Of a DNA stretch of 64,000 nucleotides, positions 1 to 64,000 are shown piece after piece. The notes under the pieces are model-generated. The model saw only the letters and a list, made by a program, of their open reading frames with translations. It made no database searches and was not told where the DNA came from. The translations under genes were made by a program, and so were the position numbers. Positions within the stretch are counted from its first letter, which is position 1. Each line of letters begins with the position of its first letter. The DNA is from Escherichia coli (GTDB taxonomy: Bacteria > Pseudomonadota > Gammaproteobacteria > Enterobacterales > Enterobacteriaceae): the NCBI RefSeq assembly GCF_003334255.1, contig NZ_QOWU01000022.1; one strand, 5' to 3'.

Positions 1-1014
1 AACCGCAAGGGCTACAATAACTTCCGCCTGAATAGCGGCATGCCGGAGTACGGGCAAAAAGGTGAGTTGCGTCGCGACGAACGCAATCTGATGTGGAACA
101 TCGATCCCTATTTACAGACGCAGTGGCAGCTGAGCGAAAAACTGTCGCTGGATGCTGGCGTGCGCTACAGCTCCGTGTGGTTTGATTCCAACGACCATTA
201 CATTACTCCGGGTAACGGCGATGACAGCGGTGATGCCAGTTATCACAAATGGCTACCAGCCGGATCGTTAAAATATGCAATGACCGATGCCTGGAATATC
301 TATCTGGCAGCCGGGCGTGGTTTTGAAACGCCGACGATTAATGAGCTGTCTTATCGGGCTGATGGGCAAAGCGGTATGAACTTTGGTTTAAAACCATCCA
401 CCAACGATACAATTGAGATCGGCAGTAAAACGCGTATTGGTGATGGGCTGCTTAGTCTCGCATTGTTCCAGACCGACACCGATGATGAAATTGTTGTCGA
501 TAGCAGTAGCGGTGGGCGTACGACTTACAAAAATGCTGGAAAGACCCGTCGTCAAGGCGCTGAACTGGCATGGGATCAACGTTTCGCGGGAGATTTTCGC
601 GTAAACGCGTCCTGGACCTGGCTTGATGCGACCTATCGCAGCAATGTTTGCAATGAACAGGATTGTAACGGTAATCGGATGCCTGGGATCGCCCGTAATA
701 TGGGCTTTGCGTCGATAGGTTATGTACCGGAAGATGGCTGGTATGCAGGCACGGAAGCGCGTTATATGGGCGATATTATGGCAGATGATGAAAATACGGC
801 CAAGGCGCCGTCTTATACTCTCATCGGCTTATTCACCGGGTATAAATACAATTACCACAATTTAACTGTGGATTTATTTGGTCGTGTCGATAATTTATTC
901 GATAAAGAATACGTTGGTTCTGTCATTGTCAATGAGTCAAACGGGCGATATTACGAACCTGCGCCCGGGCGAAATTATGGTGTCGGCGTGAATATCGCAT
1001 GGCGATTTGAGTAA
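1..1014 (+). CDS. yncD: TonB-dependent outer membrane receptor, C-terminal part (5' end lies outside window)
   Basis: Frame 1 is open from base 1 into ORF 40..1014; beta-barrel-like translation; position next to mcbR/curA matches the E. coli map. Confidence 0.8.
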   Translation, partial: NRKGYNNFRLNSGMPEYGQKGELRRDERNLMWNIDPYLQTQWQLSEKLSLDAGVRYSSVWFDSNDHYITPGNGDDSGDASYHKWLPAGSLKYAMTDAWNIYLAAGRGFETPTINELSYRADGQSGMNFGLKPSTNDTIEIGSKTRIGDGLLSLALFQTDTDDEIVVDSSSGGRTTYKNAGKTRRQGAELAWDQRFAGDFRVNASWTWLDATYRSNVCNEQDCNGNRMPGIARNMGFASIGYVPEDGWYAGTEARYMGDIMADDENTAKAPSYTLIGLFTGYKYNYHNLTVDLFGRVDNLFDKEYVGSVIVNESNGRYYEPAPGRNYGVGVNIAWRFE

Positions 1015-1022
1015 TTACCTTG

Positions 1023-1050
1023 ATGCCCGGTATTTGCCGGGCATTTACTT
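1023..1050. terminator. Bidirectional hairpin between convergent yncD and mcbR
   Basis: Inverted repeat atgcccgg/ccgggcat (1023-1030 / 1037-1044) followed by T-rich run. Confidence 0.6.
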
Positions 1051-1715
1051 TAACGATTGTATTGCTGGTATAAAATAGCAATATTTTGTTGCATAATTTC
1101 AGCAAGACAATGTCTGCATCCCTCTTTGTCTTTTGCTTTTAACGCAGCGAGTAACAGATGATAGTTTTCTATATGCTCCCGTAATTCCGCTGGATTAATC
1201 GCTTCATAGAGATAATGTAAACCAGGTCCCATCCTGACCCACAGTTGCTCAATCATCTCACACAGGATGGGCATATTTGAGCGATGATAAATCGCTAAGC
1301 GAAATAGCCTGTTTACATTAATGATTTGTTCCATGTCGCCCTTTTCTTGCGCCTGCTGTAATTTCTCGAGCAATTCCTGGAGTTCCGCCAGGTCTTGCGG
1401 GGTGAGGTTTTCAACAGCCAGAGCAACTGCCATTAATTCCAGTTCGTAGCGGATCCGATTGATTTCGTCTAATTGACGTTTCCCCACTTCCGGAACTGTA
1501 AATGCTTGCGCTGGTGCGACAGAAAGCGCATTCACCGAAACCAGACGTAATAATGCTTCACGCACAGGTGTAATACTCATACCTAATTGCTCCGCCAGAT
1601 TTTTAGTAATCAGGCGTGCGCCAGGTTTTAGTGCGCCAATACTAAGCTGATGTTTCAGGTCGTTCTCAACCTGCAGAGTCAAACTGACATGTTTCATTTT
1701 TTCCGTTCCAGGCAT
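1050..1715 (-). CDS. mcbR: GntR/FadR-family transcriptional regulator McbR
   Basis: ORF 1050..1772; start trimmed to internal Met (MPGTEKMKHVSLTLQ...) to match recalled 221-aa McbR. Confidence 0.85.
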   Translation of the reverse strand: MPGTEKMKHVSLTLQVENDLKHQLSIGALKPGARLITKNLAEQLGMSITPVREALLRLVSVNALSVAPAQAFTVPEVGKRQLDEINRIRYELELMAVALAVENLTPQDLAELQELLEKLQQAQEKGDMEQIINVNRLFRLAIYHRSNMPILCEMIEQLWVRMGPGLHYLYEAINPAELREHIENYHLLLAALKAKDKEGCRHCLAEIMQQNIAILYQQYNR

Positions 1716-1912
1716 TTTAATTCCTTCGCGTGTTTTCTGTCCAACCCTGCCTGCATGGCAGAAGGAATTCACCTGGTGTATTAAAGTGAATAATCATAAA
1801 CCACTCACCTTTGTTGTTATTAGCAGCAGAACAATGATGTGGTTAGTTAATTAAAGCTGAAAATAAGCTTTTTGCCTGGATTTTTATGGCGGCTTACGCC
1901 GCCGTTGAAACT

Positions 1913-2950
1913 TTAATCATCACCCGCCACGCGGATCACCACTTTGCCGAAGTTTTTACCCTTCAGCAGGCCGATAAACGTCTGTGGCGCATTCTCTAAA
2001 CCGTCAGTAATTTCTTCGCGGTAGTGGATTTTATCCTCTTTCACCCATTGCCCCATCTCCCTCTGAAACTCATGGATGCGGTGACCATAATCCTGAGCGA
2101 TAATAAAACCTTGCAAGCGAATACGTTTTTTCAGCACTGTAGCCATCAACAGAGGTAAACGATCCGGACCGGGTGGTAGCTCTGTAGCGTTATAGCTGCT
2201 CACTAATCCGCAGACGGGAATGCGCGCAGATGTATTAAGTAATGGTAGCACTGCATCAAATACCTTACCGCCCACGTTTTCATAATAGATATCAATACCT
2301 TTTGGGCACGCTTTCGCCAGTTGTTCGGCAAAATCATCCGCGTGGTGATCAAGACAAACATCGAAGCCCAGCACCTCGGTAGCATGGCGGCATTTTTCCG
2401 CGCCACCGGCAACCCCCACCACCCTGCAACCTTTAAGTTTGCCGATTTGCCCCACCGTCGCCCCCACTGGTCCTGTCGCCGCAGCTACCACCAGCGTTTC
2501 GCCCTCTTTAGGCTGACCGATATCCAGTAGGCCCATATAAGCGGTAAAGCCTGGCATCCCCAGCACACCCAGCGACCACGATGGATTTTGCGGATGATCG
2601 CCAAGTTTCACCAGATCATCACCACTGGATATGTCATAGTCCTGCCATCCACTGTAGCCCAGCACCCAGTCGCCAGGCTGATAATCAGGATGATTCGACT
2701 CCACAACACGGCTCACCGTGCCGCCGACCATCACGCCGCCAATATCAACAGGCGGTGAATAAGATGGCTCATCGCTCATACGTCCACGCATATACGGGTC
2801 CAAGGACAAATAAACTGTGCGCAGTAACACCTGTCCTTCACCCGGTGTGGCGACATCATCTTCTTCAAGACGGAAATTCTCCGGAACCGGTGCGCCATGT
2901 GGACGCGAGGCCAGAACCCAACGTCGATTACGCTGCTTTTGTTGCCCCAT
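1913..2950 (-). CDS. curA: NADPH-dependent curcumin/dihydrocurcumin reductase (medium-chain dehydrogenase)
   Basis: ORF 1913..3055; start trimmed to MGQQKQRNRRWVLASRPHG; Rossmann motif GATGPVG visible. Confidence 0.85.
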   Translation of the reverse strand: MGQQKQRNRRWVLASRPHGAPVPENFRLEEDDVATPGEGQVLLRTVYLSLDPYMRGRMSDEPSYSPPVDIGGVMVGGTVSRVVESNHPDYQPGDWVLGYSGWQDYDISSGDDLVKLGDHPQNPSWSLGVLGMPGFTAYMGLLDIGQPKEGETLVVAAATGPVGATVGQIGKLKGCRVVGVAGGAEKCRHATEVLGFDVCLDHHADDFAEQLAKACPKGIDIYYENVGGKVFDAVLPLLNTSARIPVCGLVSSYNATELPPGPDRLPLLMATVLKKRIRLQGFIIAQDYGHRIHEFQREMGQWVKEDKIHYREEITDGLENAPQTFIGLLKGKNFGKVVIRVAGDD

Positions 2951-3129
2951 AATGCTCTCCTGTGCTTTTGGCATGAATCCATCAATAGTAGCAGGCTCAC
3001 GGGATTGGTTTTGTTTGCAGCCGTCACATCCCCTCTGAACACGCAATAATTTCATCGAGGAATCCGTTGCTTCGGGCTGTTATCGATAGTATTGATAACA
3101 TCATCATCATTATTTTATCGAGGCCAGAC

Positions 3130-3648
3130 ATGTCCATCCGTTTTGCCCGCAAAGCCGATTGTGCTGCTATTGCGGAAATTTATAACCACGCCGTGTTGTA
3201 TACGGCGGCTATCTGGAATGACCAAACGGTGGATGCAGATAACCGCATTGCCTGGTTTGAAGCGCGGACTTTAGCTGGTTATCCGGTGCTGGTGAGCGAA
3301 GAAGATGGCGTAGTGACGGGATATGCCTCGTTTGGCGACTGGCGTAGTTTCGATGGTTTTCGCCATACCGTGGAACATTCGGTTTATGTCCATCCCGATC
3401 ATCAGGGCAAAGGTCTGGGGCGTAAATTGTTAAGCCGATTGATTGATGAAGCGCGGGATTGCGGGAAGCATGTCATGGTCGCCGGGATCGAATCGCAAAA
3501 TCAGGCCTCGCTGCATCTGCACCAGTCGCTGGGATTTGTCGTCACCGCACAAATGCCGCAGGTGGGCACTAAATTTGGGCGCTGGCTGGATCTGACATTT
3601 ATGCAGTTGCAACTCGACGAACGCACTGAACCGGACGCGATTGGATGA
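3130..3648 (+). CDS. mnaT: GNAT N-acetyltransferase (L-amino acid / methionine sulfoximine acetyltransferase)
   Basis: ORF 3067..3648; start trimmed to MSIRFARKADCAAIAEIYNHAV. Confidence 0.85.
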   Translation: MSIRFARKADCAAIAEIYNHAVLYTAAIWNDQTVDADNRIAWFEARTLAGYPVLVSEEDGVVTGYASFGDWRSFDGFRHTVEHSVYVHPDHQGKGLGRKLLSRLIDEARDCGKHVMVAGIESQNQASLHLHQSLGFVVTAQMPQVGTKFGRWLDLTFMQLQLDERTEPDAIG

Positions 3649-4094
3649 ATCAGTCGCTCACCCTTGCCTTTTTGATTGCCGCCGGAATTGGTCTGGTAGT
3701 CCAGAACACGCTGATGGTGCGCATCACCCAGACCTCCTCTACCATTCTCATCGCCATGTTGCTGAACTCACTGGTGGGGATTGTGCTCTTTGTTTCTATT
3801 TTATGGTTTAAACAAGGTATGGCGGGGTTTGGCGAACTGGTGTCCAGCGTGCGCTGGTGGACACTTATACCTGGCTTGCTGGGATCGTTTTTTGTCTTCG
3901 CCAGTATCAGCGGATATCAGAATGTGGGAGCGGCGACAACTATTGCAGTACTGGTCGCCAGCCAGCTGATTGGCGGTCTGGTTCTGGATATCTTCCGCAG
4001 TCATGGCGTACCACTACGGGCGTTGTTCGGCCCAATTTGTGGCGCAATTTTACTTGTGGTTGGCGCCTGGTTGGTGGCCAGACGCTCATTTTAA
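3645..4094 (+). CDS. ydcZ: Inner membrane protein YdcZ (DMT-like)
   Basis: 149-aa hydrophobic ORF overlapping mnaT stop by 4 nt. Confidence 0.8.
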   Translation: MNQSLTLAFLIAAGIGLVVQNTLMVRITQTSSTILIAMLLNSLVGIVLFVSILWFKQGMAGFGELVSSVRWWTLIPGLLGSFFVFASISGYQNVGAATTIAVLVASQLIGGLVLDIFRSHGVPLRALFGPICGAILLVVGAWLVARRSF

Positions 4095-4328
4095 TCAGAG
4101 GATGGTGCCGCCTTTGGTTAACTGTTCGTGGCGCGCTTCCATATCTTCTTTATGCTTGCGACCGTGATGGGCAATAGCGGTGCGCAAGCGCTGCTGCTGG
4201 GTGTAGCGATCTTCCCGACTTAACTCCGCGTCATCGCTCAGGGCGATTAATAATTCGTTCATATGGGCAATGACGCTCTCTTCAATCGCGGCATCCACGC
4301 GCGCGATGACTTCATCCAGATGCGACAT
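4095..4328 (-). CDS. ydcY: Small uncharacterized protein YdcY
   Basis: 77-aa ORF MSHLDEVIARVDAAIEES... Confidence 0.75.
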   Translation of the reverse strand: MSHLDEVIARVDAAIEESVIAHMNELLIALSDDAELSREDRYTQQQRLRTAIAHHGRKHKEDMEARHEQLTKGGTIL

Positions 4329-4413
4329 ACTTTCTCCTTAGCCACTTGTGAAATTTATCGATTCATCCAAATGATATAAGTCTGTGTGGTGCCGTCAAGC
4401 CAGTGAGTAAGAT

Positions 4414-4587
4414 TTAAAACAGTGAAAACAACAGCGCCACCGGGAAACTCATCGGCCATGTTGCCCCCACCAGAAAGGCGCTTAAGAAACGGATGCGTTT
4501 CTTATCGTGAGAAAGAAACCAGGTGATAAGAAATGCGATTGCTGCCATAACCGCATAAAAAACAAGCATGTGTTGATAGAGAGACAT
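4414..4587 (-). CDS. ortT: Small membrane toxin OrtT (YdcX)
   Basis: ORF 4414..4662; start trimmed to MSLYQHMLVFYAVMAAIAFLITWFL to give the recalled 57 aa. Confidence 0.75.
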   Translation of the reverse strand: MSLYQHMLVFYAVMAAIAFLITWFLSHDKKRIRFLSAFLVGATWPMSFPVALLFSLF

Positions 4588-4781
4588 GTACGGGCGTCCA
4601 GCCAGATGAATAAAACGCGCGCAAATATGCGTCATTTTTTGACGTGCATCAAGTTTTTTCACCGGTTTGAGAAAAAAACATCAAACAGCAACTTGCCCTT
4701 ATCCATCTTCAGAATGAGTATGATTGCGGATTTTCTTAACCCGTACTATACACATAGGGGCAATGATAAAAGGTGACAAAA

Positions 4782-4877
4782 ATGAATGTTTCCAGTAGAA
4801 CTGTAGTACTGATAAATGTCTTTGCTGCTGTTGGTTTGTTTACTCTTATCTCTATGAGATTTGGCTGGTTTATTTGA
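4782..4877 (+). CDS. yncL: Small membrane protein YncL (31 aa)
   Basis: Own translation: MNVSSRTVVLINVFAAVGLFTLISMRFGWFI, stop TGA at 4875-4877; below the ORF-track size cutoff. Confidence 0.7.
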   Translation: MNVSSRTVVLINVFAAVGLFTLISMRFGWFI

Positions 4878-4973
4878 TGTAGTGATTTTGCACGCAGCAC
4901 GTACTGTCAGAGAAATCAACTCTCTGACAGTACGCAAGATCATCTCATACTCTTACGATCTGCAATATTATCC

Positions 4974-6398
4974 TTAATGTTTAACCATGACGTGGCGGAC
5001 GACGGTGTAATCCTCCAGCCCATAAAGTGACATATCCTTGCCGTAACCAGAAAGTTTCTGCCCACCGTGCGGCATTTCACTTACCAGCATGAAATGGGTA
5101 TTGACCCAGGTACAACCATATTGCAGCCGTGCGCTGACGCGATGCGCCCTGCCCACATCTTTAGTCCATACCGAAGATGCAAGTCCGTACTGGCTGTCAT
5201 TCGCCCAGTTCACCACCTGTTCTTCGTTGTCGAAGAGCGTAACACTCACTACTGGACCAAATACCTCTTTTTGCACGATGGCATCGTCCTGTAATGCGCC
5301 AGCCAGCAGCGTCGGCGCATAGTAATAGCCATTACCCTTGCGCTTTTCACCGCCGGTGATCACTTTGATATGCCCTGTCGCTTTCGCCTCTTCTACCGCC
5401 TTGCTGACGCGTTCGAGATGCGCCAGCGAGCTTAAAGGTCCAAGCTCCGTAGACTCGTCATCCGGCGCACCCGATTTTAACGTTGCCACCACAGCACCGA
5501 GTTTTTCCACCAGCGTATCGTAAATGCCTTTTTGCGCGTAGATCCGACAAGCCGCAGTACAATCCTGTCCGGCATTGTAATAGCCAAATGTACGTACACC
5601 TTCGACCACTGCTTCAATATCCGCATCATCAAAAACAATCACTGGCGCTTTGCCACCAAGTTCCATATGAGTACGCTTAATGGAGGGCGCGGTATGGCTG
5701 ATGATGTGCTCGCCGGTGGCGATAGAGCCCGTCAGCGACACCATCCGCACTTTGGGATGACCGGTCAGCGGATCCCCCACCGTTTTGCCTCTGCCAAACA
5801 GTACGTTAATCACGCCTGCCGGGAAGATATCTTTCGCCAGCTCTGCCAACTTCAACGCGGTCAGCGGGGTAATTTCTGATGGTTTAAGCACTACGCAGTT
5901 CCCTGCCGCCAGCGCCGGAGCAAGTTTCCACGCGGCCATCATCAGCGGATAATTCCACGGTGCGATAGAAGCCACGACCCCCAACGGATCGCGACGGATC
6001 ATCGAAGTATGACCTTCAAGATATTCACCTGCCGCCAGACCATTCAGACAGCGCGCCGCACCCGCGAAAAAGCGAAAAACATCGACAATCGCCGGGATTT
6101 CATCATTGAACGCACTATGCAGCGGTTTGCCACAATTACGGGACTCCAGTTCGGCAAAAACCTGACCATTTTCTTCGATAACATCAGCCAGTTTCAGCAG
6201 ACATTCCGCACGCACTTTCGGCGTGGTTTGCCCCCATTCGGCAAATGCTGCATCTGCCGCGCGCACAGCAGCATCGACCTGCTCTGCGGATGCCTCGGCA
6301 ATTTCCAGTAAAACGTCCCCCGTTGCCGGATTATAGACAGGCTGTTTTTCCCCTTCGCCGCTAACCAGTTCTCCGTTAATCAGTAACTTATGTTGCAT
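4974..6398 (-). CDS. patD: Gamma-aminobutyraldehyde dehydrogenase
   Basis: 474-aa aldehyde dehydrogenase ORF; follows the ydcSTUV transporter genes on the same strand. Confidence 0.9.
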
Positions 6399-6419
6399 AG
6401 CATATTCCTGTATCAGTGG

Positions 6420-7214
6420 TTATTGACCATTGTCGCCTTCGCGGGTTAGCCACCAGGCCCCCAGGATCGGCAAGGTTGTTACCAACATAACCAGCAGTGC
6501 CACCACGTTAGTTACCGGTACATCACGCGGTCGCCCAAGCTGATTGAGCAACCACAACGGTAACGTTCGTTCATGACCTGCCGTAAAGGTCGTAACGATG
6601 ATTTCATCGAACGACAAGGCAAACGCCAGCATTCCTCCTGCCAGTAACGCCGAACTGAGATTCGGCAACACTACGTAGCGGAAGGTTTGCCAGCCATTGG
6701 CCCCAAGATCCATTGACGCCTCAACCAGACTCCAGGAGGTGCGGCGAAAACGGGCGATGACATTGTTAAACACCACAACTACACAAAAAGTCGCATGACC
6801 GACCACGATGGTGAAAAATCCCGGCTCCAGATTGATGGTTTTAAAGGCGGTTAATAACGCCAGACCAGTGACAATGCCCGGCAGCGCAATGGGCAGCAGC
6901 AGTAACAGCGAAATGGCGTTTTTGCCGAAAAAGTCTCGTCGCCACAGCGCGGCAGCTGCCAGCGTCCCTAACACCAGCGCAATTAATGTCGCCAGCGCCG
7001 CCACTTTAAGTGACAGTGTCACGGCATCAAGAATATCACTACGCTGTGCTGCCACGCTAAACCAGCGCAGCGTCAGGCCCTGCGGTGGAAAACTAAACGC
7101 CGCATCTTCAGTGTTAAACGCATAGGCGGCGATTATCAGGATGGGAAAATGTAGGAAAACAACGCCGCCCCAGGCCGCCAGTTTGAGGAAAAACGGTGCG
7201 CGTTCAGAGTGCAT
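6420..7214 (-). CDS. ydcV: ABC transporter permease
   Basis: 264-aa multi-TM ORF in ydcSTUV cluster. Confidence 0.85.
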
Positions 7215-8145
7215 CGAACGCTCCCAGACGTTTCACGAACGCCAGGTACAGTGCGATGAGAATAATCGGCACCAGGGTGAATGCCGCCGCCATCGGCATA
7301 TTGCCAATCGCCCCCTGCTGGGAATAAACCATATTGCCGATAAAATATCCTGGAGGACCAACCAGCTGCGGGACGATAAAATCGCCCAGTGTGAGTGAGA
7401 AGGTAAAGATAGAGCCAGCGGCAATACCCGGGATTGCCAGCGGCAGCACCACATAGCGAAAGGTTTGTCGTGGACGTGCGCCGAGATCAGCCGACGCCTG
7501 CAACAATGACGGCGGCAAACGCTCAAGCGCCGCCTGAACGGGCAGGATCATGAACGGCAACCAGATATAGAGAAACACCAGAAAGCGCCCCAGCCCGGAA
7601 GTTGACAGCGTATTTCCGCCCACCGCAGGTAATGTAAGGAACGCAGTCAGCAGTGGTTCCAGCCCAAGATGTTGTAAAAACCACTGAGCCACGCCATCTT
7701 TTGCCAGCAATAACGTCCAGGCATAGGCTTTAACAATGTAGCTCGCCCACATCGGCAACATTACCGCAATATAAAAAAACGCTTTCATTTTCCCGCTGGT
7801 ATAGCGCGCCATATACCACGCCATTGGAAAAGCCAGAATGGCGCTGGCGATAGTGACTGCCACAGCCATAGTCAGCGTGCGGAGAATGATGTCGTAATTC
7901 GCCGGATTAAACAGCGCACGGATATTCGCCAGCGTCAGTTCCGGCGTTACCGACATGGTGAAATCGTCAAAAGTATAAAATCCCTGCCATAACAGTGTCA
8001 GCAGCGAGCCGAAATAGACAATGCCAAACCACATTAGCGGGCCAAGCAGCAGTAAAAACAGCCCCAGCCCCGGATTACGCCAGAAGAAACCGGACACCTT
8101 ACCCAGACCTGGACGTGAAGGTGATTGCAATACATTCATCGCCAT
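7204..8145 (-). CDS. ydcU: ABC transporter permease
   Basis: 313-aa multi-TM ORF; overlaps ydcV start. Confidence 0.85.
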
Positions 8146-9159
8146 TCACCTCTCCTCAACCAGCGGCACCATCACATCACGCGACCAGGAAACCATCACC
8201 TGTTGTCCGGGCGTGAGCGTGGCAGGCAGTTCTTCGCCTGTCATATTGGCCTGACTCACAAGCAGTTTTTCACCGCCGTTCAATTTCAGTTCAAAACGAG
8301 TTGCCGCGCCCTGATATTGCACCGCCTGGATCGTGCCATTGGCCTGCAGTTCACCAGGGGTGTTGAGGCGGATATGTTCCGGTCGCAGGGCGAAGCTTCC
8401 CGTCATGCCACAAAGTTTCTCTGCCATCAGTCCATCAAAAACATTCGATGTACCAACGAACCCGGCAACAAACGGCGTGCGCGGGCGCATATAGAGATCG
8501 CGCGGGGAATCGACCTGCTCAATGCGTCCATTATTGAAAACCGCCACACGATCGGACATCGATAACGCTTCGCCCTGATCGTGGGTAACGAAGATAAAAG
8601 TGATACCGAGAGACTGTTGCAGTTTTTTCAGTTCCAGCTGCATCTGCTCACGCAATTTGAGATCCAGTGCGCCGAGCGGTTCATCCAACAGCAATACGCG
8701 CGGTTCATTCACCAATGCTCTGGCGATAGCAACCCGCTGGCGCTGACCACCAGAAAGTTGTGACGGTTTACGTTGATGTACAAACCCCAACGCCACTTTC
8801 TCCAGCGCCTCTTGCGCCATTGCGTGCCGCTGCTTTTTATTCACGCCTTTGACCATCAGCCCATAGGCGACATTGTCAAGAATCGACATATGCGGAAATA
8901 GCGCGTAGTCCTGAAAGACAGTATTCACGTCCCGCTCCCACGGTGGCAGATTGCTGGCGGGTTTACCAAAGATAGAGATAGCCCCGCCGGAAAGCTGTTC
9001 GAAGCCAGCAATCAGGCGCAGGCAGGTGGTTTTGCCGGAGCCGGACGGCCCCAGCATAGAGAAGAACTCACCATCTTTTATCGCAATACTGACGCCATCT
9101 ACTGCGCGCACGTCACCGTACAACCGCGAGACGTTGTCAAACTCCACTGCGTACGTCAT
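8146..9159 (-). CDS. ydcT: ABC transporter ATP-binding protein
   Basis: Walker A GPSGSGKTT, ABC signature LSGGQRQR, Walker B LLLDEP. Confidence 0.9.
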   Translation of the reverse strand: MTYAVEFDNVSRLYGDVRAVDGVSIAIKDGEFFSMLGPSGSGKTTCLRLIAGFEQLSGGAISIFGKPASNLPPWERDVNTVFQDYALFPHMSILDNVAYGLMVKGVNKKQRHAMAQEALEKVALGFVHQRKPSQLSGGQRQRVAIARALVNEPRVLLLDEPLGALDLKLREQMQLELKKLQQSLGITFIFVTHDQGEALSMSDRVAVFNNGRIEQVDSPRDLYMRPRTPFVAGFVGTSNVFDGLMAEKLCGMTGSFALRPEHIRLNTPGELQANGTIQAVQYQGAATRFELKLNGGEKLLVSQANMTGEELPATLTPGQQVMVSWSRDVMVPLVEER

Positions 9160-9176
9160 AAAGCACCCCAGCGAAG

Positions 9177-10322
9177 TTAGCGACCGCCCATAATGGCAAT
9201 GTAATCCTGCGTCCAGCGACTGTAGGGAACAAACTTGCCCCCTTCTGCTATAGGCGTTTTCCAGAAGGCGATTTTGTCGAAATAGTTAAAACCGTTTGTT
9301 TCACAACCTTTTTCGCCTAATAACGGACTGGCTTTACACCCTTCCGGCACTACCGGTAACGAGCCAAACCAGGCCGCCACATCGCCCTGTACTTTTGGCG
9401 TTAATGACCAGTTCATCCATTTGTAGGCGCAAGCCGGATGTTTCGCTTCGCTATGCAGCATGGTGGTATCAGCCCAACCGGTAACACCCTCCTTCGGGAA
9501 AACGGTAGCAACAGGCTGGCCTTCGGCTTTCAGGGCGTTGGCCTGATAGGGCCATGCACTGGAAGCAACCACACCCTCGTTTTTGAAATCGCTCATTTGC
9601 ACGGTAGTGTCATGCCAGTAGCGATGGATCAAACTATGTTGATCCCGCAGCACTTTCAGCACCGCCTGGTACTGTTCTTCGGTGAGTTGATACGGATCGC
9701 TGATGCCCAACTGCGGCTGAGTGGCTTTAACGAACAACGCAGCGTCCGCAATATAGATCGGGCCATCATAAGCCTGAACGCGGCCTTTATTGCTCTTGCC
9801 GTCCGGCAGATTTTGCTCAACAAAAACCACTTGCCAGCTATCCGGCGGCGTCGGGAAGGTTTTAGTGTTGTACATCAGCAGATTCGGCCCCCACTGGTAT
9901 GGTGTGCCGTAAACTTTGCCGCCAACATTGAACCAGTCGCCTTTAACCACGCGGGGATCGAGCGTTTTCCAGTTGGGGATCAATGCGGTATTAATCGGCT
10001 GCACGCGTTTACCCATAATCAGGCGCAGCGAGGCATCGCCGGATGCAGTAACCAGATCGTAACCCCCTTTGGTCATCAGACTGACCATTTCATCGGAAGT
10101 CGCGGCGGTTTTCACATTCACCGCGCAGCCTGTCTCTTTTTCGAATTGCGTTACCCAGTCGTATTGTTTATCAGTTTGTCCGCGTTCGATATATCCCGGC
10201 CAGGCGATAATATCCAGTCGCCCTTCCGGTTTATCTAAATTGGTAGGCGGTTCGGCGGCGTGAGCGGTCATTATTGTCATGCTGAGCGCACACAGGCTGC
10301 TGCGGGCAAATGTCTTGCTCAT
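9177..10322 (-). CDS. ydcS: Periplasmic substrate-binding protein (polyamine-type)
   Basis: 381-aa ORF with N-terminal signal peptide; first gene of the transporter cluster. Confidence 0.85.
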   Translation of the reverse strand: MSKTFARSSLCALSMTIMTAHAAEPPTNLDKPEGRLDIIAWPGYIERGQTDKQYDWVTQFEKETGCAVNVKTAATSDEMVSLMTKGGYDLVTASGDASLRLIMGKRVQPINTALIPNWKTLDPRVVKGDWFNVGGKVYGTPYQWGPNLLMYNTKTFPTPPDSWQVVFVEQNLPDGKSNKGRVQAYDGPIYIADAALFVKATQPQLGISDPYQLTEEQYQAVLKVLRDQHSLIHRYWHDTTVQMSDFKNEGVVASSAWPYQANALKAEGQPVATVFPKEGVTGWADTTMLHSEAKHPACAYKWMNWSLTPKVQGDVAAWFGSLPVVPEGCKASPLLGEKGCETNGFNYFDKIAFWKTPIAEGGKFVPYSRWTQDYIAIMGGR

Positions 10323-10566
10323 AAAGTCTTACTCCTGTCGTAATTAATTGTTCAGCCGCCGTGCCGTAAAAATATCTCCTTGTTTAACCATAGACGGCGG
10401 CTTGCAGGCACACCTTCGCCCCTGAGAAAATTTAATCAGGTTGTGAGCTACCGCGCATTATGCCGTCTGTAAGGTTATCTTCTGGAGTATAGACAAGGAG
10501 TTAGGAAATATGACTGCTATTCGAAATTCATATTACCCAATCTAAGAGGAATTAAATTAAACGCTA

Positions 10567-21717: not shown

Positions 21718-23373
21718 TTAACTCATCACACGGTCGTCAACATACTGACGTTTATCCGGCGCTGGCGGGAAATACTGATACAGCCATGTTTCACTGATAG
21801 CGTCCCCCTGACAACGCAGATACATCCGCATATCGACCGGATCAGTGGAGTCCGAAGTCGGATACCAGTCAAACTGAATACGATAACCATCAATGGGTTC
21901 AATATAGAGAATTTCGATTTGCTTCGCTTCCCCACTGGAAAGCGTAATCACCGGCTCAATGCCTTTTGGCGCGGCAGCTTTCAGATCACCACCAACGAAA
22001 TCGACGGCAAAACGACGCGCCCATTTTTCGGGATAATGTTCACCTGGTGCCCAGCCTTCCGGGAAACCGCCCATGCCGGTACGCGTCGCCATAACGCGCG
22101 CTAATGGGCAATGAACAGGCGGTTGCGCACTCCAGTACAGACGATACTGGAATGCAAACTCATCACCCGCTTTTACAGCTTTTTCTGGCTGCCAGAAGCA
22201 GACAATGTTATCCAGCGTTTCGCCCGTTGTTGGGATTTCCATCAGGCCGATGGTGCCCTTACCCCACTTGTTACGCGGCTCCACCCACAGACTTGGGCGT
22301 TTGTTATACCAGCCCATAATGTCCTGATAATGGGAGAAATCACGATCCAGTTGCAATAAACCAAACCCTTTCGGGTTGTTGTCGGTGTAAGCATTGAACT
22401 GCAATTTTTGTGGATTATTCAGCGGACGGCAAATCCACTCGCCGTTGCCCCGCCACATGGACAGACGATCAGAGTCATGAATTTGCGGATGAATTGTATC
22501 GCACATCCGACGTTCATTAGTACCGCAGCTGAACATGCTGGTCATCGGCGCAATGCCCAGCTGTTTAATGTCTTTGCGCGCATACAGGTGATTTTCCACA
22601 TCCATAATCACCTGACTTTTCTCACAATGGATAGTGAACTTATAGGCACCAGTAATGCTGGCGCTATCGAGCAACGCATAAACGGTAAAGGTAGTTGCCC
22701 CCGGTTTTACAGTATCAAACCAGAAGGCGGTAAAGTCGGGGAACTCTTCTTTACTGTCGGTGTAAGTGTCGATCGCCAGGCCGCGGGCCGACAAACCGTA
22801 TTGATATGTATCATCAACGGCACGGAAATAACTCGCGCCGAGGAATGATACTACATCACGGCGCGCCAGTTCGGGGGCTTTAAACACGCGAAAACCGGCA
22901 AAGCCGAGATCGCTTTGCCCTTCTAATTGTTTGGTATCAACACCCGCATCGTTGTATTTGAACAACTCCGGGCGAAAGTGAATTTCACGCGCCAGATGTG
23001 TTGCTGGATCTACAGAAAACATACGAACGCGGCGACGGAATCCCATTCCCATATGGAAGAACTGAGCGTCCAGTTGACGGTTCTCAACGTTATGCCAGAG
23101 CGATTTTTCGGCGTCGTATTGAATACTGTTATAAGCCTGCGGCGTCATTGTCGCCAGCGTGTCAGGTAACGGACGCGGCGCACCACGCCACGCTGTTTGC
23201 GCTAAGTCGTGCGCCATTGACTGTAGAATGGAGAAGTCAAAACGCTGGGTTTGCCCGTCGGCAATATCAGAATCTGCCGCGAATGCCGCCTGAGAAAAAA
23301 GAGAAGCAATGCCGCTGGTACCGCACACGGCGGCCATAGCCATTGAACCTTTAATAAATCGTCTACGATCCAT
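21718..23373 (-). CDS. opgD: Glucans biosynthesis protein D (periplasmic, Tat-secreted)
   Basis: 551-aa ORF; twin-arginine leader [15 protein letters not shown]. Confidence 0.9.
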
Positions 23374-23597
23374 ACCTGAAAGTGAGTCCTTCTGGTGTTG
23401 TGAATGGTCCCGCGCTGGTCGTTTTCAGCGGCAAGAAAGTGCTTATTTATGACCGCTCACTCTAGACAATATTTATTAATAATCCAATTGTTGAACTGAG
23501 AGAATATGCATAAATCGGCATTTTTTTTATGTCGATGGGATGAGCCTGATTCGTTTGTAAAATCAGGCAAATTTTTGCAAAGGCGGATGGTCAGAAT

Positions 23598-24941
23598 TTA
23601 AAGCAAACCACAGCGACGTTTACTGCGTTCTTCCGCTTCCTGGTAAAGCTGGAACTCATCCAAAACCGGACAACCCAACGCCTGCTCAAATGCTTCGCGA
23701 CTGGCATTACCGTGACTGCGTGTCTGCGTTTCATTACCCAGATTTGACTGGAAGATCCCCGCCGCGCTAACGGGCAAGAAATCTTCATAGGTAATGGGTT
23801 GCGCCACTACCCAACCGCGTTCAATTAAGGGCTGTGGATCGTCTCCGGGATGAATCGCCTGACGATGCGCCTCACCCGAAGGCGTCAGACGGTACCGGAA
23901 CCATGCCAACCCTTGCTGACGCATTAAAAACTCACTGTCAGGAAAAGTGCGGAAGGTTTCCTGTAAATGCATTTGGTGAGTGAGATTATCCTGCCCGGTT
24001 CCAGCGTTACACAGAAGATCATCATACAGTTGTCGCCCTTTCGGCGTTAATGCCACACCACGCTGCTCTATTTCACCAAAGCGCGCGGTATGCGTGCCCT
24101 GTTTCTGCCCCGCAAACAACACCGTCTCTTCCAGTGCTTTAAAGCTGGTCTGGCGTAGTAAAATCGGTACCTCGCGGCGCGGCGGCCCCTCGATCAGAAT
24201 TTTGGGTTCAATTCCGCATTCAGGCATCATCGACTGCACCCGGTCAATATCCAGCGTACGTGGCGTCAGGTGGTTGATATGGCATCCAGGAAAACAGACC
24301 ACATCAGCAATCAACCGATGTTCGTTGTGCAAGGCGCGATAGGTTTCTTCATCTACCGTTGCTGACTGGTGCCAGCGAAACGTTTCCAGGGCCTCTTGCA
24401 CAAATTCCTGTGCCTGTGTTTCGTTAAAACCGCCCTGCTGCTCATATTCCTCTAACAGTTGTCGACAACGTGGGGTGAAGATATCGCGCTGACGCAGAAT
24501 CTCCGCCGCTTTCTGGCGCAAAATTTCGTTCTCGATAAGCTCAAGGCGGAGTAAGGAGGTAAAAACGCGGAAGGGATTACGCGCCAGAGAAGCATCATCA
24601 ATGGGCCGAAATGCTGTCGAATGTACCGGCACCCCTGCCTGCGAGAGATCGTAATAGCTCACCGGGTACATCCCCATAATGGCAAACATCCGCCGAAGAG
24701 TAGCAAGCTCTTGTGCAGTCCCAACGCGAATCGCCCCATGACGTTCAACATTCAGTCGCGCCAGCTCGTCTGCATTTACCATTTTTTCGTGCAGTTGAGG
24801 ATTGTTTTCCAGCACAGCCAGATTCACATCAGCTACCAGTTCCAGCAGCGTGCCGTACTGCGGAACTTCTTGCTGGTACATGGCTGACATTGCCTGCGAA
24901 AACTGTTCCCGAATCTCATCCGCCGTGATGCTGTTCGCCAT
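23598..24941 (-). CDS. ydcJ: Uncharacterized protein YdcJ
   Basis: 447-aa ORF. Confidence 0.8.
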   Translation of the reverse strand: MANSITADEIREQFSQAMSAMYQQEVPQYGTLLELVADVNLAVLENNPQLHEKMVNADELARLNVERHGAIRVGTAQELATLRRMFAIMGMYPVSYYDLSQAGVPVHSTAFRPIDDASLARNPFRVFTSLLRLELIENEILRQKAAEILRQRDIFTPRCRQLLEEYEQQGGFNETQAQEFVQEALETFRWHQSATVDEETYRALHNEHRLIADVVCFPGCHINHLTPRTLDIDRVQSMMPECGIEPKILIEGPPRREVPILLRQTSFKALEETVLFAGQKQGTHTARFGEIEQRGVALTPKGRQLYDDLLCNAGTGQDNLTHQMHLQETFRTFPDSEFLMRQQGLAWFRYRLTPSGEAHRQAIHPGDDPQPLIERGWVVAQPITYEDFLPVSAAGIFQSNLGNETQTRSHGNASREAFEQALGCPVLDEFQLYQEAEERSKRRCGLL

Positions 24942-25157
24942 AGTGTCTGCCTCCAGTGGTCAGTAATCTGGAGTGTAGGTAACCGCATTCACTCTTGCGG
25001 GAAGAATTTACAAACTGTGATCTCGCCGCGAAAACATCAATATTATCCATTTTGCTGTAACATAATTGCTTTAATTGTTAATAATATTTTGCAATCAAGT
25101 TATCATAATCAAACAACTTCACTTGTCAGCGACACCGCTTCGTTTTTAACATCGCTT

Positions 25158-26081
25158 ATGGAAAAAAATAGTCTGTTTAGTCAGCGCATCCGTTTGCGCC
25201 ACCTTCATACATTCGTAGCTGTCGCACAACAAGGAACTTTGGGGCGCGCGGCTGAAACCCTTAATTTGAGTCAACCTGCGCTCTCTAAGACATTGAATGA
25301 ACTGGAGCAGCTGACTGGCGCTCGCTTGTTTGAGCGTGGTCGTCAGGGGGCGCAACTTACCTTACCCGGCGAACAATTTTTAACGCATGCAGTCAGAGTT
25401 CTTGACGCCATCAACACTGCCGGACGGTCGCTTCATCGTAAAGAAGGTCTTAATAATGATGTCGTCAGGGTTGGTGCACTACCTACTGCGGCACTGGGGA
25501 TATTACCTTCGGTTATAGGTCAGTTTCATCAGCAACAAAAAGAGACGACCTTGCAAGTTGCGACAATGAGTAACCCTATGATTCTGGCGGGTTTAAAAAC
25601 CGGGGAAATCGATATCGGCATTGGTCGGATGTCAGATCCTGAACTGATGACCGGGCTTAATTACGAACTGCTGTTTCTTGAATCGTTGAAGCTGGTTGTC
25701 CGCCCTAATCACCCGCTACTTCAGGAGAACGTAACGCTAAGCCGGGTGCTGGAATGGCCGGTCGTTGTATCACCAGAAGGCACTGCGCCACGCCAGCATT
25801 CAGATGCATTAGTGCAGAGCCAGGGCTGTAAAATTCCTTCGGGTTGTATCGAAACGCTGTCTGCTTCGCTATCTCGTCAACTTACGGTTGAATACGATTA
25901 CGTGTGGTTTGTCCCTTCTGGCGCTGTAAAAGACGACCTGCGTCATGCCACGCTGGTGGCCCTGCCTGTTCCGGGACATGGTGCAGGCGAACCGATTGGA
26001 ATACTGACCCGCGTAGATGCGACGTTCTCTTCTGGTTGCCAGTTGATGATTAACGCTATTCGAAAATCAATGCCGTTCTGA
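25158..26081 (+). CDS. ydcI: LysR-family transcriptional regulator YdcI
   Basis: ORF 25017..26081 trimmed to ATG 25158 (MEKNSLFSQRIRLRHLHTFV); LysR HTH. Confidence 0.85.
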   Translation: MEKNSLFSQRIRLRHLHTFVAVAQQGTLGRAAETLNLSQPALSKTLNELEQLTGARLFERGRQGAQLTLPGEQFLTHAVRVLDAINTAGRSLHRKEGLNNDVVRVGALPTAALGILPSVIGQFHQQQKETTLQVATMSNPMILAGLKTGEIDIGIGRMSDPELMTGLNYELLFLESLKLVVRPNHPLLQENVTLSRVLEWPVVVSPEGTAPRQHSDALVQSQGCKIPSGCIETLSASLSRQLTVEYDYVWFVPSGAVKDDLRHATLVALPVPGHGAGEPIGILTRVDATFSSGCQLMINAIRKSMPF

Positions 26082-26118
26082 AAGGTGAAGGGATCTGTCG
26101 ATCCCTCCTTGAATATTT

Positions 26119-27759
26119 TCACACCGTAGCGAAACTAACTGGTTCACCCGCTCCGCGAGGTTCTGCCGACACAGAATGTTTGTGCAGACGGAATACATCC
26201 ACCGCCTCAGTTAATCGTGCCGCCTGTTCTTCAAGGGACACCGCCGCCGCTGAGGCCTCTTCTACCAGAGAAGCATTCTGTTGCGTCACCTTATCCATTT
26301 CAGAAATCGCCTGGCTAACCTGCGTTATGCCTCTACTTTGTTCATCCGAGGCGGCGGCGATTTCCTGCATGATATGTGTGACACTCGCGACGGCATCAAC
26401 AATAGTGCTCATGGTTTTCCCGGCCGTTGCCACCTCATCCGACCCCAGGTCAATTAACCTGACTGATTCACTGATCAAGCCTTCAATCTCTTTCGCCGCC
26501 TGAGCGCTGCGACTTGCGAGTGTCCGTACTTCGCTGGCGACAACGGCAAATCCACGCCCTTGCTCACCCGCTCGCGCGGCTTCAACGGCAGCATTCAGTG
26601 CCAGAATATTCGTCTGGAAAGCAATACTGTTGATGACGGCGGTGATCTCAGAAATTTTCTTCGAACTCGTGGAGATAGCGCCCATCGTTTTTACTACACC
26701 GGAAACCGTCTGCCCGCCATCGCTGGCTTTAATAGAAGCCTCTTGCGCCAGTTTGCTGGCATGATGCGCGTTATCCGCATTCTGTTTCACCGTCGCAGTG
26801 AGTTGCTCCATGCTGGCGGCAGTTTGTTCGATAGCCGCCGCTTGTTCTTCGGTGCGAGATGACAGGTCCGCATTGCCAGCTGAAATTTCGCTGGTGCCAC
26901 GATAAATCTCTTCCGCGCCCTGTCGAACAGTCCCTACTGTCATCCCCAGTGAATGCTGCATTTGCTGTAAATGACGACTTAAGCGACCGATTTCATTACG
27001 ACCCGCCGGTTCATCATTCATCGTCAGATCGCCACTGGCGATTTTTTCAATCCGTTGTGCGGCATGTTGCAGTGGACGAATGACGATCCGACGTAGCACC
27101 ATAAATGTTATCAGCGTCATGACCAGGGCAAGCACAAACGCGCCAATCATGAACATCCCACCCAGGCGGGTGCGCTGATGGGCCAGTTCCGCCAGTTGGT
27201 TGGCTCTGGTGCTACGTATCTTAACGGCTTTGTTCAAAATATCGGTATAAGCATTATCCAGCGGTCGGATCTGCTCACTTTCATGATTGATAATCGCTTC
27301 AAACATGCCATTTTTGGCATATTTCAACATAGGTTGCATACCCGTGATATAAGCCTGGAAGCGTTGATTTAATTCAGTGTCGAGGGCTTCATCAGCAGGT
27401 GTTTTCACCGGCCGATTCTGATAAGCACGATAACCTTGCTGCGACTGTTTAATCTCCGATTCGGCTTGCGCAATATTTCGCTTCATTGCTTCCATTTCCG
27501 CAATACGACTCGCAGCCCCGGCCTGAATCATATTGATCCGGGCTGAACGCAAAAAATCTGAACTGTTCGCTAACCCGGTCCGAATCTCAATCTCCGCAGT
27601 AACATCACGCTGATCGCGATCGGCCTGCCAGAGGAAATAGCCAGCCAGGGCTGAACTTAATGCGAATAGAACTAAGATACCGCCTAGAATGCAGGCAAAT
27701 AACGGAACCAATCTGATGTGATGCAAAAAACCTAATCGCTGTGAGGGAGTTGTATTCAT
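26119..27759 (-). CDS. trg: Methyl-accepting chemotaxis protein III (ribose/galactose)
   Basis: 546-aa ORF with TM-periplasmic-TM-HAMP-signalling domain layout. Confidence 0.9.
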
Positions 27760-28039
27760 TACCGTTGTCTCTCGTCCAGGTTTACTCCTGATAGAAAGTC
27801 ATCGGCATTTGACGGTAATTACTTACGACTAAAAGCCTCTTTGCGTCACATTTTTACAACAATTATTGCAGAGAAGATTAATGCTATTGGAATGAAGAGA
27901 GTAACGAATGGCTAAACCGAATGACGAAAAATTCTGGAAAACAGCACGCAATTTCGTGAAGTGATTATTTCGTCCCTAAGGAAACCTCATAGGATGCCTG
28001 CGGGTGCCTGAGACTTTCTGTTTTCAGGCTAACCGGGAA

Positions 28040-28089
28040 TCAGAAAGACGAAGGCCCAGACCGATATTTCTATCAACCGAGGCCAACGA

Positions 28090-28105
<16 letters not shown>
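28040..28105 (-). ncRNA. sokB: Putative SokB antisense RNA (position approximate)
   Basis: Inferred only from hok/sok architecture (antisense to the mokB start region); not delimited from sequence signals. Confidence 0.3.
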
Positions 28106-28297
<192 letters not shown>

Positions 28298-28368
28298 GGG
28301 CAAGCGCGGGGATTTTCCCCGTGCATCTGACTAGCGGATTCATTTTCTCATGGCACCCCTTTTACACT

Positions 28369-28542
28369 TCAGTTAGTGCATGTTTTTTTCGATGCACTAA
28401 TAGAACCATCATTACAGACAAATTTGCCGCCTGCCGTACAGTGTGAGATCCCCCCTTTCGAACCAGAACAGGGTTTGCGCCCGGCATCGGCATAAAAGGA
28501 AACAAGCGTTCCCATAAACAAAATAAGTGCCAGTTTTTTCAT
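28369..28542 (-). CDS. ydcA: Small secreted protein YdcA (57 aa)
   Basis: Own translation: MKKLALILFMGTLVSFYADAGRKPCSGSKGGISHCTAGGKFVCNDGSISASKKTCTN. Confidence 0.75.
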   Translation of the reverse strand: MKKLALILFMGTLVSFYADAGRKPCSGSKGGISHCTAGGKFVCNDGSISASKKTCTN

Positions 28543-28786
28543 ATAACCTCCATGGTTTATCGAATCTTATGTTCGATTTGAACGTTATACGCTGGTTTAT
28601 TTTGATACCGTTGATGAGATCAAAGATCGGGTGAATTGATTAAAAATAAGGCAGATGGACGTATGGGCAAGGATTATGGTTTTATTTGTCATACAAATAA
28701 ATATAATAGGCGCTTCCGATGTAGACCCGTATTCTTCGCCTGTACCACGGGTCGGTTTTAGTACAGGCGTTTTCTTTAAATATCCT

Positions 28787-29317
28787 TCAAGAACGTTTAC
28801 GCGGCATCATGCGTAGAAGTGTGTTGTCCTTCCAGAAATAGTGGTGTGCCAGTGCAGCCGCAGCGTGCAACCCGATGACAAAATATCCCAGATTCGCCAG
28901 CGTCTCATGCCACGACTTTAAGCTATCTACCCGTTCGAAATTGGCCTCTGAAGCGAAAGGCATCGTCAAACCAAACGCAAACCACGGGTTGCCCCGGTTA
29001 TACATCATCACCAAACCAATCACTGGCAGCGCAATAAACAGGAGATAAATCACCAAATGTCCCAAATGCGCCAGTCCCGTCATCATCGGTTTTGGCTTAG
29101 GTATAATCGGCGGGGTCGGGTATTTCAGCCTTAACAAAAGACGAACCACCATCAGCACGAGAATTGAGATGCCGCAGGAAACATGAATCATGTTGATGAG
29201 CGGCCGATCGCTACGTGGGAAGAAACCCCGAAACTCCATTGCGCAATACGCTGCGATAACCAGTAAAAAGACCAGCCAGTGAATGCTGATTTGTAACCTT
29301 GAATATTTATTTTCCAT
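28787..29317 (-). CDS. cybB: Cytochrome b561
   Basis: ORF 28787..29353 trimmed to MENKYSRLQISIHWLVFLLV. Confidence 0.85.
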   Translation of the reverse strand: MENKYSRLQISIHWLVFLLVIAAYCAMEFRGFFPRSDRPLINMIHVSCGISILVLMVVRLLLRLKYPTPPIIPKPKPMMTGLAHLGHLVIYLLFIALPVIGLVMMYNRGNPWFAFGLTMPFASEANFERVDSLKSWHETLANLGYFVIGLHAAAALAHHYFWKDNTLLRMMPRKRS

Positions 29318-29505
29318 AACATTTCCTGCTTTAACATAATTTTCCGTTAACATAACGGGCTTTTCTCAAAATTTCATTAAATATTGTTCACCCGTTTTCA
29401 GTACGTTACGTTTCACTGTGAGAATGGAGATTGCCCATCCCGCCATCCTGGTCTAAGCCTGGAAAGGATCAATTTTCATCCGAACGTTCCTGACAGGAGA
29501 AAACC

Positions 29506-30507
29506 ATGAGTAAAGTTGGTATTAACGGTTTTGGTCGTATCGGTCGACTGGTGTTGCGTCGATTACTTGAAGTCAAAAGCAACATAGACGTTGTCGCTAT
29601 TAATGATCTCACTTCCCCAAAAATTCTCGCCTACCTGCTGAAACATGATTCAAACTACGGACCATTCCCCTGGAGCGTTGATTTTACGGAAGATTCACTT
29701 ATCGTTGATGGGAAAAGTATCGCGGTTTACGCCGAAAAAGAGGCTAAAAATATTCCGTGGAAAGCGAAAGGTGCAGAAATCATTGTCGAATGTACTGGCT
29801 TTTATACCTCCGCCGAGAAATCGCAGGCGCATCTTGATGCTGGTGCGAAGAAGGTGTTGATTTCCGCCCCTGCCGGTGAAATGAAAACTATCGTTTATAA
29901 CGTCAATGACGACACTCTGGATGGCAACGACACCATTGTTTCCGTGGCGTCATGCACCACTAACTGTCTTGCGCCGATGGCCAAAGCCTTGCATGACAGT
30001 TTCGGGATAGAAGTCGGCACGATGACGACCATTCATGCCTATACTGGCACCCAGTCACTGGTGGATGGCCCGCGTGGTAAAGATTTACGTGCTTCACGCG
30101 CCGCGGCAGAAAATATCATTCCCCACACTACGGGGGCGGCAAAAGCCATTGGTCTGGTGATACCGGAACTGAGCGGCAAACTGAAAGGTCATGCGCAACG
30201 CGTACCGGTGAAAACAGGTTCGGTCACTGAGCTGGTGTCCATTCTCGGAAAAAAAGTGACTACCGAAGAGGTGAATAACGCACTTAAACAAGCAACCACC
30301 AATAACGAGTCATTTGGTTATACCGATGAAGAAATAGTCTCTTCCGATATCATTGGCAGCCATTTCGGTTCGGTGTTTGATGCCACGCAAACGGAAATTA
30401 CCGCCGTGGGCGATTTACAACTGGTGAAAACGGTCGCCTGGTACGATAACGAATATGGCTTCGTCACGCAGCTTATTCGCACCCTCGAAAAATTCGCTAA
30501 ACTCTGA
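29506..30507 (+). CDS. gapC: Glyceraldehyde-3-phosphate dehydrogenase C, intact
   Basis: Uninterrupted 333-aa GAPDH ORF (NGFGRIGR, catalytic ASCTTNC). Confidence 0.9.
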
Positions 30508-30514
30508 CGCGCAC

Positions 30515-30545
30515 AGGCGGAGGAAAAAACCTCCGCCTCTTTCAC
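30515..30545. terminator. Bidirectional hairpin between convergent gapC and aldA
   Basis: aggcggagg-aaaaaa-cctccgcct followed by T-run. Confidence 0.7.
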
Positions 30546-30548
30546 TCA

Positions 30549-31988
30549 TTAAGACTGTAAATAAACCACCTGGGTCTGCAGATATTCATGCAGGCCATGT
30601 TTACCATCTGCGCCGCCAATACCGGATTTACGCCATCCGGCGTGGAAGCCTTGCATAGCTTCGAAGTTTTCACGGTTGATGTAAGTTTCACCAAACTTCA
30701 GCCCTTTAATGGCTTTCATCGCGACGTTCAGATTTTGGGTATAGATTGATGAGGTCAGGCCGTAATCACTGTCATTAGCCATTGAGATAGCATCTTCCAG
30801 CGTGTCAAATGCGACAACTGGCAGCACCGGGCCAAAGGTTTCCTCATGCATAATCGACATTTCCTGGCGAACATCCAGCAGCAATGTCGGCGGATAATAA
30901 TATCCTTTCCCCTCTACCGCTTTGCCACCCAACGCCACTCTCGCCCCTTCTTCTACTGCGCGCGCCACTTTTTGCTCGACCCTTTCCAGCGCCGCGGCGT
31001 TAATCAACGGCCCCATCGCAATGTCGTTGCGTTCAGCGGGGTTACCAAATTGAACCGCCTGCATCGCTTCACCCAGCCGATTGACGAACTGATCATAAAT
31101 GCCTTTCTGTACATAAACACGTTCTGCACAGTTACACACTTGCCCACTATTAATGACGCGTGAATCAACGATGGCTTTGACTGCCAGTTCAAGATCGGCA
31201 TCGTCCATTACGATAGCTGGTGCTTTACCACCCAATTCCAGACACACTTTAGTGATGTTTTTCGCCGCAGTCGCCATGATCTTCTCACCTGCAGAGACGC
31301 TGCCTGTCATACTGACCATTGCGACCTTTGGGTTACCCGCCAGTTCTTGCCCAACGGTTTCACCACGCCCCAGAACAAGGTTAAACACGCCGCGCGGAAG
31401 GCCTATTTCATCGACGATTTTGGCGAATGCAATCGCATTGTTTGGCGTAAATTCACTGGGTTTAATGACGATGGTATTACCGGTCAAAAGAGCGGGAGCC
31501 ATTTTGCGGGCAATGAGGAAGAACGGGAAGTTCCACGGCAGAATGCCGGTAGTCACGCCAAGTGCACGTTTAAACAGAAGAATATTTTCTCCTGGACGAT
31601 CGCTTTGAATAATCTCGCCCTCGTAACGCCGTGCCCACTCCGCCATGTAATCGATATAGTCCGCAGTAAAAGCCACTTCGACTTCAGCCAGCTGCTGGAT
31701 CTTGCCCCCTTCTTCAACAATCAGCGCACTGATTTCACTGGCGCGTTCGCGGATCCCGGCGGAGATTTTGCGCAACCAACTGGCGCGTTCAATGGCAGGC
31801 AACGCTTCCCATTCTGGTTGTGCACGTTCTGCTGCATCGATTGCCTTACGGGCATCCTCGGCCTGACCATCGGGAATGCTGGAAATGACAGCCTCTGTAG
31901 CAGGGTTTACCACATCAATCCATGCGTCTCCACGCCAGGTAACAAACTGTCCATCAATATACATAGGATGTTGAACGGGTACTGACAT
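30549..31988 (-). CDS. aldA: Lactaldehyde dehydrogenase
   Basis: 479-aa aldehyde dehydrogenase ORF. Confidence 0.9.
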   Translation of the reverse strand: MSVPVQHPMYIDGQFVTWRGDAWIDVVNPATEAVISSIPDGQAEDARKAIDAAERAQPEWEALPAIERASWLRKISAGIRERASEISALIVEEGGKIQQLAEVEVAFTADYIDYMAEWARRYEGEIIQSDRPGENILLFKRALGVTTGILPWNFPFFLIARKMAPALLTGNTIVIKPSEFTPNNAIAFAKIVDEIGLPRGVFNLVLGRGETVGQELAGNPKVAMVSMTGSVSAGEKIMATAAKNITKVCLELGGKAPAIVMDDADLELAVKAIVDSRVINSGQVCNCAERVYVQKGIYDQFVNRLGEAMQAVQFGNPAERNDIAMGPLINAAALERVEQKVARAVEEGARVALGGKAVEGKGYYYPPTLLLDVRQEMSIMHEETFGPVLPVVAFDTLEDAISMANDSDYGLTSSIYTQNLNVAMKAIKGLKFGETYINRENFEAMQGFHAGWRKSGIGGADGKHGLHEYLQTQVVYLQS

Positions 31989-32184
31989 GGGCGACTCCTG
32001 TGATTTATATGTTTGTTTTCGGTGAATGCATTGTTAATTAACATCAATCATCAGAGAGACGGCATCGTGAAAGGACAATTCTGTGAAGGGCTTCATAAAA
32101 ACAAGTGTAAAAGGAATAAGAGGCAGAAATAAAAGGCAGGAGTTATGCCCGTTTGCAAACAAGTGGTTCACAAACGGGCAATTT

Positions 32185-32985
32185 TTAACGTAACGAGCGA
32201 CTTTCCATCGCCTCGATGAGCACCGCATCGTGTTTCAGCGTTTGCCATGCATGGGTGACTTCTGCCGGAAAATCAACGTGAACGATAAAATCTCGCCCGC
32301 GGGGACCGTAGCCATCGCTATCATCGCGTAAACGCGGCAGCTCGCCAGTGAGTAGTGATAGATAACGCTCAACCGGCCATAATCCTTGTAACTGATTAAT
32401 AAAGATTACACTGTCTACGTTATTTCCTAACTGAGGAACGAATCCGGGATAACTTAACCAGCGTGGTGCATCGGGATTGTCCCCGGTCATACGGCGGAAC
32501 GTCGCCATCGTGCGCCGCTGCATGGTGGGGTCCTGAACAACGATAGCCGTATGAACTCGTTCTACGGCCTGATTCAATAGCGCGATGCTAAAGCGTGCGT
32601 TTTCACCGCAGTTTGTTGACTGGTCTTCAATCCAGATTTTTTCATGCGGAATATGCCAGAACTGATGAGCGATATCCGCCAGGATGGTCGCTTCTGCTCT
32701 GCCAGTGGTGCGGATAGTGTTGTAGTGCGGATGCTGTGCGATGGCGCTATACAAAAAAGTTGTCGAGTGACCGATACCACCACTAATCAGTAAAGGAATT
32801 TGCTGATCGCGGGCAATCTTACATGCCGCATCGATAGTCGGCATAACCGCATTGCCTGCAAGGATCACGCAATCGGCCTGATACGGCACCTCACCGGAGA
32901 AATCATCCTGCGCCAGCCACTGTCCAATAACATTTATGGCATCTATGGTTGCCGTCGAAAGCGTCGGAAACGGGGTATTGTTCAT
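32185..32985 (-). CDS. ydcF: DUF218-family protein YdcF
   Basis: 266-aa ORF. Confidence 0.8.
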
Positions 32986-33200
32986 GGTTCCTCCTTATCG
33001 TTCCCTTAAGAATACTGCGTGAGATAATAGTGAGAAGCGGAGCACTCTGAAAGGAGGAAGTCGTATTTCCTTAACCGCCACTCCGCAAGCCTGACATATC
33101 TTTTAAGGAAATGCTGTAGATAAACATTATTCATCTTGCAGCAGAGAATTGTATTTTTCTGAATTCCTGAATTTTTGCCCTTACCGTTTTAGAATTAATA

Positions 33201-33232
33201 AAAAACCCGGCGCTAAATGCTTACCGGGTTTT
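33201..33232 (-). terminator. Hairpin downstream of hrpA
   Basis: cccgg...ccggg stem flanked by A-run and T-run on the two strands. Confidence 0.5.
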
Positions 33233-33256
33233 AGATTTATCAGGCAAATAGCAGTG

Positions 33257-36200
33257 TTAACCGCTAATCTGTTCCATCGCCTGCAAAATACGCTTATCTG
33301 AAATCGGATAAGGCGTACCAAGTTGTTGAGCGAAGTAACTAACGCGCAGCTCTTCTATCATCCAACGGATCTCTTTCACGTCTTCATCCTCACGACGTGC
33401 GGGCGGCAGTTTGTTGATCCATTGCTGCCACGCCTGCTGGACGTTTTCGACTTTCAGCATCTGTGCACGATCGCGATGTGGATCAACCGCCAGTTTTTCC
33501 AGTCGTTTTTCAATCGCCTGCAAATATCGCAGCGTGTCGCCCAGCCGTTTGAAGCCGTTACCAGTGACAAAACCGCGATATACCAATCCGCCCATCTGCG
33601 CTTTAATGTCAGAAAGCCCCAGTGCCATGGTCATATCCACCCGCCCTTTCAGACGTTTGTTGATATTGAACACCGCAGTGAGGATTTGCTCGACCTGCTT
33701 CGCAATATCCACCACCGTGTCATTCAGTTCGGCGCGCACTTTTTCATGCAGCGCAGCAAAGCCTTCTTCCGTCCAGACCGGGCCACCATTGGCGTCGATC
33801 AATTTATCCACACCGCAGGAGATACAGTCGTCGATCAGCTCCAGCACTTTGCCATACGGGTTAAAGTACAGCCCCAGCTTGGCTTTGTTTGGCAACTTCT
33901 CATGCAAATATTTGATTGGCGAGGGAATATTCAGCAGCAGTAGACGGCGAAGACCGTTCCACATTGCCTGCTTTTGCTCCAGCGGGTTATCAAACAGTTT
34001 GATCGCCACACTGTCGCGTTCATCCACTAGCGCTGGCCACGCCTTCACTTTGTAGTTGCCACGCTTCTGTTCGTAGCTTTCCGGCAGTTGCCCAAAGCTC
34101 CAGATATGCAGCCCGCTCTGCTCGATACCGTCATCCGCCACCGCAGACAGCGTTTCCTGCACTTTGCCTTTCAGGGCGTCTTTCAGATCCTGTAATGAGC
34201 GCCCTTCTTTTAGCTTCTTATTTTTGTCGTCCACCACGCGGAAGGTGATTTTTAGGTGATCGGGCACCTGATCCCAGTGCCAGTCTTCGCGGTCAACGGT
34301 AACGCCGGTCATCCGCCGTAACTCGCGCTCAAGGCTGTCAAGCAACGGTAACTCCAGCGGTGTGACGCGGCCTAAAAACGCTTCGGCATAGTTTGGCGCA
34401 GGTACAAAATTACGGCGTACCGGTTTCGGCAACGATTTAATCAGAGCAATCACCAGTTCGCGGCGCAGACCGGGGATCTGCCATTCAAACCCGCTCTCCT
34501 CAACCTGGTTAAGTAACGGCAGCGGAATATGTACGGTCACACCGTCAGCATCCGCGCCGGGCTCAAACTGATAGCTCAAACGCAGCTTGAGATTGCCCTG
34601 ATGCCAGAAGTTCGGGTAATCCAGCTTGCTGATTTTTTCCGCCCCTTCTTTGATCAACATGCTCTTTTCAAAGTTGAGCAAATCAGGCGTTTCGCGGCTG
34701 ACTTTTTTCCACCAGCTGTCGAAGTGGCGTGCAGAGATCACATCATGGCTGATGCGCTGGTCGTAGAACTCAAACAACGTTTCGTCATCAACCAGAATAT
34801 CGCGGCGACGTGATTTGTGTTCCAGCTCTTCCACTTCGGCCCGCAGTTTCAGGTTTTCACGGAAGAATGCGTGACGAGTCTGCCAGTCACCTTCCACCAG
34901 CGCGTGGCGAATAAAGAGTTCACGACATAACGCCGGATCAATCTGGCTGTAGTTGACCTTGCGCGCGGCAACAATCGGCAAGCCATAAACAGTGACTTTT
35001 TCCGTTGCCATCACCGCGCCCTGCGCCCGTTCCCAGTGCGGTTCGCTGTAGGTGCGTTTAATCAAATGCTGAGCAACTGGCTCCACCCATTCCGGGTCGA
35101 TGCGCGCAGCAATGCGCCCCCACAGGCGGCTGGTTTCTACCAGTTCCGCCACCATTACCCATTTCGGCGGTTTTTTGAATAAACCAGAACCGGGGAAGAT
35201 GGAGAAACGCGCGTTACGTGCGCCGGTATATTCTTGTTTATCGGCATCTTTCATGCCGATATGGGAAAGCAAACCCGTCAGCAACGCAATGTGAATTTCG
35301 CGATACTCCGCCGGTTCGCTGTTAACCGGAATGCCAAGTTCTTTCACCACCTGACGCAACTGGGTGTAGATATCCTGCCATTCGCGCACGCGCAGATAGT
35401 TGAGATAATCGGTGCGGCACAGGCGACGGAAAGCGTTTGAAGAGAGCGCCTTTTGCTGCTCGCCGAGATAATTCCACAGATTCACAAACGCGAGGAAGTC
35501 GGATTCTTTGTCGTGGAAGCGACGATGTTTTTCGTCCGATGCCTGCTGTTTATCCATCGGACGCTCGCGCGGATCCTGAATGGAGAGCGCGGACGTGATA
35601 ATCATCGCCTCACGCACGCAGCCATGTTTTTGCGCTTCCAGCACCATACGCGCCAAACGTGGGTCGACAGGCAACTGCGAGAGCTGGCGACCGAGCGGCG
35701 TCAGTTTATAGGCGCTGACCTGTTCATCAGTGGTGATCGCGCCCAGTTCTTCGAGCAGACGCACGCCATCCTGGATATTGCGTTTATCCGGTGCTTCGAC
35801 AAACGGGAACGCCGCGATATCGCCCAGCCCCAGCGCGGTCATCTGCAAAATAACCGATGCCAGGTTGGTACGCAGAATCTCCGGATCGGTAAACTCCGGG
35901 CGCGAGAGGAAATCGTCTTCGGAATAGAGACGAATACAGATCCCTTCGGACACACGACCACAGCGGCCTTTACGCTGATTGGCAGACGCCTGGGAAATCG
36001 GCTCAATCGGCAAACGCTGCACTTTGGTGCGATAGCTGTAGCGGCTGATACGCGCCGTACCGGGGTCGATAACGTATTTAATCCCCGGTACGGTCAGCGA
36101 GGTTTCCGCGACGTTGGTCGCCAGCACAATGCGTCGCCCGCTGTGCGACTGGAACACGCGGTTCTGTTCGCTATTCGAAAGCCGCGCATAAAGCGGCAAG

Positions 36201-37159
36201 ATTTCGGTATGGCGTAAGTTCAGCTTGTTCAGCGCATCGGCGGTATCGCGGATTTCCCGCTCGCCGCTCATAAAGATCAGAATGTCGCCAGGGCTTTCCT
36301 GACTCAGTTCGTCTACGGCGTCAAAAATCGCCTGCAACTGATCGCGCTCGGTGTCGTCGGCTTCTTCAACAATCGGTCGATAGCGCACTTCCACCGGATA
36401 GGTCCGACCGGAGACTTCGATAATCGGCGCATTATTAAAGTGGCGCGAAAAGCGTTCCGGGTCGATAGTCGCGGAAGTGATAATGATTTTTAGGTCAGGA
36501 CGCCGCGGCAGCAACTCTTTCAAATAGCCGAGCAGAAAATCGATATTCAGGCTGCGTTCGTGTGCTTCATCGATAATGATGGTGTCGTACTGCATCAGCA
36601 GGCGGTCTTGCTGGATCTCCGCCAGCAGGATACCGTCGGTCATCAGCTTGACCATCGTGTTATCACTAACGTGATCGCTGAAACGCACTTTGTAACCGAT
36701 GCAACCGCCCGGCTCCGTTTTCAGCTCTTCCGCAATACGGTTCGCCACCGTTCGTGCCGCCAGGCGACGCGGCTGGGTATGGCCGATCAGTCCTTTAATC
36801 CCGCGCCCCAGCTCCATACAGATTTTCGGCAACTGGGTGGTTTTGCCTGAACCGGTTTCCCCGGCGACGATCACCACCTGGTGATCACGAATCGCTTCGA
36901 GAATGTCCTGTTTTTTCTGACTAACCGGTAAATTGTCAGGATAAGTGATTTCCGGTCGTGCCGCTTCACGCAGCAGGACTTTCCCTGCCGCCTGGTCAAT
37001 CTCTTTCGCCATCTCCTGGAAAATGGCCTGTTGTGCATCAGGATTTTTAACCTTCTTAACACCGTGCAGACGGCGAGAAAAACGCAGTCTGTCGCGCAGC
37101 ATCAGCGAATCCAGCCGCTGCTGCAAAGCAGTAAAGGTCAATTTTTGTTGTTCTGTCAT
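33257..37159 (-). CDS. hrpA: ATP-dependent RNA helicase HrpA (DEAH-box)
   Basis: 1300-aa ORF; Walker A GETGSGKTT and DEAH box. Confidence 0.9.
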   Translation of the reverse strand: MTEQQKLTFTALQQRLDSLMLRDRLRFSRRLHGVKKVKNPDAQQAIFQEMAKEIDQAAGKVLLREAARPEITYPDNLPVSQKKQDILEAIRDHQVVIVAGETGSGKTTQLPKICMELGRGIKGLIGHTQPRRLAARTVANRIAEELKTEPGGCIGYKVRFSDHVSDNTMVKLMTDGILLAEIQQDRLLMQYDTIIIDEAHERSLNIDFLLGYLKELLPRRPDLKIIITSATIDPERFSRHFNNAPIIEVSGRTYPVEVRYRPIVEEADDTERDQLQAIFDAVDELSQESPGDILIFMSGEREIRDTADALNKLNLRHTEILPLYARLSNSEQNRVFQSHSGRRIVLATNVAETSLTVPGIKYVIDPGTARISRYSYRTKVQRLPIEPISQASANQRKGRCGRVSEGICIRLYSEDDFLSRPEFTDPEILRTNLASVILQMTALGLGDIAAFPFVEAPDKRNIQDGVRLLEELGAITTDEQVSAYKLTPLGRQLSQLPVDPRLARMVLEAQKHGCVREAMIITSALSIQDPRERPMDKQQASDEKHRRFHDKESDFLAFVNLWNYLGEQQKALSSNAFRRLCRTDYLNYLRVREWQDIYTQLRQVVKELGIPVNSEPAEYREIHIALLTGLLSHIGMKDADKQEYTGARNARFSIFPGSGLFKKPPKWVMVAELVETSRLWGRIAARIDPEWVEPVAQHLIKRTYSEPHWERAQGAVMATEKVTVYGLPIVAARKVNYSQIDPALCRELFIRHALVEGDWQTRHAFFRENLKLRAEVEELEHKSRRRDILVDDETLFEFYDQRISHDVISARHFDSWWKKVSRETPDLLNFEKSMLIKEGAEKISKLDYPNFWHQGNLKLRLSYQFEPGADADGVTVHIPLPLLNQVEESGFEWQIPGLRRELVIALIKSLPKPVRRNFVPAPNYAEAFLGRVTPLELPLLDSLERELRRMTGVTVDREDWHWDQVPDHLKITFRVVDDKNKKLKEGRSLQDLKDALKGKVQETLSAVADDGIEQSGLHIWSFGQLPESYEQKRGNYKVKAWPALVDERDSVAIKLFDNPLEQKQAMWNGLRRLLLLNIPSPIKYLHEKLPNKAKLGLYFNPYGKVLELIDDCISCGVDKLIDANGGPVWTEEGFAALHEKVRAELNDTVVDIAKQVEQILTAVFNINKRLKGRVDMTMALGLSDIKAQMGGLVYRGFVTGNGFKRLGDTLRYLQAIEKRLEKLAVDPHRDRAQMLKVENVQQAWQQWINKLPPARREDEDVKEIRWMIEELRVSYFAQQLGTPYPISDKRILQAMEQISG

Positions 37160-37350
37160 AACGTTAGTGGGCAGTAGTCTGCCTGATTAATTTTCTTTTA
37201 AATGATAGATATAGAGTACCACATCGCGGCTTTCTATGCGTTGTTCAATAAATTCGAACATAGGCTTCGATTTATTGCGCTATCTCTGTGGCAGGATTGT
37301 GAATAAAGTGTCAGCAAGCAACGGGGCATCGTCCATTCAAACATCTATAA

Positions 37351-37965
<615 letters not shown>

Positions 37966-38015
37966 CCGGACACGATCTTGATGTGGACTGTAGTTCAGTC
38001 CACATCTCAATCCAC

Positions 38016-40986
<2,971 letters not shown>

Positions 40987-41156
40987 TATCAATCCTTGAT
41001 AATTCGGTTTGCGCTATGGTGCATCAATTCCCCTGACGGAGATATCGCAACACGCCGCTTCATTAAAAATTCAGAATATATCAAGGTATTGGGGACTCAC
41101 TGCCAGGAATGATTATCCCCAATTAATCAAATGGTTAAGAAACATTACGTTGTGGA

Positions 41157-43469
41157 TCAATACAACTCATCAAGTTTTCTCATCGCTTGTTCCCGTATTG
41201 CGCGCGTCTTACCGTTAAGCGCCAGCTGGCGGACTAAATCCAGTTCAGGGTTAACAAGCTCTAACGCCAGCAAAGGATCACGTTTCAGCCTCGCCTTTAA
41301 TACATCAACTGGAAAACGGGGATTATTCATCGCCACAATCCACCACTCGGGATCAATTTCTGCCGCCAGTACTGCAGGCGGTGTGTGGCGGTTGTTAAGT
41401 GCGCCGAACTTGAAAAATGTGAGATTACTTTTCGCCAGTGTACTCCACCATATACGATCCGGTTGTTTTGCCAGTACATCCAGTTGTGCTAACGCATCGG
41501 GGTCGAGTGCATAATAAACACGTAATGCTTCATCAACCTGCGCACGGGAGCTATTTTCCTGCCTCAGAAAAAACTTCGCCCAAATATCATTGCGTGGCGT
41601 GTTTTGCTGTAATTCCTTGAGAACAACAGCGGGTAAATTATCCCAACTAACTAATGCACTCTCTAAAAAGTCCCAGTCTTCCAAACGTATCAGGGCGGTG
41701 GCATTTAATAGCATCTGGTCATCAACTTCGCCGTGGCTAATCAGCTCAGACAAAATCATATCAGCGCTGGTTTCATATGCTTCTGAATCTGCTTTCGGAT
41801 TATTTTTCCGATGCGATAAAGCACGTTGCCAAATTTTTTGTTTCATCGACGTGCTCAGATACTGATTTTTCGCCAGATTACTCCACCCCTCAGGATCGTT
41901 GAAACGTGTCAATAACCGTTGTAAAGCAGCGTCAGAGTGAATTACCTGCATATCCCGACAGCAAAAGTAGGCAGGGGATTTTTTCTCCATCCTTTTAACA
42001 AAATTAAACTGTAAGTTATCTGGCAACGCTAAAAATAACGCACCTATTAGATCATCGTCATTCTCGAATTTTTGGTATATATATACTGCTATTTTGTCAC
42101 TCTCTTGTGGCGTCATCCGCAACAATTGACCATGGTGTTTCATCTCTGCCAGCTTTAACGCTAAGCTTGTGACAACATCGTTTGATGAATCGTTCGCCAA
42201 CTGCATTGCCTGATTGTAGGTGAGTTGTCCTCCAGCACCGACCTGACGAATAGAGGAATCATCACTGCGGATATAACCATCAATAATGGATTCGGGCAAT
42301 AACCACGCATCTTTATAAAGCTCCTGAATGATCATATCCCAATCTCTTTTCGCCAGAGTCATGACGATATCCAGAGGGAGATTTTCACGTAGCGCAAGAT
42401 TCAACGGACCGACACCATCAGGTAGATGACTCATTCGCGTCATTATTTCGACAGAGAGCGGTTCACGGTCAAGCAACCCCAGAACAACAGGCTGGTAACC
42501 CAATTGCTGATCGGTCAACTCCAGAATCTCATTGTCAGGCATATATCTCGCCATACTTTCAATCGTTTGTTCATCATTGCTATTAATAAGTTGTTTGCGT
42601 AGGTTAGCTGAAATTCCTTTAAGCCTTGGGAGAGTTCGCATTATGGCAAGATCAAATGTCGCAATGTCTCGTCCTTCAAATGCAGCAACTTTGCCTTCAT
42701 CCAGCATTTGCAATTCCTGCACTAACTCAGGAGAAGGCTTAGGGCGAAACAGCGCTTCTTTTTTCATCTGATTACAGACATTCCCTGCTATGCGAATATT
42801 GCTTCGCTTAAAAATTTCTTTCAGAGCATCTTCATCATTTATTAGGCCCCAATAATATGCATCAGGATTTATTATCGTCAGCGCTTTTTTGACATTTTCA
42901 GTGTCATTTTTGTCTCCCGCACGGACCATGAATTCACTATTTATCGAAGACACAACAACAGGTGCAATTATGTCATTGATAAATATCCCACGCGCATTAA
43001 TACTCCCCTTAATCGTAGACGGATTATCGTAATATGAGTCGATAAATACCAGTCCACTTGCATTTATCGAACCGGTAATTAACAGTGGTGAATCTGTAAT
43101 TATATTTGTTGCCGTCACGTTACCGAGAATAACCCATGGATTAGAAAGAGAGAAAGTGGAAATATTTCCTTTGACTGTCAAATTGCCAAGAACAATCAAT
43201 TTTTGATTACTCTCTATATTACCTTCTACCACTAAATCGCCACGATGCACTTTCCAGTCCGATGCAGATAAACCGAAGGGGACAAGATTCACGCTACTGT
43301 TGATAGCTTGTTCAACTTGCTGTTTGTCTTCAGCGGTAGCCGCAGAAAAAAATGGTTCAATATCAACTGCATTTGCAACACATCGAAGTTCCGCCTGAAC
43401 TGGAAGGCTCAGCATAAACAGGGGAAGTAAACCTATCCAGCCGCAAATCCTGGGCTTAAACATATGCAC
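41157..43469 (-). CDS. ydbD: Uncharacterized secreted protein YdbD
   Basis: 770-aa ORF with signal peptide. Confidence 0.8.
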   Translation of the reverse strand: MHMFKPRICGWIGLLPLFMLSLPVQAELRCVANAVDIEPFFSAATAEDKQQVEQAINSSVNLVPFGLSASDWKVHRGDLVVEGNIESNQKLIVLGNLTVKGNISTFSLSNPWVILGNVTATNIITDSPLLITGSINASGLVFIDSYYDNPSTIKGSINARGIFINDIIAPVVVSSINSEFMVRAGDKNDTENVKKALTIINPDAYYWGLINDEDALKEIFKRSNIRIAGNVCNQMKKEALFRPKPSPELVQELQMLDEGKVAAFEGRDIATFDLAIMRTLPRLKGISANLRKQLINSNDEQTIESMARYMPDNEILELTDQQLGYQPVVLGLLDREPLSVEIMTRMSHLPDGVGPLNLALRENLPLDIVMTLAKRDWDMIIQELYKDAWLLPESIIDGYIRSDDSSIRQVGAGGQLTYNQAMQLANDSSNDVVTSLALKLAEMKHHGQLLRMTPQESDKIAVYIYQKFENDDDLIGALFLALPDNLQFNFVKRMEKKSPAYFCCRDMQVIHSDAALQRLLTRFNDPEGWSNLAKNQYLSTSMKQKIWQRALSHRKNNPKADSEAYETSADMILSELISHGEVDDQMLLNATALIRLEDWDFLESALVSWDNLPAVVLKELQQNTPRNDIWAKFFLRQENSSRAQVDEALRVYYALDPDALAQLDVLAKQPDRIWWSTLAKSNLTFFKFGALNNRHTPPAVLAAEIDPEWWIVAMNNPRFPVDVLKARLKRDPLLALELVNPELDLVRQLALNGKTRAIREQAMRKLDELY

Positions 43470-43526
43470 TCCATGCCATTAAAAAAGAAATAAAAGGGAA
43501 ATGCTTCTTTCCCTTTTGTATATTCG

Positions 43527-44387
43527 TTATTCTCGCGAAATACCATCCAATGTAGACAACACTTCCTCAGAAAGATGCAATTTTTCAGCAGCCATATTCT
43601 CCCGTAAATGCGCAACAGAAGATGTCCCTGGGATCAGCAAAATATTCGGTGAACGTTGTAAAAGCCACGCCAGCGCTACCTGCATTGGTGTTGCACCCAG
43701 GCTCGCAGCAACATCGGAAAGCGTGGACGATTGCAGCGGCGTAAAGCCACCGAGCGGGAAGAACGGCACGTAGGCAATGCCATCGCGGGCCAAAGCATCA
43801 ATCATTGCATCATCCGCACGATGAGCAATGTTGTATTCGTTCTGCACGCAGACGATTTCGGCAATCTTACGCGCCTCTGCAACCTGCGTCGGTGTGACGT
43901 TGCTCAGGCCAATATGTTTTACCAGGCCTTGCTGTTGCATCTCTGCCAGCACGGTCAGGCTGGCTTCAATCGACCCTTCCGCCGGGCCATGACCATCCCC
44001 GATCATAACGCGCAGGTTAACCACATCCAGTACGTCCAGCCCGAGATTACGTAGATTATCATGTACCGCTTTTTGCAGCTCTGCCGGAGAAAATGCGGCC
44101 AACCAGGAAGCATCCTCACCACGCCGCGCACCAATTTTAGTCACAATTGTCAGGTCGTCAGAGTAAGGATAAAGCGCTTCGCGGATAATCTGATTGGTGA
44201 CGTGCGGACCATAAAAGTCGCTGGTATCAATGTGATTGACGCCCAATGCCATCGCCTCACGCAGCACGATTATAGCGACGTGGCGATCTCTTGGGGGGCC
44301 AAAAACCCCAGGACCTGCCAGTTGCATCGCGCCATAACCAAGACGGTTAACGGATTTTGTACCGAGAGTAAATGTTTTGCTGCTCAT
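43527..44387 (-). CDS. ydbC: Aldo-keto reductase YdbC
   Basis: 286-aa ORF. Confidence 0.85.
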   Translation of the reverse strand: MSSKTFTLGTKSVNRLGYGAMQLAGPGVFGPPRDRHVAIIVLREAMALGVNHIDTSDFYGPHVTNQIIREALYPYSDDLTIVTKIGARRGEDASWLAAFSPAELQKAVHDNLRNLGLDVLDVVNLRVMIGDGHGPAEGSIEASLTVLAEMQQQGLVKHIGLSNVTPTQVAEARKIAEIVCVQNEYNIAHRADDAMIDALARDGIAYVPFFPLGGFTPLQSSTLSDVAASLGATPMQVALAWLLQRSPNILLIPGTSSVAHLRENMAAEKLHLSEEVLSTLDGISRE

Positions 44388-44540
44388 CGCACCCTGCCCT
44401 GTAATAAAACGGATTAAGAAAAATCAGTATAGAAACGAAAAGAGATAAATAATGCGAAGGTGTAAACAAGATTACAGGATGAGTTGCTCTATTGCCCTGA
44501 AAGACACCAAAACAAAACGCGTCAAGTACCGCATCCGGCA

Positions 44541-44576
44541 ATAAAAAACCGCAACCTGTATCAGCGTTGCGGTTTG
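44541..44576 (-). terminator. Rho-independent terminator downstream of ydbA
   Basis: Minus-strand stem ccgcaac/gttgcgg followed by U-run (plus-strand aaaaaa at 44543-44548). Confidence 0.7.
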
Positions 44577-44594
44577 GGTATCACATGCTAAAAA

Positions 44595-47500
44595 TTAGAA
44601 CGTTTTCTTAAAGTTCAGCATCACGCCTTTATCGCTGATACCGTCCTCTTTCCAGTGGTACGCGTCCAGATTCAGCGAACTTTCTTTGCTGCTGTACTTC
44701 ACGCCGACGCTTGCCAGGCTATTGATGCCGCCGCCCTTCTGATCGTCATCGACGTTAAAGTGCTGGCTGCCTGCGCCTGCCAGGCTTGCCGTGCGCTGGC
44801 TCTTCGCGTAGCTCAGGTTCGGCCCGCCTTCCAGCGTGGCGTTCGCACTCCAGCCGTCTTTTCCTGCATAATCCAGCTTCAGCCCGACGATGCTGTCCAC
44901 CGCCGTTTCGCTGCCGCTGTTCATGCTCAGGTTAAAGTCTCCGGCATTGCGCTCCTGATAGCCACCTTCCAGTGTGTGACGCAGTTTTACACCCGCATAT
45001 GGCGTAACCTTCAGTCCTTCGCTCGGTTCGAAAGTCTTCGCTCCTTCGCTACGGAACTCCAGGTACTGCTGCTTCACGTCGGTATCAGCCGTTTTGTTCG
45101 TGTTGCTAAATGCAATCGAGCGGCTGCTGTCAAGGTTGTGAACGTCATAACGCAATGCGTTATTCCAGTTCATGCCGTTGTCGAAGGACATCTGATGTTT
45201 CAGGCCAAAGAACTGGCTGTAGCCACCGGTGACGCCATTATCACCCGCTTTCTGCGCACCGTCGCCATCCAGACGCGCGATACCGTACTCCAGACTCATG
45301 GTCTGGCTTTCGCTCAGGTCGATGGTTTTACGCAATGCCAGCATGTCGTATTCGGTATTATTACCTAACTCGGCACGCGGATCGCCTTTCGCGACAACGT
45401 TGAACGCCAGACCGTTGCCCACTTTCGGCGCGGCATCCGCCAGCATACTAAAGCGGTTGCTTAACACGCGCGCTTCGCGGAATACCGTGGTTGCCTGGCT
45501 ACCGCTGACCTGTTTCAGAGCGCTGTTCAGTTCAGCAGTCGTGCCGACGTTCAGGCTGGTAAACAGTTCGTTGTTGGTGTAACTCGCATCCAGTGCTTTC
45601 GCGATGTCATTCACCGAAGCATCAGTCGCCACATCGGTATAAGCATTTTTGCTCATGGTGATGTCAACGTTACCGCTGGCATCGGTGCTGCCTTTAGCAG
45701 TCCATACCACGGACGTTGAGGTGATGGCATCCGCATCGGTCAGGTTGCTGCCCTCCACCACGTTATCAAAACTAACGGTGGTGTCTGCGGTACCGGCGGT
45801 AAACCCGGTGTTGATCCCCACGCCGTTCATGCTGGCATTGTTGACCTTGAGCTTACCGGCGCTGCCATCGGCACTCGTTCCCACCACGTAACCGTTGAGA
45901 TTATTCATGCCGTCGTCACTGCTCACGGACGATGACGAGCTACCGCCGCTATAAGGCGTAATCGTCGGCTCATCCGGCGCGGTGAAGTCCACATAGTGCG
46001 CTTCTGTGCCGTCGCCGCCTTCGCCGTTGCCTTCTGCCGAGATACCACTTTGTTTGAAGATACCGGAACCCGTCACGCTGTCGTCGATATACACGATACC
46101 GTTGTTAACGATATGTCCAGCGCTGCCTAACTGGCTGAATGCAAAAGAATCACTGGCGTAAATATTGATGGTGCCATTATTTTCAATGACCGCATCCGCC
46201 TTCGCGTTGCTTTCGAGTTGCATCCCTACCATGCCAGTCTCAGAGGTGCCTTCTGTGCCGACGTTAATGATATTGTTGTTGACCATTTTCGCGCTGCCAT
46301 GCGCCGACATCGCCACATTACCAGTGTTGTCAATATTAATAGTACCGTCGTTCACCACCAGCGTGTTAGCGTTCACGTTCAAGGCAGTCTTGATTTGACC
46401 GTTGATTACGCCCGTCTCACCGTTATAAAGGGTGTGTGGATTGCCAGCGGCCATAATATTAGCGTCACTGTTAACCGTGCCCCAGTTATTAAATGAACCC
46501 GCCCACAATTGACCGTCATCAATTGTTGCTACACCGCCTTGCAGGTTGTTGAATACACCCTTTTTATCCACGGTGACATGATTGACCGTTCCGGCGTTAT
46601 TGAACGTTGATGCAGCAGTAAAAAAGACCTTATCTACCGTTCCACCTGCCTGGTTGTTCATGACGGCAGACACCGATGAGCCTTTCCAGTTGCTCACCGT
46701 TCCGGTGTTATAAACAGCGCTGGCCCACTGTTCGATACTACTAATAGTGCCAGCATTGTTGATGACCGAACCCGCAACTGTCGTAACTACCTGGCCTGTA
46801 ACTGTGCCTTCATTATTAAAGACGCCGCCATCAACAGAAACGGATTGAGTTATCCCCTGGTTGATATATTCACCGTCAATGGCGATAACCACCTTGTTGA
46901 TATTACCCGTGATTTCGTTGGTCAGATTGCCATTATGAGCAACCGTAATGGCTCCGCCCGTCACCGTTCCTGCGTTGGTGATATAAATATCGCTCTCTGC
47001 CAGGGGGTTGGTTACCCCTCCGCTTGTGGGTAAATCCAGCGTTTCGCCTTCAGCGGTAATAACGTTGCCATTATCCCATCCCCGGCTGACGGCACTGTCG
47101 GTCGGGTTATAGCTCGCACTGTCCTGACAAATACCGAACGTGCAGATAGTGCCGTAGTTAACAATAACGCCGGAACCGTCATTGTAAAATGCCTGACCAA
47201 TTTCGGCATTAATATTAATAACGCCAGTCTGATCATTAATTGCGGTTCCGCCATTGTAAACCGCCATACCGACGAGTTTATTCGCGCCAATCGTGTCGTC
47301 ATAGTTATCATTTTTTTCCAGGTTGATAGTCCCCTGGTTAATGACCGTATTGCCATGACCATTAGCGAACATTCCCGCGCCGGCATTATAGATAGTAATG
47401 ACACCGCCTTCTTTATTAATTGCGGTTGCGTTAACTCTGGGGCCGTTAAAATCATCTGTGCCTACCCACATGCCAGCGGCATAATCTCCGGCTCTATTTC

Positions 47501-50300
47501 CATGTATATCGCTGCGTAATTGCGTTGTATCATTAGCATCAACCCATAACGCATCGATAGAGATATTGCCTGCATTCTCAGCCGTCGAGTTGTCTATTGC
47601 CGTCATGCCAATGTTCCCTCGACCATACATATCAATCACGCCACTCTCACCATTGAGTGCATAACTGTTATGGTAGGCTTCGAGAGCAATCATACTCTCC
47701 GTTTGATTATTCGGAATATCACTGCCAGTAGCACCCACGGAGTTTCGCATATTCACCACGCTATACTGCTCCATAACTTTTGCTGTGATGAATCCATTAT
47801 TTGTAACCGTAGCGCCTCCTTGCGCCATTAGCGCTACCCCACCCGGTTCCGGGACTGGATTTGTCGGTGTCGAATAATCATACTGAAGTAATGCGATGCT
47901 GCCGCTGTTAACCGCCGAACTGTTTTCATCGTTGACATTAATAAATTTAATATTCGCTACATCGACATCCCCTTCATTGATGACCTGGGAACCGGAAGAC
48001 GCATTTATTATCGCAGGAGTCGCATCAAAATAGTGTTCGAATATATTGACATCCTTCGTTGAAAAAGAGGCATCATCGCCTATCTTCAACATTGCACCAT
48101 CATTCAACTGGATAATACTGGAGTAACCTACCGGGAAATCACCGCCTATTACCGAGTCACCATTCAGGTATACGGATGAGTTGCCATCAACCTTAATAAG
48201 AGGAGTGGAGCCGCTTCCCTTACGTGCGGAGGCAATATCCTCTCCGTTGGTTAAGGTATTTGCCTCTCCCCTGAATTGCACGCCACCATTAAGTGCTACC
48301 GTATTACCATCACCCGTGATCACCAGTCCGGAGATGTTTTCCTGGCTACCGTCAAAACGTGCATAGGTACGATTCGTGGTTTCGCTATCCACGACCATCG
48401 TTAACTGACCATCCAGTGTAATATCATTATTATCACCGCTGACATTAACGCCAACGGATGGGTCGTAAAAATATTCTGCCGCATTATCAGCCAACTGGTT
48501 TTTATCGACCAGTATATTGCCGGCGATATCGATGGTATTCCCGTTCCCGGCGACATTGACCCCTGTCGCATCCTGTCCGGTGACGTTCAGCTCATAGGTG
48601 GCCAGCGTCATAGTGTTATTATTGCCAACCACATCCAGACCTGTGGAGAAATCACCCACATACATACCACCCGCAAGTGAGATATCGCCAGCGTCGCCAA
48701 TAACCTGAACTCCCGTCCCTGCATTGCTGGCAGAAATATCACCCACGTTCATAAACGTGGCGTTATCCCCCGCAATCTTCACACCTGTGGCATTCTCTTC
48801 CGCATTGCCATTGCTGGCGGAAATATCACCCATATTGATAAATGTGGTGTCATTACCCTGCAACTCAATGCCAATGGATTTCTCATCCACGACGGTTATA
48901 TTGCCTTTATTGCTGATAATGGTGCCATCTCCATCAACAATAATTCCACGTGCGCCACCGCTTACATAAAGATCGCCTGATTGTTTAACCAGTGCATCGT
49001 TACCGGTAATTTTCGACCCCGTCGAATGTTCTCCGTCGACGGTCATGACACCTTTATTACTTACTACCGCGTTGTCGCCATTAATCTCGCTGCCGGTCCC
49101 ACCATTGGTAAACGTCGAGTCACCCGCGGTATTCAATGTCGCGCGATCGCCATTGATAATAACCGCCGTCCCGCCATCAACTTCCGTTTCACCATTATTA
49201 TTGATGGTGATATCGTCGCCGGTCAGGATACCGACCACTGAGCCTTCGCCAATTGCGGTGGTTTTACCGTCGTTATTAAGGGTTATATCGTGACCGTCAA
49301 CAACCATCACCGTGCCACCATTCAGCGCGGTATTTCCACCCTTATCGGTGATGGTGGCATCGTTAACCTGGAAATGGTCACCTGTAGTTCCATCAGCAAC
49401 CGTACCCGCCTCTTTGACAATATGGATTTTGCCATCGTCATCATAACGCCAGGTGATCCCGCCCGCCGTATTGACGCCGTCAAAGCTGACAGTGTTGGCC
49501 GCCTCGTCAACGGACCAGGTTTTTACAATCGTCGTTTTGCCATTTGGCCCGGTAAGTGTGTAACTGCCGTCTTCATTTTTAGCGTAGGTGAAGGTGGTAT
49601 TACGAATTTCTACGGTCTTCGCATCCTGATCCCAGGTGACATTATTTTTATAAACGACAGGATCGTGTTTGACTGGGGTGTCATCACCATCGTCGTCCGG
49701 GGTATCGTCACCATCATCGTCCGGTGGTACCGGGGTGTCACCGCCATCGTCCGGTGGTACCGGGGTGTCGCCGCCATCGTCCGGTGGGACCGGGGTGTCG
49801 CCGCCATCGTCCGGTGGTACCGGGGTGTCACCGCCATCGTCCGGTGGCACCGGGGTGTCGCCGCCATCGTCCGGTGGGACTGGTGTGTCGCCACCATCGT
49901 CCGGTGGGACTGGTGTGTCGTCGCCATCATCCGGCGGTACCGGGGTGTCGCCGCCATCGTCCGGCGGTACTGGTGTGTTGCCGCCATCGTCCGGCACCGG
50001 AGATGGATCGTCGTGATGGTGATTATTATCATCGTGGAGTGCATACACCGCTACGCCTGTTGCCACCGCAGCCAGGCCCACTGCAGCCCAGGGTAACAAC
50101 TCACTATCTTCAGCTGATTTACACTCTGCTGGCAGCTTTTCTAACTGTTCTTTACTCAGTGATTTAATATTGACCGGGCAGCTAATCTTGCTGGATTTAC
50201 GAGACTCATCCGATGTTTCCGCTATCGACGTATCTGCTGCCCAGGTCTGGCTGCTTAACGCCATTGCAACACAGACACTAAGCATTTTTTTCCTTTGCAT
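44595..50300 (-). CDS. ydbA: Giant autotransporter adhesin-like protein YdbA, uninterrupted
   Basis: Single 1901-aa ORF: signal peptide, Pro/Asp-rich decapeptide repeats, long Gly/Asn/Thr-rich passenger, C-terminal beta-barrel ending ...LNFKKTF. Confidence 0.85.
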   Translation of the reverse strand: MQRKKMLSVCVAMALSSQTWAADTSIAETSDESRKSSKISCPVNIKSLSKEQLEKLPAECKSAEDSELLPWAAVGLAAVATGVAVYALHDDNNHHHDDPSPVPDDGGNTPVPPDDGGDTPVPPDDGDDTPVPPDDGGDTPVPPDDGGDTPVPPDDGGDTPVPPDDGGDTPVPPDDGGDTPVPPDDGGDTPVPPDDDGDDTPDDDGDDTPVKHDPVVYKNNVTWDQDAKTVEIRNTTFTYAKNEDGSYTLTGPNGKTTIVKTWSVDEAANTVSFDGVNTAGGITWRYDDDGKIHIVKEAGTVADGTTGDHFQVNDATITDKGGNTALNGGTVMVVDGHDITLNNDGKTTAIGEGSVVGILTGDDITINNNGETEVDGGTAVIINGDRATLNTAGDSTFTNGGTGSEINGDNAVVSNKGVMTVDGEHSTGSKITGNDALVKQSGDLYVSGGARGIIVDGDGTIISNKGNITVVDEKSIGIELQGNDTTFINMGDISASNGNAEENATGVKIAGDNATFMNVGDISASNAGTGVQVIGDAGDISLAGGMYVGDFSTGLDVVGNNNTMTLATYELNVTGQDATGVNVAGNGNTIDIAGNILVDKNQLADNAAEYFYDPSVGVNVSGDNNDITLDGQLTMVVDSETTNRTYARFDGSQENISGLVITGDGNTVALNGGVQFRGEANTLTNGEDIASARKGSGSTPLIKVDGNSSVYLNGDSVIGGDFPVGYSSIIQLNDGAMLKIGDDASFSTKDVNIFEHYFDATPAIINASSGSQVINEGDVDVANIKFINVNDENSSAVNSGSIALLQYDYSTPTNPVPEPGGVALMAQGGATVTNNGFITAKVMEQYSVVNMRNSVGATGSDIPNNQTESMIALEAYHNSYALNGESGVIDMYGRGNIGMTAIDNSTAENAGNISIDALWVDANDTTQLRSDIHGNRAGDYAAGMWVGTDDFNGPRVNATAINKEGGVITIYNAGAGMFANGHGNTVINQGTINLEKNDNYDDTIGANKLVGMAVYNGGTAINDQTGVININAEIGQAFYNDGSGVIVNYGTICTFGICQDSASYNPTDSAVSRGWDNGNVITAEGETLDLPTSGGVTNPLAESDIYITNAGTVTGGAITVAHNGNLTNEITGNINKVVIAIDGEYINQGITQSVSVDGGVFNNEGTVTGQVVTTVAGSVINNAGTISSIEQWASAVYNTGTVSNWKGSSVSAVMNNQAGGTVDKVFFTAASTFNNAGTVNHVTVDKKGVFNNLQGGVATIDDGQLWAGSFNNWGTVNSDANIMAAGNPHTLYNGETGVINGQIKTALNVNANTLVVNDGTINIDNTGNVAMSAHGSAKMVNNNIINVGTEGTSETGMVGMQLESNAKADAVIENNGTINIYASDSFAFSQLGSAGHIVNNGIVYIDDSVTGSGIFKQSGISAEGNGEGGDGTEAHYVDFTAPDEPTITPYSGGSSSSSVSSDDGMNNLNGYVVGTSADGSAGKLKVNNASMNGVGINTGFTAGTADTTVSFDNVVEGSNLTDADAITSTSVVWTAKGSTDASGNVDITMSKNAYTDVATDASVNDIAKALDASYTNNELFTSLNVGTTAELNSALKQVSGSQATTVFREARVLSNRFSMLADAAPKVGNGLAFNVVAKGDPRAELGNNTEYDMLALRKTIDLSESQTMSLEYGIARLDGDGAQKAGDNGVTGGYSQFFGLKHQMSFDNGMNWNNALRYDVHNLDSSRSIAFSNTNKTADTDVKQQYLEFRSEGAKTFEPSEGLKVTPYAGVKLRHTLEGGYQERNAGDFNLSMNSGSETAVDSIVGLKLDYAGKDGWSANATLEGGPNLSYAKSQRTASLAGAGSQHFNVDDDQKGGGINSLASVGVKYSSKESSLNLDAYHWKEDGISDKGVMLNFKKTF
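49670..50000. repeat. Tandem 30-nt coding repeat array (about 10 copies) inside ydbA
   Basis: Repeated ggtgtcaccgccatcgtccggtggtaccgg units encoding (T)PVPPDDGGD. Confidence 0.85.
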
Positions 50301-50701
50301 ATGAAATTCCTCATAAATAGATGATTACGCAGCCCAGATAAACTGCACAGGGTTAAATAGTTACAAACATTCGAAATCTGGATATTGTTTTTAACAGAAT
50401 AAATATATTGATTTAGCGAATATATTTATTCATTAAGTCAATATATTTATTCTTTAATTTATATTTTTAACGCATTTATTTCAACATAAAATATGGCGTA
50501 GTTGAGATTAAATCCGATAATACCTATGAATTAAATAATACAAGTAATTCATGTGGTAAATAAATCATCATGTTAATGAAGCATTTCTTATCGGCATCTA
50601 TATGAAATTAAATAAAAAATAATTCTCAATAGTATTACAGTTATTATTGAATGTTTCAGGAGGTACAACCAGACAGATTTTTCTCGACGAATACCGAATT
50701 A

Positions 50702-51025
50702 TTATTTTTGCAACCACATCCCGTTTATCCCGCGAATGTATTCTCCCGGCTTAGCTTTTGCTACCAGTTTCTGCCCAGCCAATTTTTCCACTTCTGCAAC
50801 CGGCAAATTATTTTTTATGGCGAGTTTTTGATAGCTCTTTTTACGCGATTCATTAATCGTTTTGACTAACATCTGTGTTTCGGTATCCGCCTTTAATGCA
50901 ACCAGATAACCATTATACGTTTCGCCAACACGCCCCTGAGTTCGAGCGTCATCCAGCGTCAGCGCCATCGCACTGGCGTTAAATAATGCATTAATGACAA
51001 AACACAGCATTAAATTTCTCTTCAT
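50702..51025 (-). CDS. ydbL: DUF1318-family periplasmic protein YdbL
   Basis: ORF 50702..51106 trimmed to MKRNLMLCFVINALFNASAMA. Confidence 0.75.
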   Translation of the reverse strand: MKRNLMLCFVINALFNASAMALTLDDARTQGRVGETYNGYLVALKADTETQMLVKTINESRKKSYQKLAIKNNLPVAEVEKLAGQKLVAKAKPGEYIRGINGMWLQK

Positions 51026-51032
51026 ACTCGCC

Positions 51033-51218
51033 TCAGAAAAGATCGCTACGGGTCTCAAGCAGCTCTTCGACATCTTTGTCTGCCTTGATGATGATCTCAT
51101 GCTCAATTTTAACGTTCATATTGATAGTGATCGGTTCCTTAGGTGCAGCGACTTCAATGCGAGGCGTACAGCCAACCAGCATAAAAGATGACGTCAACGC
51201 AGCCAGTAAAATTTTCAT
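51033..51218 (-). CDS. ynbE: Small lipoprotein YnbE
   Basis: 61-aa ORF with lipobox MLVGCTP. Confidence 0.8.
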   Translation of the reverse strand: MKILLAALTSSFMLVGCTPRIEVAAPKEPITINMNVKIEHEIIIKADKDVEELLETRSDLF

Positions 51219-53854
51219 TGTTTTTCCTCACACTCTTTTCCTTGCGGACAGTCATTTCCCGGCAGACGTGCGTTCTGCTCCAACCATGCCTGGAGATTAT
51301 CGCCAAAGCGTAAACTGCGCCACAGCGTAAAAATATTCTCTTCATGATGGTAATTAAGGTTTACCGTACCGCTTTTACCATCAACGCGACTGGTACCTGT
51401 AATGTTGGCCTGCATGGTTAATAAACCGAGATTATCTAAGTTAATTTTTGTCGATGACCGGCTAATTTCCATATAGCGCAACCAGTTAATTGCTGAACCC
51501 GCAGTCATATTGTCTTTCACCACCGCATCTGCGGTGTCTTTATCCAGCCGCAAGGTCATTGGCCCGCTATTTGCCAGCCAACCATCTTTCACTATCCATT
51601 TTTCGTTGTTTAGCCATAACGGCAATGCACCACTAAATGCCCCGGACATGGCGAATTGTTTCGGATTGACGGCGCTAACCAGTTCGCTGGATGAGAGATT
51701 ATTCAGCCGCAACAGCGCCGGGTCATGTTGCGGCATGCGTAATTGTTTCATCAGCACGTTACCGCCTAAAACATCGACGCTAACATCAGTCAACAGCAAG
51801 GGTTCTTCTTCAGTCCACGGATAACGCCCTTGCAAATCAGCCGTAATATTTTTCGCTGTCACCAGATTAATCACTTCGGCAATTCGCAACATAACGGGGC
51901 CGCGAGTCCCCAGATGCCAGGCTCCATCGGCAAAACGGAAAGGCAGGACAAAATCGACACCGTTAACCTGATTATCTGGCATCCAGGCACTACCGCCTTT
52001 CAACACGCCGTGCCCTCCCGCGCGGAATCCTTGTTCAGGCGCAGCAGAAAATGCAACCTGAGCATACAGTTCACCATCGCGTAAGTTCATCTTCCAGTCG
52101 GGTGGCACCAGCGGCTGGAATACAGTCAGTGATTGTTTAGGCCACCAGGCGTTACCGCGCAGACGAATACCGTCCCAGCGACCATTTACCCGAACCGGGC
52201 CAATCTCACCAGCATGTAAATCGCCTTTAAAGAGGAAATACGTCGGATCGCGCCCATCGACGCTAAATTTTAAGGTTGATGGCGGTAACACACTGCCGCC
52301 AGTGAACAGCGTTTGCCCGGCGTCCAGTGACAGCGCGCCGCTGAAGGAGGGATGCTGTGCGTCACGTACCCAGACGACGGGCTTGTCGAGAATTAATCGC
52401 GGCTTTTCTACCGTCATCGTACCGTATTGTAACTGGTCGAAACCGGTGGAGAGATCGGTCAGCGTAATCGTGCTGTCATGCCACTCACCCTTTCCTGCGA
52501 CATCCCAGGTGGCATTCATCGGTGTAAAACTGCCTTTTCCCCAGTAGCGCCACTGCCAGCGGCCAGCGTCAGGGAGAAAATCATTCGCCAGCCCATCCAT
52601 ATGCAGCACGAAATCGCCCAGTTCATTTTCATGCGCCTGCAAAATGGCCTGCAAACGTCCGTCAACACCACGTTGGGTGACTTTTACACCCGCTAAAGGC
52701 CAGCGGATTTCATCGATGTCCAGCGAATCGATGACTCTTCCCTTTGAACGAAGTAACGCGCCTGGCTCAAAGGTCAGCGTTGGGTCAGACAGACTTCCAC
52801 TTAGCTGCGCGGGTAAGCGGGCATATAAAATGAGGTCCGCCTGTTTCGCTTCACCGGTCAGCTGTAAAGGCAGCTGGCTGTTATCCATGCTTAATTTTCC
52901 TGGGCCAAAATTTAGCACCGCGTTGCCCTTACCCGCTTGCCCCTGGGTCAGCACACTCAGTCGTCCGCTGACCAGAGCGTTCTCAAGCCCTGCCTGCCAG
53001 TTGTCGACTTTGACACCCAGTCGGCCACTCAAAGGAAAACCTGCATACGGCCAGCTCCAGCGACCATCGCTTATGGTCAATTGTTGACGAGTAATTTGCC
53101 ACGGCAAATCGAGCAACGGATCGCCGTTATCCCGTGCCAGCACGATCAATTGCCCGCTATTTTCCTGCCAGTCCAGCTCTGCATCCACCAGTGACGGTTC
53201 CTGCGGCAAGTTTAACGTCGCAGTAGCATGCCCACTTACAGGAAGTCCATCCGGCACGAGCGGCATAGTAAATTCCCCCACCAGTTTAACCGGCGGCTGA
53301 TTTTCAAACGCGACGACATCCAGTTCGCTGACTGTAAGTTGTTGCTCTTTCAGCTGGCCTTGAAATTTAACTTTTTCGCCCTGATAACGCAGTTGCTGGA
53401 TATCAGAGGTTAATGCGAGAGAGAGTTTTCCCTGCCATTCCTGCCAGGGAGAAAAAATCAGTTTATCGATATTGATCCAGGTGTTAGGCAGCATGGACTG
53501 CCACTGCGCGAGGGTTTTTGGAGCAGCTGGCGATTGCTCCGTCTGCGGCAATTTCGCCAGACAAGCAGAATCAAGTTCTACCGTGCCGACGTTCAATAAC
53601 CAGCGGCTCGGATGTGAAAGGCTGGCGTTGGTGATATGCGCAAGCTGACAATCTCCCACCAGATAACGAAGATCGGGAATGATTAAACCTTTACGCGTAA
53701 TGCGTGGGCTTTCATCTAATGCAATACGTGTCCCGAGCGGTAGCCAGATGCCCGCCAGCGTGGGAACCCACAGCCCGAGCGTCATCAGCAGCGTCAACGG
53801 CACAAGAATAATCAGTAATAACAGCGCGAGAACGGCTTTATATTTACCCAGCAT
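51215..53854 (-). CDS. ydbH: Large AsmA-like membrane-anchored protein YdbH
   Basis: 879-aa ORF with N-terminal TM anchor; forms ydbH-ynbE-ydbL cluster. Confidence 0.85.
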   Translation of the reverse strand: MLGKYKAVLALLLLIILVPLTLLMTLGLWVPTLAGIWLPLGTRIALDESPRITRKGLIIPDLRYLVGDCQLAHITNASLSHPSRWLLNVGTVELDSACLAKLPQTEQSPAAPKTLAQWQSMLPNTWINIDKLIFSPWQEWQGKLSLALTSDIQQLRYQGEKVKFQGQLKEQQLTVSELDVVAFENQPPVKLVGEFTMPLVPDGLPVSGHATATLNLPQEPSLVDAELDWQENSGQLIVLARDNGDPLLDLPWQITRQQLTISDGRWSWPYAGFPLSGRLGVKVDNWQAGLENALVSGRLSVLTQGQAGKGNAVLNFGPGKLSMDNSQLPLQLTGEAKQADLILYARLPAQLSGSLSDPTLTFEPGALLRSKGRVIDSLDIDEIRWPLAGVKVTQRGVDGRLQAILQAHENELGDFVLHMDGLANDFLPDAGRWQWRYWGKGSFTPMNATWDVAGKGEWHDSTITLTDLSTGFDQLQYGTMTVEKPRLILDKPVVWVRDAQHPSFSGALSLDAGQTLFTGGSVLPPSTLKFSVDGRDPTYFLFKGDLHAGEIGPVRVNGRWDGIRLRGNAWWPKQSLTVFQPLVPPDWKMNLRDGELYAQVAFSAAPEQGFRAGGHGVLKGGSAWMPDNQVNGVDFVLPFRFADGAWHLGTRGPVMLRIAEVINLVTAKNITADLQGRYPWTEEEPLLLTDVSVDVLGGNVLMKQLRMPQHDPALLRLNNLSSSELVSAVNPKQFAMSGAFSGALPLWLNNEKWIVKDGWLANSGPMTLRLDKDTADAVVKDNMTAGSAINWLRYMEISRSSTKINLDNLGLLTMQANITGTSRVDGKSGTVNLNYHHEENIFTLWRSLRFGDNLQAWLEQNARLPGNDCPQGKECEEKQ

Positions 53855-54061
53855 GGGTAGTTAATATCCTGATTTAGCGAAAAATTAAGCATTCAATACT
53901 GGTATTGTGGCATGTTTAACCGTTCAGTTGAAGGTTGCGCCTACACTAAGCATAGTTGTTGATGAATTTTTCAATATCGCCATAGCTTTCAATTATATTT
54001 GAAATTTTGTAAAATATTTTTAGTAGCTTAAATGTGATTCAACATCACTGGAGAAAGTCTT

Positions 54062-55051
54062 ATGAAACTCGCCGTTTATAGCACAAAACAGTACGACAAG
54101 AAGTACCTGCAACAGGTGAACGAGTCCTTTGGCTTTGAGCTGGAATTTTTTGACTTTCTGCTGACGGAAAAAACCGCTAAAACTGCCAATGGCTGCGAAG
54201 CGGTATGTATTTTCGTAAACGATGACGGCAGCCGCCCGGTGCTGGAAGAGCTGAAAAAGCACGGCGTTAAATATATCGCCCTGCGCTGTGCCGGTTTCAA
54301 TAACGTCGACCTTGACGCGGCAAAAGAACTGGGGCTGAAAGTAGTCCGTGTTCCAGCCTATGATCCAGAGGCCGTTGCTGAACACGCCATCGGTATGATG
54401 ATGACGCTGAACCGCCGTATTCACCGCGCGTATCAGCGTACCCGTGACGCTAACTTCTCTCTGGAAGGTCTGACCGGCTTTACTATGTATGGCAAAACGG
54501 CAGGCGTTATCGGTACCGGTAAAATCGGTGTGGCGATGCTGCGCATTCTGAAAGGTTTTGGTATGCGTCTGCTGGCGTTCGATCCGTATCCAAGTGCAGC
54601 GGCGCTGGAACTCGGTGTGGAGTATGTCGATCTGCCAACCCTGTTCTCTGAATCAGACGTTATCTCTCTGCACTGCCCGCTGACACCGGAAAACTACCAT
54701 CTGTTGAACGAAGCCGCCTTCGATCAGATGAAAAATGGCGTGATGATCGTCAATACCAGTCGCGGTGCATTGATTGATTCTCAGGCAGCAATTGAAGCGC
54801 TGAAAAATCAGAAAATTGGTTCGTTGGGTATGGACGTGTATGAGAACGAACGCGATCTATTCTTTGAAGATAAATCCAACGACGTGATCCAGGATGACGT
54901 ATTCCGTCGCCTGTCTGCCTGCCACAACGTGCTGTTTACCGGGCACCAGGCATTCCTGACAGCAGAAGCTCTGACCAGTATTTCTCAGACTACGCTGCAA
55001 AACTTAAGCAATCTGGAAAAAGGCGAAACCTGCCCGAACGAACTGGTTTAA
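54062..55051 (+). CDS. ldhA: Fermentative D-lactate dehydrogenase
   Basis: 329-aa 2-hydroxyacid dehydrogenase ORF (GVIGTGKIG). Confidence 0.9.
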   Translation: MKLAVYSTKQYDKKYLQQVNESFGFELEFFDFLLTEKTAKTANGCEAVCIFVNDDGSRPVLEELKKHGVKYIALRCAGFNNVDLDAAKELGLKVVRVPAYDPEAVAEHAIGMMMTLNRRIHRAYQRTRDANFSLEGLTGFTMYGKTAGVIGTGKIGVAMLRILKGFGMRLLAFDPYPSAAALELGVEYVDLPTLFSESDVISLHCPLTPENYHLLNEAAFDQMKNGVMIVNTSRGALIDSQAAIEALKNQKIGSLGMDVYENERDLFFEDKSNDVIQDDVFRRLSACHNVLFTGHQAFLTAEALTSISQTTLQNLSNLEKGETCPNELV

Positions 55052-55161
55052 TCTTGCCGCTCCCCTGCAATCCAGGGGAGCTGATTCAGATAATCCCCAA
55101 TGACCTTTCATTCTCTATTCTTAAAATAGTCCTGAGTCAGAAACTGTAATTGAGAACCACA

Positions 55162-55584
55162 ATGAAGAAAGTAGCCGCGTTTGTTGCGCTAAGCCTGCTG
55201 ATGGCGGGATGTGTAAGTAATGACAAAATTGCTGTTACGCCAGAACAGCTACAGCATCATCGCTTTGTGCTGGAAAGCGTAAACGGTAAGCCCGTGACCA
55301 GCGATAAAAATCCGCCAGAAATCAGCTTTGGTGAAAAAATGATGATTTCCGGCAGCATGTGTAACCGCTTTAGCGGTGAAGGCAAACTGTCTAATGGTGA
55401 ACTGACAGCCAAAGGGCTGGCAATGACCCGTATGATGTGCGCTAACCCGCAGCTTAATGAACTCGATAACACCATTAGCGAAATGCTGAAAGAAGGTGCA
55501 CAAGTGGATCTGACCGCGAACCAGTTAACGCTGGCGACCGCGAAACAGACATTAACTTATAAGCTGGCGGATTTAATGAATTAA
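55162..55584 (+). CDS. hslJ: Heat-shock lipoprotein HslJ
   Basis: ORF trimmed to ATG 55162 (MKKVAAFVALSLLMAGC). Confidence 0.85.
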   Translation: MKKVAAFVALSLLMAGCVSNDKIAVTPEQLQHHRFVLESVNGKPVTSDKNPPEISFGEKMMISGSMCNRFSGEGKLSNGELTAKGLAMTRMMCANPQLNELDNTISEMLKEGAQVDLTANQLTLATAKQTLTYKLADLMN

Positions 55585-55847
55585 TAGCTGCCACAGCTCC
55601 CGGCGGCAAGTGACTGTTCGCTACAGCGTTTGCCGTTGGGTAATGCACACATCCCAATCGCCGTACCATCCAGTTGACGGGCAACAGAAAGCGAACCGCC
55701 GATCATTGCACAATTTGCTTCTCCACTACTGGACATCGACGCTTTTAAACCTGGCGCTACGTGCGCCGCAGTCGCCTGCTGAACAGGCTCACTACTACAC
55801 GCCGACAACAATAAAGCGGCACACCCTACCCAAAACGCTGCTCGCAT
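55581..55847 (-). CDS. ydbJ: Small lipoprotein YdbJ
   Basis: 88-aa ORF with lipobox LLSACSS. Confidence 0.75.
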   Translation of the reverse strand: MRAAFWVGCAALLLSACSSEPVQQATAAHVAPGLKASMSSSGEANCAMIGGSLSVARQLDGTAIGMCALPNGKRCSEQSLAAGSCGSY

Positions 55848-56120
55848 CTCTTCTTCCTCTGATCTTCAAGCCAAACGACACCGCCATAAATAATAGGCAG
55901 CACAGAGGGCGGCGTCGAGAGCTGTCCTGCGCGTTGCCCCGCATTTTTACTTTTTTATGGCTATTTTTTTGCCCTCTGTTTGATCAAAACATTCATTACG
56001 CTGATGTGGGGGACACAAAAGCGAAAATGCAGAAGAAAGCCATTTGCTAAAATTGAAGGATTACTACTGGGCGCGCAGCAATTTCGTGCGCCCCTCATTT
56101 GCGCAATGTAAGGGTGTCAT

Positions 56121-59100
56121 ATGATTACTATTGATGGTAATGGCGCGGTTGCTTCGGTGGCGTTTCGCACCAGTGAAGTTATCGCCATCTACCCTATTAC
56201 CCCCAGTTCCACGATGGCAGAACAGGCTGATGCCTGGGCCGGAAACGGCTTGAAGAACGTTTGGGGAGACACACCACGCGTGGTTGAAATGCAGTCGGAA
56301 GCGGGTGCTATCGCTACCGTGCATGGCGCTTTGCAGACGGGTGCCCTTTCAACATCGTTTACGTCATCGCAGGGTTTGCTGCTGATGATCCCGACGCTAT
56401 ACAAACTGGCAGGCGAACTCACACCGTTTGTCCTGCATGTAGCGGCACGTACCGTTGCCACACATGCACTTTCTATTTTTGGCGATCATTCCGACGTTAT
56501 GGCGGTGCGCCAGACGGGTTGCGCGATGTTGTGTGCGGCTAACGTCCAGGAAGCGCAAGACTTTGCTCTCATTTCGCACATCGCGACGCTGAAAAGCCGC
56601 GTGCCATTTATTCATTTCTTTGATGGTTTCCGTACGTCCCACGAAATCAATAAAATTGTCCCGCTGGCCGATGACACTATTCTTGATCTCATGCCGCAGG
56701 CCGAAATTGATGCTCATCGCGCCCGGGCGCTCAACCCGGAACATCCGGTGATCCGCGGTACGTCCGCCAATCCTGACACTTATTTCCAGTCTCGCGAAGC
56801 CACCAACCCATGGTACAACGCAGTCTATGACCATGTTGAACAGGCGATGAATGATTTCTCTGCCGCGACAGGTCGTCAGTATCAGCCGTTTGAATATTAC
56901 GGGCATCCGCAAGCGGAACGGGTGATTATCCTGATGGGCTCTGCCATTGGCACCTGCGAAGAAGTGGTTGATGAATTGCTAACCCGTGGCGAAAAAGTCG
57001 GCGTGCTGAAAGTTCGCCTGTACCGCCCCTTCTCCGCTAAACATTTACTGCAAGCTCTGCCGGGATCCGTACGCAGCGTGGCGGTACTGGACAGAACCAA
57101 AGAACCCGGTGCCCAGGCAGAACCGCTCTATCTGGATGTAATGACCGCACTGGCAGAAGCCTTTAATAATGGCGAGCGCGAAACTCTGCCCCGTGTCATT
57201 GGTGGGCGCTATGGTCTTTCATCCAAAGAATTTGGCCCAGACTGTGTACTGGCGGTATTTGCCGAGCTCAACGCGGCTAAACCGAAAGCGCGCTTTACGG
57301 TTGGTATTTACGATGATGTAACCAATCTGTCCCTGCCGTTGCCGGAAAACACCCTGCCAAACTCGGCGAAACTTGAAGCCTTGTTTTATGGCCTTGGTAG
57401 TGATGGCAGCGTGTCCGCGACCAAAAACAATATCAAGATTATCGGTAATTCCACGCCGTGGTACGCACAGGGCTATTTTGTTTACGACTCCAAAAAAGCG
57501 GGCGGCCTGACGGTTTCTCACCTTCGCGTGAGCGAACAGCCGATTCGTTCCGCTTATCTCATTTCCCAGGCTGATTTTGTTGGCTGCCACCAGTTGCAGT
57601 TTATCGATAAATATCAGATGGCTGAGCGTTTAAAACCTGGCGGCATTTTCCTGCTCAACACGCCGTACAGCGCAGATGAAGTGTGGTCGCGCTTGCCGCA
57701 GGAAGTTCAGGCCGTGCTAAACCAGAAAAAAGCGCGCTTCTATGTGATTAACGCAGCGAAAATCGCCCGCGAATGTGGCCTGGCGGCCCGTATTAATACC
57801 GTCATGCAGATGGCTTTTTTCCATCTGACGCAAATTCTGCCTGGCAATAGCGCCCTCGCAGAATTGCAGGGTGTGATTGCCAAAAGTTACAGTAGCAAAG
57901 GTCAGGATCTGGTGGAGCGCAACTGGCAGGCTCTGGCGCTGGCGCGTGAATCCGTAGAAGAAGTTCCGTTGCAACCGGTAAATCCGCACAGCGCCAATCG
58001 ACCGCCAGTGGTTTCCGATGCCGCCCCTGATTTCGTGAAAACCGTAACCGCGGCGATGCTCGCCGGGCTTGGTGATGCCCTCCCCGTTTCGGCGCTGCCG
58101 CCAGACGGCACCTGGCCGATGGGCACTACGCGCTGGGAAAAACGCAATATCGCCGAAGAGATCCCCATCTGGAAAGAGGAACTCTGTACCCAATGTAACC
58201 ACTGCGTTGCCGCTTGCCCACACTCAGCTATTCGCGCAAAAGTGGTGCCACCCGAAGCGATGGAAAACGCCCCTGCCAGCCTGCATTCGCTGGATGTGAA
58301 ATCGCGTGATATGCGCGGGCAGAAATATGTCTTACAGGTAGCTCCGGAAGATTGCACCGGTTGTAACCTGTGCGTCGAAGTTTGCCCGGCGAAAGACCGT
58401 CAGAATCCAGAGATTAAAGCCATCAATATGATGTCGCGCCTGGAACATGTCGAAGAAGAGAAAATCAATTACGATTTCTTCCTCAACCTGCCAGAAATCG
58501 ACCGTAGCAAACTGGAACGTATTGATATTCGTACATCGCAGCTGATTACACCGCTGTTTGAATATTCAGGTGCTTGCTCCGGTTGTGGCGAGACGCCGTA
58601 TATTAAATTGCTGACTCAGCTCTATGGCGACCGGATGTTGATCGCTAACGCCACCGGCTGTTCTTCAATTTATGGCGGTAACCTGCCCTCTACACCGTAT
58701 ACCACCGATGCCAACGGTCGTGGGCCGGCATGGGCGAACTCTCTATTTGAAGATAATGCCGAATTTGGCCTTGGTTTCCGCCTGACGGTCGATCAACACC
58801 GTGTCCGCGTGCTGCGTCTGCTGGATCAATTTGCCGATAAAATCCCGGCGGAATTACTGACTGCGTTGAAATCAGACGCCACGCCAGAGGTTCGTCGTGA
58901 ACAGGTTGCAGCTTTACGCCAGCAACTCAACGACGTTGCCGAAGCACATGAACTGCTACGTGATGCAGATGCACTGGTGGAAAAATCAATCTGGCTGATT
59001 GGTGGTGATGGCTGGGCTTACGATATCGGCTTTGGCGGTCTGGATCATGTATTGAGTTTGACGGAAAACGTCAACATTCTGGTGCTGGATACGCAATGCT

Positions 59101-59645
59101 ATTCCAACACCGGTGGTCAGGCGTCGAAAGCGACACCGCTGGGTGCAGTAACTAAGTTCGGCGAGCACGGCAAACGTAAAGCGCGTAAAGATCTTGGCGT
59201 CAGTATGATGATGTACGGTCATGTTTATGTGGCGCAGATTTCTCTCGGCGCGCAGCTCAACCAGACGGTGAAAGCGATTCAGGAAGCGGAAGCGTATCCG
59301 GGGCCATCGCTGATCATCGCTTATAGCCCATGTGAAGAGCATGGTTACGATCTGGCACTCAGCCACGACCAGATGCGCCAACTCACAGCTACCGGCTTCT
59401 GGCCGCTATATCGCTTCGATCCGCGTCGTGCCGATGAAGGCAAACTGCCGCTGGCGCTGGATTCACGCCCGCCGTCAGAAGCACTGGAAGAAACGTTACT
59501 TCACGAGCAACGTTTCCGTCGTCTGAATTCGCAGCAGCCAGAAGTGGCAGAACAGTTATGGAAAGATGCTGCAGCTGATTTGCAAAAACGCTATGACTTC
59601 CTGGCACAAATGGCCGGAAAAGCGGAAAAAAGCAACACCGATTAA
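56121..59645 (+). CDS. ydbK: Pyruvate:flavodoxin/ferredoxin oxidoreductase
   Basis: 1174-aa ORF with two ferredoxin-type 4Fe-4S cysteine clusters (CTQCNHCVAACP, CTGCNLCVEVCP). Confidence 0.9.
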   Translation: MITIDGNGAVASVAFRTSEVIAIYPITPSSTMAEQADAWAGNGLKNVWGDTPRVVEMQSEAGAIATVHGALQTGALSTSFTSSQGLLLMIPTLYKLAGELTPFVLHVAARTVATHALSIFGDHSDVMAVRQTGCAMLCAANVQEAQDFALISHIATLKSRVPFIHFFDGFRTSHEINKIVPLADDTILDLMPQAEIDAHRARALNPEHPVIRGTSANPDTYFQSREATNPWYNAVYDHVEQAMNDFSAATGRQYQPFEYYGHPQAERVIILMGSAIGTCEEVVDELLTRGEKVGVLKVRLYRPFSAKHLLQALPGSVRSVAVLDRTKEPGAQAEPLYLDVMTALAEAFNNGERETLPRVIGGRYGLSSKEFGPDCVLAVFAELNAAKPKARFTVGIYDDVTNLSLPLPENTLPNSAKLEALFYGLGSDGSVSATKNNIKIIGNSTPWYAQGYFVYDSKKAGGLTVSHLRVSEQPIRSAYLISQADFVGCHQLQFIDKYQMAERLKPGGIFLLNTPYSADEVWSRLPQEVQAVLNQKKARFYVINAAKIARECGLAARINTVMQMAFFHLTQILPGNSALAELQGVIAKSYSSKGQDLVERNWQALALARESVEEVPLQPVNPHSANRPPVVSDAAPDFVKTVTAAMLAGLGDALPVSALPPDGTWPMGTTRWEKRNIAEEIPIWKEELCTQCNHCVAACPHSAIRAKVVPPEAMENAPASLHSLDVKSRDMRGQKYVLQVAPEDCTGCNLCVEVCPAKDRQNPEIKAINMMSRLEHVEEEKINYDFFLNLPEIDRSKLERIDIRTSQLITPLFEYSGACSGCGETPYIKLLTQLYGDRMLIANATGCSSIYGGNLPSTPYTTDANGRGPAWANSLFEDNAEFGLGFRLTVDQHRVRVLRLLDQFADKIPAELLTALKSDATPEVRREQVAALRQQLNDVAEAHELLRDADALVEKSIWLIGGDGWAYDIGFGGLDHVLSLTENVNILVLDTQCYSNTGGQASKATPLGAVTKFGEHGKRKARKDLGVSMMMYGHVYVAQISLGAQLNQTVKAIQEAEAYPGPSLIIAYSPCEEHGYDLALSHDQMRQLTATGFWPLYRFDPRRADEGKLPLALDSRPPSEALEETLLHEQRFRRLNSQQPEVAEQLWKDAAADLQKRYDFLAQMAGKAEKSNTD

Positions 59646-59672
59646 ATGCTCTGGATAAGGATTATCCAATTC

Positions 59673-59784
59673 TAAAAAAAAAGCCCGGACGACTGTTCGG
59701 GCTTGTCTTTTTATATGTTGGAAAATCAGTGGCAATGCAATGGCCCAACAGAAAATAAAATCTGTGACAATAAAGGCATATAAC
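59673..59784 (-). ncRNA. micC: MicC small regulatory RNA
   Basis: Reverse complement of 59761-59784 is GTTATATGCCTTTATTGTCACAGA; ends in hairpin gcccgaacagtcgtccgggc plus U-run; sits between ydbK and ompN. Confidence 0.85.
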
Positions 59785-60011
59785 CCGCGCAGAATAACGT
59801 ATAGAAAATTAAAAGTATAATTTTTATTTTGTATGTATTATCTTCGATACATTCACCAGACTTATTATCATTTCAGAAGAATTATTTGATTAAGGTTTTA
59901 CTTAAGGCGTAACAAATGATATTTATCGGCTAACTGAACTTCTCCTTTAGGATGTTTTCACTCCCCGAAATGGGGATAAAAGGCAAATAAAATAACTAAA
60001 GGATTTATTCA

Positions 60012-61145
60012 ATGAAAAGCAAAGTACTGGCACTTTTAATTCCTGCCCTGCTCGCCGCAGGTGCTGCACATGCAGCCGAAGTTTATAATAAAGACGGCAA
60101 CAAATTAGATCTGTATGGCAAAGTTGATGGCCTGCATTATTTTTCTGATAATTCAGCGAAAGATGGCGACCAGAGCTATGCGCGTCTGGGTTTTAAAGGC
60201 GAAACCCAAATTAACGATCAACTCACTGGCTACGGTCAATGGGAATACAATATTCAGGCAAACAACACTGAATCTTCAAAAAACCAGTCATGGACCCGTC
60301 TGGCATTTGCCGGACTGAAATTTGCAGATTACGGTTCTTTCGATTACGGACGTAATTATGGCGTAATGTACGACATCGAAGGCTGGACCGATATGCTGCC
60401 TGAATTTGGCGGTGACTCTTATACCAATGCAGACAACTTTATGACTGGTCGAGCCAATGGCGTCGCGACTTATCGTAATACTGATTTCTTCGGTCTGGTA
60501 AATGGTCTGAACTTCGCGGTGCAGTATCAAGGTAACAACGAAGGAGCCAGTAATGGTCAGGAAGGCACCAACAACGGACGTGATGTTCGTCATGAAAACG
60601 GTGACGGCTGGGGTCTTTCCACAACATATGATTTAGGCATGGGCTTTAGCGCTGGTGCGGCATACACCTCTTCTGACCGCACCAATGACCAGGTTAACCA
60701 TACTGCGGCGGGTGGTGATAAAGCAGACGCGTGGACTGCTGGGCTAAAATACGATGCTAACAATATTTACCTGGCAACCATGTATTCAGAAACGCGTAAT
60801 ATGACCCCGTTTGGCGACAGCGATTATGCTGTTGCAAACAAAACCCAGAACTTTGAAGTCACTGCACAGTACCAGTTTGATTTTGGTCTGCGTCCGGCAG
60901 TCTCTTTCCTGATGTCTAAAGGCCGTGACCTGCACGCTGCCGGTGGTGCAGACAACCCGGCAGGTGTTGATGATAAAGATCTGGTTAAATACGCCGATGT
61001 TGGCGCGACTTACTATTTCAATAAAAACATGTCCACTTATGTTGACTATAAAATCAACCTGTTGGATGAAGATGACAGTTTCTACGCTGCCAACGGCATC
61101 TCTACCGATGATATTGTCGCTTTAGGTCTGGTTTATCAGTTCTAA
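60012..61145 (+). CDS. ompN: Outer membrane porin N
   Basis: 377-aa general-porin ORF with signal peptide and C-terminal ...LVYQF. Confidence 0.9.
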
Positions 61146-61152
61146 ATCCTCC

Positions 61153-61178
61153 TGCCCGCTGTTATGGCGGGCTTTTTC
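61153..61178 (+). terminator. Rho-independent terminator of ompN
   Basis: gcccgc-tgttatg-gcgggc followed by ttttt. Confidence 0.75.
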
Positions 61179-61204
61179 TGCTTATTCTTCCTCCTTTGAT
61201 CTAA

Positions 61205-61720
<516 letters not shown>

Positions 61721-61726
61721 CACTAA

Positions 61727-61753
61727 CGCCCGCACATTGCTGCGGGCTTTTTG
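61727..61753 (+). terminator. Rho-independent terminator of uspF
   Basis: gcccgca-cattgc-tgcgggc followed by ttttt. Confidence 0.75.
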
Positions 61754-61895
61754 ATTCATTTCGCAAATGTGCTGACATTTTCCCCTCTAATCCGTACCAT
61801 ACACACCACTGTTTTTATTTCAGATTTCTTATGCTGGGCATTCCGGCATGACGCATACTCTTCTGATGCCATATAACGAATTGAGTCGCTTTTAA

Positions 61896-61949
61896 ATGTC
61901 GCAAAATCAAGAAATTAGTAAGAAAGAACAATACAACCTGAACAAGTAA
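61896..61949 (+). pseudogene. ttcC: 17-codon 5' fragment of ttcA (ttcC-like integration-site remnant)
   Basis: Own translation: MSQNQEISKKEQYNLNK then stop; resembles the recalled TtcA N-terminus MQENQQITKKEQYNLNK. Confidence 0.6.
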
Positions 61950-62399
61950 GGGCAAAGATCATAATCATCTGGCGTATAATTATTTTATTTAGTTTTAATA
62001 AATTAAGGCACGTCAGCAGCTACGATGAGCAATAATAACCCACTTTCTTTTTGTCCCATTTTTGCCACAATCAAATAGCCTGAAACCTAGGATAACCGCC
62101 ATTAAACAATAACTAGACCAGCAGACATGCCACTACCGGCACCGTAAAATCCATCAGGCTTGCCACATCCCACGCATGTGGTTCAAAACCGCCTCACCAC
62201 GGCATATTCATACGCTTGCTTGATATGTTCGGTTCCCCAAAAATAAATGGTAACACTACTACAGACTGCTCTTGAAGCACTGAAAGAGCAATACAAACTG
62301 ATTGGACATCATCGCAAAAGCGAAATCACCTTTTATCATCGGGAGGACGGCAGAACCGAAAAGCAAAAACTGCATTTTTCTTGCCCAAGATGTGTAACG

Positions 62400-62666
62400 G
62401 AAAACAGAAACCTTTATTAGTCGGTAAGCAGTTTGGGTGCGAGATGGAATGCAACAGTAATACGTGCTGGTATTCGCCGCCGTAATCCGTACCATACGCA
62501 ACATACTTTTGCCTGCTTACTGTTGACGATTTGAGCGAACCCGGCATTTATATTCAGCCAGACGGGGGATGAAACTGCGCAGATGGTGTATGAAGTGTAT
62601 GCTAATTGGATAGAAAACATGAACAATGAACAAATAGATTTTTTGAACAGAAAGCTATCATCGTGA
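62400..62666 (+). pseudogene. Decayed 3' end of a tyrosine recombinase (integrase) gene
   Basis: Own translation: ...IRAGIRRRNPYHTQHTFACLLLTI*, then in another frame ANPAFIFSQTGDETAQMVYEVYANWIENMNNEQ; no intact N-terminal region. Confidence 0.5.
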
Positions 62667-62751
62667 TGGCTCCTTAAAAAAGACTAAAAAACACCACGAA
62701 TATAGCGCATTACATATTAATGCAGGTGACGTAATGCCACCTACAATGATC

Positions 62752-64000
62752 TTAAGCATCACTCTTGTCTCGAGGTTCCTTTAGATTCAGAACTCGGATC
62801 AATCCATCATGTATTTTATATTCATCAGAATCAATAAACCCTTGTGAAGGGTAAAAACATTTATAACGCCAAATTGTAGACTGACCAACTTTAAACCCAA
62901 TCAATGATATATCGAACATAAAACGTATCTGTTCATTGATCAATTCAGTATTATAATTAGCATCTATTTTTTGCAATTCAGTAACCAGTTCATTCTTAGT
63001 AAAAATTGTAGATGAATGATTCTGTATAGCAGAAAGAAGTATTTTTATTTCAGGGCGCTGAACCGCCCATTCATCATTGATTTCCTGTTTTAACCACTCT
63101 GAGTAACTTGGCTCAGCCTGGTAAATATATTCAACCTCCAACTTATCACCAACAAAATCATTATCTGAGAACGGATCGTTTTTATCATCGCGCATGGAAC
63201 TAATTGTTTTAGTTAATAAACATATCATATCGCGAGGACGCATCATCGAGCGCTTCATCAGATAATTAAAAGGTTTTGCACGCTGCCGCATCTCATGACG
63301 GTCAAAAAGTTCATCAACATCATGAACTAGATCTTTATTTACATTGGCGGCATAATAATTTATTCTTTGGAGAAGCATCTTCATTAAAGTTTCTCTACTC
63401 CAATGAAGAAGAGCCCCGCAATCCTCTCGAAGTTTATTAGAGTCATTCAAGCTCAATACTTCGAATATATCTTCTCGCAGAAAAATCAAAGGTCTAATGT
63501 TACCATTATATTTTGGGGTTATGGCATCAGCAGCGGTGACTAACCCTGCTATAACCCTTCTCGATACATCGACTGAAATTTCATCCCATGCTTCGTCTAT
63601 ACGATCAAAACAAACAAAAACTTTTGCATGCATTGGTTGGCTACTTCGGAGACAATTTTCAAAGTAATCAATTAAATGATCAATATTATTACATAACTTA
63701 TCACGTAAGTCGGGATCATTCGAAGCGGATTCGAAATTTACTTCGCCTCCATCTAACTCAAGGGAATTCAAGTCACCGTCAGATAAATCCAAACCAGCTT
63801 TTGGCAAAGAAATTTTTCCTAAACCCAGTAACTTCCTCCCCACTAATACAGAAATAGAAGGGAATGGTGTATCAAAAATTTTCTCCAGTGCAACTTTAGC
63901 ATTTTTTAATGGTTTAGGTATTGGGTGATGCTGCCAACTTACTGATTTAGTGTATGATGGTGTTTTTGAGGTGCTCCAGTGGCTTCTGTTTCTATCAGCT
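62752..64000 (-). CDS. Uncharacterized protein, 5'-truncated by the window edge, in AT-rich accessory DNA
   Basis: ORF 62752..63843 stays open in frame to base 64000 (own translation of the upstream 157 nt); stop TAA at 62752-62754; AT-rich composition unlike flanking core genes; no confident family assignment. Confidence 0.6.
   Translation of the reverse strand, partial: ADRNRSHWSTSKTPSYTKSVSWQHHPIPKPLKNAKVALEKIFDTPFPSISVLVGRKLLGLGKISLPKAGLDLSDGDLNSLELDGGEVNFESASNDPDLRDKLCNNIDHLIDYFENCLRSSQPMHAKVFVCFDRIDEAWDEISVDVSRRVIAGLVTAADAITPKYNGNIRPLIFLREDIFEVLSLNDSNKLREDCGALLHWSRETLMKMLLQRINYYAANVNKDLVHDVDELFDRHEMRQRAKPFNYLMKRSMMRPRDMICLLTKTISSMRDDKNDPFSDNDFVGDKLEVEYIYQAEPSYSEWLKQEINDEWAVQRPEIKILLSAIQNHSSTIFTKNELVTELQKIDANYNTELINEQIRFMFDISLIGFKVGQSTIWRYKCFYPSQGFIDSDEYKIHDGLIRVLNLKEPRDKSDA

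Follow-up and report, generated by a model that had tools for sequence, protein, structure and literature searches.

An intact gapC in Escherichia coli that probably encodes a functional accessory glyceraldehyde-3-phosphate dehydrogenase

The gap family of Escherichia coli includes GapA, the housekeeping glycolytic glyceraldehyde-3-phosphate dehydrogenase (GAPDH), which alone supports glycolysis in K-12, and Epd, a paralogue with a changed substrate that acts as an erythrose-4-phosphate dehydrogenase. The protein closest to the one described here has already been characterised as EcGAPDH1 (PDB 7C5F and 13 related entries; UniProt P58072 for O157:H7), and it is the product of the same gene at the same locus. 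EcGAPDH1 oxidises D-glyceraldehyde-3-phosphate (D-G3P) with NAD+ and phosphate, with a wild-type Km for G3P of 0.73 mM; the C150A replacement abolishes activity, H177A lowers it approximately 8000-fold, and crystal complexes are available with NAD, G3P, the thioacyl intermediate and 1,3-bisphosphoglycerate (1,3-BPG) (PMC8615399). Because these assays were run at pH 10 and 50 °C (PMC8615399), they say little about the physiological role of the enzyme. In K-12, the orthologous position between cybB and aldA is occupied by a pseudogene (gapC_1/gapC_2, b1416/b1417). A qPCR test on urine also relies on gapC to identify the species E. coli, with reference to UniProt P58072 and Hidalgo et al. 1996 (PMC10614358), and an older transfer of gapC has been stated (PMC1796617). 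Earlier work reported environmental isolates with an intact gapC as opposed to laboratory strains with a mutated one, and two papers cite Espinosa-Urgel and Kolter (Mol Microbiol 1998). That intact alleles stand against a pseudogene in K-12 has been published knowledge for over 25 years, and the intact gapC that we describe is an already known, ordinary E. coli form with nothing novel about it.

The gene lies in a stretch of 64,000 nucleotides of E. coli DNA (contig NZ_QOWU01000022.1 of assembly GCF_003334255.1), referred to here as the window. The gene, its signals and its two neighbours are located as follows.

28787-29317, minus strand: cybB, the upstream neighbour of gapC
29495-29499, plus strand: Shine-Dalgarno sequence AGGAG, from direct reading, 6 nt 5' of the gapC ATG
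29506-30507, plus strand: gapC coding sequence, an intact type I GAPDH gene; open reading frame from ATG to TGA, 333 codons plus TGA
29953-29955, plus strand: codon TGC of Cys150, the catalytic nucleophile, in the SCTTNC motif
30034-30036, plus strand: codon CAT of the catalytic His177
30549-31988, minus strand: aldA, the downstream neighbour, convergent with gapC

The gapC frame has no internal stops in the open reading frame listing of the raw sequence. The gene order trg-hokB-cybB-gapC-aldA-ydcF-hrpA is the same in K-12 and in the other E. coli genomes inspected, and the exceptions to the order cybB-gapC-aldA were the IS1-rearranged strain SCPM-O-B-7615 and a B-type strain with IS1 between cybB and gapC. 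The gene has the position that defines the orthologue group, being chromosomal, located between cybB and aldA, and convergent with aldA. The copy in the window is the intact, ancestral allele of a chromosomal E. coli gene. Our main reading, to which we give a probability of roughly 0.93, is that GapC is a functional accessory NAD-dependent phosphorylating GAPDH with a sigma-S-dependent promoter, where its expression and role in this strain are what we infer. The basis of this account is the integrity of the reading frame, the protein family, the catalytic and cofactor residues, the near-identity to EcGAPDH1, purifying selection and synteny.

The composition of gapC (48.1% G+C, GC3 49.1%) resembles that of the window (49.2%) and of the immediate neighbours (48–51%). 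Recent horizontal acquisition was considered and rejected, as composition gave no sign of it relative to the window or the neighbours. Open reading frames of 65–75 aa that overlap gapC in other frames were taken as chance frames within a conserved coding gene. No Rfam match to a structured RNA was found within or overlapping gapC, and the only matches were two RNAs upstream of cybB.

28002-28153, plus strand: sok antitoxin RNA of the hokB/sokB locus, Rfam score 101 bits, upstream of cybB
28713-28776, plus strand: small RNA RydC, Rfam score 92.5 bits, just 5' of cybB

As the K-12 reference we used the orthologous sequence from RP437, a derivative of K-12, in which the "gap" gene between cybB and aldA is annotated by PGAP as a pseudogene ("frameshifted; internal stop"). 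Global pairwise alignment of the two genes revealed 10 substitutions and one 1-bp indel; nucleotide identity is 98.9%. The lesions of the K-12 copy fall at the following two sites.

29620, plus strand: K-12 nonsense site; A in the window (AAA, Lys39) and T in K-12 (TAA), in both the pairwise and the multiple alignment
30249-30255, plus strand: K-12 frameshift site; A7 in the window and A6 in K-12, with the frame shifted after codon 250

The K-12 copy also carries the missense change R18G (window position 29557), where the window keeps R18. With K39*, A7>A6 and R18G, the K-12 gene yields no full-length protein, whereas the window has none of the three, and base-by-base alignment with RP437 disclosed no premature stop or frameshift in the window gene. 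An earlier note on this DNA had described gapC as an intact gene of 333 codons that keeps the catalytic Cys motif, in contrast to an interrupted pseudogene in K-12, and had proposed alignment with the K-12 gene as a check. That alignment has now been run and finds both K-12 lesions absent from the window, which confirms a single continuous frame of 333 codons with neither stop nor frameshift relative to RP437. The pseudogene status of the K-12 copy is borne out by the PGAP annotation and by the aligned lesions, and the motif SCTTNC, starting at residue 149, is retained together with Cys150.

To place the allele within the species, the 1002-nt window gene was used as a query against 5426 complete E. 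coli genomes. The locus was matched in 5418 of them, at least 80% of the query was covered in 5410, and the best full-length matches had identities of 95.9–100%. The top match was strain G1/2 (healthy human, Germany), which is 100% identical over the 1002 nt and whose annotation records gap as an intact CDS (WP_000048670.1). Short diagnostic sequences were counted as exact haplotypes, so that the figures are lower bounds: the window 61-mer around codon 39 occurred in 3222 of the 5426 genomes, the K-12 61-mer with the TAA stop in 1152 (21%), and the K-12 89-mer with A6 in 1035 (19%). A window 61-mer across the A7 run (30222–30282) gave no megablast match, presumably because of low-complexity masking or word size, and was replaced by the 89-mer. 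We also opened 15 genomes drawn from an evenly spaced ranking of the whole-gene matches outside the K-12-type block, and every one (15/15) had an intact 333-aa gap CDS. The K-12 lesions were not confined to laboratory strains and also occurred in isolates from nature (chicken, pig, pigeon, human and wastewater). A second functional GAPDH can probably be made by about four in five E. coli genomes. It had been suggested that an intact gapC marks the strain as non-K-12; this is true, but the marker is weak, because the K-12 stop haplotype is present in approximately 21% of genomes, natural isolates included, and the majority of the species has the gene intact.

Five hits in the E. coli set were labelled as plasmids, and a plasmid-borne gapC was rejected as an explanation, these being mislabelled chromosomal sequence. 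The E. coli "plasmid" records with gapC in the plasmid collection were either 4.8–4.9 Mb in size or chromosome-like sequences of 250–385 kb, and all were typed as non-mobilizable. The same collection contained two Pantoea megaplasmids of approximately 0.5 Mb with a gap gene that is 74% identical.

The regions that flank gapC contain a putative promoter and a hairpin.

29318-29505, no strand assigned: divergent intergenic region between cybB and gapC, the putative gapC promoter; 188 bp, 40% G+C
30515-30538, no strand assigned: 9-bp G+C-rich hairpin AGGCGGAGG-AAAAAA-CCTCCGCCT, between the stop codons of the convergent genes gapC and aldA

The intergenic region is identical to that upstream of the K-12 pseudogene at 187 of 188 positions. 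In K-12, a ChIP-seq peak of sigma-S RNA polymerase lies between gapC_1 and cybB (PMC4447067), and the gapC-1 and gapC-2 transcripts rise when growth on glucose is slow and fall when rpoS is inactivated (PMC2759082). The hairpin has a predicted RNA folding energy of -18.5 kcal/mol (z = -3.55 relative to shuffled sequences) and probably acts as a transcription terminator shared by gapC and aldA; a simple terminator scan did not call this hairpin because of its short T tract.

E. coli can dispense with the gene, and the species has lost it repeatedly. In strain OkiPb01697, a 2-bp deletion at codon 44 represents an independent lesion, and in SCPM-O-B-7615 an IS1-associated deletion has removed the greater part of gapC together with the 3' end of aldA (IS1A at L009 2755–3452). 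The B-type strain T7Express has IS1A between cybB and an intact gapC (L010 250–947), where it probably separates gapC from its native promoter. IS1A has struck the gapC locus twice, in different ways, in T7Express and in SCPM-O-B-7615. In strain ETEC1717, gapC (L015 301–1302) carries the K-12 changes R18G and K39* together with an intact A7 run, and resembles an intermediate stage on the way to the decayed K-12-type pseudogene. The presence of the stop codon with A7 in this strain suggests that the frameshift arose after the nonsense mutation.

These independent inactivations (the K-12-type stop and frameshift, the 2-bp deletion and the IS1 deletion), along with the sufficiency of GapA for glycolysis in K-12, are what would be expected if gapC in the window were intact yet silent or cryptic, in the process of decay and without contribution to fitness. 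To quantify selection on the gene, we aligned 16 alleles and applied Nei-Gojobori counting. The 9 distinct intact alleles differed only synonymously at 59 codons and in the encoded amino acid at 9, and pairwise dN/dS values relative to the window allele were 0.025–0.067, with dS of up to 0.17. Such low dN/dS values indicate that GapC has been kept by long-term purifying selection and is not a neutral relic, and they extend over distant lineages such as O157:H7, APEC O1 and others. The intact state of the gene in all 15 of the sampled non-K-12-type genomes also speaks against a cryptic gene, as does a promoter that is conserved and that is bound by sigma-S polymerase in K-12. We consider it quite unlikely that gapC is cryptic in this strain, and retain the reading of a functional accessory GAPDH.

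The predicted protein falls within a well-defined enzyme family. GapC scored 446.9 bits against a cut-off of 367.2 with the NCBIfam equivalog model of type I GAPDH (TIGR01534), its residues 3–325 covering positions 1–330 of the 330 in the model, which places it among the members of this family. The Pfam domains Gp_dh_N (PF00044, NAD-binding) and Gp_dh_C (PF02800, catalytic) were matched at full length, at residues 3–102 (E = 2.3e-35) and 155–313 (E = 2.1e-57), respectively. Scores fell below the cut-offs of the GapA-type model NF011954 (300.7 against 662 bits), the Epd/GapB models NF010058 and TIGR01532 (279.5 against 539 and 275.3 against 530.55), and the model of the ArsJ-associated GAPDH, NF033735 (306.4 against 450). 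GapC and GapA are paralogues that belong to one fold family and use the same chemistry, and they have in common the SCTTNCLAP active site, His177 and NGFGRIGR; they differ in locus and regulation and are 46% identical (K-12 GapA). GapC resembles Gram-positive-type GAPDHs more than GapA does. The GapC/Gap1 proteins of Staphylococcus and Streptococcus (3K73, 4QX6) were the next-best solved relatives after those of E. coli, with full-length matches of 409–480 bits; the relationship of these proteins from other organisms to E. coli GapC is one of family and not of orthology.

At the level of individual residues, we examined the cofactor, substrate and phosphate ligands that are named in the EcGAPDH1 structural paper. 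The cofactor-binding residues R11, I12, D34, K78 and S120 are all present in GapC with the same numbering as in EcGAPDH1, as are the phosphate and substrate ligands T151, T180, T182, T209, G210 and R232, the catalytic C150 and H177, and the GxGxxG-type nucleotide-binding motif NGFGRIGR. All catalytic, NAD-binding and phosphate-binding residues are identical between the two proteins. The best match in the PDB was 7C5F, an E. coli "glyceraldehyde-3-phosphate dehydrogenase" that is identical at 332 of 333 residues over the entire length of 333, and the sole difference is T253 in the window against A253 in the crystallised protein. The A253 protein (WP_000048667.1) is the allele of B/BL21-type and many other strains. 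Among 11 intact sequences (9 distinct alleles), Thr253 (ACC, window 30262–30264) occurred in the window and strain G1/2 only; the rest have Ala253, as does the crystallised protein. From its identity at 332 of 333 residues to the active EcGAPDH1, the window allele would be expected to oxidise G3P in an NAD-dependent manner. An enzymatic assay of the cloned gene, which the earlier note had proposed, has in effect been published already for a protein with a single residue changed. The same note had counted GapC as a potential third GAPDH isozyme; it is the third member of the gap family after GapA and Epd/GapB, but only the second true GAPDH, because Epd is an erythrose-4-phosphate dehydrogenase.

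An identity to GapA of just 46%, and the precedent that Epd sets for a change of substrate within the gap family of E. coli, might point to a GapC that has diverged to another specificity, whether Epd-like, NADP-dependent, non-phosphorylating, or that of an arsenate-resistance GAPDH. However, the scores are far under the Epd and ArsJ-associated cut-offs and over that of type I GAPDH, and Asp34, a residue typical of NAD-specific enzymes, is present. In addition, the protein with 332 of 333 residues identical uses D-G3P, NAD+ and phosphate and has been crystallised with NAD, G3P and 1,3-BPG, and no arsJ adjoins gapC, the neighbours of which are cybB and aldA. A changed specificity is therefore extremely improbable, and a phosphorylating, NAD-dependent GAPDH is the reading that we carry forward. 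It is hardly credible that the apparent intactness of gapC is an artefact of sequencing or assembly, for example a miscall in the A7 homopolymer: although one of the K-12 lesions is a change in homopolymer length, a classic site of error, the K-12 TAA substitution is likewise absent from the window, the 1002 nt are identical to those of the independently assembled complete genome of G1/2, and A7 is found in all intact alleles sampled except that of APEC_O1, which has a synonymous A>G inside a run of the same length.

Other parts of the window also differ from K-12. The earlier note had paired gapC with an intact ydbA as a sign of a non-K-12 strain, and at the level of the open reading frame this claim holds.

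44595-50300, minus strand: ydbA-type autotransporter gene, a continuous 1901-aa open reading frame without IS2 or IS30 insertions
39322-40986, minus strand: ynbA-ynbB-ynbC region, partly deleted

In K-12, insertions of IS2 and IS30 break ydbA into two annotated fragments, and the termini of the continuous 1901-aa frame in the window match both of them: the signal-peptide-like N-terminus is homologous to that of the K-12 N-terminal fragment, and the C-terminal residues are the same as those of the C-terminal fragment. In G1/2, ydbA is annotated by PGAP as a pseudogene in two pieces. The window is not G1/2 itself: over 16.8 kb downstream of gapC the two differ by one mismatch, and beyond this by an indel of approximately 240 nt, which falls in a repeat array (period 30 nt) close to the 5' end of ydbA (window ~49,700–50,000). 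The block feaR-feaB-tynA-paaZ-paaABCDEFGHIJK-paaXY, which spans approximately 19 kb in K-12, is absent at window ~50300–50940, and ydbL lies approximately 0.6 kb beyond ydbA. In the ynb region of G1/2, the PGAP annotation has a ynbC-like gene without its N-terminus and a ynbA-like gene without its C-terminus, and ynbB is gone; in the window, a 556-aa open reading frame with a TTG start spans the deletion junction. After uspF (window 62449–64000), G1/2 has a degraded site-specific integrase fragment and then a Sll1717-family P-loop ATPase, and this region looks like the edge of an inserted island.

Taken as a functional enzyme, GapC would be an NAD-dependent phosphorylating type I GAPDH (EC 1.2.1.12), a homotetramer in the crystal, that would convert glyceraldehyde-3-phosphate to 1,3-bisphosphoglycerate by way of a thioacyl intermediate on Cys150, with His177 acting as the base. 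Transcription would most likely start from the conserved cybB-gapC promoter and depend on sigma-S, and may thus be expected under the conditions of stationary phase and carbon limitation, and in fresh water by published report. GapC would then be an accessory GAPDH for slow growth or environmental conditions, and not the main glycolytic enzyme. It is conceivable, as a more tentative extension that we think somewhat doubtful, that GapC is a condition-specific, sigma-S-dependent enzyme for stationary phase, low temperature or fresh water, perhaps acting in the gluconeogenic direction, and that selection keeps it in most E. coli for life outside the host. This idea dates back to 1998 and does not concern this window in particular. 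If it is true, loss of gapC, as in the K-12/ST10-like lineage, through IS1, or by small deletions, would mark lineages in which that phase is relaxed or GapC is costly.

Beyond correct annotation, the significance of the intact gene is small. The population pattern is species-wide, is in the databases already and is not specific to the locus in the window. With respect to gapC, K-12 is the exception, and metabolic models or annotations carried over from it would erroneously leave out a second functional GAPDH. The gene is a tidy example of an accessory gene that is dispensable and yet conserved, being under strong purifying selection in most lineages and subject to repeated independent loss.

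Follow-up and report, generated by a model that had tools for sequence, protein, structure and literature searches.

The 64,000-nt stretch of Escherichia coli DNA analysed here (the window; contig NZ_QOWU01000022.1) carries on its minus strand an uninterrupted 1901-aa ORF that runs from an ATG at 50300 to 44595 and ends in ...KKTF and a stop codon, as seen in the ORF list and its translation. The gene order around it is ydbH-ynbE-ydbL-(gene)-pdxI-ydbD, and in nine closely matching genomes as well as in K-12, O157, UTI89 and CFT073 the slot between ydbL and pdxI (ydbC) is the ydbA locus. The paa/fea cluster is absent here between ydbL and the ORF. The first-pass annotation had named the gene ydbA, which holds for the locus but not for the passenger: the DNA aligns to K-12 ydbA only over the last 23% of the gene (93.7% identity), and the passenger allele occurs in eight of 5426 complete E. 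coli genomes. The same slot houses UpaH of uropathogenic E. coli CFT073, which also has the N-terminal module, the BigA_N domain and the barrel in common with the present protein. From locus and sequence we infer that upaH and ydbA are one gene, even though no paper naming both was found in our literature search. We identify the ORF as an intact allele of E. coli ydbA, known as UpaH in uropathogenic strains and belonging to the BigA family. As the upaH/BigA-family adhesin the gene has been studied before, and the exact 1901-aa protein is an existing NCBI entry.

The protein has the parts expected of a type Va autotransporter, all encoded on the minus strand, and the earlier description of a single intact ORF with signal peptide, passenger and β-barrel is borne out. 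A predicted Sec signal peptide (aa 1–21; 50238..50300), read by eye from the translation as MQRKKMLSVCVAMALSSQTWA followed by AD, consists of a hydrophobic core between a positively charged n-region (MQRKK) and a TWA/AD end, and is conserved in 22 of 22 aligned family members. Beyond the N-terminal region discussed below lies BigA_N, a small β-barrel domain (aa 215–294; 49419..49658; Pfam PF25784, E 9.9e-30). It is followed by a passenger (45894..49418) in which precomputed annotation places matches to BigA_3rd and BigA_4th, and which holds an 87-nt imperfect duplication (48722–48888) detected in a repeat scan. Gly, Asn, Asp and Thr are the four most frequent residues, which fits a β-helical passenger with β-strand repeats, as does the homology to the UTI89 passenger; the middle of the passenger is the allele-specific part of the gene. 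The C-terminal part consists of a BigA_beta sandwich domain (aa 1470–1553; 45642..45893; Pfam PF25783, E 4.3e-25) and an autotransporter β-domain, the translocator barrel (aa 1675–1869; 44694..45278; Pfam PF03797, E 2.4e-18). The last residue is Phe, the terminal aromatic typical of type Va autotransporters. No PDB chain matched the full-length protein in a sequence search.

BigA_N together with BigA_beta, the ydbA position and the N-terminal module place the protein in the BigA/YdbA (UpaH) subfamily. The profile for Salmonella BigA (NF033178, an equivalog) matches along most of the protein, with the best stretch at residues 304–1901, and BigA_N, BigA_3rd, BigA_4th and BigA_beta are common to both. 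The score of 1081.8 bits is far below the curated cut-off of 3400, and on profile evidence the protein is a family relative of Salmonella BigA, not its orthologue.

The segment between the signal peptide and BigA_N has a layout of its own. A Cys-bounded motif (CPxxIxxLxxxxxxxLPxxC; aa 41–60; 50121..50180) is probably closed by a disulfide; C41, P42, L48, L56 and C60 are invariant in an alignment of 22 family members, and AF2, in a model covering residues 1–330, predicts short helices here with pLDDT around 82. Next comes a Gly/Ala-rich hydrophobic segment, ELLPWAAVGLAAVATGVAVYAL (aa 67–88; 50037..50102), which contains the top Kyte-Doolittle 19-mer of the mature protein (1.77), is found in every family member and has a nearly invariant G75. 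It is marginal as a membrane segment (+0.4 to +4 kcal/mol in a rough Hessa-type sum), and AF2 models it with very low confidence (pLDDT 29–46), too low to inform on a helix or its packing. A His/Asp-rich junction (HDDNNHHHDD; aa 89–98; 50007..50036), with N/D/G/H-rich counterparts in homologues, then leads into a tandem repeat. The order of signal peptide, Cys motif, hydrophobic segment, Pro/Asp-rich repeat and BigA_N is common to the 22 diverse members, across which the repeat unit itself is lineage-specific, and every full-length representative shows it, 64 representatives having been found among 1.84 billion proteins. A Foldseek search of the N-terminal AF2 model against the PDB returned nothing at E <= 1e-3 and hence no fold-based clue to the function of BigA_N or of the cap formed by the Cys motif and the hydrophobic segment.

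The repeat is a 30-nt in-frame tandem array at 49674..50006, corresponding to residues about 99–209 of 1901 and encoding about ten TPVPPDDGGD decapeptides. It had initially been described as about ten copies at 49670–50000, and an in-register parse into units A–K refines this to a leading degenerate unit (PSPVPDDGGN), nine strict units of the form TPVPPDD(G/D)(G/D)D and a final degenerate unit. In Tandem Repeats Finder the stretch at 49715–49994 scores 434, with a period of 30 nt, 9.3 copies and 91% matches, and a degenerate tail is listed at 49675–49729. Nine sites vary among units, seven of them synonymous third positions and two Gly-to-Asp changes. Within the array no stop codon interrupts five of the six reading frames, which explains as repeat artefacts the overlapping ORFs at 49290–50096 and 49669–50016 and 49724–50167 on the plus strand and at 49610–50044 on the minus strand; those on the strand opposite to the gene had already been described as such. 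Residues 89–214 include 42 Asp and 33 Pro with a net charge of -41, and AF2 models the array as devoid of secondary structure with pLDDT 50–59, compared with an all-β BigA_N at pLDDT >90. The array is best read, on this modelling, as a disordered polyanionic tether at the membrane-distal end, between the N-terminal cap and BigA_N. The motif PPDDGG was not found in the literature searched, and the search gave no paper linking ydbA with tandem repeats.

Comparison among strains, a step proposed together with the suggestion that the array is unstable in copy number, confirmed this instability. The full-length proteins in the 90% cluster are 1901, 1911, 1921, 1971 and 1981 aa long, and strict units among cluster members number 9–17. 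Counted over the whole array, there are 10 units here and 16 and 18 elsewhere, and the 18-unit genomes have no mismatch outside the array. These are the complete genomes of the Symbioflor-2 strains (G1/2, G6/7 and G8), which show 0 mismatches to the window's gene outside the array and flanks that are 100.0% identical over 24.6 kb and 13.7 kb (38 kb). Their array can be written AB[MNNOMMGP]CDEFGHIJK, that of the window ABCDEFGHIJK, a difference of eight units. O157-type alleles in complete genomes have 2, 7, 7 and 9 units, together with one or two 27-nt units (the 9-aa TPVPDDGGD) that also stay in frame, and two other intact alleles have 9 and 12 units. The array is a genuine in-frame VNTR in which the length of the protein changes and the gene is not switched on or off.

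The ORF is preceded by an AT-rich intergenic region (50301..50701; 25% GC in 50300–50599) with a 21-nt tandem repeat at 50398–50457. A promoter and terminator scan gave results at or below shuffle expectation, and an Rfam scan of 43400–51400 revealed no RNA family. In an alignment that spanned ydbL as well, conservation between alleles is poor in the AT-rich upstream region. H-NS reportedly represses upaH (Allsopp and colleagues, 2012), and this together with the low GC content suggests that the allele may be silent under laboratory conditions.

These observations lead us to a model in which the gene encodes an adhesin of the classical type Va autotransporter class, with an acidic in-frame repeat tether that varies in length without ON/OFF switching, a reading that we regard as probable. 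The Sec signal peptide would bring the protein to the periplasm, where the C-terminal barrel would insert in the outer membrane. The passenger of ~1650 residues would then be threaded out with its C-terminal end first, leaving the N-terminus farthest from the cell. The array would form an intrinsically disordered, Pro-rich and strongly acidic spacer (net charge ~-41) joining BigA_N to a cap made up of an 18-residue disulfide loop and the marginally hydrophobic Gly/Ala-rich segment. Because the units are near-identical in DNA and their length is divisible by three, whole decapeptides would be gained or lost by replication slippage or unequal recombination, each changing the tether by at most ~3 nm of contour length. 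The reading frame would never be broken, such that the outcome would be variation in length and antigenicity rather than ON/OFF phase variation.

The first question is whether the short array is real. Collapse during assembly, in which the isolate carries 18 units and a short-read assembler skipped eight of them, is suggested by the three complete Symbioflor-2 genomes, identical outside the array and in the flanks and all with eight more units, and by the distribution of the 10-copy form, since the exact 1901-aa protein is found on draft contigs only (50 kb to 1 Mb) and never on a complete chromosome. Up to k=36 the short form has no k-mer that the long form lacks, making a de Bruijn shortcut possible at low k. 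Short-read assemblies do struggle here: databases contain many partial proteins terminating within the array, and querying a word index of proteins with the first 300 residues recovered short or partial proteins only, reflecting contig breaks. Moreover, upaH has been misassembled before, in CFT073. However, at least two assemblies made independently of each other (GCA_003334255.1 and GCA_965136505.1) contain the identical 5706-nt gene, and the exact protein stands under four accessions from submissions that, judged from accession prefixes, apparently span ~2015–2025. The junction also requires a novel 37-mer, which assemblers running at k>=55 would not invent; the longest internal exact repeat is 43 nt in the short array as against 59 nt in the long one, making the short array assemblable; and complete genomes of other alleles do vary in copy number. 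We consider collapse unlikely. The 37-mer, GCCGGACGATGGCGGCGACACCCCGGTACCGCCGGAT, is diagnostic for the 10-copy form, and array length from short-read assemblies should in general not be trusted. Near-identical tandem units within a surface-protein gene that differ in number between close relatives could bring to mind a contingency locus, in which frameshifts would turn the adhesin ON and OFF. This is hardly credible here: the unit is 30 nt (27 nt in some O157-type units) and divisible by three, all array variants examined are in frame with full-length proteins stepping by multiples of 10 residues, and the frameshifts seen in relatives fall outside the array.

What the array does is a separate matter. 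It was originally proposed to be a length-variable stalk, determining the reach of the adhesin beyond the cell surface, and stalks of surface proteins are indeed often Pro-rich, extended and length-polymorphic like this array. We find this very improbable. In type Va autotransporters the C-terminal barrel is the anchor; the array (residues ~99–209) is at the opposite end from it (residues 1675–1869), at the membrane-distal tip, where it would not lift the passenger away from the cell. In alleles of the K-12, CFT073 and UTI89 types, whose passengers are much longer (up to 2771 aa), the linker is short (~45 aa) and non-repetitive, implying that linker length neither scales with nor substitutes for passenger length. 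Alternatively, the array may do nothing. In this lineage the gene could be a relic, silent and decaying, with an array that varies neutrally and without consequence for the cell. Independent inactivations are common at the ydbA locus, the upstream region is AT-rich, only some 42% of phylogroup A strains are reported to have full-length ydbA (PMC4951805), and copy number varies in broken O157 alleles too; with a gene this frequently broken in E. coli, array variation may be largely neutral. On the other hand, the allele is intact across 5.7 kb, unit variation is chiefly synonymous (seven of nine sites), and the N-terminal layout with its Pro/Asp-rich repeat is kept in distant members despite different repeat units, which points to selection for the presence of a linker of this type. 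We therefore regard a relic as possible, though rather less likely than not, and keep to the reading of the array as a tether in a classical type Va adhesin.

It is not easy to reconcile an autotransporter with a hydrophobic segment that follows a cleavable signal peptide, and translocation of this segment is presumed in our model. Two anchoring roles for this segment were considered and rejected. An inner-membrane anchor conflicts with topology, because with a spanning helix after a cleaved signal peptide the passenger would stay cytoplasmic, and the rough insertion energy is also unfavourable. Folding back to anchor the tip in the cell's own outer membrane is disfavoured because the linker does not become longer with the passenger. 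A more speculative idea, which we think doubtful, is that the cap (a disulfide loop plus a glycine-zipper-like segment) on a tunable, polyanionic, polyproline-type tether constitutes a distinct functional device, a distal “hook on a line”. If so, the cap would insert into or associate with a partner membrane, neighbouring cell or surface, and copy number would set its reach. A 591-aa relative (P0084) has little beyond the N-terminal module, two BigA_N-like domains and the barrel, an architecture that would fit the N-terminal module as the functional core and the β-helix as the expandable part.

UpaH of CFT073, reportedly described by Allsopp and colleagues in 2010 and 2012, is the nearest system for comparison. 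The UTI89 homologue (2771 aa) is 55% identical over about 1650 aa to the 1901-aa protein. Conserved ends with a hypervariable middle are characteristic of upaH (PMC8281228) and are seen here as well, along with a repetitive, misassembly-prone sequence. The differences are that the passenger here is ~900 residues shorter (1901 versus 2771–2845 aa), that its central part is the rare allele found in the eight complete genomes, and that a decapeptide array takes the place of the short non-repetitive Pro/Asp linker of CFT073, UTI89 and K-12. Pertactin of Bordetella pertussis is likewise a type Va autotransporter, with in-frame Pro-rich repeats (GGxxP and PQP) that vary among strains without inactivation; these are immunodominant and located in loops of, or C-terminal to, the β-helix. 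Copy-variable short in-frame Pro-rich repeats are thus a shared trait, but the array here is a long N-terminal polyanionic linker placed before the first folded domain. TonB-type spacers are similar in being Pro-rich, charged, extended segments after a hydrophobic one, with a contour length similar to the periplasmic width. The N-terminal signal anchor of TonB is uncleaved, whereas here the hydrophobic segment comes after a cleavable signal peptide and a 45-residue domain, and the resemblance is one of composition only. The biological stakes are small, since the adhesin gene of which this is an intact allele is already known in E. coli and highly polymorphic; the natural length variants could nevertheless be used to dissect the N-terminal module of disulfide loop, hydrophobic segment and acidic Pro-rich repeat.

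Broken copies are found in several lineages. We confirm the noted disruption of K-12 ydbA, which is split by IS2 and IS30; elsewhere the gene is split in O157, frameshifted in one relative (L003) and C-terminally truncated in some cluster members. In CFT073 a split, N-containing gene occupies the corresponding 6.6-kb gap, which fits published statements that upaH is misassembled in this genome (PMC3419190, PMC5595812). Annotation adds to the confusion. In six of the eight complete genomes with the passenger allele, RefSeq/PGAP lists two “incomplete” pseudogene fragments, and in at least five of these six (G1/2, G6/7, G8, MB06232 and JP538) the ORF is actually intact and encodes 1981 aa. Such misannotations make censuses of pseudogenes and adhesins at the ydbA locus unreliable. 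The UTI89 orthologue, for its part, carries the label “EntS/YbdA MFS transporter”.

A single frame on the minus strand, from ATG to stop with 1901 codons between 44595 and 50300, bears out the uninterrupted autotransporter ORF proposed in the first-pass annotation. Its account of a 30-nt repeat encoding TPVPPDDGGD is likewise accurate. Tandem Repeats Finder gives a period of 30 nt at 49715–49994 (9.3 copies, 91% matches, score 434) and a degenerate tail at 49675–49729, and parsed in register the array runs over 49674–50006 on the minus strand as units A–K: a degenerate PSPVPDDGGN, nine TPVPPDD(G/D)(G/D)D and a degenerate DTPDDDGDDT. GC content is 70% in the array and ~50% in the remainder of the gene. 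Only one of the six reading frames, a minus-strand one, has any stop within the array, hence the long overlapping ORFs listed there, which had rightly been dismissed as repeat artefacts. Because seven of the nine variable sites among the units are synonymous third positions and two are Gly-to-Asp changes, the peptide sequence may be under constraint. Inside the passenger, an 87-nt imperfect duplication (48722–48888; 1.9 copies, 75% matches) reflects its beta-strand-repeat structure.

The protein has a canonical predicted signal peptide, ends in ...KKTF and carries the Pfam domains BigA_N (aa 215–294, E 9.9e-30), BigA_beta (aa 1470–1553, E 4.3e-25) and autotransporter beta-domain (aa 1675–1869, E 2.4e-18), with BigA_3rd and BigA_4th among precomputed hits. 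The Salmonella BigA model (NCBIfam) covers most of it at 1081.8 bits, far under the 3400-bit cut-off. We read the ORF as an intact ydbA/upaH allele, since it lies between ydbH-ynbE-ydbL and pdxI(ydbC)-ydbD (the ydbA slot), as do its counterparts in the nine most closely matching E. coli genomes, the 6.6-kb gap at this slot in the original CFT073 genome contains a split gene with Ns, and UTI89 has here an intact 2771-aa ORF with 55% identity to the window protein over ~1650 residues. Allsopp and colleagues reportedly placed upaH, in 2010, in a 6.5-kb unannotated intergenic region. In CFT073, the highly repetitive upaH was assembled wrongly when the genome was closed and initially reported as frameshifted (PMC3419190; PMC5595812). 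The K-12 gene is interrupted by IS2 and IS30, as had been stated; full-length ydbA is found in ~42% of phylogroup A strains (PMC4951805), so intactness alone is unremarkable. The window strain lacks the paa cluster found upstream in K-12: ydbA directly follows ydbL (50301–51214), whereas K-12 has fea, tynA and the paa phenylacetate cluster between them (L010:1–3694), and this interval is a known heterogeneity region (PMC4951805).

The gene family is known and the exact protein is already public, under four NCBI accessions; a 1981-aa form is known from 19 contigs, complete chromosomes among them. Some part of the gene is matched in 3098 of 5426 complete E. coli genomes (~57%), and at least 80% of it in only 8. 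The K-12 alignment is limited to the final 23% of the gene, at 93.7% identity, and the comparison with K-12 in the first-pass annotation understates the divergence of the passenger. The 5´ 586 nt are ~87% identical to other alleles. Such conserved ends around a variable middle have been reported for upaH (PMC8281228).

Outside the array, the window gene shows no mismatch to those of strains G1/2, G6/7 and G8, components of the Symbioflor 2 probiotic (PMC4358396), and the flanks of 24.6 kb and 13.7 kb are 100.0% identical, with G1/2 scoring just short of a perfect match in the 13.7-kb flank. The sole difference is a clean in-frame block of 240 nt: the unit order is ABCDEFGHIJK in the window and AB[MNNOMMGP]CDEFGHIJK in six of the complete genomes examined, which include these three. 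Strain cM8a is two units short of the longer string. In the 193-member cluster at 90% identity, the full-length proteins read are of 1901, 1911, 1921, 1971 and 1981 aa, strict units number 9, 9, 10, 11, 15, 16, 16, 17 and 17 per member, and the Gly-to-Asp marker unit differs in position. O157-type alleles in complete genomes have 2, 7, 7 and 9 units and two further intact alleles 9 and 12, while in the K-12, CFT073 and UTI89 types the same position is taken by a short Pro/Asp-rich linker that is not repetitive. Since counts differ between otherwise identical genes, within the cluster and among O157-type alleles, the array is a real in-frame VNTR, and the suspected proneness to copy-number change is confirmed. 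All units observed measure 30 nt, apart from 27-nt ones in O157-type alleles, which rules out a frameshift switch.

Whether the window itself has ten copies is a separate question: the first-pass annotation named assembly collapse as a refutation, and the evidence points both ways. The exact 1901-aa protein is found only in draft assemblies, on five contigs between 50 kb and 1 Mb long, and 18 units are present in the completely sequenced clonal relatives. Many partial database proteins terminate within the array, showing that contigs break there, and the long form contains every k-mer, up to k=36, that the short form has. The junction of the short form does, however, require a novel 37-mer, GCCGGACGATGGCGGCGACACCCCGGTACCGCCGGAT, and exact repeats within the short array reach at most 43 nt, compared with 59 nt in the long form, so that it should assemble correctly at k≥55. 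Moreover, the gene is base-for-base the same on contigs of two independent assemblies, and judging by prefixes the accessions appear to cover about a decade, from which several pipelines are inferred. We regard an artefact as rather unlikely and the ten-copy count of the first-pass annotation as probably real.

What remains of interest is the family's N-terminal cap-and-tether module, along with the pitfalls that the ydbA locus poses for annotation and assembly. With the array trimmed from the query, the N-terminal region found only 64 relatives among 1.84 billion representative proteins. The same order recurs in every full-length relative: after the signal peptide come a Cys-bounded motif CPxx(I)xxLxxxxxxxLPxxC, in which C41, P42, L48, L56 and C60 are invariant, a hydrophobic segment rich in Gly and Ala with a nearly invariant G75, a stretch rich in N, D, G and H, a tandem repeat rich in Pro and Asp, and finally BigA_N. 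The repeat unit varies by lineage (TPVPPDDGGD, VTPPDDGGN, TPDDGGN, PDPT/PIPD, DPV, DNGG); place and composition of the linker are thus conserved, and unit and length free. A 591-aa protein of the representative library, P0084, is a minimal member without the long beta-helix: its signal peptide, Cys motif and hydrophobic segment are followed by a short linker and two BigA_N-like repeats, which lead directly into the C-terminal autotransporter region.

Residues 89–214 of the window protein include 42 Asp and 33 Pro (net charge −41). AF2 predicts no secondary structure over the array (pLDDT 50–59), and is confident for the Cys motif (pLDDT ~82) and BigA_N (above 90). As the barrel anchor is C-terminal, the array would lie at the membrane-distal end, probably as a tether joining the N-terminal cap to the first folded domain. 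The length-variable stalk suggested earlier does not hold: the array would not sit beneath the passenger, and the shortest linkers occur in alleles with much longer passengers, which speaks against a stalk and against fold-back anchoring. No stretch of the mature protein is more hydrophobic than the Gly/Ala-rich segment (Kyte-Doolittle 1.77); on a rough Hessa-type sum the segment is only marginal. If it spanned the membrane behind a cleaved signal peptide, the passenger would remain stuck in the cytoplasm, and we therefore infer that the segment is exported together with the passenger. Allsopp and colleagues reportedly defined, in 2012, a "hydrophobic region" and a "conserved region" of UpaH whose deletion lowered biofilm formation, and upaH is said in the same work to be repressed by H-NS. 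The region upstream of the ORF's start codon has 25% GC, consistent with H-NS silencing. It contains, ~100–160 nt from the start codon, a 21-nt tandem repeat, AATATATTTATTCATTAAGCC (50398–50457; 2.9 copies, 82% matches), which may serve regulation or be related to H-NS; in other ydbA alleles the upstream region is poorly conserved.

RefSeq/PGAP breaks an intact ORF of 1981 aa into two pseudogene fragments marked "incomplete" in five of the eight nearest complete genomes (L001:7455–13400, L002, L005, L007 and L009, orthologous to window 44595–50300), and only in strain B-1109 (L004) is it annotated as a single CDS. The gap between the fragments covers the array and BigA_N, and the split looks like an artefact of array-length mismatch with reference proteins. 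The sixth split, in WP7-S17-ESBL-04 (L003:2455–8399), is a real 1-nt frameshift: the gene is 1 nt short, the shift falls late in the barrel-coding region, as in cluster members P0021, P0022 and P0024 of the same passenger allele, and the proteins end ...NALRMTFTTLTAAARLHLATRTKRLIPT. This is either independent inactivation or sequencing error in an otherwise identical gene. The 2771-aa autotransporter of UTI89 (L013:2828–11143, NC_007946.1) is named "EntS/YbdA MFS transporter" in RefSeq, a label that recurs on other B2 genomes and apparently stems from confusion of YdbA with YbdA. In the 376-aa E. coli protein P0007, the first ~190 YdbA residues (four repeat units and part of BigA_N) are fused to a SAM-dependent methyltransferase, probably ynbC, which points to an isolate with a deletion running from ydbA into the ynb genes. 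The window has a 556-aa ORF (39322–40992, minus strand) in place of K-12 ynbA, ynbB and ynbC; as the identical G1/2 genome annotates it as a 5´ ynbA fragment (CDP-alcohol phosphatidyltransferase) overlapping a 3´ ynbC fragment (methyltransferase), a deletion would seem to have removed ynbB and joined its neighbours.

Follow-up and report, generated by a model that had tools for sequence, protein, structure and literature searches.

An alternative, deeply divergent haplotype without the fea/tynA/paa cluster at the variable ydbL–ydbA locus of Escherichia coli

The analyzed stretch of E. coli DNA (64,000 nucleotides, referred to as the window) carries at the locus under study the same flanking genes as K-12, i.e. 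ydbH-ynbE-ydbL on the one side and ydbA-pdxI-ydbD on the other side. The genes, the spacer between ydbA and ydbL and the larger sequence features are arranged as follows (positions of the window):

44595–50300, minus strand: ydbA, intact, encoding a BigA/YdbA-family autotransporter adhesin of 1901 aa (open reading frame list and NCBIfam)
49715–49994, minus strand: 30-bp tandem repeat in the 5' part of ydbA, 9.3 copies, about 70% G+C (TRF, composition and translation)
46294–51032: deeply divergent haplotype block that spans the spacer together with the complete ydbL and some 4 kb at the 5' side of ydbA (blastn against K-12)
50301–50701: AT-rich spacer between ydbA and ydbL, 401 bp, 25.7% G+C, putative 5' regulatory region of ydbA
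50702–51025, minus strand: ydbL, divergent allele, 107 aa, 62% protein identity to K-12 YdbL
51033–51218, minus strand: ynbE, 98.9% DNA identity to K-12; its stop codon forms the left edge of the divergent block
51215–53854, minus strand: ydbH, NCBIfam YdbH equivalog (1402 bits), ordinary E. coli allele

As an earlier note on this DNA had stated, ydbL adjoins ydbA without the fea/tynA/paa genes: the two coding regions are separated by the 401-bp gap at 50301–50701, and no gene of the cluster is present there. Neither at this site nor among the large open reading frames of the 64-kb window were fea, tynA or paa genes found, and the spacer itself contains no notable open reading frame and resembles no part of the K-12 island. 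The RefSeq gene names of the near-identical locus of strain G6/7 agree with the assignments made for the window, and, as regards ydbL, the Pfam domain PF07027/DUF1318 is present in all relatives. The ydbA product matched the NCBIfam model auto_BigA (NF033178) with 1081.8 bits over residues 304–1901 (model cutoff 3400) and is, judged from this family-level match, a BigA/YdbA-family protein and not BigA proper. It resembles the BigA adhesin of Salmonella and the YdbA adhesin of E. coli in fitting the BigA profile nearly over its full length, with the autotransporter barrel at the end, but differs in a score far under the BigA cutoff and in a passenger domain that is not alignable to the K-12 DNA. 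In translation, the N-terminus MQRKKMLSVCVAMALSSQTWA is signal-peptide-like; the signal peptide and a hydrophobic segment are followed by the tandem repeat at 49715–49994, which encodes (PPDDGGDTPV)n. The BLAST alignments to eight near-identical genomes break at this 30-bp repeat, and in G6/7 and cM8a ydbA is annotated as a split pseudogene; the repeat may be variable in length or prone to assembly errors. In K-12, ydbA is a pseudogene split by IS2 and IS30, while the window gene is uninterrupted over its 1901 codons.

The earlier note had stated that in K-12 about 20 kb with the fea/tynA/paa genes lie between ydbL and ydbA, and had named a different K-12 gene order as the point on which its reading would fail. 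The K-12 MG1655 reference shows the order as stated (ydbH ynbE ydbL, followed by feaR feaB tynA paaZ paaA-K paaX paaY ynbG, followed by ydbA), with 19,185 bp from the ydbL stop to the ydbA start. The further reading of the spacer as the empty phenylacetate-island site did not hold: no similarity was detectable to the ydbL-feaR or to the paaY-ydbA intergenic DNA of K-12, and with sensitive blastn (word size 7, no low-complexity filter) as well as local and global alignment only the ydbL and ydbA coding ends aligned to K-12. The island boundaries, for which the note had suggested an alignment with K-12, were defined by the spacer of RM14723 and UPEC129, in which ydbL also lies directly beside ydbA (374–375 bp). 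The latter spacer matches the left K-12 flank with 95.7% identity over 163 bp, to 64 bp past the ydbL stop, and the right K-12 flank with 84.7% identity over 417 bp, from 14 bp past the paaY stop. According to these alignments, the true K-12 empty site is the RM14723/UPEC129 spacer and not that of the window. As this spacer corresponds to the joined K-12 flanks, the K-12 island therefore extends over NC_000913 1446271–1465074 (18,804 bp, feaR through paaY, with ynbG outside). At its ends, no target-site duplication was present (junctions ...GAAACA/AGGTG... and ...AAATTA/TTTTG...), and within it no integrase is annotated, such as an integrase-mediated mobile island would carry. The window junction shares with that of RM14723 and UPEC129 the adjacency of ydbL and ydbA, an AT-rich spacer of similar length and the absence of fea/paa genes; in contrast to the joined K-12 flanks of the latter, the window spacer is without detectable similarity to it (global-alignment z = 0.8 against the true empty site, and 0.8–1.7 against the different spacer types, relative to shuffled controls).

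The comparison with K-12 placed the boundaries of the divergent block directly. On its left side, the ydbH 3' end and ynbE are 97–100% identical to K-12 (ydbH 3' end 97%, ynbE 98.9%), and identity falls to approximately 65–73% within a few bases of the ynbE stop (about position 51032); a drop of this sharpness is a signature of recombination rather than of gradual divergence. Within the block, the window ydbL is 71–73% identical to K-12 ydbL in DNA, the ydbA 5' part is at most 70% identical to its K-12 counterpart, and no K-12 alignment was obtained between 50697 and 47656; on the right side, alignment at 89.5% identity resumes at 46293. At the protein level, the window-type YdbL is 61–63% identical to the alleles of K-12, O157, E. 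albertii and E. whittamii and 61–66% identical to the YdbL proteins of Citrobacter, Enterobacter and Salmonella. The YdbL alleles form three deep groups: the K-12 type, the type common to O157, Escherichia sp. E1V33, E. whittamii and E. albertii, and the window type with its long branch. In a search of 5.8 billion protein clusters, the close relatives of the window YdbL (92–93%) were E. coli proteins only; the next relative, at 76%, is a chimera with its first 36 residues of the window type and the rest of the K-12 type. The chimeric ydbL is located at 39–365 of contig k141_182094 (ENA ERZ27281845), where K-12-type feaR-feaB-tynA come next; this contig and K-12 share 98.7% DNA identity, and the crossover lies at the conserved QGRVGET motif. 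This chimera is a natural recombinant and, as such, direct evidence of haplotype exchange by homologous recombination. For the divergent block itself, neither the scan of GTDB species representatives nor the search of the 5.8 billion protein clusters revealed a donor lineage; the block may thus be either an import or an old allele of long persistence.

Another recombined block is present at the O157:H7-type junction. With Escherichia sp. E1V33, O157 shares 99% identity in the YdbL protein and 97.8% in the spacer DNA, while its neighboring ldhA is 99.5% K-12-like; the O157 block looks like an introgression from another Escherichia lineage. It is similar to the window block in the adjacency of ydbL and ydbA, in its AT-rich spacer (412 bp) and in a divergent ydbL. 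The two differ in extent and in the search for an origin: the O157 block reaches left into ynbE and ydbH and has a plausible source lineage, whereas the window block begins exactly behind the ynbE gene and the searches revealed no source for it. In the extracted locus of the O157:H7 strain 4276, positions 8688–9716 match positions 11197–12481 of the extracted E1V33 locus and range from the ydbH 3' end through ynbE, ydbL and the spacer to the 5' end of ydbA. The three spacer types of direct junctions (window, RM14723/UPEC129 and O157:H7) are all AT-rich (25–31% G+C) and show no detectable similarity to each other (mutual global-alignment z −0.3 to 1.7).

Among the 80 loci recovered in the scan of GTDB species representatives, ydbL was followed by feaR-feaB-(tynA)-(paaZ-paaA) in Enterobacter, Lelliottia, Trabulsiella, Pseudocitrobacter, Yokenella, Cedecea, Pluralibacter and some Citrobacter. 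The occurrence of this arrangement (ydbL, then feaR-feaB-tynA-paaZ-paaA) in many other genera favors an old presence of the cluster. As a counterpoint, the recovered representatives of Escherichia other than E. coli are all without it: E. albertii (ydbL-pdxI), E. whittamii (ydbA remnant) and Escherichia sp. E1V33 (ydbL-ydbA); the cluster is also missing in Salmonella arizonae, diarizonae and Kluyvera. A deviating combination was observed in E. coli SCPM-O-B-8794 (extracted locus 2465–3767), where an E. whittamii/O157-like ydbL (87–88% protein identity; 73% to K-12) is followed by a K-12-like feaR that begins 80 bp downstream. In consequence, the island is not tied to a single ydbL allele.

In the 5,426 complete E. 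coli genomes searched, the K-12-type ydbL-feaR junction was present in 4,163 genomes, the RM14723/UPEC129-type direct junction in up to 1,036, the O157:H7-type direct junction with its 412-bp spacer in 374, and the window-type junction in 115 (8 at ≥99% and 107 at 90–95% identity); the frequencies are approximate, as the junction counts overlap by about 260 genomes in which partial-deletion remnants meet two queries. The window-type haplotype thus accounts for about 2% of the complete genomes; the Symbioflor strains G6/7 (NZ_CP060061), G1/2 (NZ_CP060083) and G8 belong to the eight near-identical ones. The paaABC genes were found in 3,147 genomes (58%; median one copy per genome, maximum two) and are missing in 42%. 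Many complete genomes possess the ydbL-feaR junction and no paaABC (4,163 versus 3,147), and remnants of the forms ydbL-feaR'-paaX and ydbL-feaR'-paaY'-ydbA suggest that internal deletions have affected the island repeatedly. Goldstone et al. (2016, PMC4951805) describe the feaRB-tynA-paaZABCDEFGHIJKXY locus, with ydbH-ynbE-ydbL on one side and ydbA towards the other, as a heterogeneous region; the strains of phylogroups B2 and E examined by Leimbach et al. (2017, PMC5422975) lack paa, and in E. coli B paa was lost through an IS3-mediated event (PMC3032704). The published region of heterogeneity (PMC4951805, PMC5422975) and the window locus agree in chromosomal site and in the strain-variable nature of the cluster; in contrast, the portions of the two papers devoted to the locus treat ydbL as a core flank and describe neither unalignable spacer types nor a ydbL allele of 62% identity. 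The absence of fea/tynA/paa is, hence, an ordinary and already published strain difference that is located here inside a rare, very divergent haplotype.

Within the spacer, the following elements were recorded (the sub-haplotypes are those of the window-type junction):

50307–50312, minus strand: Shine-Dalgarno-like GAGGAA, 6 nt upstream of the ydbA ATG, unchanged in 5 sub-haplotypes
50396–50453: 58-bp imperfect palindrome, an array with 21-bp period (repeat search; TRF, period 21, 2.9 copies)
50397–50409, minus strand (inverted): ydbA-proximal copy of the 13-mer AATATATTTATTC, unchanged in all 5 sub-haplotypes compared
50419–50431, plus strand: middle copy of the 13-mer, 0–1 substitutions in the other sub-haplotypes
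50440–50452, plus strand: ydbA-distal copy of the 13-mer, 2–4 clustered substitutions in the other 4 sub-haplotypes
50456–50484, minus strand: sigma-70-like site TTGAAA, 17-nt spacer, TAAATT (consensus scan)

The spacer at 50301–50701 is the only 400-bp stretch with less than 32% G+C in the 64-kb window (window median 50%). Its earlier description as a very AT-rich stretch of about 400 nt that would serve as the ydbA upstream region was supported by the G+C content of 25.7%, the sigma-70-like site and the Shine-Dalgarno-like sequence; the label of an empty site attached to it had to be dropped. The −35 element (50484–50479) and the −10 element (50461–50456) form the only match on the ydbA strand, and both hexamers are unchanged in the 5 sub-haplotypes. 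Structured RNA with an Rfam match at E ≤ 1 was not present in the spacer, and 3' of ydbL no terminator was detected by the terminator scan or in the fold of the ydbL-proximal 146 nt (z = +0.85). Since GATC is absent from 50301–50701, a Dam-dependent switch of the Ag43 type is unlikely.

Table 1 of Panyukov and Ozoline (2013, PMC3661553) includes the intergenic DNA between paaY and ydbA of K-12 as a "promoter island" bound by H-NS. The window spacer is similar to this region in its position directly upstream of ydbA and in its extreme AT content (25% G+C in K-12), and at 25.7% G+C, the window minimum, it shows the extreme base composition of such islands. It differs in having no sequence similarity to the K-12 region. 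A simple sigma-70 scan, which is another algorithm than that of the published "promoter island" definition, showed no excess of promoter-like sites (1 site versus 4.4 ± 2.4 in shuffles). The H-NS high-affinity motif TCGATAAATT was not matched in the spacer with up to one mismatch. In the whole window, 16 one-mismatch matches to this motif were counted versus 5.8 expected by chance; three of them lie within 133 bp at 42938–43070, inside the ydbD open reading frame (41157–43469). By position and base composition, targeting of the window spacer by H-NS is plausible in analogy to its K-12 counterpart; it is on AT content and this analogy that the regulatory part of the explanation given below is based.

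The direct repeat reported in the spacer by the earlier note is real; its copies are exact rather than near-perfect, start at 50419 and 50440 rather than at about 50418 and 50448, and are accompanied by a third, inverted copy. For this 13-mer, 0.09 matches would be expected by chance across the whole window, and a k-mer of at least 13 nt occurred three times in only 2 of 3000 dinucleotide-preserving shuffles of the spacer, so that the repeat is beyond chance even for such AT-rich DNA. The copies of AATATATTTATTC are spaced 21–22 bp apart, i.e. by about two helical turns, and the outer 16-nt arms of the palindrome (50396–50411 and 50438–50453) are perfectly complementary; as RNA, the palindrome is predicted to form a hairpin of −21.7 kcal/mol (z −9.4). 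The sigma-70-like site is positioned directly upstream, and a transcript started from it would have the palindrome at its 5' end. Around the proximal copy, the ydbA-proximal 150 bp or so are nearly unchanged across the 5 sub-haplotypes. Only 8 genomes carry the triple in exact form, which is absent from the rest of E. coli, and no 13-mer or equivalent repeat is present upstream of ydbA in the other spacer types or in the 80 species loci. An assignment of the palindrome to dispersed repeats or MITEs was considered and rejected, as it occupies one place per genome and is found only in the 115 carriers among the 5,426 complete E. coli genomes. To our knowledge, the 13-mer does not fit the consensus of ArgR, Fur, RcsAB, PaaX, IHF or Fis, nor do we know of another regulator motif that it resembles; the divergent block contains no extra regulator gene. 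Template switching within quasi-palindromes is a mutational mechanism known in E. coli. The clustered differences of the distal copy fit local homogenization and faster decay in the sister lineages equally well, and the perfection of the array would be most simply explained by local homogenization (e.g. by template switching) or by a slower decay than in the sister sub-lineages. What is unusual at the locus is limited to the divergence of the block and the palindromic 13-mer array, and a function of either would be conjectural.

With a probability of roughly three in four, the window represents an alternative haplotype of a known variable locus, in which the absence of the island would be a property of the block and not a scar or a target site, and in which the spacer would be the regulatory region of ydbA. 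It would be one of several haplotypes in which ydbH-ynbE-ydbL is directly followed by an intact BigA/YdbA-type autotransporter gene. The segment from about 51032 to about 46290 would then be an allele block that is as far from the K-12 block as those of different enterobacterial genera, embedded in ordinary E. coli flanks; it was presumably exchanged or retained by homologous recombination, the absence of the island coming with the block. The ydbA promoter is most likely located in the spacer, and binding and silencing of the spacer by H-NS are probable, as for its non-homologous, equally AT-rich counterpart in K-12; the triple 13-mer would be a local palindromic structure with 21-bp phasing that is specific to this haplotype.

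The adjacency of ydbL and ydbA could alternatively reflect an unoccupied or precisely vacated site of the fea/tynA/paa island, composed of the joined K-12 intergenic flanks. The same two genes flank the island in K-12, and the 401 bp of the spacer are close to the 374–375 bp of the true empty site; such an origin is nonetheless highly improbable, because neither K-12 intergenic region has detectable similarity to the spacer, the z value against the true empty-site spacer is as low as 0.8, ydbL (about 62% in protein) and the ydbA 5' part (at most 70% in DNA) are themselves remote from K-12, and the RM14723/UPEC129 spacer is the one that fits joined K-12 flanks. A related scenario assumes a local deletion of the island in an ancestor with K-12-type flanks, followed by rapid divergence in place, e.g. 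through diversifying selection on the adhesin. Deletions at the locus are indeed documented by the ydbL-feaR'-paaX and ydbL-feaR'-paaY'-ydbA remnants and by the IS3-mediated paa loss in E. coli B (PMC3032704), and the ydbL-feaR adjacency is old and present in many genera; however, identity to K-12 is about 99% up to the ynbE stop and about 70% only a few bases further on, YdbL has diverged as between genera although it is not surface-exposed, and no fea/paa remnants were found in the spacer, so that this course of events has little probability. Loss of about 19 kb as an artefact of assembly or scaffolding is practically negligible: nothing specific speaks for it except that the nearby 30-bp tandem repeats disturb alignments and annotations, whereas the same 801-bp junction is found end-to-end in 115 independently finished genomes and other direct ydbL-ydbA junction types occur in more than 1,000 further genomes.

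With respect to the 13-mer array, the three phased copies might control ydbA in this haplotype, either as the operator of a DNA-binding regulator or as a structured leader at the 5' end. This would agree with three exact copies at 21–22 bp distance (found in 2 of 3000 shuffles), their location closely behind the single sigma-70-like site of the ydbA strand, the strong predicted hairpin (−21.7 kcal/mol, z −9.4) and the nearly unchanged state of the proximal copy and the ydbA-proximal 150 bp in the 5 sub-haplotypes. Yet, 107 of the 115 carriers belong to sub-haplotypes with 2–4 differences in the distal copy and 0–1 in the middle copy; the element is present once per genome and nowhere else in E. 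coli, the other types of ydbA upstream region are without equivalent, the block includes no extra regulator gene, and no matching regulator motif is known to us. A control function of the array is, on balance, unlikely. A bolder proposal regards ydbL, the spacer and the 5' part of ydbA as an anciently diverged allelic cassette that is kept by selection on the surface adhesin, with a regulatory logic of its own in each allele and the 13-mer array switching ydbA. It draws on at least three mutually unalignable promoter regions and on a YdbL that is 62% identical between alleles, and has a small chance of being correct.

E. coli lineages are known to differ metabolically in whether they possess the phenylethylamine/phenylacetate pathway, and the window, read as an alternative haplotype, adds one more strain without the cluster at this site. 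This carries little weight alone; the boundaries of the K-12 island can now be stated to one or two bases (NC_000913 1446271–1465074). The "empty site" at this locus exists in at least three unrelated sequence forms, and gene-presence tables thus hide recombined haplotype blocks. Furthermore, ydbL, usually treated as a core gene, has alleles within E. coli that are as far apart as those of different genera. YdbL has recently been annotated as a probable chaperone partner of YnbE/YdbH, and the divergence of its alleles could matter for studies of YdbH-YnbE-YdbL function across strains.

Follow-up and report, generated by a model that had tools for sequence, protein, structure and literature searches.

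The question raised by this locus is whether the spacer between ydbK and ompN (59646-60011) holds a gene, and which one. The window means here the whole stretch of 64,000 nucleotides of an Escherichia coli genome that was analysed (contig NZ_QOWU01000022.1). In the RefSeq/PGAP records of 30 sampled E. coli genomes no feature was found under the name micC, and set against those genomes it is only the curated K-12 MG1655 record that annotates the ncRNA, where the region reads ompN (minus strand), micC b4427 (1437121-1437231, plus strand) and ydbK (minus strand). The missing feature is a gap of annotation rather than of biology and, since most RefSeq E. coli records carry nothing at micC, recognising the gene keeps the spacer from being read as empty or new. 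What our own analysis shows is which gene this is, how it is built, its synteny and how far it is complementary to the ompC leader; expression, dependence on Hfq, translational repression of ompC, repression by H-NS and co-induction of micC and ompN are taken from the literature.

The earlier note on this DNA had placed a MicC sequence on the minus strand of the spacer, and this was borne out in two ways. The whole window was scanned against Rfam 15 at gathering thresholds, and one of the three matches in all was MicC (RF00121) at 59667-59787 on the minus strand with 125 bits (E 2.3e-19; curated gathering score 90), covering model positions 1-123 of 123 without truncation. Furthermore, alignment to the annotated gene, the check that the note had proposed, showed 59674-59784 (minus strand) to be identical in 111 of 111 nt to K-12 MG1655 micC (b4427, NC_000913.3 1437121-1437231), with no mismatch anywhere and so none in the 5' 22 nt that form the seed, the place where a mismatch would have refuted the note. 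Such a match to the family and to K-12 is far beyond chance. The length of 111 nt follows the K-12 RefSeq annotation (the literature gives 109 nt), and MicC is numbered here with +1 at 59784. The interval of 59650-60011 given earlier for the RNA does contain micC, but it is nearly the whole spacer; the RNA gene occupies 59674-59784 only, and the rest is the regulatory region shared by micC and ompN together with the ompN 5' UTR.

Compared with the K-12 system (b4427; RF00121; Chen, Zhang, Blyn & Storz 2004), the window has the same RNA, neighbours, spacing, terminator and promoter blocks. When the reverse complement of 59640-60020 (the spacer plus some coding bases on either side) was set against K-12, 2 of 381 positions differed, both outside the RNA and outside the conserved promoter blocks: 59805 is T (G in K-12; -21 of micC) and 59878 is T (C in K-12; -94). 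These two changes would not be expected to have a functional effect. The 501 bases around the spacer have a match in 5413 of the 5426 complete E. coli genomes, at 100% in one of them (strain G1/2), and the 111 nt of micC are present at 95% identity or more in 4909 of 5426. Five of about 5460 matching places for the spacer in these genomes lie on plasmid-labelled records. Overall, we hold with a probability of about 97% that 59674-59784 on the minus strand is E. coli micC, with a putative promoter of its own, a rho-independent terminator and a seed that pairs with the ompC leader. Nothing was found that speaks against this identity. The gene at this place is already known, textbook biology, and nothing in it changes current knowledge.

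In the work of Chen et al. 2004, as far as it is summarised in PMC5745476, MicC is an Hfq-associated RNA of ~109 nt that represses OmpC by pairing with the ompC 5' UTR, whereby binding of the 30S subunit is inhibited. The sequence of events at the present locus would be the same. Transcription of the gene would begin at a promoter of its own within the AT-rich spacer shared with ompN, lead away from ompN in the direction of the 3' end of ydbK/nifJ, and stop at the rho-independent terminator. The resulting Hfq-dependent RNA of ~110 nt would pair through its single-stranded 5' end (nt 1-22) with the ompC leader just upstream of the ribosome-binding site; this pairing would block 30S binding and lower the synthesis of OmpC.

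The part of MicC that pairs with the ompC leader is the 5' seed, nt 1-22 (59763-59784, minus strand; GUUAUAUGCCUUUAUUGUCACA), which is identical to K-12. As ompC lies outside the window, the leader for the pairing was taken from K-12. Using RNAduplex, the first 30 nt of MicC and this leader gave -26.5 kcal/mol, with MicC nt 1-16 pairing contiguously with ompC -30 to -15, counted from the AUG, and nt 17-21 pairing further upstream in the leader, across an 11-nt bulge. Shuffled seeds gave -12.9 +/- 2.7 kcal/mol, and 0 of 2000 were as good. A run with full-length MicC returned an over-extended 104-nt duplex (-56.6 kcal/mol); this artefact was discarded because it ignores intramolecular structure, and the calculation was redone with the 30-nt 5' end. 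The ompC leader and start region (100 nt) is at least 99% identical in 5366 of the 5371 E. coli genomes having it, so there is hardly any doubt that the target site is the same in the source genome.

The most probable of the alternatives is a reading that accepts micC and holds the label "repressor of ompC" to be incomplete: the main role of MicC in natural isolates might lie with other targets. Candidates would be motility, chemotaxis or metabolic genes, or targets that, like Salmonella ompD, are bound in the coding sequence and cleaved by RNase E. In UTI89, deletion of micC gives phenotypes that are not fully explained by OmpC, together with broad transcriptional changes, and the same 2026 preprint describes OmpC-independent roles of MicC in the fitness of extraintestinal pathogenic E. 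coli (bioRxiv 10.64898/2026.07.27.741068). In the account of Pfeiffer et al. 2009 that PMC3333887 relays, Salmonella MicC silences ompD inside the coding sequence, where it pairs within codons 23-26 and recruits RNase E. A divergent E. coli allele that was found independently of any seed search (strain KKa019) has kept the seed unchanged as well; the invariance of the seed across genera proves nothing in this respect, because those loci were retrieved by a 21-nt seed pattern. Against this, nothing in the window bears on other targets, and ompC, the sole pairing computed, is strong. E. coli K-12 is not known to carry ompD. On balance we regard a mainly OmpC-independent role as possible, though we would not bet on it, and pairing with the ompC leader remains the function that we assign to this gene.

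The neighbours of micC agree with those in K-12. On one side, the 1174-aa ORF at 56121-59645 (plus strand) encodes pyruvate:flavodoxin (ferredoxin) oxidoreductase (TIGR02176, 1630 bits, cut-off 911); it is annotated nifJ in the closest genome and ydbK in K-12, and it is convergent with micC. On the other side, the 377-aa ORF at 60012-61145 (plus strand) matches NF007841, an OmpC-subfamily porin model, with 594 bits and is ompN, the quiescent general porin, annotated as such in K-12 and in strain G1/2, with uspF next after it. The divergent orientation of micC and ompN described earlier was thus recovered from the ORFs, the profile matches and the annotation of the closest genome. From the micC +1 to the ompN ATG there are 227 bp, in the window as in K-12.

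This arrangement is found well beyond E. coli. An exact search for the 21-nt seed in 100,044 species-representative genomes gave 30 loci, from Citrobacter, Salmonella, several Escherichia species, Superficieibacter, Pseudocitrobacter and two MAGs, which were examined by tblastn with the proteins of the window. ydbK is convergent with micC in 29 of them, and in the other locus (L013) the contig stops short of the ydbK position. Of the 26 loci that extend far enough upstream, 24 have an ompN-like porin gene divergent from micC, in several enterobacterial genera, which upholds the claim that the placement beside ompN is conserved. The two exceptions are Salmonella enterica subsp. diarizonae (L012, 8322-9098) and subsp. 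arizonae (L030, 3588-4364), where ompN is absent, micC and ~130 nt upstream of it are kept, and uspF follows directly, its start ~345 bp from the micC +1. Salmonella enterica MicC has the same 5' seed, the terminator and the position beside nifJ in common with the window. It differs in its central region and, in the two subspecies sampled, in the loss of the ompN that the window keeps.

The shared spacer has a GC content of 27-30%, against 50-58% in ydbK. This is consistent with the repression by H-NS reported for micC and ompN, both of which are poorly expressed in standard conditions; reporter fusions of the two are co-induced by beta-lactams, by depletion of sigma-E and in an hns mutant (PMC5745476). 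In addition, the expression of micC differs between ST131 and other clinical isolates without changes in the promoter (PMC7177473). A putative core promoter of micC was picked out by eye, from the position of +1 and the cross-genus alignment, at 59791-59819 (minus strand), with a -10 of TATTCT (59791-59796) and a -35 of TATACT (59814-59819) separated by 17 nt. Its hexamers are weak, and a consensus promoter scan did not flag it. In the cross-genus alignment TATTCTGCGCGG and ATTATAC are conserved at this place; within the 90 nt upstream of +1 the conserved blocks are TATTCT at -12 to -7, TATAC(T/A) at -35 to -30 and an A/T tract at -46 to -36, with GTGAATG near -70 and GATAAT near -80. The TATTCT and TATAC(T/A) blocks, whose distance from +1 is the right one, are likely to be the -10 and -35 of micC.

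For ompN, the only promoter-like site that the consensus scan reported upstream of the gene on the plus strand is TCGATA-16-TATCAT at 59844-59871 (9 of 12 matches), and the published start site is likewise a matter of prediction (PMC5745476). CATTC and the block aligned with this -10 are conserved in the spacer alignment (TTATCAT in the window, TATCAC or TATCAT in most other genera), and the conserved GATAAT block named above is, on the opposite strand, part of this TATCAT in the window. A small hairpin (CCCC-GAAAT-GGGG) was also noticed at 59963-59975 on the plus strand, in the presumed ompN 5' UTR ~40 nt before the ATG; at its position other genera have ACTCCCT..GGGTAGT or ACTTCCT..GGGAAGT, which by eye seem able to pair.

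A conspicuous element of the spacer is a 16-nt block at 59815-59830 (GTATAATTTTTATTTT in the plus-strand reading; -31 to -46 of micC), which overlaps the putative -35/UP region of micC. It is kept in nearly all of 24-27 aligned sequences, the Salmonella loci lacking ompN included, and hardly varies among Escherichia, Citrobacter, Salmonella, Superficieibacter and relatives. Candidates for its function would be an UP-element and -35 of micC or the site of a regulator. As the block contains a perfect TATAAT on the ompN strand (59816-59821), it might also form an overlapping core shared by two divergent promoters, or a single regulator site that couples transcription of micC and ompN. The Salmonella loci without ompN keep ~130 nt upstream of micC with the conserved blocks in it, which argues that the blocks serve micC. 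We consider a coupling through this block rather doubtful. If it were true, it would offer a mechanism for the co-induction of micC and ompN, which has been reported and is so far unexplained.

The RNA itself is built from three parts. Behind the seed, a central stem-loop occupies nt 35-69 (59716-59750, minus strand), in which UGUUGG (nt 35-40) and CCAACA (nt 64-69) form the stem of a variable loop, in agreement with the consensus stem of Rfam. In an alignment of 31 sequences, 5 of the 8 pairs of the central helix have changes on both sides and 84.6% of its cells are paired, while the loop differs freely among species and among E. coli alleles. The RNA ends in a rho-independent terminator (59674-59704), a GC-rich hairpin at nt 81-104 (59681-59704) followed by a nine-U tail. 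The hairpin is present in both the MFE and the centroid fold, and its stem is 99% paired in the 31 sequences, where it is invariant except for a covarying closing pair (CG, UA). For the named structure 92.6% of cells are paired, and sliding the partners by 1-3 columns lowers this share to 29-51%. The fold, the U tail and the alignment together vindicate the statement of the earlier note that MicC has its own terminator hairpin. In this class of sRNA the terminator and its U-tail are the Hfq-binding module.

A terminator scan reported this palindrome on the plus strand only (AAGCCCGGACGACTGTTCGGGCTT GTCTTTTTAT). With its A.C mismatch, the minus-strand stem has only 7 pairs left and encloses a loop of 10 nt, which the rules of the scan do not admit; on the plus strand A.C becomes G.T and the downstream GTCTTTTTAT is T-rich, and for this reason the hairpin was reported there alone. 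The silence of the scan on the MicC strand was overruled by the RNA fold and the alignment, which show the hairpin on that strand. The mismatch (GTCCGGGC; 59693, C on the minus strand, in the region of nt 92-93) is found in the terminator stem of the window and K-12, whereas 29 of the 31 aligned sequences, all other genera among them, have a perfect A-U pair there (GTTCGGGC). The palindrome starts 35 bases past the ydbK stop codon. With its terminator-like reading on the plus strand, it looks like a bidirectional terminator for the convergent ydbK and micC, and we infer that one terminator may be common to the two genes.

Within E. coli, ~9% of the complete genomes (497 in the band of 90-95% identity) have a divergent micC/ompN spacer. 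Such an allele was read from the RefSeq strain KKa019 (L035). Compared with 59640-60020 of the window, it has lost 5 nt from the MicC loop, which also carries several substitutions, and it differs between the two -35 elements, while the seed, the base of the stem and the terminator are unchanged. The alleles of E69 and SCPM-O-B-8794, which are representatives of "E. coli" in GTDB, gave nothing or only 87% matches by megablast against RefSeq complete genomes, a non-detection that holds at the sensitivity of megablast. Seed, stem and terminator that are kept while the loop drifts make up the pattern to be expected of a functional base-pairing sRNA, and not that of a coding sequence.

These results also bear on whether the MicC-like sequence could be a silent relic here, in a spacer that serves only as the ydbK terminator and the ompN promoter. 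The hairpin does read as a terminator for ydbK on the plus strand, the micC promoter hexamers are weak and escaped the scan, and both genes are reported to be H-NS-repressed, with low expression in standard conditions (PMC5745476). However, the RNA and the promoter blocks are identical to those of the K-12 gene, which is expressed and functional; the micC transcript is documented in K-12 (PMC5745476), and the upstream sequence of the window is as in K-12 apart from the two substitutions. Across genera the seed, terminator and central stem are kept, the last through compensatory changes, while the loop drifts. In the Salmonella subspecies that have lost ompN, micC is still present together with ~130 nt of its upstream sequence. 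We consider a relic highly improbable. Still less credible is a small protein encoded by the spacer, instead of or besides an RNA regulator: mechanically called ORFs of 26-59 aa do overlap it, but they have TTG or GTG starts or are antisense to the RNA, none is supported, the 5-nt loop indel between alleles breaks every frame that crosses it, the substitutions fit the RNA structure and the full-length Rfam structural match accounts for the conservation, so these ORFs were dismissed. No tRNA was found within 59000-64000. A genuine micC is the reading that we retain.

MicC has an analogue in MicF, which is likewise a porin-repressing, Hfq-dependent sRNA that is divergent from another porin gene and pairs near the ribosome-binding site of its target (PMC5745476). 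In K-12, micF lies 334 bp upstream of ompC, the porin gene from which it diverges. Unlike MicC, it has an unrelated sequence, a separate Rfam family, another locus and ompF as its target. The activators of MicF are known (OmpR and MarA/SoxS/Rob), whereas the regulators of micC are less well defined.

Several other observations were made in the window. Two further RNAs were matched on the plus strand, the sok antitoxin of a hokB/sokB type I toxin-antitoxin locus at 28002-28153 (Rfam, 101 bits against 59; the closest genome annotates hokB) and the sRNA RydC at 28713-28776 (92.5 bits against 48; cybB adjoins it in the closest genome). Compared with K-12, ~26.7 kb are absent, comprising feaR-feaB-tynA, the whole paa operon and the 5' part of ydbA disrupted by IS2/IS30; they are replaced by ~5 kb at 45910-50865, in which the closest genome annotates fragments of an autotransporter and of a BigA pseudogene. 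At ~40792-40800, ~1.6 kb are absent (the 3' end of ynbA, all of ynbB and the 5' end of ynbC). Beyond uspF, in the place that ttcC and the end of the Rac prophage occupy in K-12, 62752-63843 (minus strand) codes for a P-loop ATPase of the Sll1717 family (NF047389, 182 bits). Its product has weak matches to candidate anti-phage families (NF053860, 42 bits; PADLOC PDC-M28C, E 2.8e-8) and an integrase pseudogene adjoins its counterpart in the closest genome; the region may be a defence island or what is left of an integrated element.

For the window, the value of identifying micC is one of annotation only. In the biology of E. coli, MicC is part of the sRNA network that sets the porin composition of the outer membrane, and through it the permeability to beta-lactams and the tolerance of stress, and recent work has connected it with fitness in extraintestinal pathogenic E. 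coli (bioRxiv 10.64898/2026.07.27.741068).

Follow-up and report, generated by a model that had tools for sequence, protein, structure and literature searches.

A near-erased Rac-type prophage junction at ttcA and an integrase-like block in the uspF–ttcA spacer of Escherichia coli

Downstream of uspF in Escherichia coli strain G1/2, an identical 15-mer, TAATCCGTACCATAC, occurs twice on the plus strand, at 61788–61802 (copy 1) and 62483–62497 (copy 2), on either side of a short ttcA fragment. This arrangement raises the question of whether the repeat marks the attachment site of an integrated element or has another origin. A first-pass annotation of the window, that is, of the whole 64,000-nucleotide stretch of DNA analysed here, had read the region as a scar of repeated integration, with decayed integrase 3′ ends flanking the ttcA fragment and the 15-mer as a possible att core. 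We find that the locus is the left junction (attL) of a near-erased Rac-type prophage in ttcA. The PGAP gene order is uspF, an integrase pseudogene, an ATPase gene, IS1, the ATPase gene again and ttcA; attR and an intact ttcA lie beyond the window, and the remnant measures ~2.7 kb (plus IS1).

The host side of the junction opens with the intrinsic terminator of uspF (61728–61753, plus strand), in which a terminator scan identified a stem at 61728–61747 followed by a T run and which is kept in all aligned species. An Rfam search of 61600–62800 gave a sole, sub-threshold match at this terminator (STnc310, E = 0.96). The open reading frame at 61896–61949 on the plus strand (17 codons and a stop, translated MSQNQEISKKEQYNLNK), earlier noticed for its likeness to the TtcA N terminus, proved to be the original 5′ end of ttcA, now displaced. 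Its sequence is that of the ttcA start in prophage-free genomes and of the K-12 pseudogene ttcC (b4638), and this fragment, here called ttcC′, forms attL. Codons 9–17 of ttcA hold a 26-bp core, AAGAAAGAACAATACAACCTGAACAA, whose attL copy lies at 61920–61945 on the plus strand (repeat family D1) and whose attR copy lies outside the window, at L001 15681–15706. The exact core sits in a 51-nt repeat of 86% identity (window 61895–61945 versus L001 15656–15706) and is identical to the core shared by attL and attR of K-12 Rac (Liu 2015, PMC4632033).

On the element side, a Rac-like phage arm of ~120 bp adjoins attL (61946–62066, plus strand; blastn), and the stretch 61599–62066 aligns with the K-12 uspF–ttcC–Rac junction at 91.7% identity (blastn). 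Next, on the minus strand (62101–62219), come 119 nt of a lambdoid prophage gene that belongs to the tail-fibre region; this source gene encodes a hypothetical protein and stands beside tail-fibre and tfa genes, and the fragment is 88–90% identical to copies in about 2000 genomes. It is the only phage structural or regulatory content, with xis, repressor and morphogenesis genes absent from the annotation. The core direct repeats, ttcC′ beside uspF, a ttcA with an element-supplied 5′ end and an integrase of the IntR clade together identify the island as Rac-type. It is a remnant and not a prophage, and it is present in 6 of 5426 complete E. coli genomes.

The downstream 15-mer belongs to what is left of an IntR-type tyrosine integrase gene, its inactivated 3′ third (62219–62666, plus strand; IntR residues ~256–411). 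The fragment lacks the N-terminal ~255 codons and is labelled by PGAP as a pseudogene, a frameshifted, N-terminally truncated site-specific integrase. It shares 75% amino-acid identity with K-12 IntR residues 274–411 (tblastn, E = 7e-69) and 86–88% nucleotide identity with Rac intR; an NCBIfam search with its 138-aa conceptual translation gave no match at E ≤ 1. It carries in-frame stops at 62418–62420 and 62532–62534, a local frameshift around 62372–62417 and a change of catalytic Arg358 to Gln (HTQHT). With no intact ORF and no full catalytic residues, it is not a functional tyrosine recombinase. Copy 2 spells the codons R-N-P-Y-H-T directly before the RHTFA motif, and the fragment thereby carries the clade-specific NPYHT motif. 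The proposed catalytic-Tyr-like segment farther downstream, MVYEVYANWI, does align with IntR MVYEIYGMWI, but the break after copy 2 that had been taken for frameshifting is an in-frame stop. Comparison with K-12 ttcC, the Rac ends and IntR, the check suggested with the original observation, returned similarity for the ORF, the left arm and the integrase fragment alike.

Between the stop codon of the integrase and the phage arm at attR lies the ATPase gene, whose 3′ part occupies 62752–63923 on the minus strand; a gap of 283 bp separates this gene from ttcA. The product is a P-loop ATPase of the Sll1717 family (NF047389); the intact gene encodes 514 aa (L004, L005), and the intact L005 homologue scores 263.6 bits against a cut-off of 75. 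The protein matches no known anti-phage defence family above threshold: the anti-phage protein model NF053860 gave 58.6 bits against a cut-off of 370, and PADLOC returned a weak partial match to the candidate PDC-M28C (E = 4e-9). A 768-bp IS1 interrupts the gene; its left end (63924–64000, plus strand) is cut by the window end, and its 9-bp target duplication, TAGGTATTG, is found at 63915–63923 and L001 14993–15001.

The recurrence of the 15-mer, as first reported, is exact and far beyond chance, with ~6.5e-5 shared exact 15-mers expected between the 175-nt spacer and the 448-nt integrase fragment. Allowing ≤2 mismatches across the 64 kb yielded one further 15-mer match, at 4737, and shuffled sequences gave a mean of 0.11 matches, with ≥3 in 0 of 100 shuffles. 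We do not count the near-match at 4737 as a third relic of an integrase, because it is placed in unrelated intergenic DNA and a single match of this kind has a chance expectation of ~10%. Ungapped similarity between the two copies extends to 47 nt at 74% (61769–61815 versus 62464–62510; repeat family D2), and the flanks outside the 15-mer agree at 20 of 32 positions (binomial p = 2.5e-5). A generic repeat was likewise discarded, the 15-mer being single-copy per site. Nor is it an att core or integrase recognition site as had been proposed: copy 1 is 118 nt upstream of attL and copy 2 falls within int, and the boundaries of the island are instead set by the 26-bp core in ttcA codons 9–17. That core, not the repeated 15-mer, is the att marker at this site.

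Copy 1 is not part of the remnant at all. It lies in a conserved block of the native uspF–ttcA spacer (61765–61815, plus strand), which we read as a probable ancient fossil of IntR-clade codons about 344–362. The block (45–50 nt) is found once, and unannotated, in 4845 of the 5426 E. coli genomes, prophage-free genomes included; ATCC 8739, where no element occupies ttcA, is one carrier. In a prophage-free genome, an intact ttcA follows uspF after 175 bp with copy 1 in the spacer. The block is the most conserved part of this spacer. Its sub-blocks TGCTGACAT and ATCCGTACCATAC.C.CCAC are unvarying in 9 aligned species while the surrounding sequence differs, and they are found in spacers of Escherichia, Citrobacter, Klebsiella and Enterobacter sp. 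10-1. The age of the fossil is judged from 43 uspF-anchored species, all in genera where uspF and ttcA are linked. A perfect palindrome, AAATGT-N4-ACATTT, occupies 61765–61780. The idea that the upstream copy is a local or recent scar therefore had to be given up: this is native spacer sequence, shared by three genera and coincident with a predicted promoter.

The same block shows significant, colinear and in-frame similarity to integrase genes, which argues that copy 1 is integrase-derived. Its translation, KCADIFPSNPYHTHHCF, aligns with IntR KRAGIRRRNPYHTRHTF in frame and ungapped (tblastn, E = 0.004). With an nhmmer profile of the int 3′ end, all 10 native spacers (10 species) match over 45–56 nt at E = 2e-7 to 5e-5, E. 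coli copy 1 scoring E = 4e-6. A less decayed version at locus L044, AGIRRRNPYHTRH, matches int at E = 1e-8; it stands upstream of a native-type MSQNQ start and is followed by native-type ACACGCCA. A Pfam scan of the 32-aa conceptual fossil peptide, which is too short and decayed, returned nothing even at E ≤ 10, and the peptide (30–32 aa) had no NCBIfam match. The homology spans ~45–50 nt, in which ~19 codons of the box II region are recognisable; for the spacer 3′ of the 15-mer, local alignment with int scored 9.0 against a shuffle mean of 8.6. By eye, CTGATGCC..TATGAATT resembles int CAGATGGTGTATGAAATT, a candidate likeness whose local alignment does not rise above shuffles. The first-pass view that integrase C-terminal motifs lie on both sides of the ttcA fragment thus survives in amended form: downstream is a decayed tyrosine-integrase 3′ end, and the upstream sequence, which by tblastn, nhmmer and the L044 version appears integrase-derived, is not a 3′ end as such but some 19 box II codons.

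The motif itself bears on the direction of transfer. NPYHT is confined to the ttcA-adjacent IntR clade, with relatives at other sites reading K(A/S)YQS, and the fossil also has the family-wide K, A, I, Y, R and H positions. Because the motif is clade-specific and the fossil shares these family-wide positions, the sequence would have passed from phage to host. The phage collection was used for integrase diversity, and an IntR search of viral contigs gave 99–100% identical copies alone.

Younger stages of the same decay are found at this site. In E. albertii, several Citrobacter, three Klebsiella and E. coli SCU-176, the sequence immediately 5′ of ttcA is an integrase 3′ fragment, and the native block is missing or cut short; C. 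youngae ATCC 29220, the E. albertii type strain and Citrobacter sp. NCU1 (L031) are among the genomes with such stubs. The stubs at L031 and L033 have lost the Tyr region and kept box II, and in both a change of GGT to GAC produces the native −35 hexamer CTGACA. Together with L044, they are intermediates that bridge the int and native forms.

Copy 1 coincides with the spacer and −10 element of a predicted sigma-70 promoter of ttcA (61772–61800, plus strand). The predicted −35, CTGACA (61772–61777), and −10, TACCAT (61795–61800), are separated by 17 nt and fit the consensus at 9 of 12 positions in our scan, and 95 nt separate the end of the −10 hexamer from the ATG; over the region as a whole, predicted sites show no excess (2 found, 2.4 expected). 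Both hexamers are kept across the 9 species of alignment A1 while neighbouring sequence varies. The consensus scan and this phylogenetic footprint suggest that the block may act as ttcA's own sigma-70 promoter. In the present strain, the predicted promoter can drive only ttcC′ and the phage arm. In MG1655, the mapped ttcA starts (1,410,083 and 1,410,086 in NC_000913.2) lie inside intR, 111 and 114 nt before the ATG, and that set, of 3,746 starts only, lists no start 5′ of ttcC or at box II of intR (Kim 2012, PMC3415461). Within the integrase, synonymous sites of the N-P-Y-H-T and H-T-F codons show no variation in 7 IntR-clade sequences, and elsewhere 17 of 24 synonymous sites vary (hypergeometric p = 6e-4, post hoc).

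Several other accounts of the two copies were weighed against these observations. One holds that the ttcA fragment is bracketed by two local integrase remnants of recent date, with the 15-mer as their att core or recognition sequence; it draws on the exact repeat to each side of ttcC′ and on the NPYHT reading of both copies. It is nonetheless scarcely credible given copy 1 in prophage-free genomes and other genera and the different repeat that bounds the island; in intact Rac, moreover, copy 2 lies ~245 nt from the core, within catalytic-domain codons. We consider it similarly far-fetched that an ancestor of the IntR clade captured the ttcA promoter region, which then became part of int. Host-derived ttcA 5′ codons do accompany int in the phage, but the stretch in common is catalytic-domain sequence and aligns without gaps to other-site relatives (KRAGLRHRKxYQSRHTYACW), and non-coding host DNA would need to have held family-conserved residues by chance. 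The ATPase gene lies between int and attR, a placement unlike that in Rac; two tandem elements, instead of one element with cargo, are a less likely possibility.

Two further alternatives accept part of the evidence for copy 1. The block could be just the ttcA promoter, resembling int by coincidence or convergence, for instance if a similar internal promoter had evolved in int; its promoter-like form and deep conservation agree with this, and the frozen synonymous sites, significant post hoc, are compatible with a DNA-level function inside int. A promoter, however, constrains two hexamers, whereas the identical 15 nt also take in the spacer, and the in-frame match over 17 codons, family-conserved residues included, the L044, L031 and L033 intermediates and the low chance expectation of a shared 15-mer render convergence unlikely. 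A slightly less improbable view, though still a doubtful one, holds that the block is integrase-derived and conserved for a non-promoter role, as a regulator site, an RNA leader or a uspF 3′-end signal. The palindrome, conservation extending past the two hexamers and the lack of a K-12 transcription start mapped at the block speak for such a role; against it, the hexamers and their 17-nt spacing fit sigma-70, the block comes after the uspF terminator, Rfam offered no match, and RNAalifold, applied to the presumed ttcA leader from 8 species, gave no conserved structure that convinces (−4.6 kcal/mol).

We therefore favour, with good but not complete confidence, the reading in which the locus is the attL junction of a mostly deleted Rac-type prophage and the two 15-mers come from a recently dead int and from an ancient fossil that has turned promoter-like. 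An IntR-type recombinase would have crossed over within the 26-bp core, so that the original promoter and the first 17 codons stayed behind next to uspF as ttcC′, while the element gave ttcA a new 5′ end. Later deletions would have spared only the 120-bp arm, the 119-nt fragment, the last third of int and the ATPase cargo gene, and IS1 probably entered the ATPase gene after them. The 15-mer would be repeated because both copies descend from the IntR-clade codons RNPYHT just before the catalytic Arg, though they seem to have arrived at very different times. Copy 2 would be a recent pseudogene, and copy 1 part of a ~19-codon fossil of a much older integrase, apparently fixed 5′ of ttcA by the time Escherichia, Citrobacter and Klebsiella split. 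Repeated integration and decay at the ttcA site, as the first-pass annotation envisaged, is borne out, at least twice over.

A broader cycle may be proposed from these relics. Integration would separate ttcA from its promoter, and the int 3′ end would provide transcription in its place; if the int 3′ end drives ttcA, prophage-clearing deletions would therefore be tolerated only where that end is spared, and a spared stub could evolve into the resident ttcA promoter. Selection for ttcA expression would then explain why int 3′ stubs always survive prophage deletion and why they drift to a better −35 (CTGGTA to CTGGCA to CTGACA). It would also account for the frozen synonymous sites of codons 353–361 in living IntR-clade genes, a stretch that would double as a host-gene promoter. 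Stated in full, the promoter of ttcA, a tRNA-thiolation gene, would in Escherichia, Citrobacter and Klebsiella be reused integrase catalytic-domain DNA, with cycles of integration and decay repeatedly overwriting the promoter and first eight codons, and with selection for ttcA expression behind stub retention, −35 drift and the frozen codons. We put this forward tentatively, as a possibility somewhat short of an even chance.

As a locus, the junction is ordinary: a further decayed element of the Rac type at a familiar att site, its integrase already flagged by PGAP as a pseudogene. That integrase sequence may have been put to new use as a promoter is a modest new lead. The datable series from intact int through stubs to an invariant 50-nt block suggests that recombinase coding DNA became regulatory DNA of a housekeeping gene, and it offers a potential selective reason why int 3′ ends are the last trace of prophages in gene 5′ ends.

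Known systems share parts of this arrangement. In the 'grounded prophages' e14/icd and DLP12/argU of K-12, duplicated target-gene fragments mark the prophage ends as they do here (PMC6379469), but these are 3′-end integrations and so, unlike the ttcA case, entail no promoter replacement. SpyCI, in the mutL 5′ end of Streptococcus pyogenes, parts the gene from its promoter and rescues expression with an element promoter; it differs in being a dynamically switching element of a Gram-positive host whose promoter is not integrase coding sequence (PMC3430984). Integrase islands specific to dusA replace the first dusA codons and bring putative −35 and −10 elements that keep the gene expressed (Farrugia et al. 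2015, PMC4482086). Many of these islands occur as remnants; they involve another integrase family and target gene, and that study does not report an integrase fragment becoming a resident promoter (PMC4482086). K-12 Rac shares with the present element the insertion site, the 26-bp core, the stranded 17-codon ttcC′ and an IntR-type integrase (Liu 2015, PMC4632033), as well as the attL-side arm (92% identical). The element in K-12 spans 23 kb compared with ~2.7 kb (plus IS1) here, where int is truncated and dead and, unlike in Rac, neither xis nor any other phage function survives. In Rac, 51 bp separate the end of intR from ttcA, whereas here the ATPase gene intervenes between the int stop and attR. 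In both, the element supplies a new TtcA N terminus, which reads MPENQQV here and MQENQQI in K-12 Rac.

The region is identical (100%) to the chromosome of E. coli G1/2, whose locus (L001) extends past the window end; L001 coordinates plus 49699 give window coordinates. On the plus strand, ompN (60012-61145) is followed by uspF (61286-61720), its terminator (61728-61753) and, 175 nt after uspF, a 17-codon ORF (61896-61949) reading MSQNQEISKKEQYNLNK and a stop. About 120 nt of Rac-like sequence, sharing 92% identity with the uspF-ttcC-Rac junction of K-12, lead to a 119-nt minus-strand fragment (62101-62219) of a hypothetical gene located among the tail-fibre genes of lambdoid prophages, a plus-strand integrase fragment (62219-62666) and a minus-strand P-loop ATPase gene (62752-64000; L001 13053-15374) that an IS1 of 768 bp (9-bp target duplication TAGGTATTG) splits at 63924. 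Past the window end, the rest of the ATPase gene and a 283-nt gap precede an intact ttcA, whose start codons, MPENQQVTKKEQYNLNK, are unlike those of the stranded fragment.

Direct repeats mark the two ends of the island; they are exact over the 26-bp AAGAAAGAACAATACAACCTGAACAA, at 61920-61945 and within ttcA (L001 15681-15706). K-12 Rac attL and attR have the identical 26 bp in common, consistent with Rac integration in the ttcA 5′ end (Liu 2015, PMC4632033; PMC6379469). The 17-codon ORF, which the first-pass annotation had likened to the TtcA N terminus, is therefore ttcC′, the original ttcA 5′ end remaining at attL. Together the core, ttcC′ and an IntR-type integrase mark the locus as a prophage remnant of the Rac/ttcA family; with all phage functions gone, it does not qualify as a prophage. 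The insert, about 2.7 kb plus IS1, is present in only 6 of 5,426 complete E. coli genomes, and in two of these carriers (MB06232, L004 3713-5257; L005 3686-5230) the ATPase gene is uninterrupted at 514 aa. The protein belongs to the Sll1717 family (NF047389, 264 bits); it also resembles an anti-phage protein family and a PADLOC candidate, though weakly and below threshold. On one side of its gene is the int stop codon and on the other (attR side) the short phage arm adjoining ttcA; Rac, in which intR ends 51 bp before ttcA, has nothing at this position. We take the gene to be cargo acquired by a Rac-like element, leaving a small probability that two tandem elements stand here instead.

The repeated 15-mer does occur exactly at 61788-61802 (copy 1, in the uspF-ttcA spacer) and 62483-62497 (copy 2, in the integrase fragment), with a chance expectation for such matches between the two segments of about 6.5e-5. 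Similarity around the copies extends over 47 ungapped nt (74%), and the flanks beyond the 15-mer are identical at 20 of 32 positions (p = 2.5e-5). The copy 2 segment aligns with K-12 IntR residues 274-411 (75% identity, E = 7e-69), and an extra piece in a different frame extends to about residue 256. Missing its N-terminal 255 codons, with in-frame stops at 62418-62420 and 62532-62534, one local frameshift and an Arg to Gln change in the RHTFA motif, the fragment is not a functional recombinase gene; PGAP annotates it as a frameshifted, truncated site-specific integrase. In MB06232 this pseudogene (L004 3144-3627) is 27 bp longer than in other island carriers (L005 3144-3600). Copy 2 codes R-N-P-Y-H-T directly before RHTFA, codons that lie about 245 nt from the core in intact Rac. 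The suggestion that the 15-mer is an att core is thereby ruled out, the boundaries being formed by the 26-bp repeat. Both 15-mers are present in K-12 too, where the first precedes ttcC and the second falls within intR. A near match at 4737-4751 (TAACCCGTACTATAC, two mismatches, then ACAC as in the conserved block around copy 1), intergenic and downstream of an aldehyde dehydrogenase gene, is probably due to chance, as about 0.1 such matches are expected per window.

Copy 1, described in the first-pass annotation as part of a local integration scar, is native sequence. The interval 61700-61945 matches, at 98-99%, genomes having an intact ttcA straight after uspF; searched with 76 nt around copy 1, 4,845 of 5,426 E. 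coli genomes have one unannotated copy each and about 580 give no match, and the block recurs in other genera. When spacers were anchored on UspF, with one genome per species (43 loci), TGCTGACAT and ATCCGTACCATAC.C.CCAC were invariant in Escherichia, Citrobacter, Klebsiella and one Enterobacter-labelled genome, the remaining spacer being variable or unalignable. A consensus scan predicts the block to be a promoter, CTGACA-17-TACCAT (61772-61800), with 95 nt between the end of the -10 hexamer and the ATG. Overlapping the predicted -35 is a perfect 6+6 palindrome, AAATGT-GCTG-ACATTT (61765-61780). Its conservation extends across genera, and a regulator may bind there; it is not known to match a described motif. 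In E. coli SCU-176 (L136 2501-2540) the native block is broken within the 15-mer, CTCTAATC giving way to ATTACA.

Read in frame, the 45-50-nt native block gives KCADIFPSNPYHT(R/H)HCF, against KRAGIRRRNPYHTRHTF in IntR. A nucleotide profile of six int 3′ ends has matches of 45-56 nt in 10 of 10 native spacers tested (E = 2e-7 to 5e-5). An unclassified enterobacterial genome (L044) has AGIRRRNPYHTRH (E = 1e-8), with 72 nt between it and a native-type MSQNQ start downstream, its 15-mer being followed by native ACACGCCA, not int-type GCGGCA. By sequence comparison, then, copy 1 is derived from integrase. The direction of descent, from integrase to host spacer, is clear on the same grounds, because NPYHT is restricted to the ttcA-adjacent IntR clade (relatives using other sites, including 933W and BP-4795, have K(A/S)YQS, encoded by very different codons) and because the fossil also has positions conserved throughout the integrase family, which host promoter DNA could not supply through chance. 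Generic profiles did not detect the fossil, and homology of the native spacer to int was undetectable beyond about 50 nt. The first-pass annotation was right that both pieces come from integrases and that the site was used repeatedly; it erred on what the 15-mer does and on how old copy 1 is and what it represents.

According to published start profiling (Kim 2012, PMC3415461, supplementary file 2), ttcA transcription in MG1655, a Rac lysogen, begins at two positions, 111 and 114 nt ahead of the ATG. Both fall within intR at the Tyr-motif codons, with a -10 TATGAA, some 60 nt short of the intR stop (K-12 locus L003, reverse strand; equivalent to window ~62575-62600). After integration the int 3′ end therefore supplies ttcA transcription, and in K-12 the Rac integrase gene carries the working ttcA promoter. 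This shallow dataset (PMC3415461) lists no start upstream of ttcC and none at intR box II, the catalytic-domain region containing RNPYHT and RHTFA; it is here that the promoter argument is weakest. Across int codons 353-361 in seven IntR-clade sequences (K-12, G1/2, L013, L014, L020, L025 and L038), 0 of 8 codons for N-P-Y-H-T and H-T-F vary synonymously, against 17 of the 24 other degenerate codons whose amino acid is invariant (p = 6e-4, with boundaries set post hoc). Several of the seven are pseudogenes with decayed flanks and this block intact. The frozen sites could point to a role at the DNA level within living int genes; common descent or the small sample could just as well account for them.

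Truncated int 3′ ends lie immediately upstream of ttcA in E. albertii, several Citrobacter, three Klebsiella species and E. coli SCU-176. These stubs begin at IntR residues ~288-335, their loci are without ttcC′ and have the native block absent or cut, and all keep box II. In two Citrobacter loci (L031 and L033) the Tyr region is deleted, box II is kept and GGT has become GAC, yielding exactly the native -35 CTGACA. Short stubs of this kind, 40 nt upstream of ttcA, without the Tyr region and with GAC for GGT, occur at ~5200-5360 in L029, L031 and L033 and are possible intermediates of stub-to-promoter conversion. The SCU-176 stub comprises 77 codons directly upstream of ttcA (L136 4511-4792), with unrelated pseudogenes filling the roughly 2 kb between it and the cut native block. 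Decayed int-like sequence, RSGTRRRNPYPTQ, also lies about 500 nt downstream of uspF in Salmonella enterica subsp. arizonae (L024 ~3920-3980), where the locus is arranged differently and no ttcA occurs within 3 kb.

We infer a cycle in which integration at ttcA codons 9-17 would strand the resident promoter and provide new first codons, so that ttcA transcription would thereafter depend on the int 3′ end. Prophage-clearing deletions would be tolerated only where that end stays, and selection for ttcA expression would shape the stub into a resident promoter, open to stranding by the next integration. The 15-mer would be present twice because the two end stages of this cycle stand next to each other in G1/2. 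Taken alone the locus is unremarkable; comparing it across genomes gives a modest evolutionary lead that can be tested. We found no report in the open-access full-text literature of integrase coding sequence turned into a conserved ttcA promoter. The two closest analogues of the mechanism are the dusA-specific islands, where another tRNA-modification gene receives a new 5′ end together with putative promoters from the element (PMC4482086), and SpyCI in mutL, with its element-encoded rescuing promoter (PMC3430984).

Follow-up and report, generated by a model that had tools for sequence, protein, structure and literature searches.

The window analysed here, i.e. the whole stretch of 64,000 nucleotides of Escherichia coli DNA, ends in a long minus-strand open reading frame, which a sequence-only reading had left without a family and had regarded as a possible phage-defence gene. 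The locus raises the question of what this frame encodes, how it came to lie beside a fragment of ttcA and whether a role in defence is a reasonable expectation. As to the first point, the gene is known already, being annotated in RefSeq, covered by a curated family and accompanied by a validated distant relative (DS-41). The remaining interest concerns its clade, which is effector-less, very conserved and found in prophages between the attachment site and int. As to the last point, a defence role of the intact gene product is plausible.

The open reading frame and the IS1 insertion

The minus-strand frame is open for 415 codons, from the TAA at 62752–62754 up to the window edge (translation of 62752–63999). 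The earlier description of an ORF of at least 415 codons running to the edge thus holds for the open frame, but not for the gene, which ends at 63923; the last 77 nt of the window (63924..64000, plus strand) are not part of it and represent the left end of a 768-bp IS1A, starting with the left inverted repeat GGTGATGCTGCCAACTTACTGAT. The initial 25–26 codons of the 415-codon ORF (ADRNRSHWSTSKTPSYTKSVSWQHHP) are therefore a read-through into IS1. The genuine segment in the window occupies 62752..63923 on the minus strand and covers residues 126–514, plus the stop, of a 514-aa protein, to the intact allele of which RefSeq gives the name P-loop ATPase, Sll1717 family (hereafter the ATPase). Since the frame remains open over 1.17 kb in DNA of 35% GC and hundreds of full-length homologues exist, the gene is far beyond what could be ascribed to chance. 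It should be pointed out that the interruption by IS1 had been missed in the sequence-only reading.

The boundaries of the insertion were defined by comparing the interrupted allele with the uninterrupted one (locus L002 being the reference), a 9-bp target-site duplication, TAGGTATTG, flanking IS1 on both sides, with one copy at 63915..63923 and the second beyond the window. The IS1 of locus L001 (14225–14992, 768 bp) is identical to the 77-nt IS1 start in the window. The element splits the ATPase gene at codon 125/126, codons 1–125 being located on its far side, outside the window (L001 14988–15374), together with the Walker A motif (GRKGAGKT, residues 45–52). This agrees with the earlier remarks that the visible part contains no Walker A and that the N-terminus has to be sought outside the window, residues 1–125 lying past the 768-bp IS1.

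Concerning other strains, a megablast search of 5,426 complete E. coli genomes revealed a 100% match to 61700–64000 of the window in strains G1/2, G6/7 and G8, the order given by RefSeq in G1/2 being P-loop ATPase, Sll1717 family, then IS1A transposase, then again P-loop ATPase, Sll1717 family. Strains WP7-S17-ESBL-04 and MB06232 match the window only to 63923 and carry the uninterrupted gene of 514 codons, the product in the former strain having the accession WP_197971544.1. A different IS1 variant (94.9% identical) has entered the gene of PEC408 independently, at about residue 271, and an IS1-broken copy is thus present in 2 of the 4 independent E. coli lineages. The two independent insertions could mean that the gene is dispensable or costly, but they could also simply reflect the target choice of the element. 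IS1 prefers AT-rich DNA.

The Walker A and Walker B motifs are found in one polypeptide in the intact allele, but not in the window's strain, where IS1 lies between them; the window copy, moreover, has a conserved residue replaced relative to the intact allele (G397S). It is a pseudogene, and the system in the window's strain should be non-functional, because IS1 parts the Walker A half from the half bearing Walker B, the lid and the winged helix. For this particular genome, the gene, annotated, rare and IS1-broken, is best designated a pseudogene and not an active system.

The prophage scar at ttcA and the spread of the gene

The AT-rich composition, noted from the sequence alone as unlike that of the neighbouring core genes, is borne out by a GC content of 0.34–0.38 over 62500–64000 vs 0.51–0.58 in nifJ/ydbK. 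Upstream of the ATPase ORF, there are ompN, uspF, a short 5' fragment of ttcA (61895–61945) and an integrase pseudogene (62210–62666), the last two having been recognized in the sequence-only reading as well. The ttcA fragment is the displaced original 5' end of that gene and forms the left attachment-site repeat (61895..61945, plus strand), a 51-nt direct repeat in which the ATG at 61896 opens the displaced start, MSQNQEISKKEQYNLNK, followed by a stop, and which includes a 26-nt identical core, AAGAAAGAACAATACAACCTGAACAA, at 61920–61945. In the uninterrupted locus, the two imperfect 51-nt repeats of the ttcA 5' end, 86% identical to each other, bound an island of 2,683 bp, the right copy being the start of the intact ttcA and the left copy its displaced predecessor.

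The island contains, first, a fragment of 119 nt (62101..62219, minus strand) of a small late-end lambdoid prophage gene, resembling, at 87–88% identity, a hypothetical gene that adjoins tail-fibre genes, e.g. in strain Nissle. The match ends at ~62219, at which position the intR-like sequence begins. The latter is a 3' remnant of an IntR-like tyrosine integrase (62210..62666, plus strand; a RefSeq pseudogene, 82.5% identical to intR), frameshifted, with an internal stop and without the N-terminus, that corresponds to the 3' third of the gene and can be aligned with the final ~110 codons of the complete int genes of loci L022 and L018. Both marks of a Rac-like element at ttcA, i.e. the duplicated ttcA 5' end and the remnant of an IntR-type integrase, are present. 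The ATPase gene is oriented convergently with int and divergently from ttcA.

The same arrangement is seen in larger elements. Locus L022, which is an intact Rac-like prophage, reads ttcA, ATPase, int, xis, DUF4060, a gene of the dATP/dGTP pyrophosphohydrolase family (PF04447), RecT and RecE, with YdaS, YdaT and a DnaT-like gene further on, whereas locus L018 reads ttcA, ATPase, int and holins, up to a tail fibre; the ATPase homologues occupying this slot in the two intact elements exhibit 85–86% amino-acid identity. The ATPase gene thus sits between int and the attachment site, and the window contains a Rac-like lambdoid prophage of which the two ends and a single cargo gene are left. An internal deletion has fused its late end with the middle part of int, leaving the 3' end of int and the ATPase as survivors. 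The proposal that the frame is cargo of an element inserted at ttcA is in this way supported both by the repeats around the island and by the occupation of the same slot in Rac-like prophages. On the other hand, no partner genes lie outside the window, where the sequence-only reading had placed any that might exist, only IS1 and the gene's own first 125 codons intervening before ttcA in this strain. The idea of several genes acting together, with further members past the window edge, was rejected, as the gene following the ATPase in the uninterrupted allele is ttcA itself. Scans for promoters and terminators yielded no more signals than in shuffled sequences.

As to distribution, 6 of the 5,426 complete E. 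coli genomes carry the gene, in every case at the ttcA locus and with at least 99.9% identity; a check of the uspF/ttcA locus thus confirmed it as rare and non-core, and on the same count the possibility of a core-genome gene was rejected. The cluster at 90% identity consists mainly of Salmonella enterica (serovars Wien, Livingstone and Wichita, and subsp. salamae), the ATPase adjoining ttcA in all three Salmonella loci inspected. Between E. coli and Salmonella, the ATPase shows 92.7% identity at the DNA level and 96.5% at the amino-acid level, and its identity at third codon positions reaches 0.82 vs 0.48–0.53 for ttcA, dbpA, uspF and nifJ. Since the third-position identity exceeds that of the flanking core genes, lateral transfer of the ATPase is indicated, the common ancestor of the two copies being far more recent than the divergence of the species. 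The ATPase is likewise under very strong purifying selection, as 96.5% amino-acid identity is maintained against 82% at third positions and the mean column identity across phyla is 64% (alignment of 42 sequences).

The same data bear on the possibility that the gene has no host-level function, being a selfish or mildly toxic, possibly addiction-like passenger, or decaying prophage junk, the retention of which is accidental. Such an explanation would suit the IS1-broken state of half of the independent E. coli lineages, as a loss in progress, as well as the conserved-site replacement in the window copy and the extreme rarity in E. coli, but it has to contend with an ORF that stays intact amid a decayed prophage in two E. 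coli lineages and several Salmonella serovars, with the purifying selection just mentioned and with the lack of any antitoxin-like partner; it is considered unlikely. The anti-phage function, which is the reading preferred here, is further illuminated by the spread of the family beyond the enterobacteria.

Full-length proteins of ~511 aa, 55–60% identical, occur in Planctomycetes, Bacteroidetes, Verrucomicrobia, Chlorobi and many Proteobacteria. A profile search of 1.84 billion cluster representatives retrieved 140 of them at E < 1e-30, 1,385 at E < 1e-10 and 3,171 at E < 1e-3, mostly of 470–520 aa. By tblastn, the ATPase had no counterpart in 50,697 sequenced phage genomes, and IMG/VR contained it in only 7 contigs, for which the neighbours were uninformative by integrase tblastn and PHROGs. 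Plasmids contain a single close copy (K. variicola, 82%), along with many paralogues at 22–26%.

The genomic contexts of the relatives are diverse. The gene lies next to xis/int in lambdoid prophages at sbcB (L020) and, in Erwinia, at rseC (L010); in V. cholerae (L006–L008) it is found beside a filamentous prophage (Rep_trans to Zot) near rtxA; in Ketobacter (L014) it belongs to an island with Cas1, Macro, HEPN_AbiU2 and BrnT/CopG, which is a defence island; and in Flavobacterium (L012) it forms a lone insert between a pyrB-like gene and an ABC-F gene. No neighbour gene is conserved across the contexts inspected, i.e. the prophages, Ketobacter, V. cholerae, Flavobacterium and Salmonella. Elsewhere in the family, fusions to GT4-conflict glycosyltransferase, EAD7 and cold-shock domains are seen in a few proteins; going by their Pfam names, GT4-conflict and EAD7 are connected with 'conflict system' and 'effector-associated' families.

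Family, fold and candidate function

The intact allele can be assigned to the P-loop ATPase, Sll1717 family, represented in NCBIfam by the model NF047389 (ATPase_Sll1717), which it matches with 263.6 bits (E 3.9e-78, cutoff 75) over residues 11–503, aligned to profile positions 2–454 of 454. The inability of the sequence-only reading to place the protein in a family is thus superseded by both RefSeq and NCBIfam. Pfam gave only weak P-loop matches for the full protein, to ORC-CDC6-like PF24389 within residues 17–78 (E 1.7e-4) and to AAA_16 (E 3.9e-3), whereas PHROG 13260, a group without function annotation, was matched with E 9e-40. A comparison with defence-detection tools, as advised earlier, succeeded in part, PADLOC reporting only a partial match to the candidate PDC-M28C and no Avs. 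Literature searches returned no paper on PDC-M28C, none under the name Sll1717 and nothing specific on ttcA/prophage/defence or effector-less STAND proteins; the supplements of DefensePredictor include neither the ATPase protein nor 'Sll1717', and searches of the PDB by sequence (single sequence and profile) yielded nothing meaningful.

The structure was modelled by AlphaFold2 from the 42-sequence alignment (pLDDT 84.7, pTM 0.82). In the model, a strand (residues 42–45) precedes the P-loop (residues 45–52) and is followed by strand 2 (residues 70–76) and a helical insertion (residues 83–222) with a low-confidence acidic loop at 162–187. Then come the Walker B strand (VFVCFDRIDEAW) at residues 225–231, the strand ended by FLRED (residues 267–274), the invariant segment NKLREDC (residues 287–293), a helical lid (residues 301–372) with MRPRD at 352–356 and, finally, a winged helix (residues 416–495). 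In the window, the Walker B region corresponds to 63583–63618, the end of the FLRED strand to 63469–63483, NKLREDC to 63418–63438, the RPRD lid motif to 63223–63243 and the winged helix to 62812–63051. The Walker B of the intact allele is FDRIDE at residues 230–235. Both motifs quoted in the sequence-only reading as weakly recalling Walker B and lid regions are present in the translation of the ORF and occupy the anticipated places, KVFVCFDRIDEAWDE being the Walker B strand, with D231, D234 and E235 invariant, and MRPRDMICLL belonging to the lid, with R353-P354-R355-D356 invariant. The invariant residues also include K51, T52, R274, R290 and H496.

The closest folds of the model include Cdc6/Orc1, TnsC, MuB and BrxC, the matches to ORC/Cdc6-type and archaeal AAA+ proteins scoring above those to STAND. 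When the last 137 residues were modelled separately (pLDDT 74.9), the result matched the winged helices of Sso1545, ORC1, Cdc6, PAB2304 and the NB-ARC of NRC1, and also the DNA-binding proteins Fur, MarR and TubR. No nuclease, protease, TIR, SIR2, transmembrane, repeat or other effector domain was detected by Pfam, by PADLOC or in the model. On these grounds, the ATPase may be described as an AAA+ 'NOD-only' protein on the borderline between ORC/Cdc6 and STAND, its insertion being unusually large and located where initiators would have their specific insert.

As far as the function is concerned, the intact ATPase probably acts, although this is said with some reserve, as a stand-alone anti-phage or superinfection-exclusion factor, i.e. 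a prophage moron, because it is distantly related to DS-41 within one family, is mobile and occurs in prophage and defence-island contexts, the defence-island association of the clade concerning a handful of loci. The protein would bind ATP and oligomerise on DNA via its winged helix and the strand-2 insertion, like ORC/Cdc6, TnsC, MuB and BrxC; a phage-specific cue would release it from an inactive state; and the assembly itself, with no enzymatic domain involved, would block the replication or packaging of phage DNA, or arrest the cell. Assembly is proposed as the output because the protein lacks an effector domain and because its nearest structural neighbours work through ATP-dependent assembly on DNA. 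This mechanism is the weakest step of the account, the assembly on DNA being inferred by analogy of fold only. Winged helices of STAND proteins often do not bind DNA.

Several details, which we take to be STAND/NLR-like, i.e. the Walker B of the form DxhDE, the invariant R274 ending strand 4, the proline of the lid and, presumably, the V/I-H-D motif after the last strand of the winged helix, suggest that the resting state may be locked by ADP and released by the phage cue. A STAND-type sensor/switch or adaptor that employs an effector in trans (from the host, a phage protein or its own copy) and forms no assembly on DNA is conceivable. This is unlikely, given that no neighbour is conserved in any context, no repeat sensor domains exist, the DS-41 clade does not conserve the histidine of the HD motif and STAND structures are outscored by the ORC/Cdc6-type and archaeal AAA+ matches. 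Prophage housekeeping, with the ATPase as an ORC/Cdc6- or TnsC/MuB-like DNA-bound enzyme for replication initiation, target selection or the control of integration/excision, accords with Cdc6/Orc1, TnsC and MuB among the closest folds, with a winged helix of the ORC/Cdc6 type and with the adjacency to int/xis in four prophages, but is unlikely, since the gene lies outside the replication module (O/P, DnaB and DnaT-like genes being elsewhere), is lacking in K-12-type Rac and in the 50,697 phage records, is absent from all but 6 of the 5,426 complete E. coli genomes, including matched genomes with an intR-type integrase, has a 55–60% identical counterpart without phage or transposon genes in Flavobacterium and one in the defence island of Ketobacter, and has no conserved transposase partner.

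Within the anti-phage reading, a more specific version would regard the whole clade (~511 aa, with 55–60% identity all the way from Planctomycetes to Enterobacteria) as an immune ATPase of a separate kind, lacking an effector, the output of which is an ORC/TnsC-like oligomer on phage DNA; this version is tentative and, as it stands, rather doubtful. If true, it would represent a new defence mechanism and not another Avs-like fusion of a sensor with an effector, carried by a clade that lambdoid prophages would disseminate as cargo placed between their attachment site and int. An effector-less ATPase with such a strong conservation across phyla would also offer a tractable model for a minimal ORC/STAND-like phage arrest.

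Comparison with known systems

In comparison with Avs and other bacterial STAND NTPases, the ATPase has neither an N-terminal effector nor C-terminal TPR or other sensor repeats. Membership in Avs was rejected for the absence of effector and sensor domains, the tripartite STAND layout being reduced to a NOD-like module. The archaeal AAA+ proteins Sso1545 (2fna) and PAB2304 (2qen) are shorter, ~350 aa, without the insertion of ~140 residues, and share 12% identity with the ATPase, the match of which to their Pfam family, ATPase_2 (PF01637), is not significant (E 0.25); we know of no function for either of them. The ORC/Cdc6 clade, including BrxC/BrxD of BREX, has the AAA+ core, the lid and the winged helix in common with the ATPase; judged by the hallmarks of that clade (PMC12839542), the insert after strand 2, between the strand at residues 70–76 and the Walker B strand, would take the initiator-specific or HEH position, being far larger in the ATPase, and candidate counterparts of the conserved arginines are R290, near the base of strand 5, and R353 or R355 in the lid. 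Unlike ORC/Cdc6 and BREX, however, the ATPase has no replication or BREX gene context.

The most informative comparison is that with DS-41 (AAA2, WP_033812887.1), a single gene of 502 aa described in the DefensePredictor study (Science 2026; PMC13092281). Expressed from its native promoter in MG1655, it lowers the plating of Bas63, Bas19 and Bas25 by ~3.6, 2.3 and 1.4 log10, respectively, and was classed by the authors as a remote Avs1B homologue, with homologues as far as Halobacteria (PMC13092281). The earlier characterization of the function as undescribed was therefore half true, the anti-phage activity of a distant family member being on record since 2026; of the two proteins, the activity has been shown for DS-41 alone.

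Both proteins are single-gene products of ~500 aa with a patchy spread across phyla, and both pass the Sll1717 model, the ATPase being nearer to its core than DS-41 (263.6 vs 97.6 bits); many relatives of DS-41 are indeed named by NCBI as P-loop ATPase, Sll1717 family. They share, in the same order, an N-terminal AE..[DE] motif, the Walker A G[RQ][KR]GAGK[TS], a long helical insertion, the Walker B D[RK][ILV]DE, the lid PR[DE]hI and a C-terminal winged-helix region. The pairwise similarity is marginal, BLAST aligning only the Walker A and lid regions, and the C-terminal motif is VADPRV in DS-41 vs YRVHDGL in the ATPase. Alignment of the two clades by hhalign gave E 5e-5 and a probability of 66% over 189 columns covering Walker B, the lid and the C-terminus. 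Against NF053860 ('DS41_1_antiphage'), the ATPase scored 58.6 bits (E 5.4e-16), its residues 13–466 being collinear with profile positions 10–426 of 448, while DS-41 itself scores 414 bits and its genuine relatives 371–414 bits; an equivalog of DS-41 was rejected, the cutoff being 370. Judged by these profiles, the ATPase and DS-41 represent two distant clades of one family. Should the intact allele indeed defend its host, the Rac-like slot between the attachment site and int would be a position for defence cargo able to outlive the prophage, and a second, very widespread clade would be added to a family in which DS-41 is the one validated member.

Repeated damage to the ATPase gene in E. coli

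The gene encoding the Sll1717-family P-loop ATPase, split by IS1 in the window strain, carries a second IS1 in E. coli PEC408 (L016, positions 4288-5055), inserted at about residue 271. This insertion is independent of the one in the window strain. The PEC408 element represents another IS1 variant, with 94.9% identity, and shows a 9-bp overlap at positions 13779-13787 of L002, the locus with the uninterrupted E. coli allele. With this second insertion, a broken ATPase copy is found in two of the four independent E. coli lineages. When the window copy is compared with the intact allele over residues 126-514, the sole amino-acid change concerns residue 397 (window ~63109-63111), occupied by serine in the former and by glycine in both the latter and the family consensus AEPGYSEW; this substitution may reflect relaxed constraint following the IS1 hit.

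Internal structure of the prophage scar and its surroundings

The remnant of the Rac-like prophage at ttcA contains a 119-nt fragment (window 62101-62219) exhibiting 87-88% identity to a small hypothetical gene from the tail-fibre end of lambdoid prophages, a gene of which many E. coli genomes carry 2-3 copies. Sequence resembling intR, the Rac-type integrase gene, adjoins this fragment at ~62219, and the junction between them marks the internal deletion joint of the scar. A 47-nt imperfect direct repeat (window 61769-61815 and 62464-62510; 74% identity), with a 15-nt exact core TAATCCGTACCATAC, has one copy upstream of the displaced ttcA start and the other within the int remnant. By a rough estimate, its length exceeds that expected by chance for 3 kb, and it may represent an older int 3' scar from an earlier integration at ttcA. 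At the far end of the intact prophage with the order ttcA, ATPase and int (L018), an int fragment likewise adjoins a ttcA 5' fragment. Elsewhere in the window, the MicC sRNA, an already-known feature, is located upstream of ompN (59667-59787, minus strand), matching Rfam RF00121 with 125 bits (gathering score 90).

Other hosts and the wider family

In the Salmonella enterica island at ttcA (L003-L005, positions 12268-15690), the ATPase gene is followed by a gene encoding a DUF4765 protein of 1,140 aa, then by a small EamA/Multi_Drug_Res gene and finally by uspF; this extra cargo is absent from E. coli. The 55%-identical homologue of Vibrio cholerae (L006-L008), once more a single gene, immediately follows a filamentous prophage with Rep_trans, DUF1293 and Zot beside rtxA, which is another phage-integration hot spot. 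The plasmid collection search revealed paralogues of ~26% identity, the match being confined to residues 215-507, that are common on plasmids of Klebsiella, Enterobacter, Citrobacter and E. coli (e.g. NZ_CP084778.1, 4310-5221; also ~50-kb Enterobacteriaceae plasmids) and annotated as hypothetical. Several kinds of domain are fused to long, distant members of the family, P0296 and P0389 among them: GT4-conflict glycosyltransferase, matched at E 1e-127, EAD7, matched at E 9e-19, and cold-shock. These fusions are possible clues to effector coupling across the wider family.
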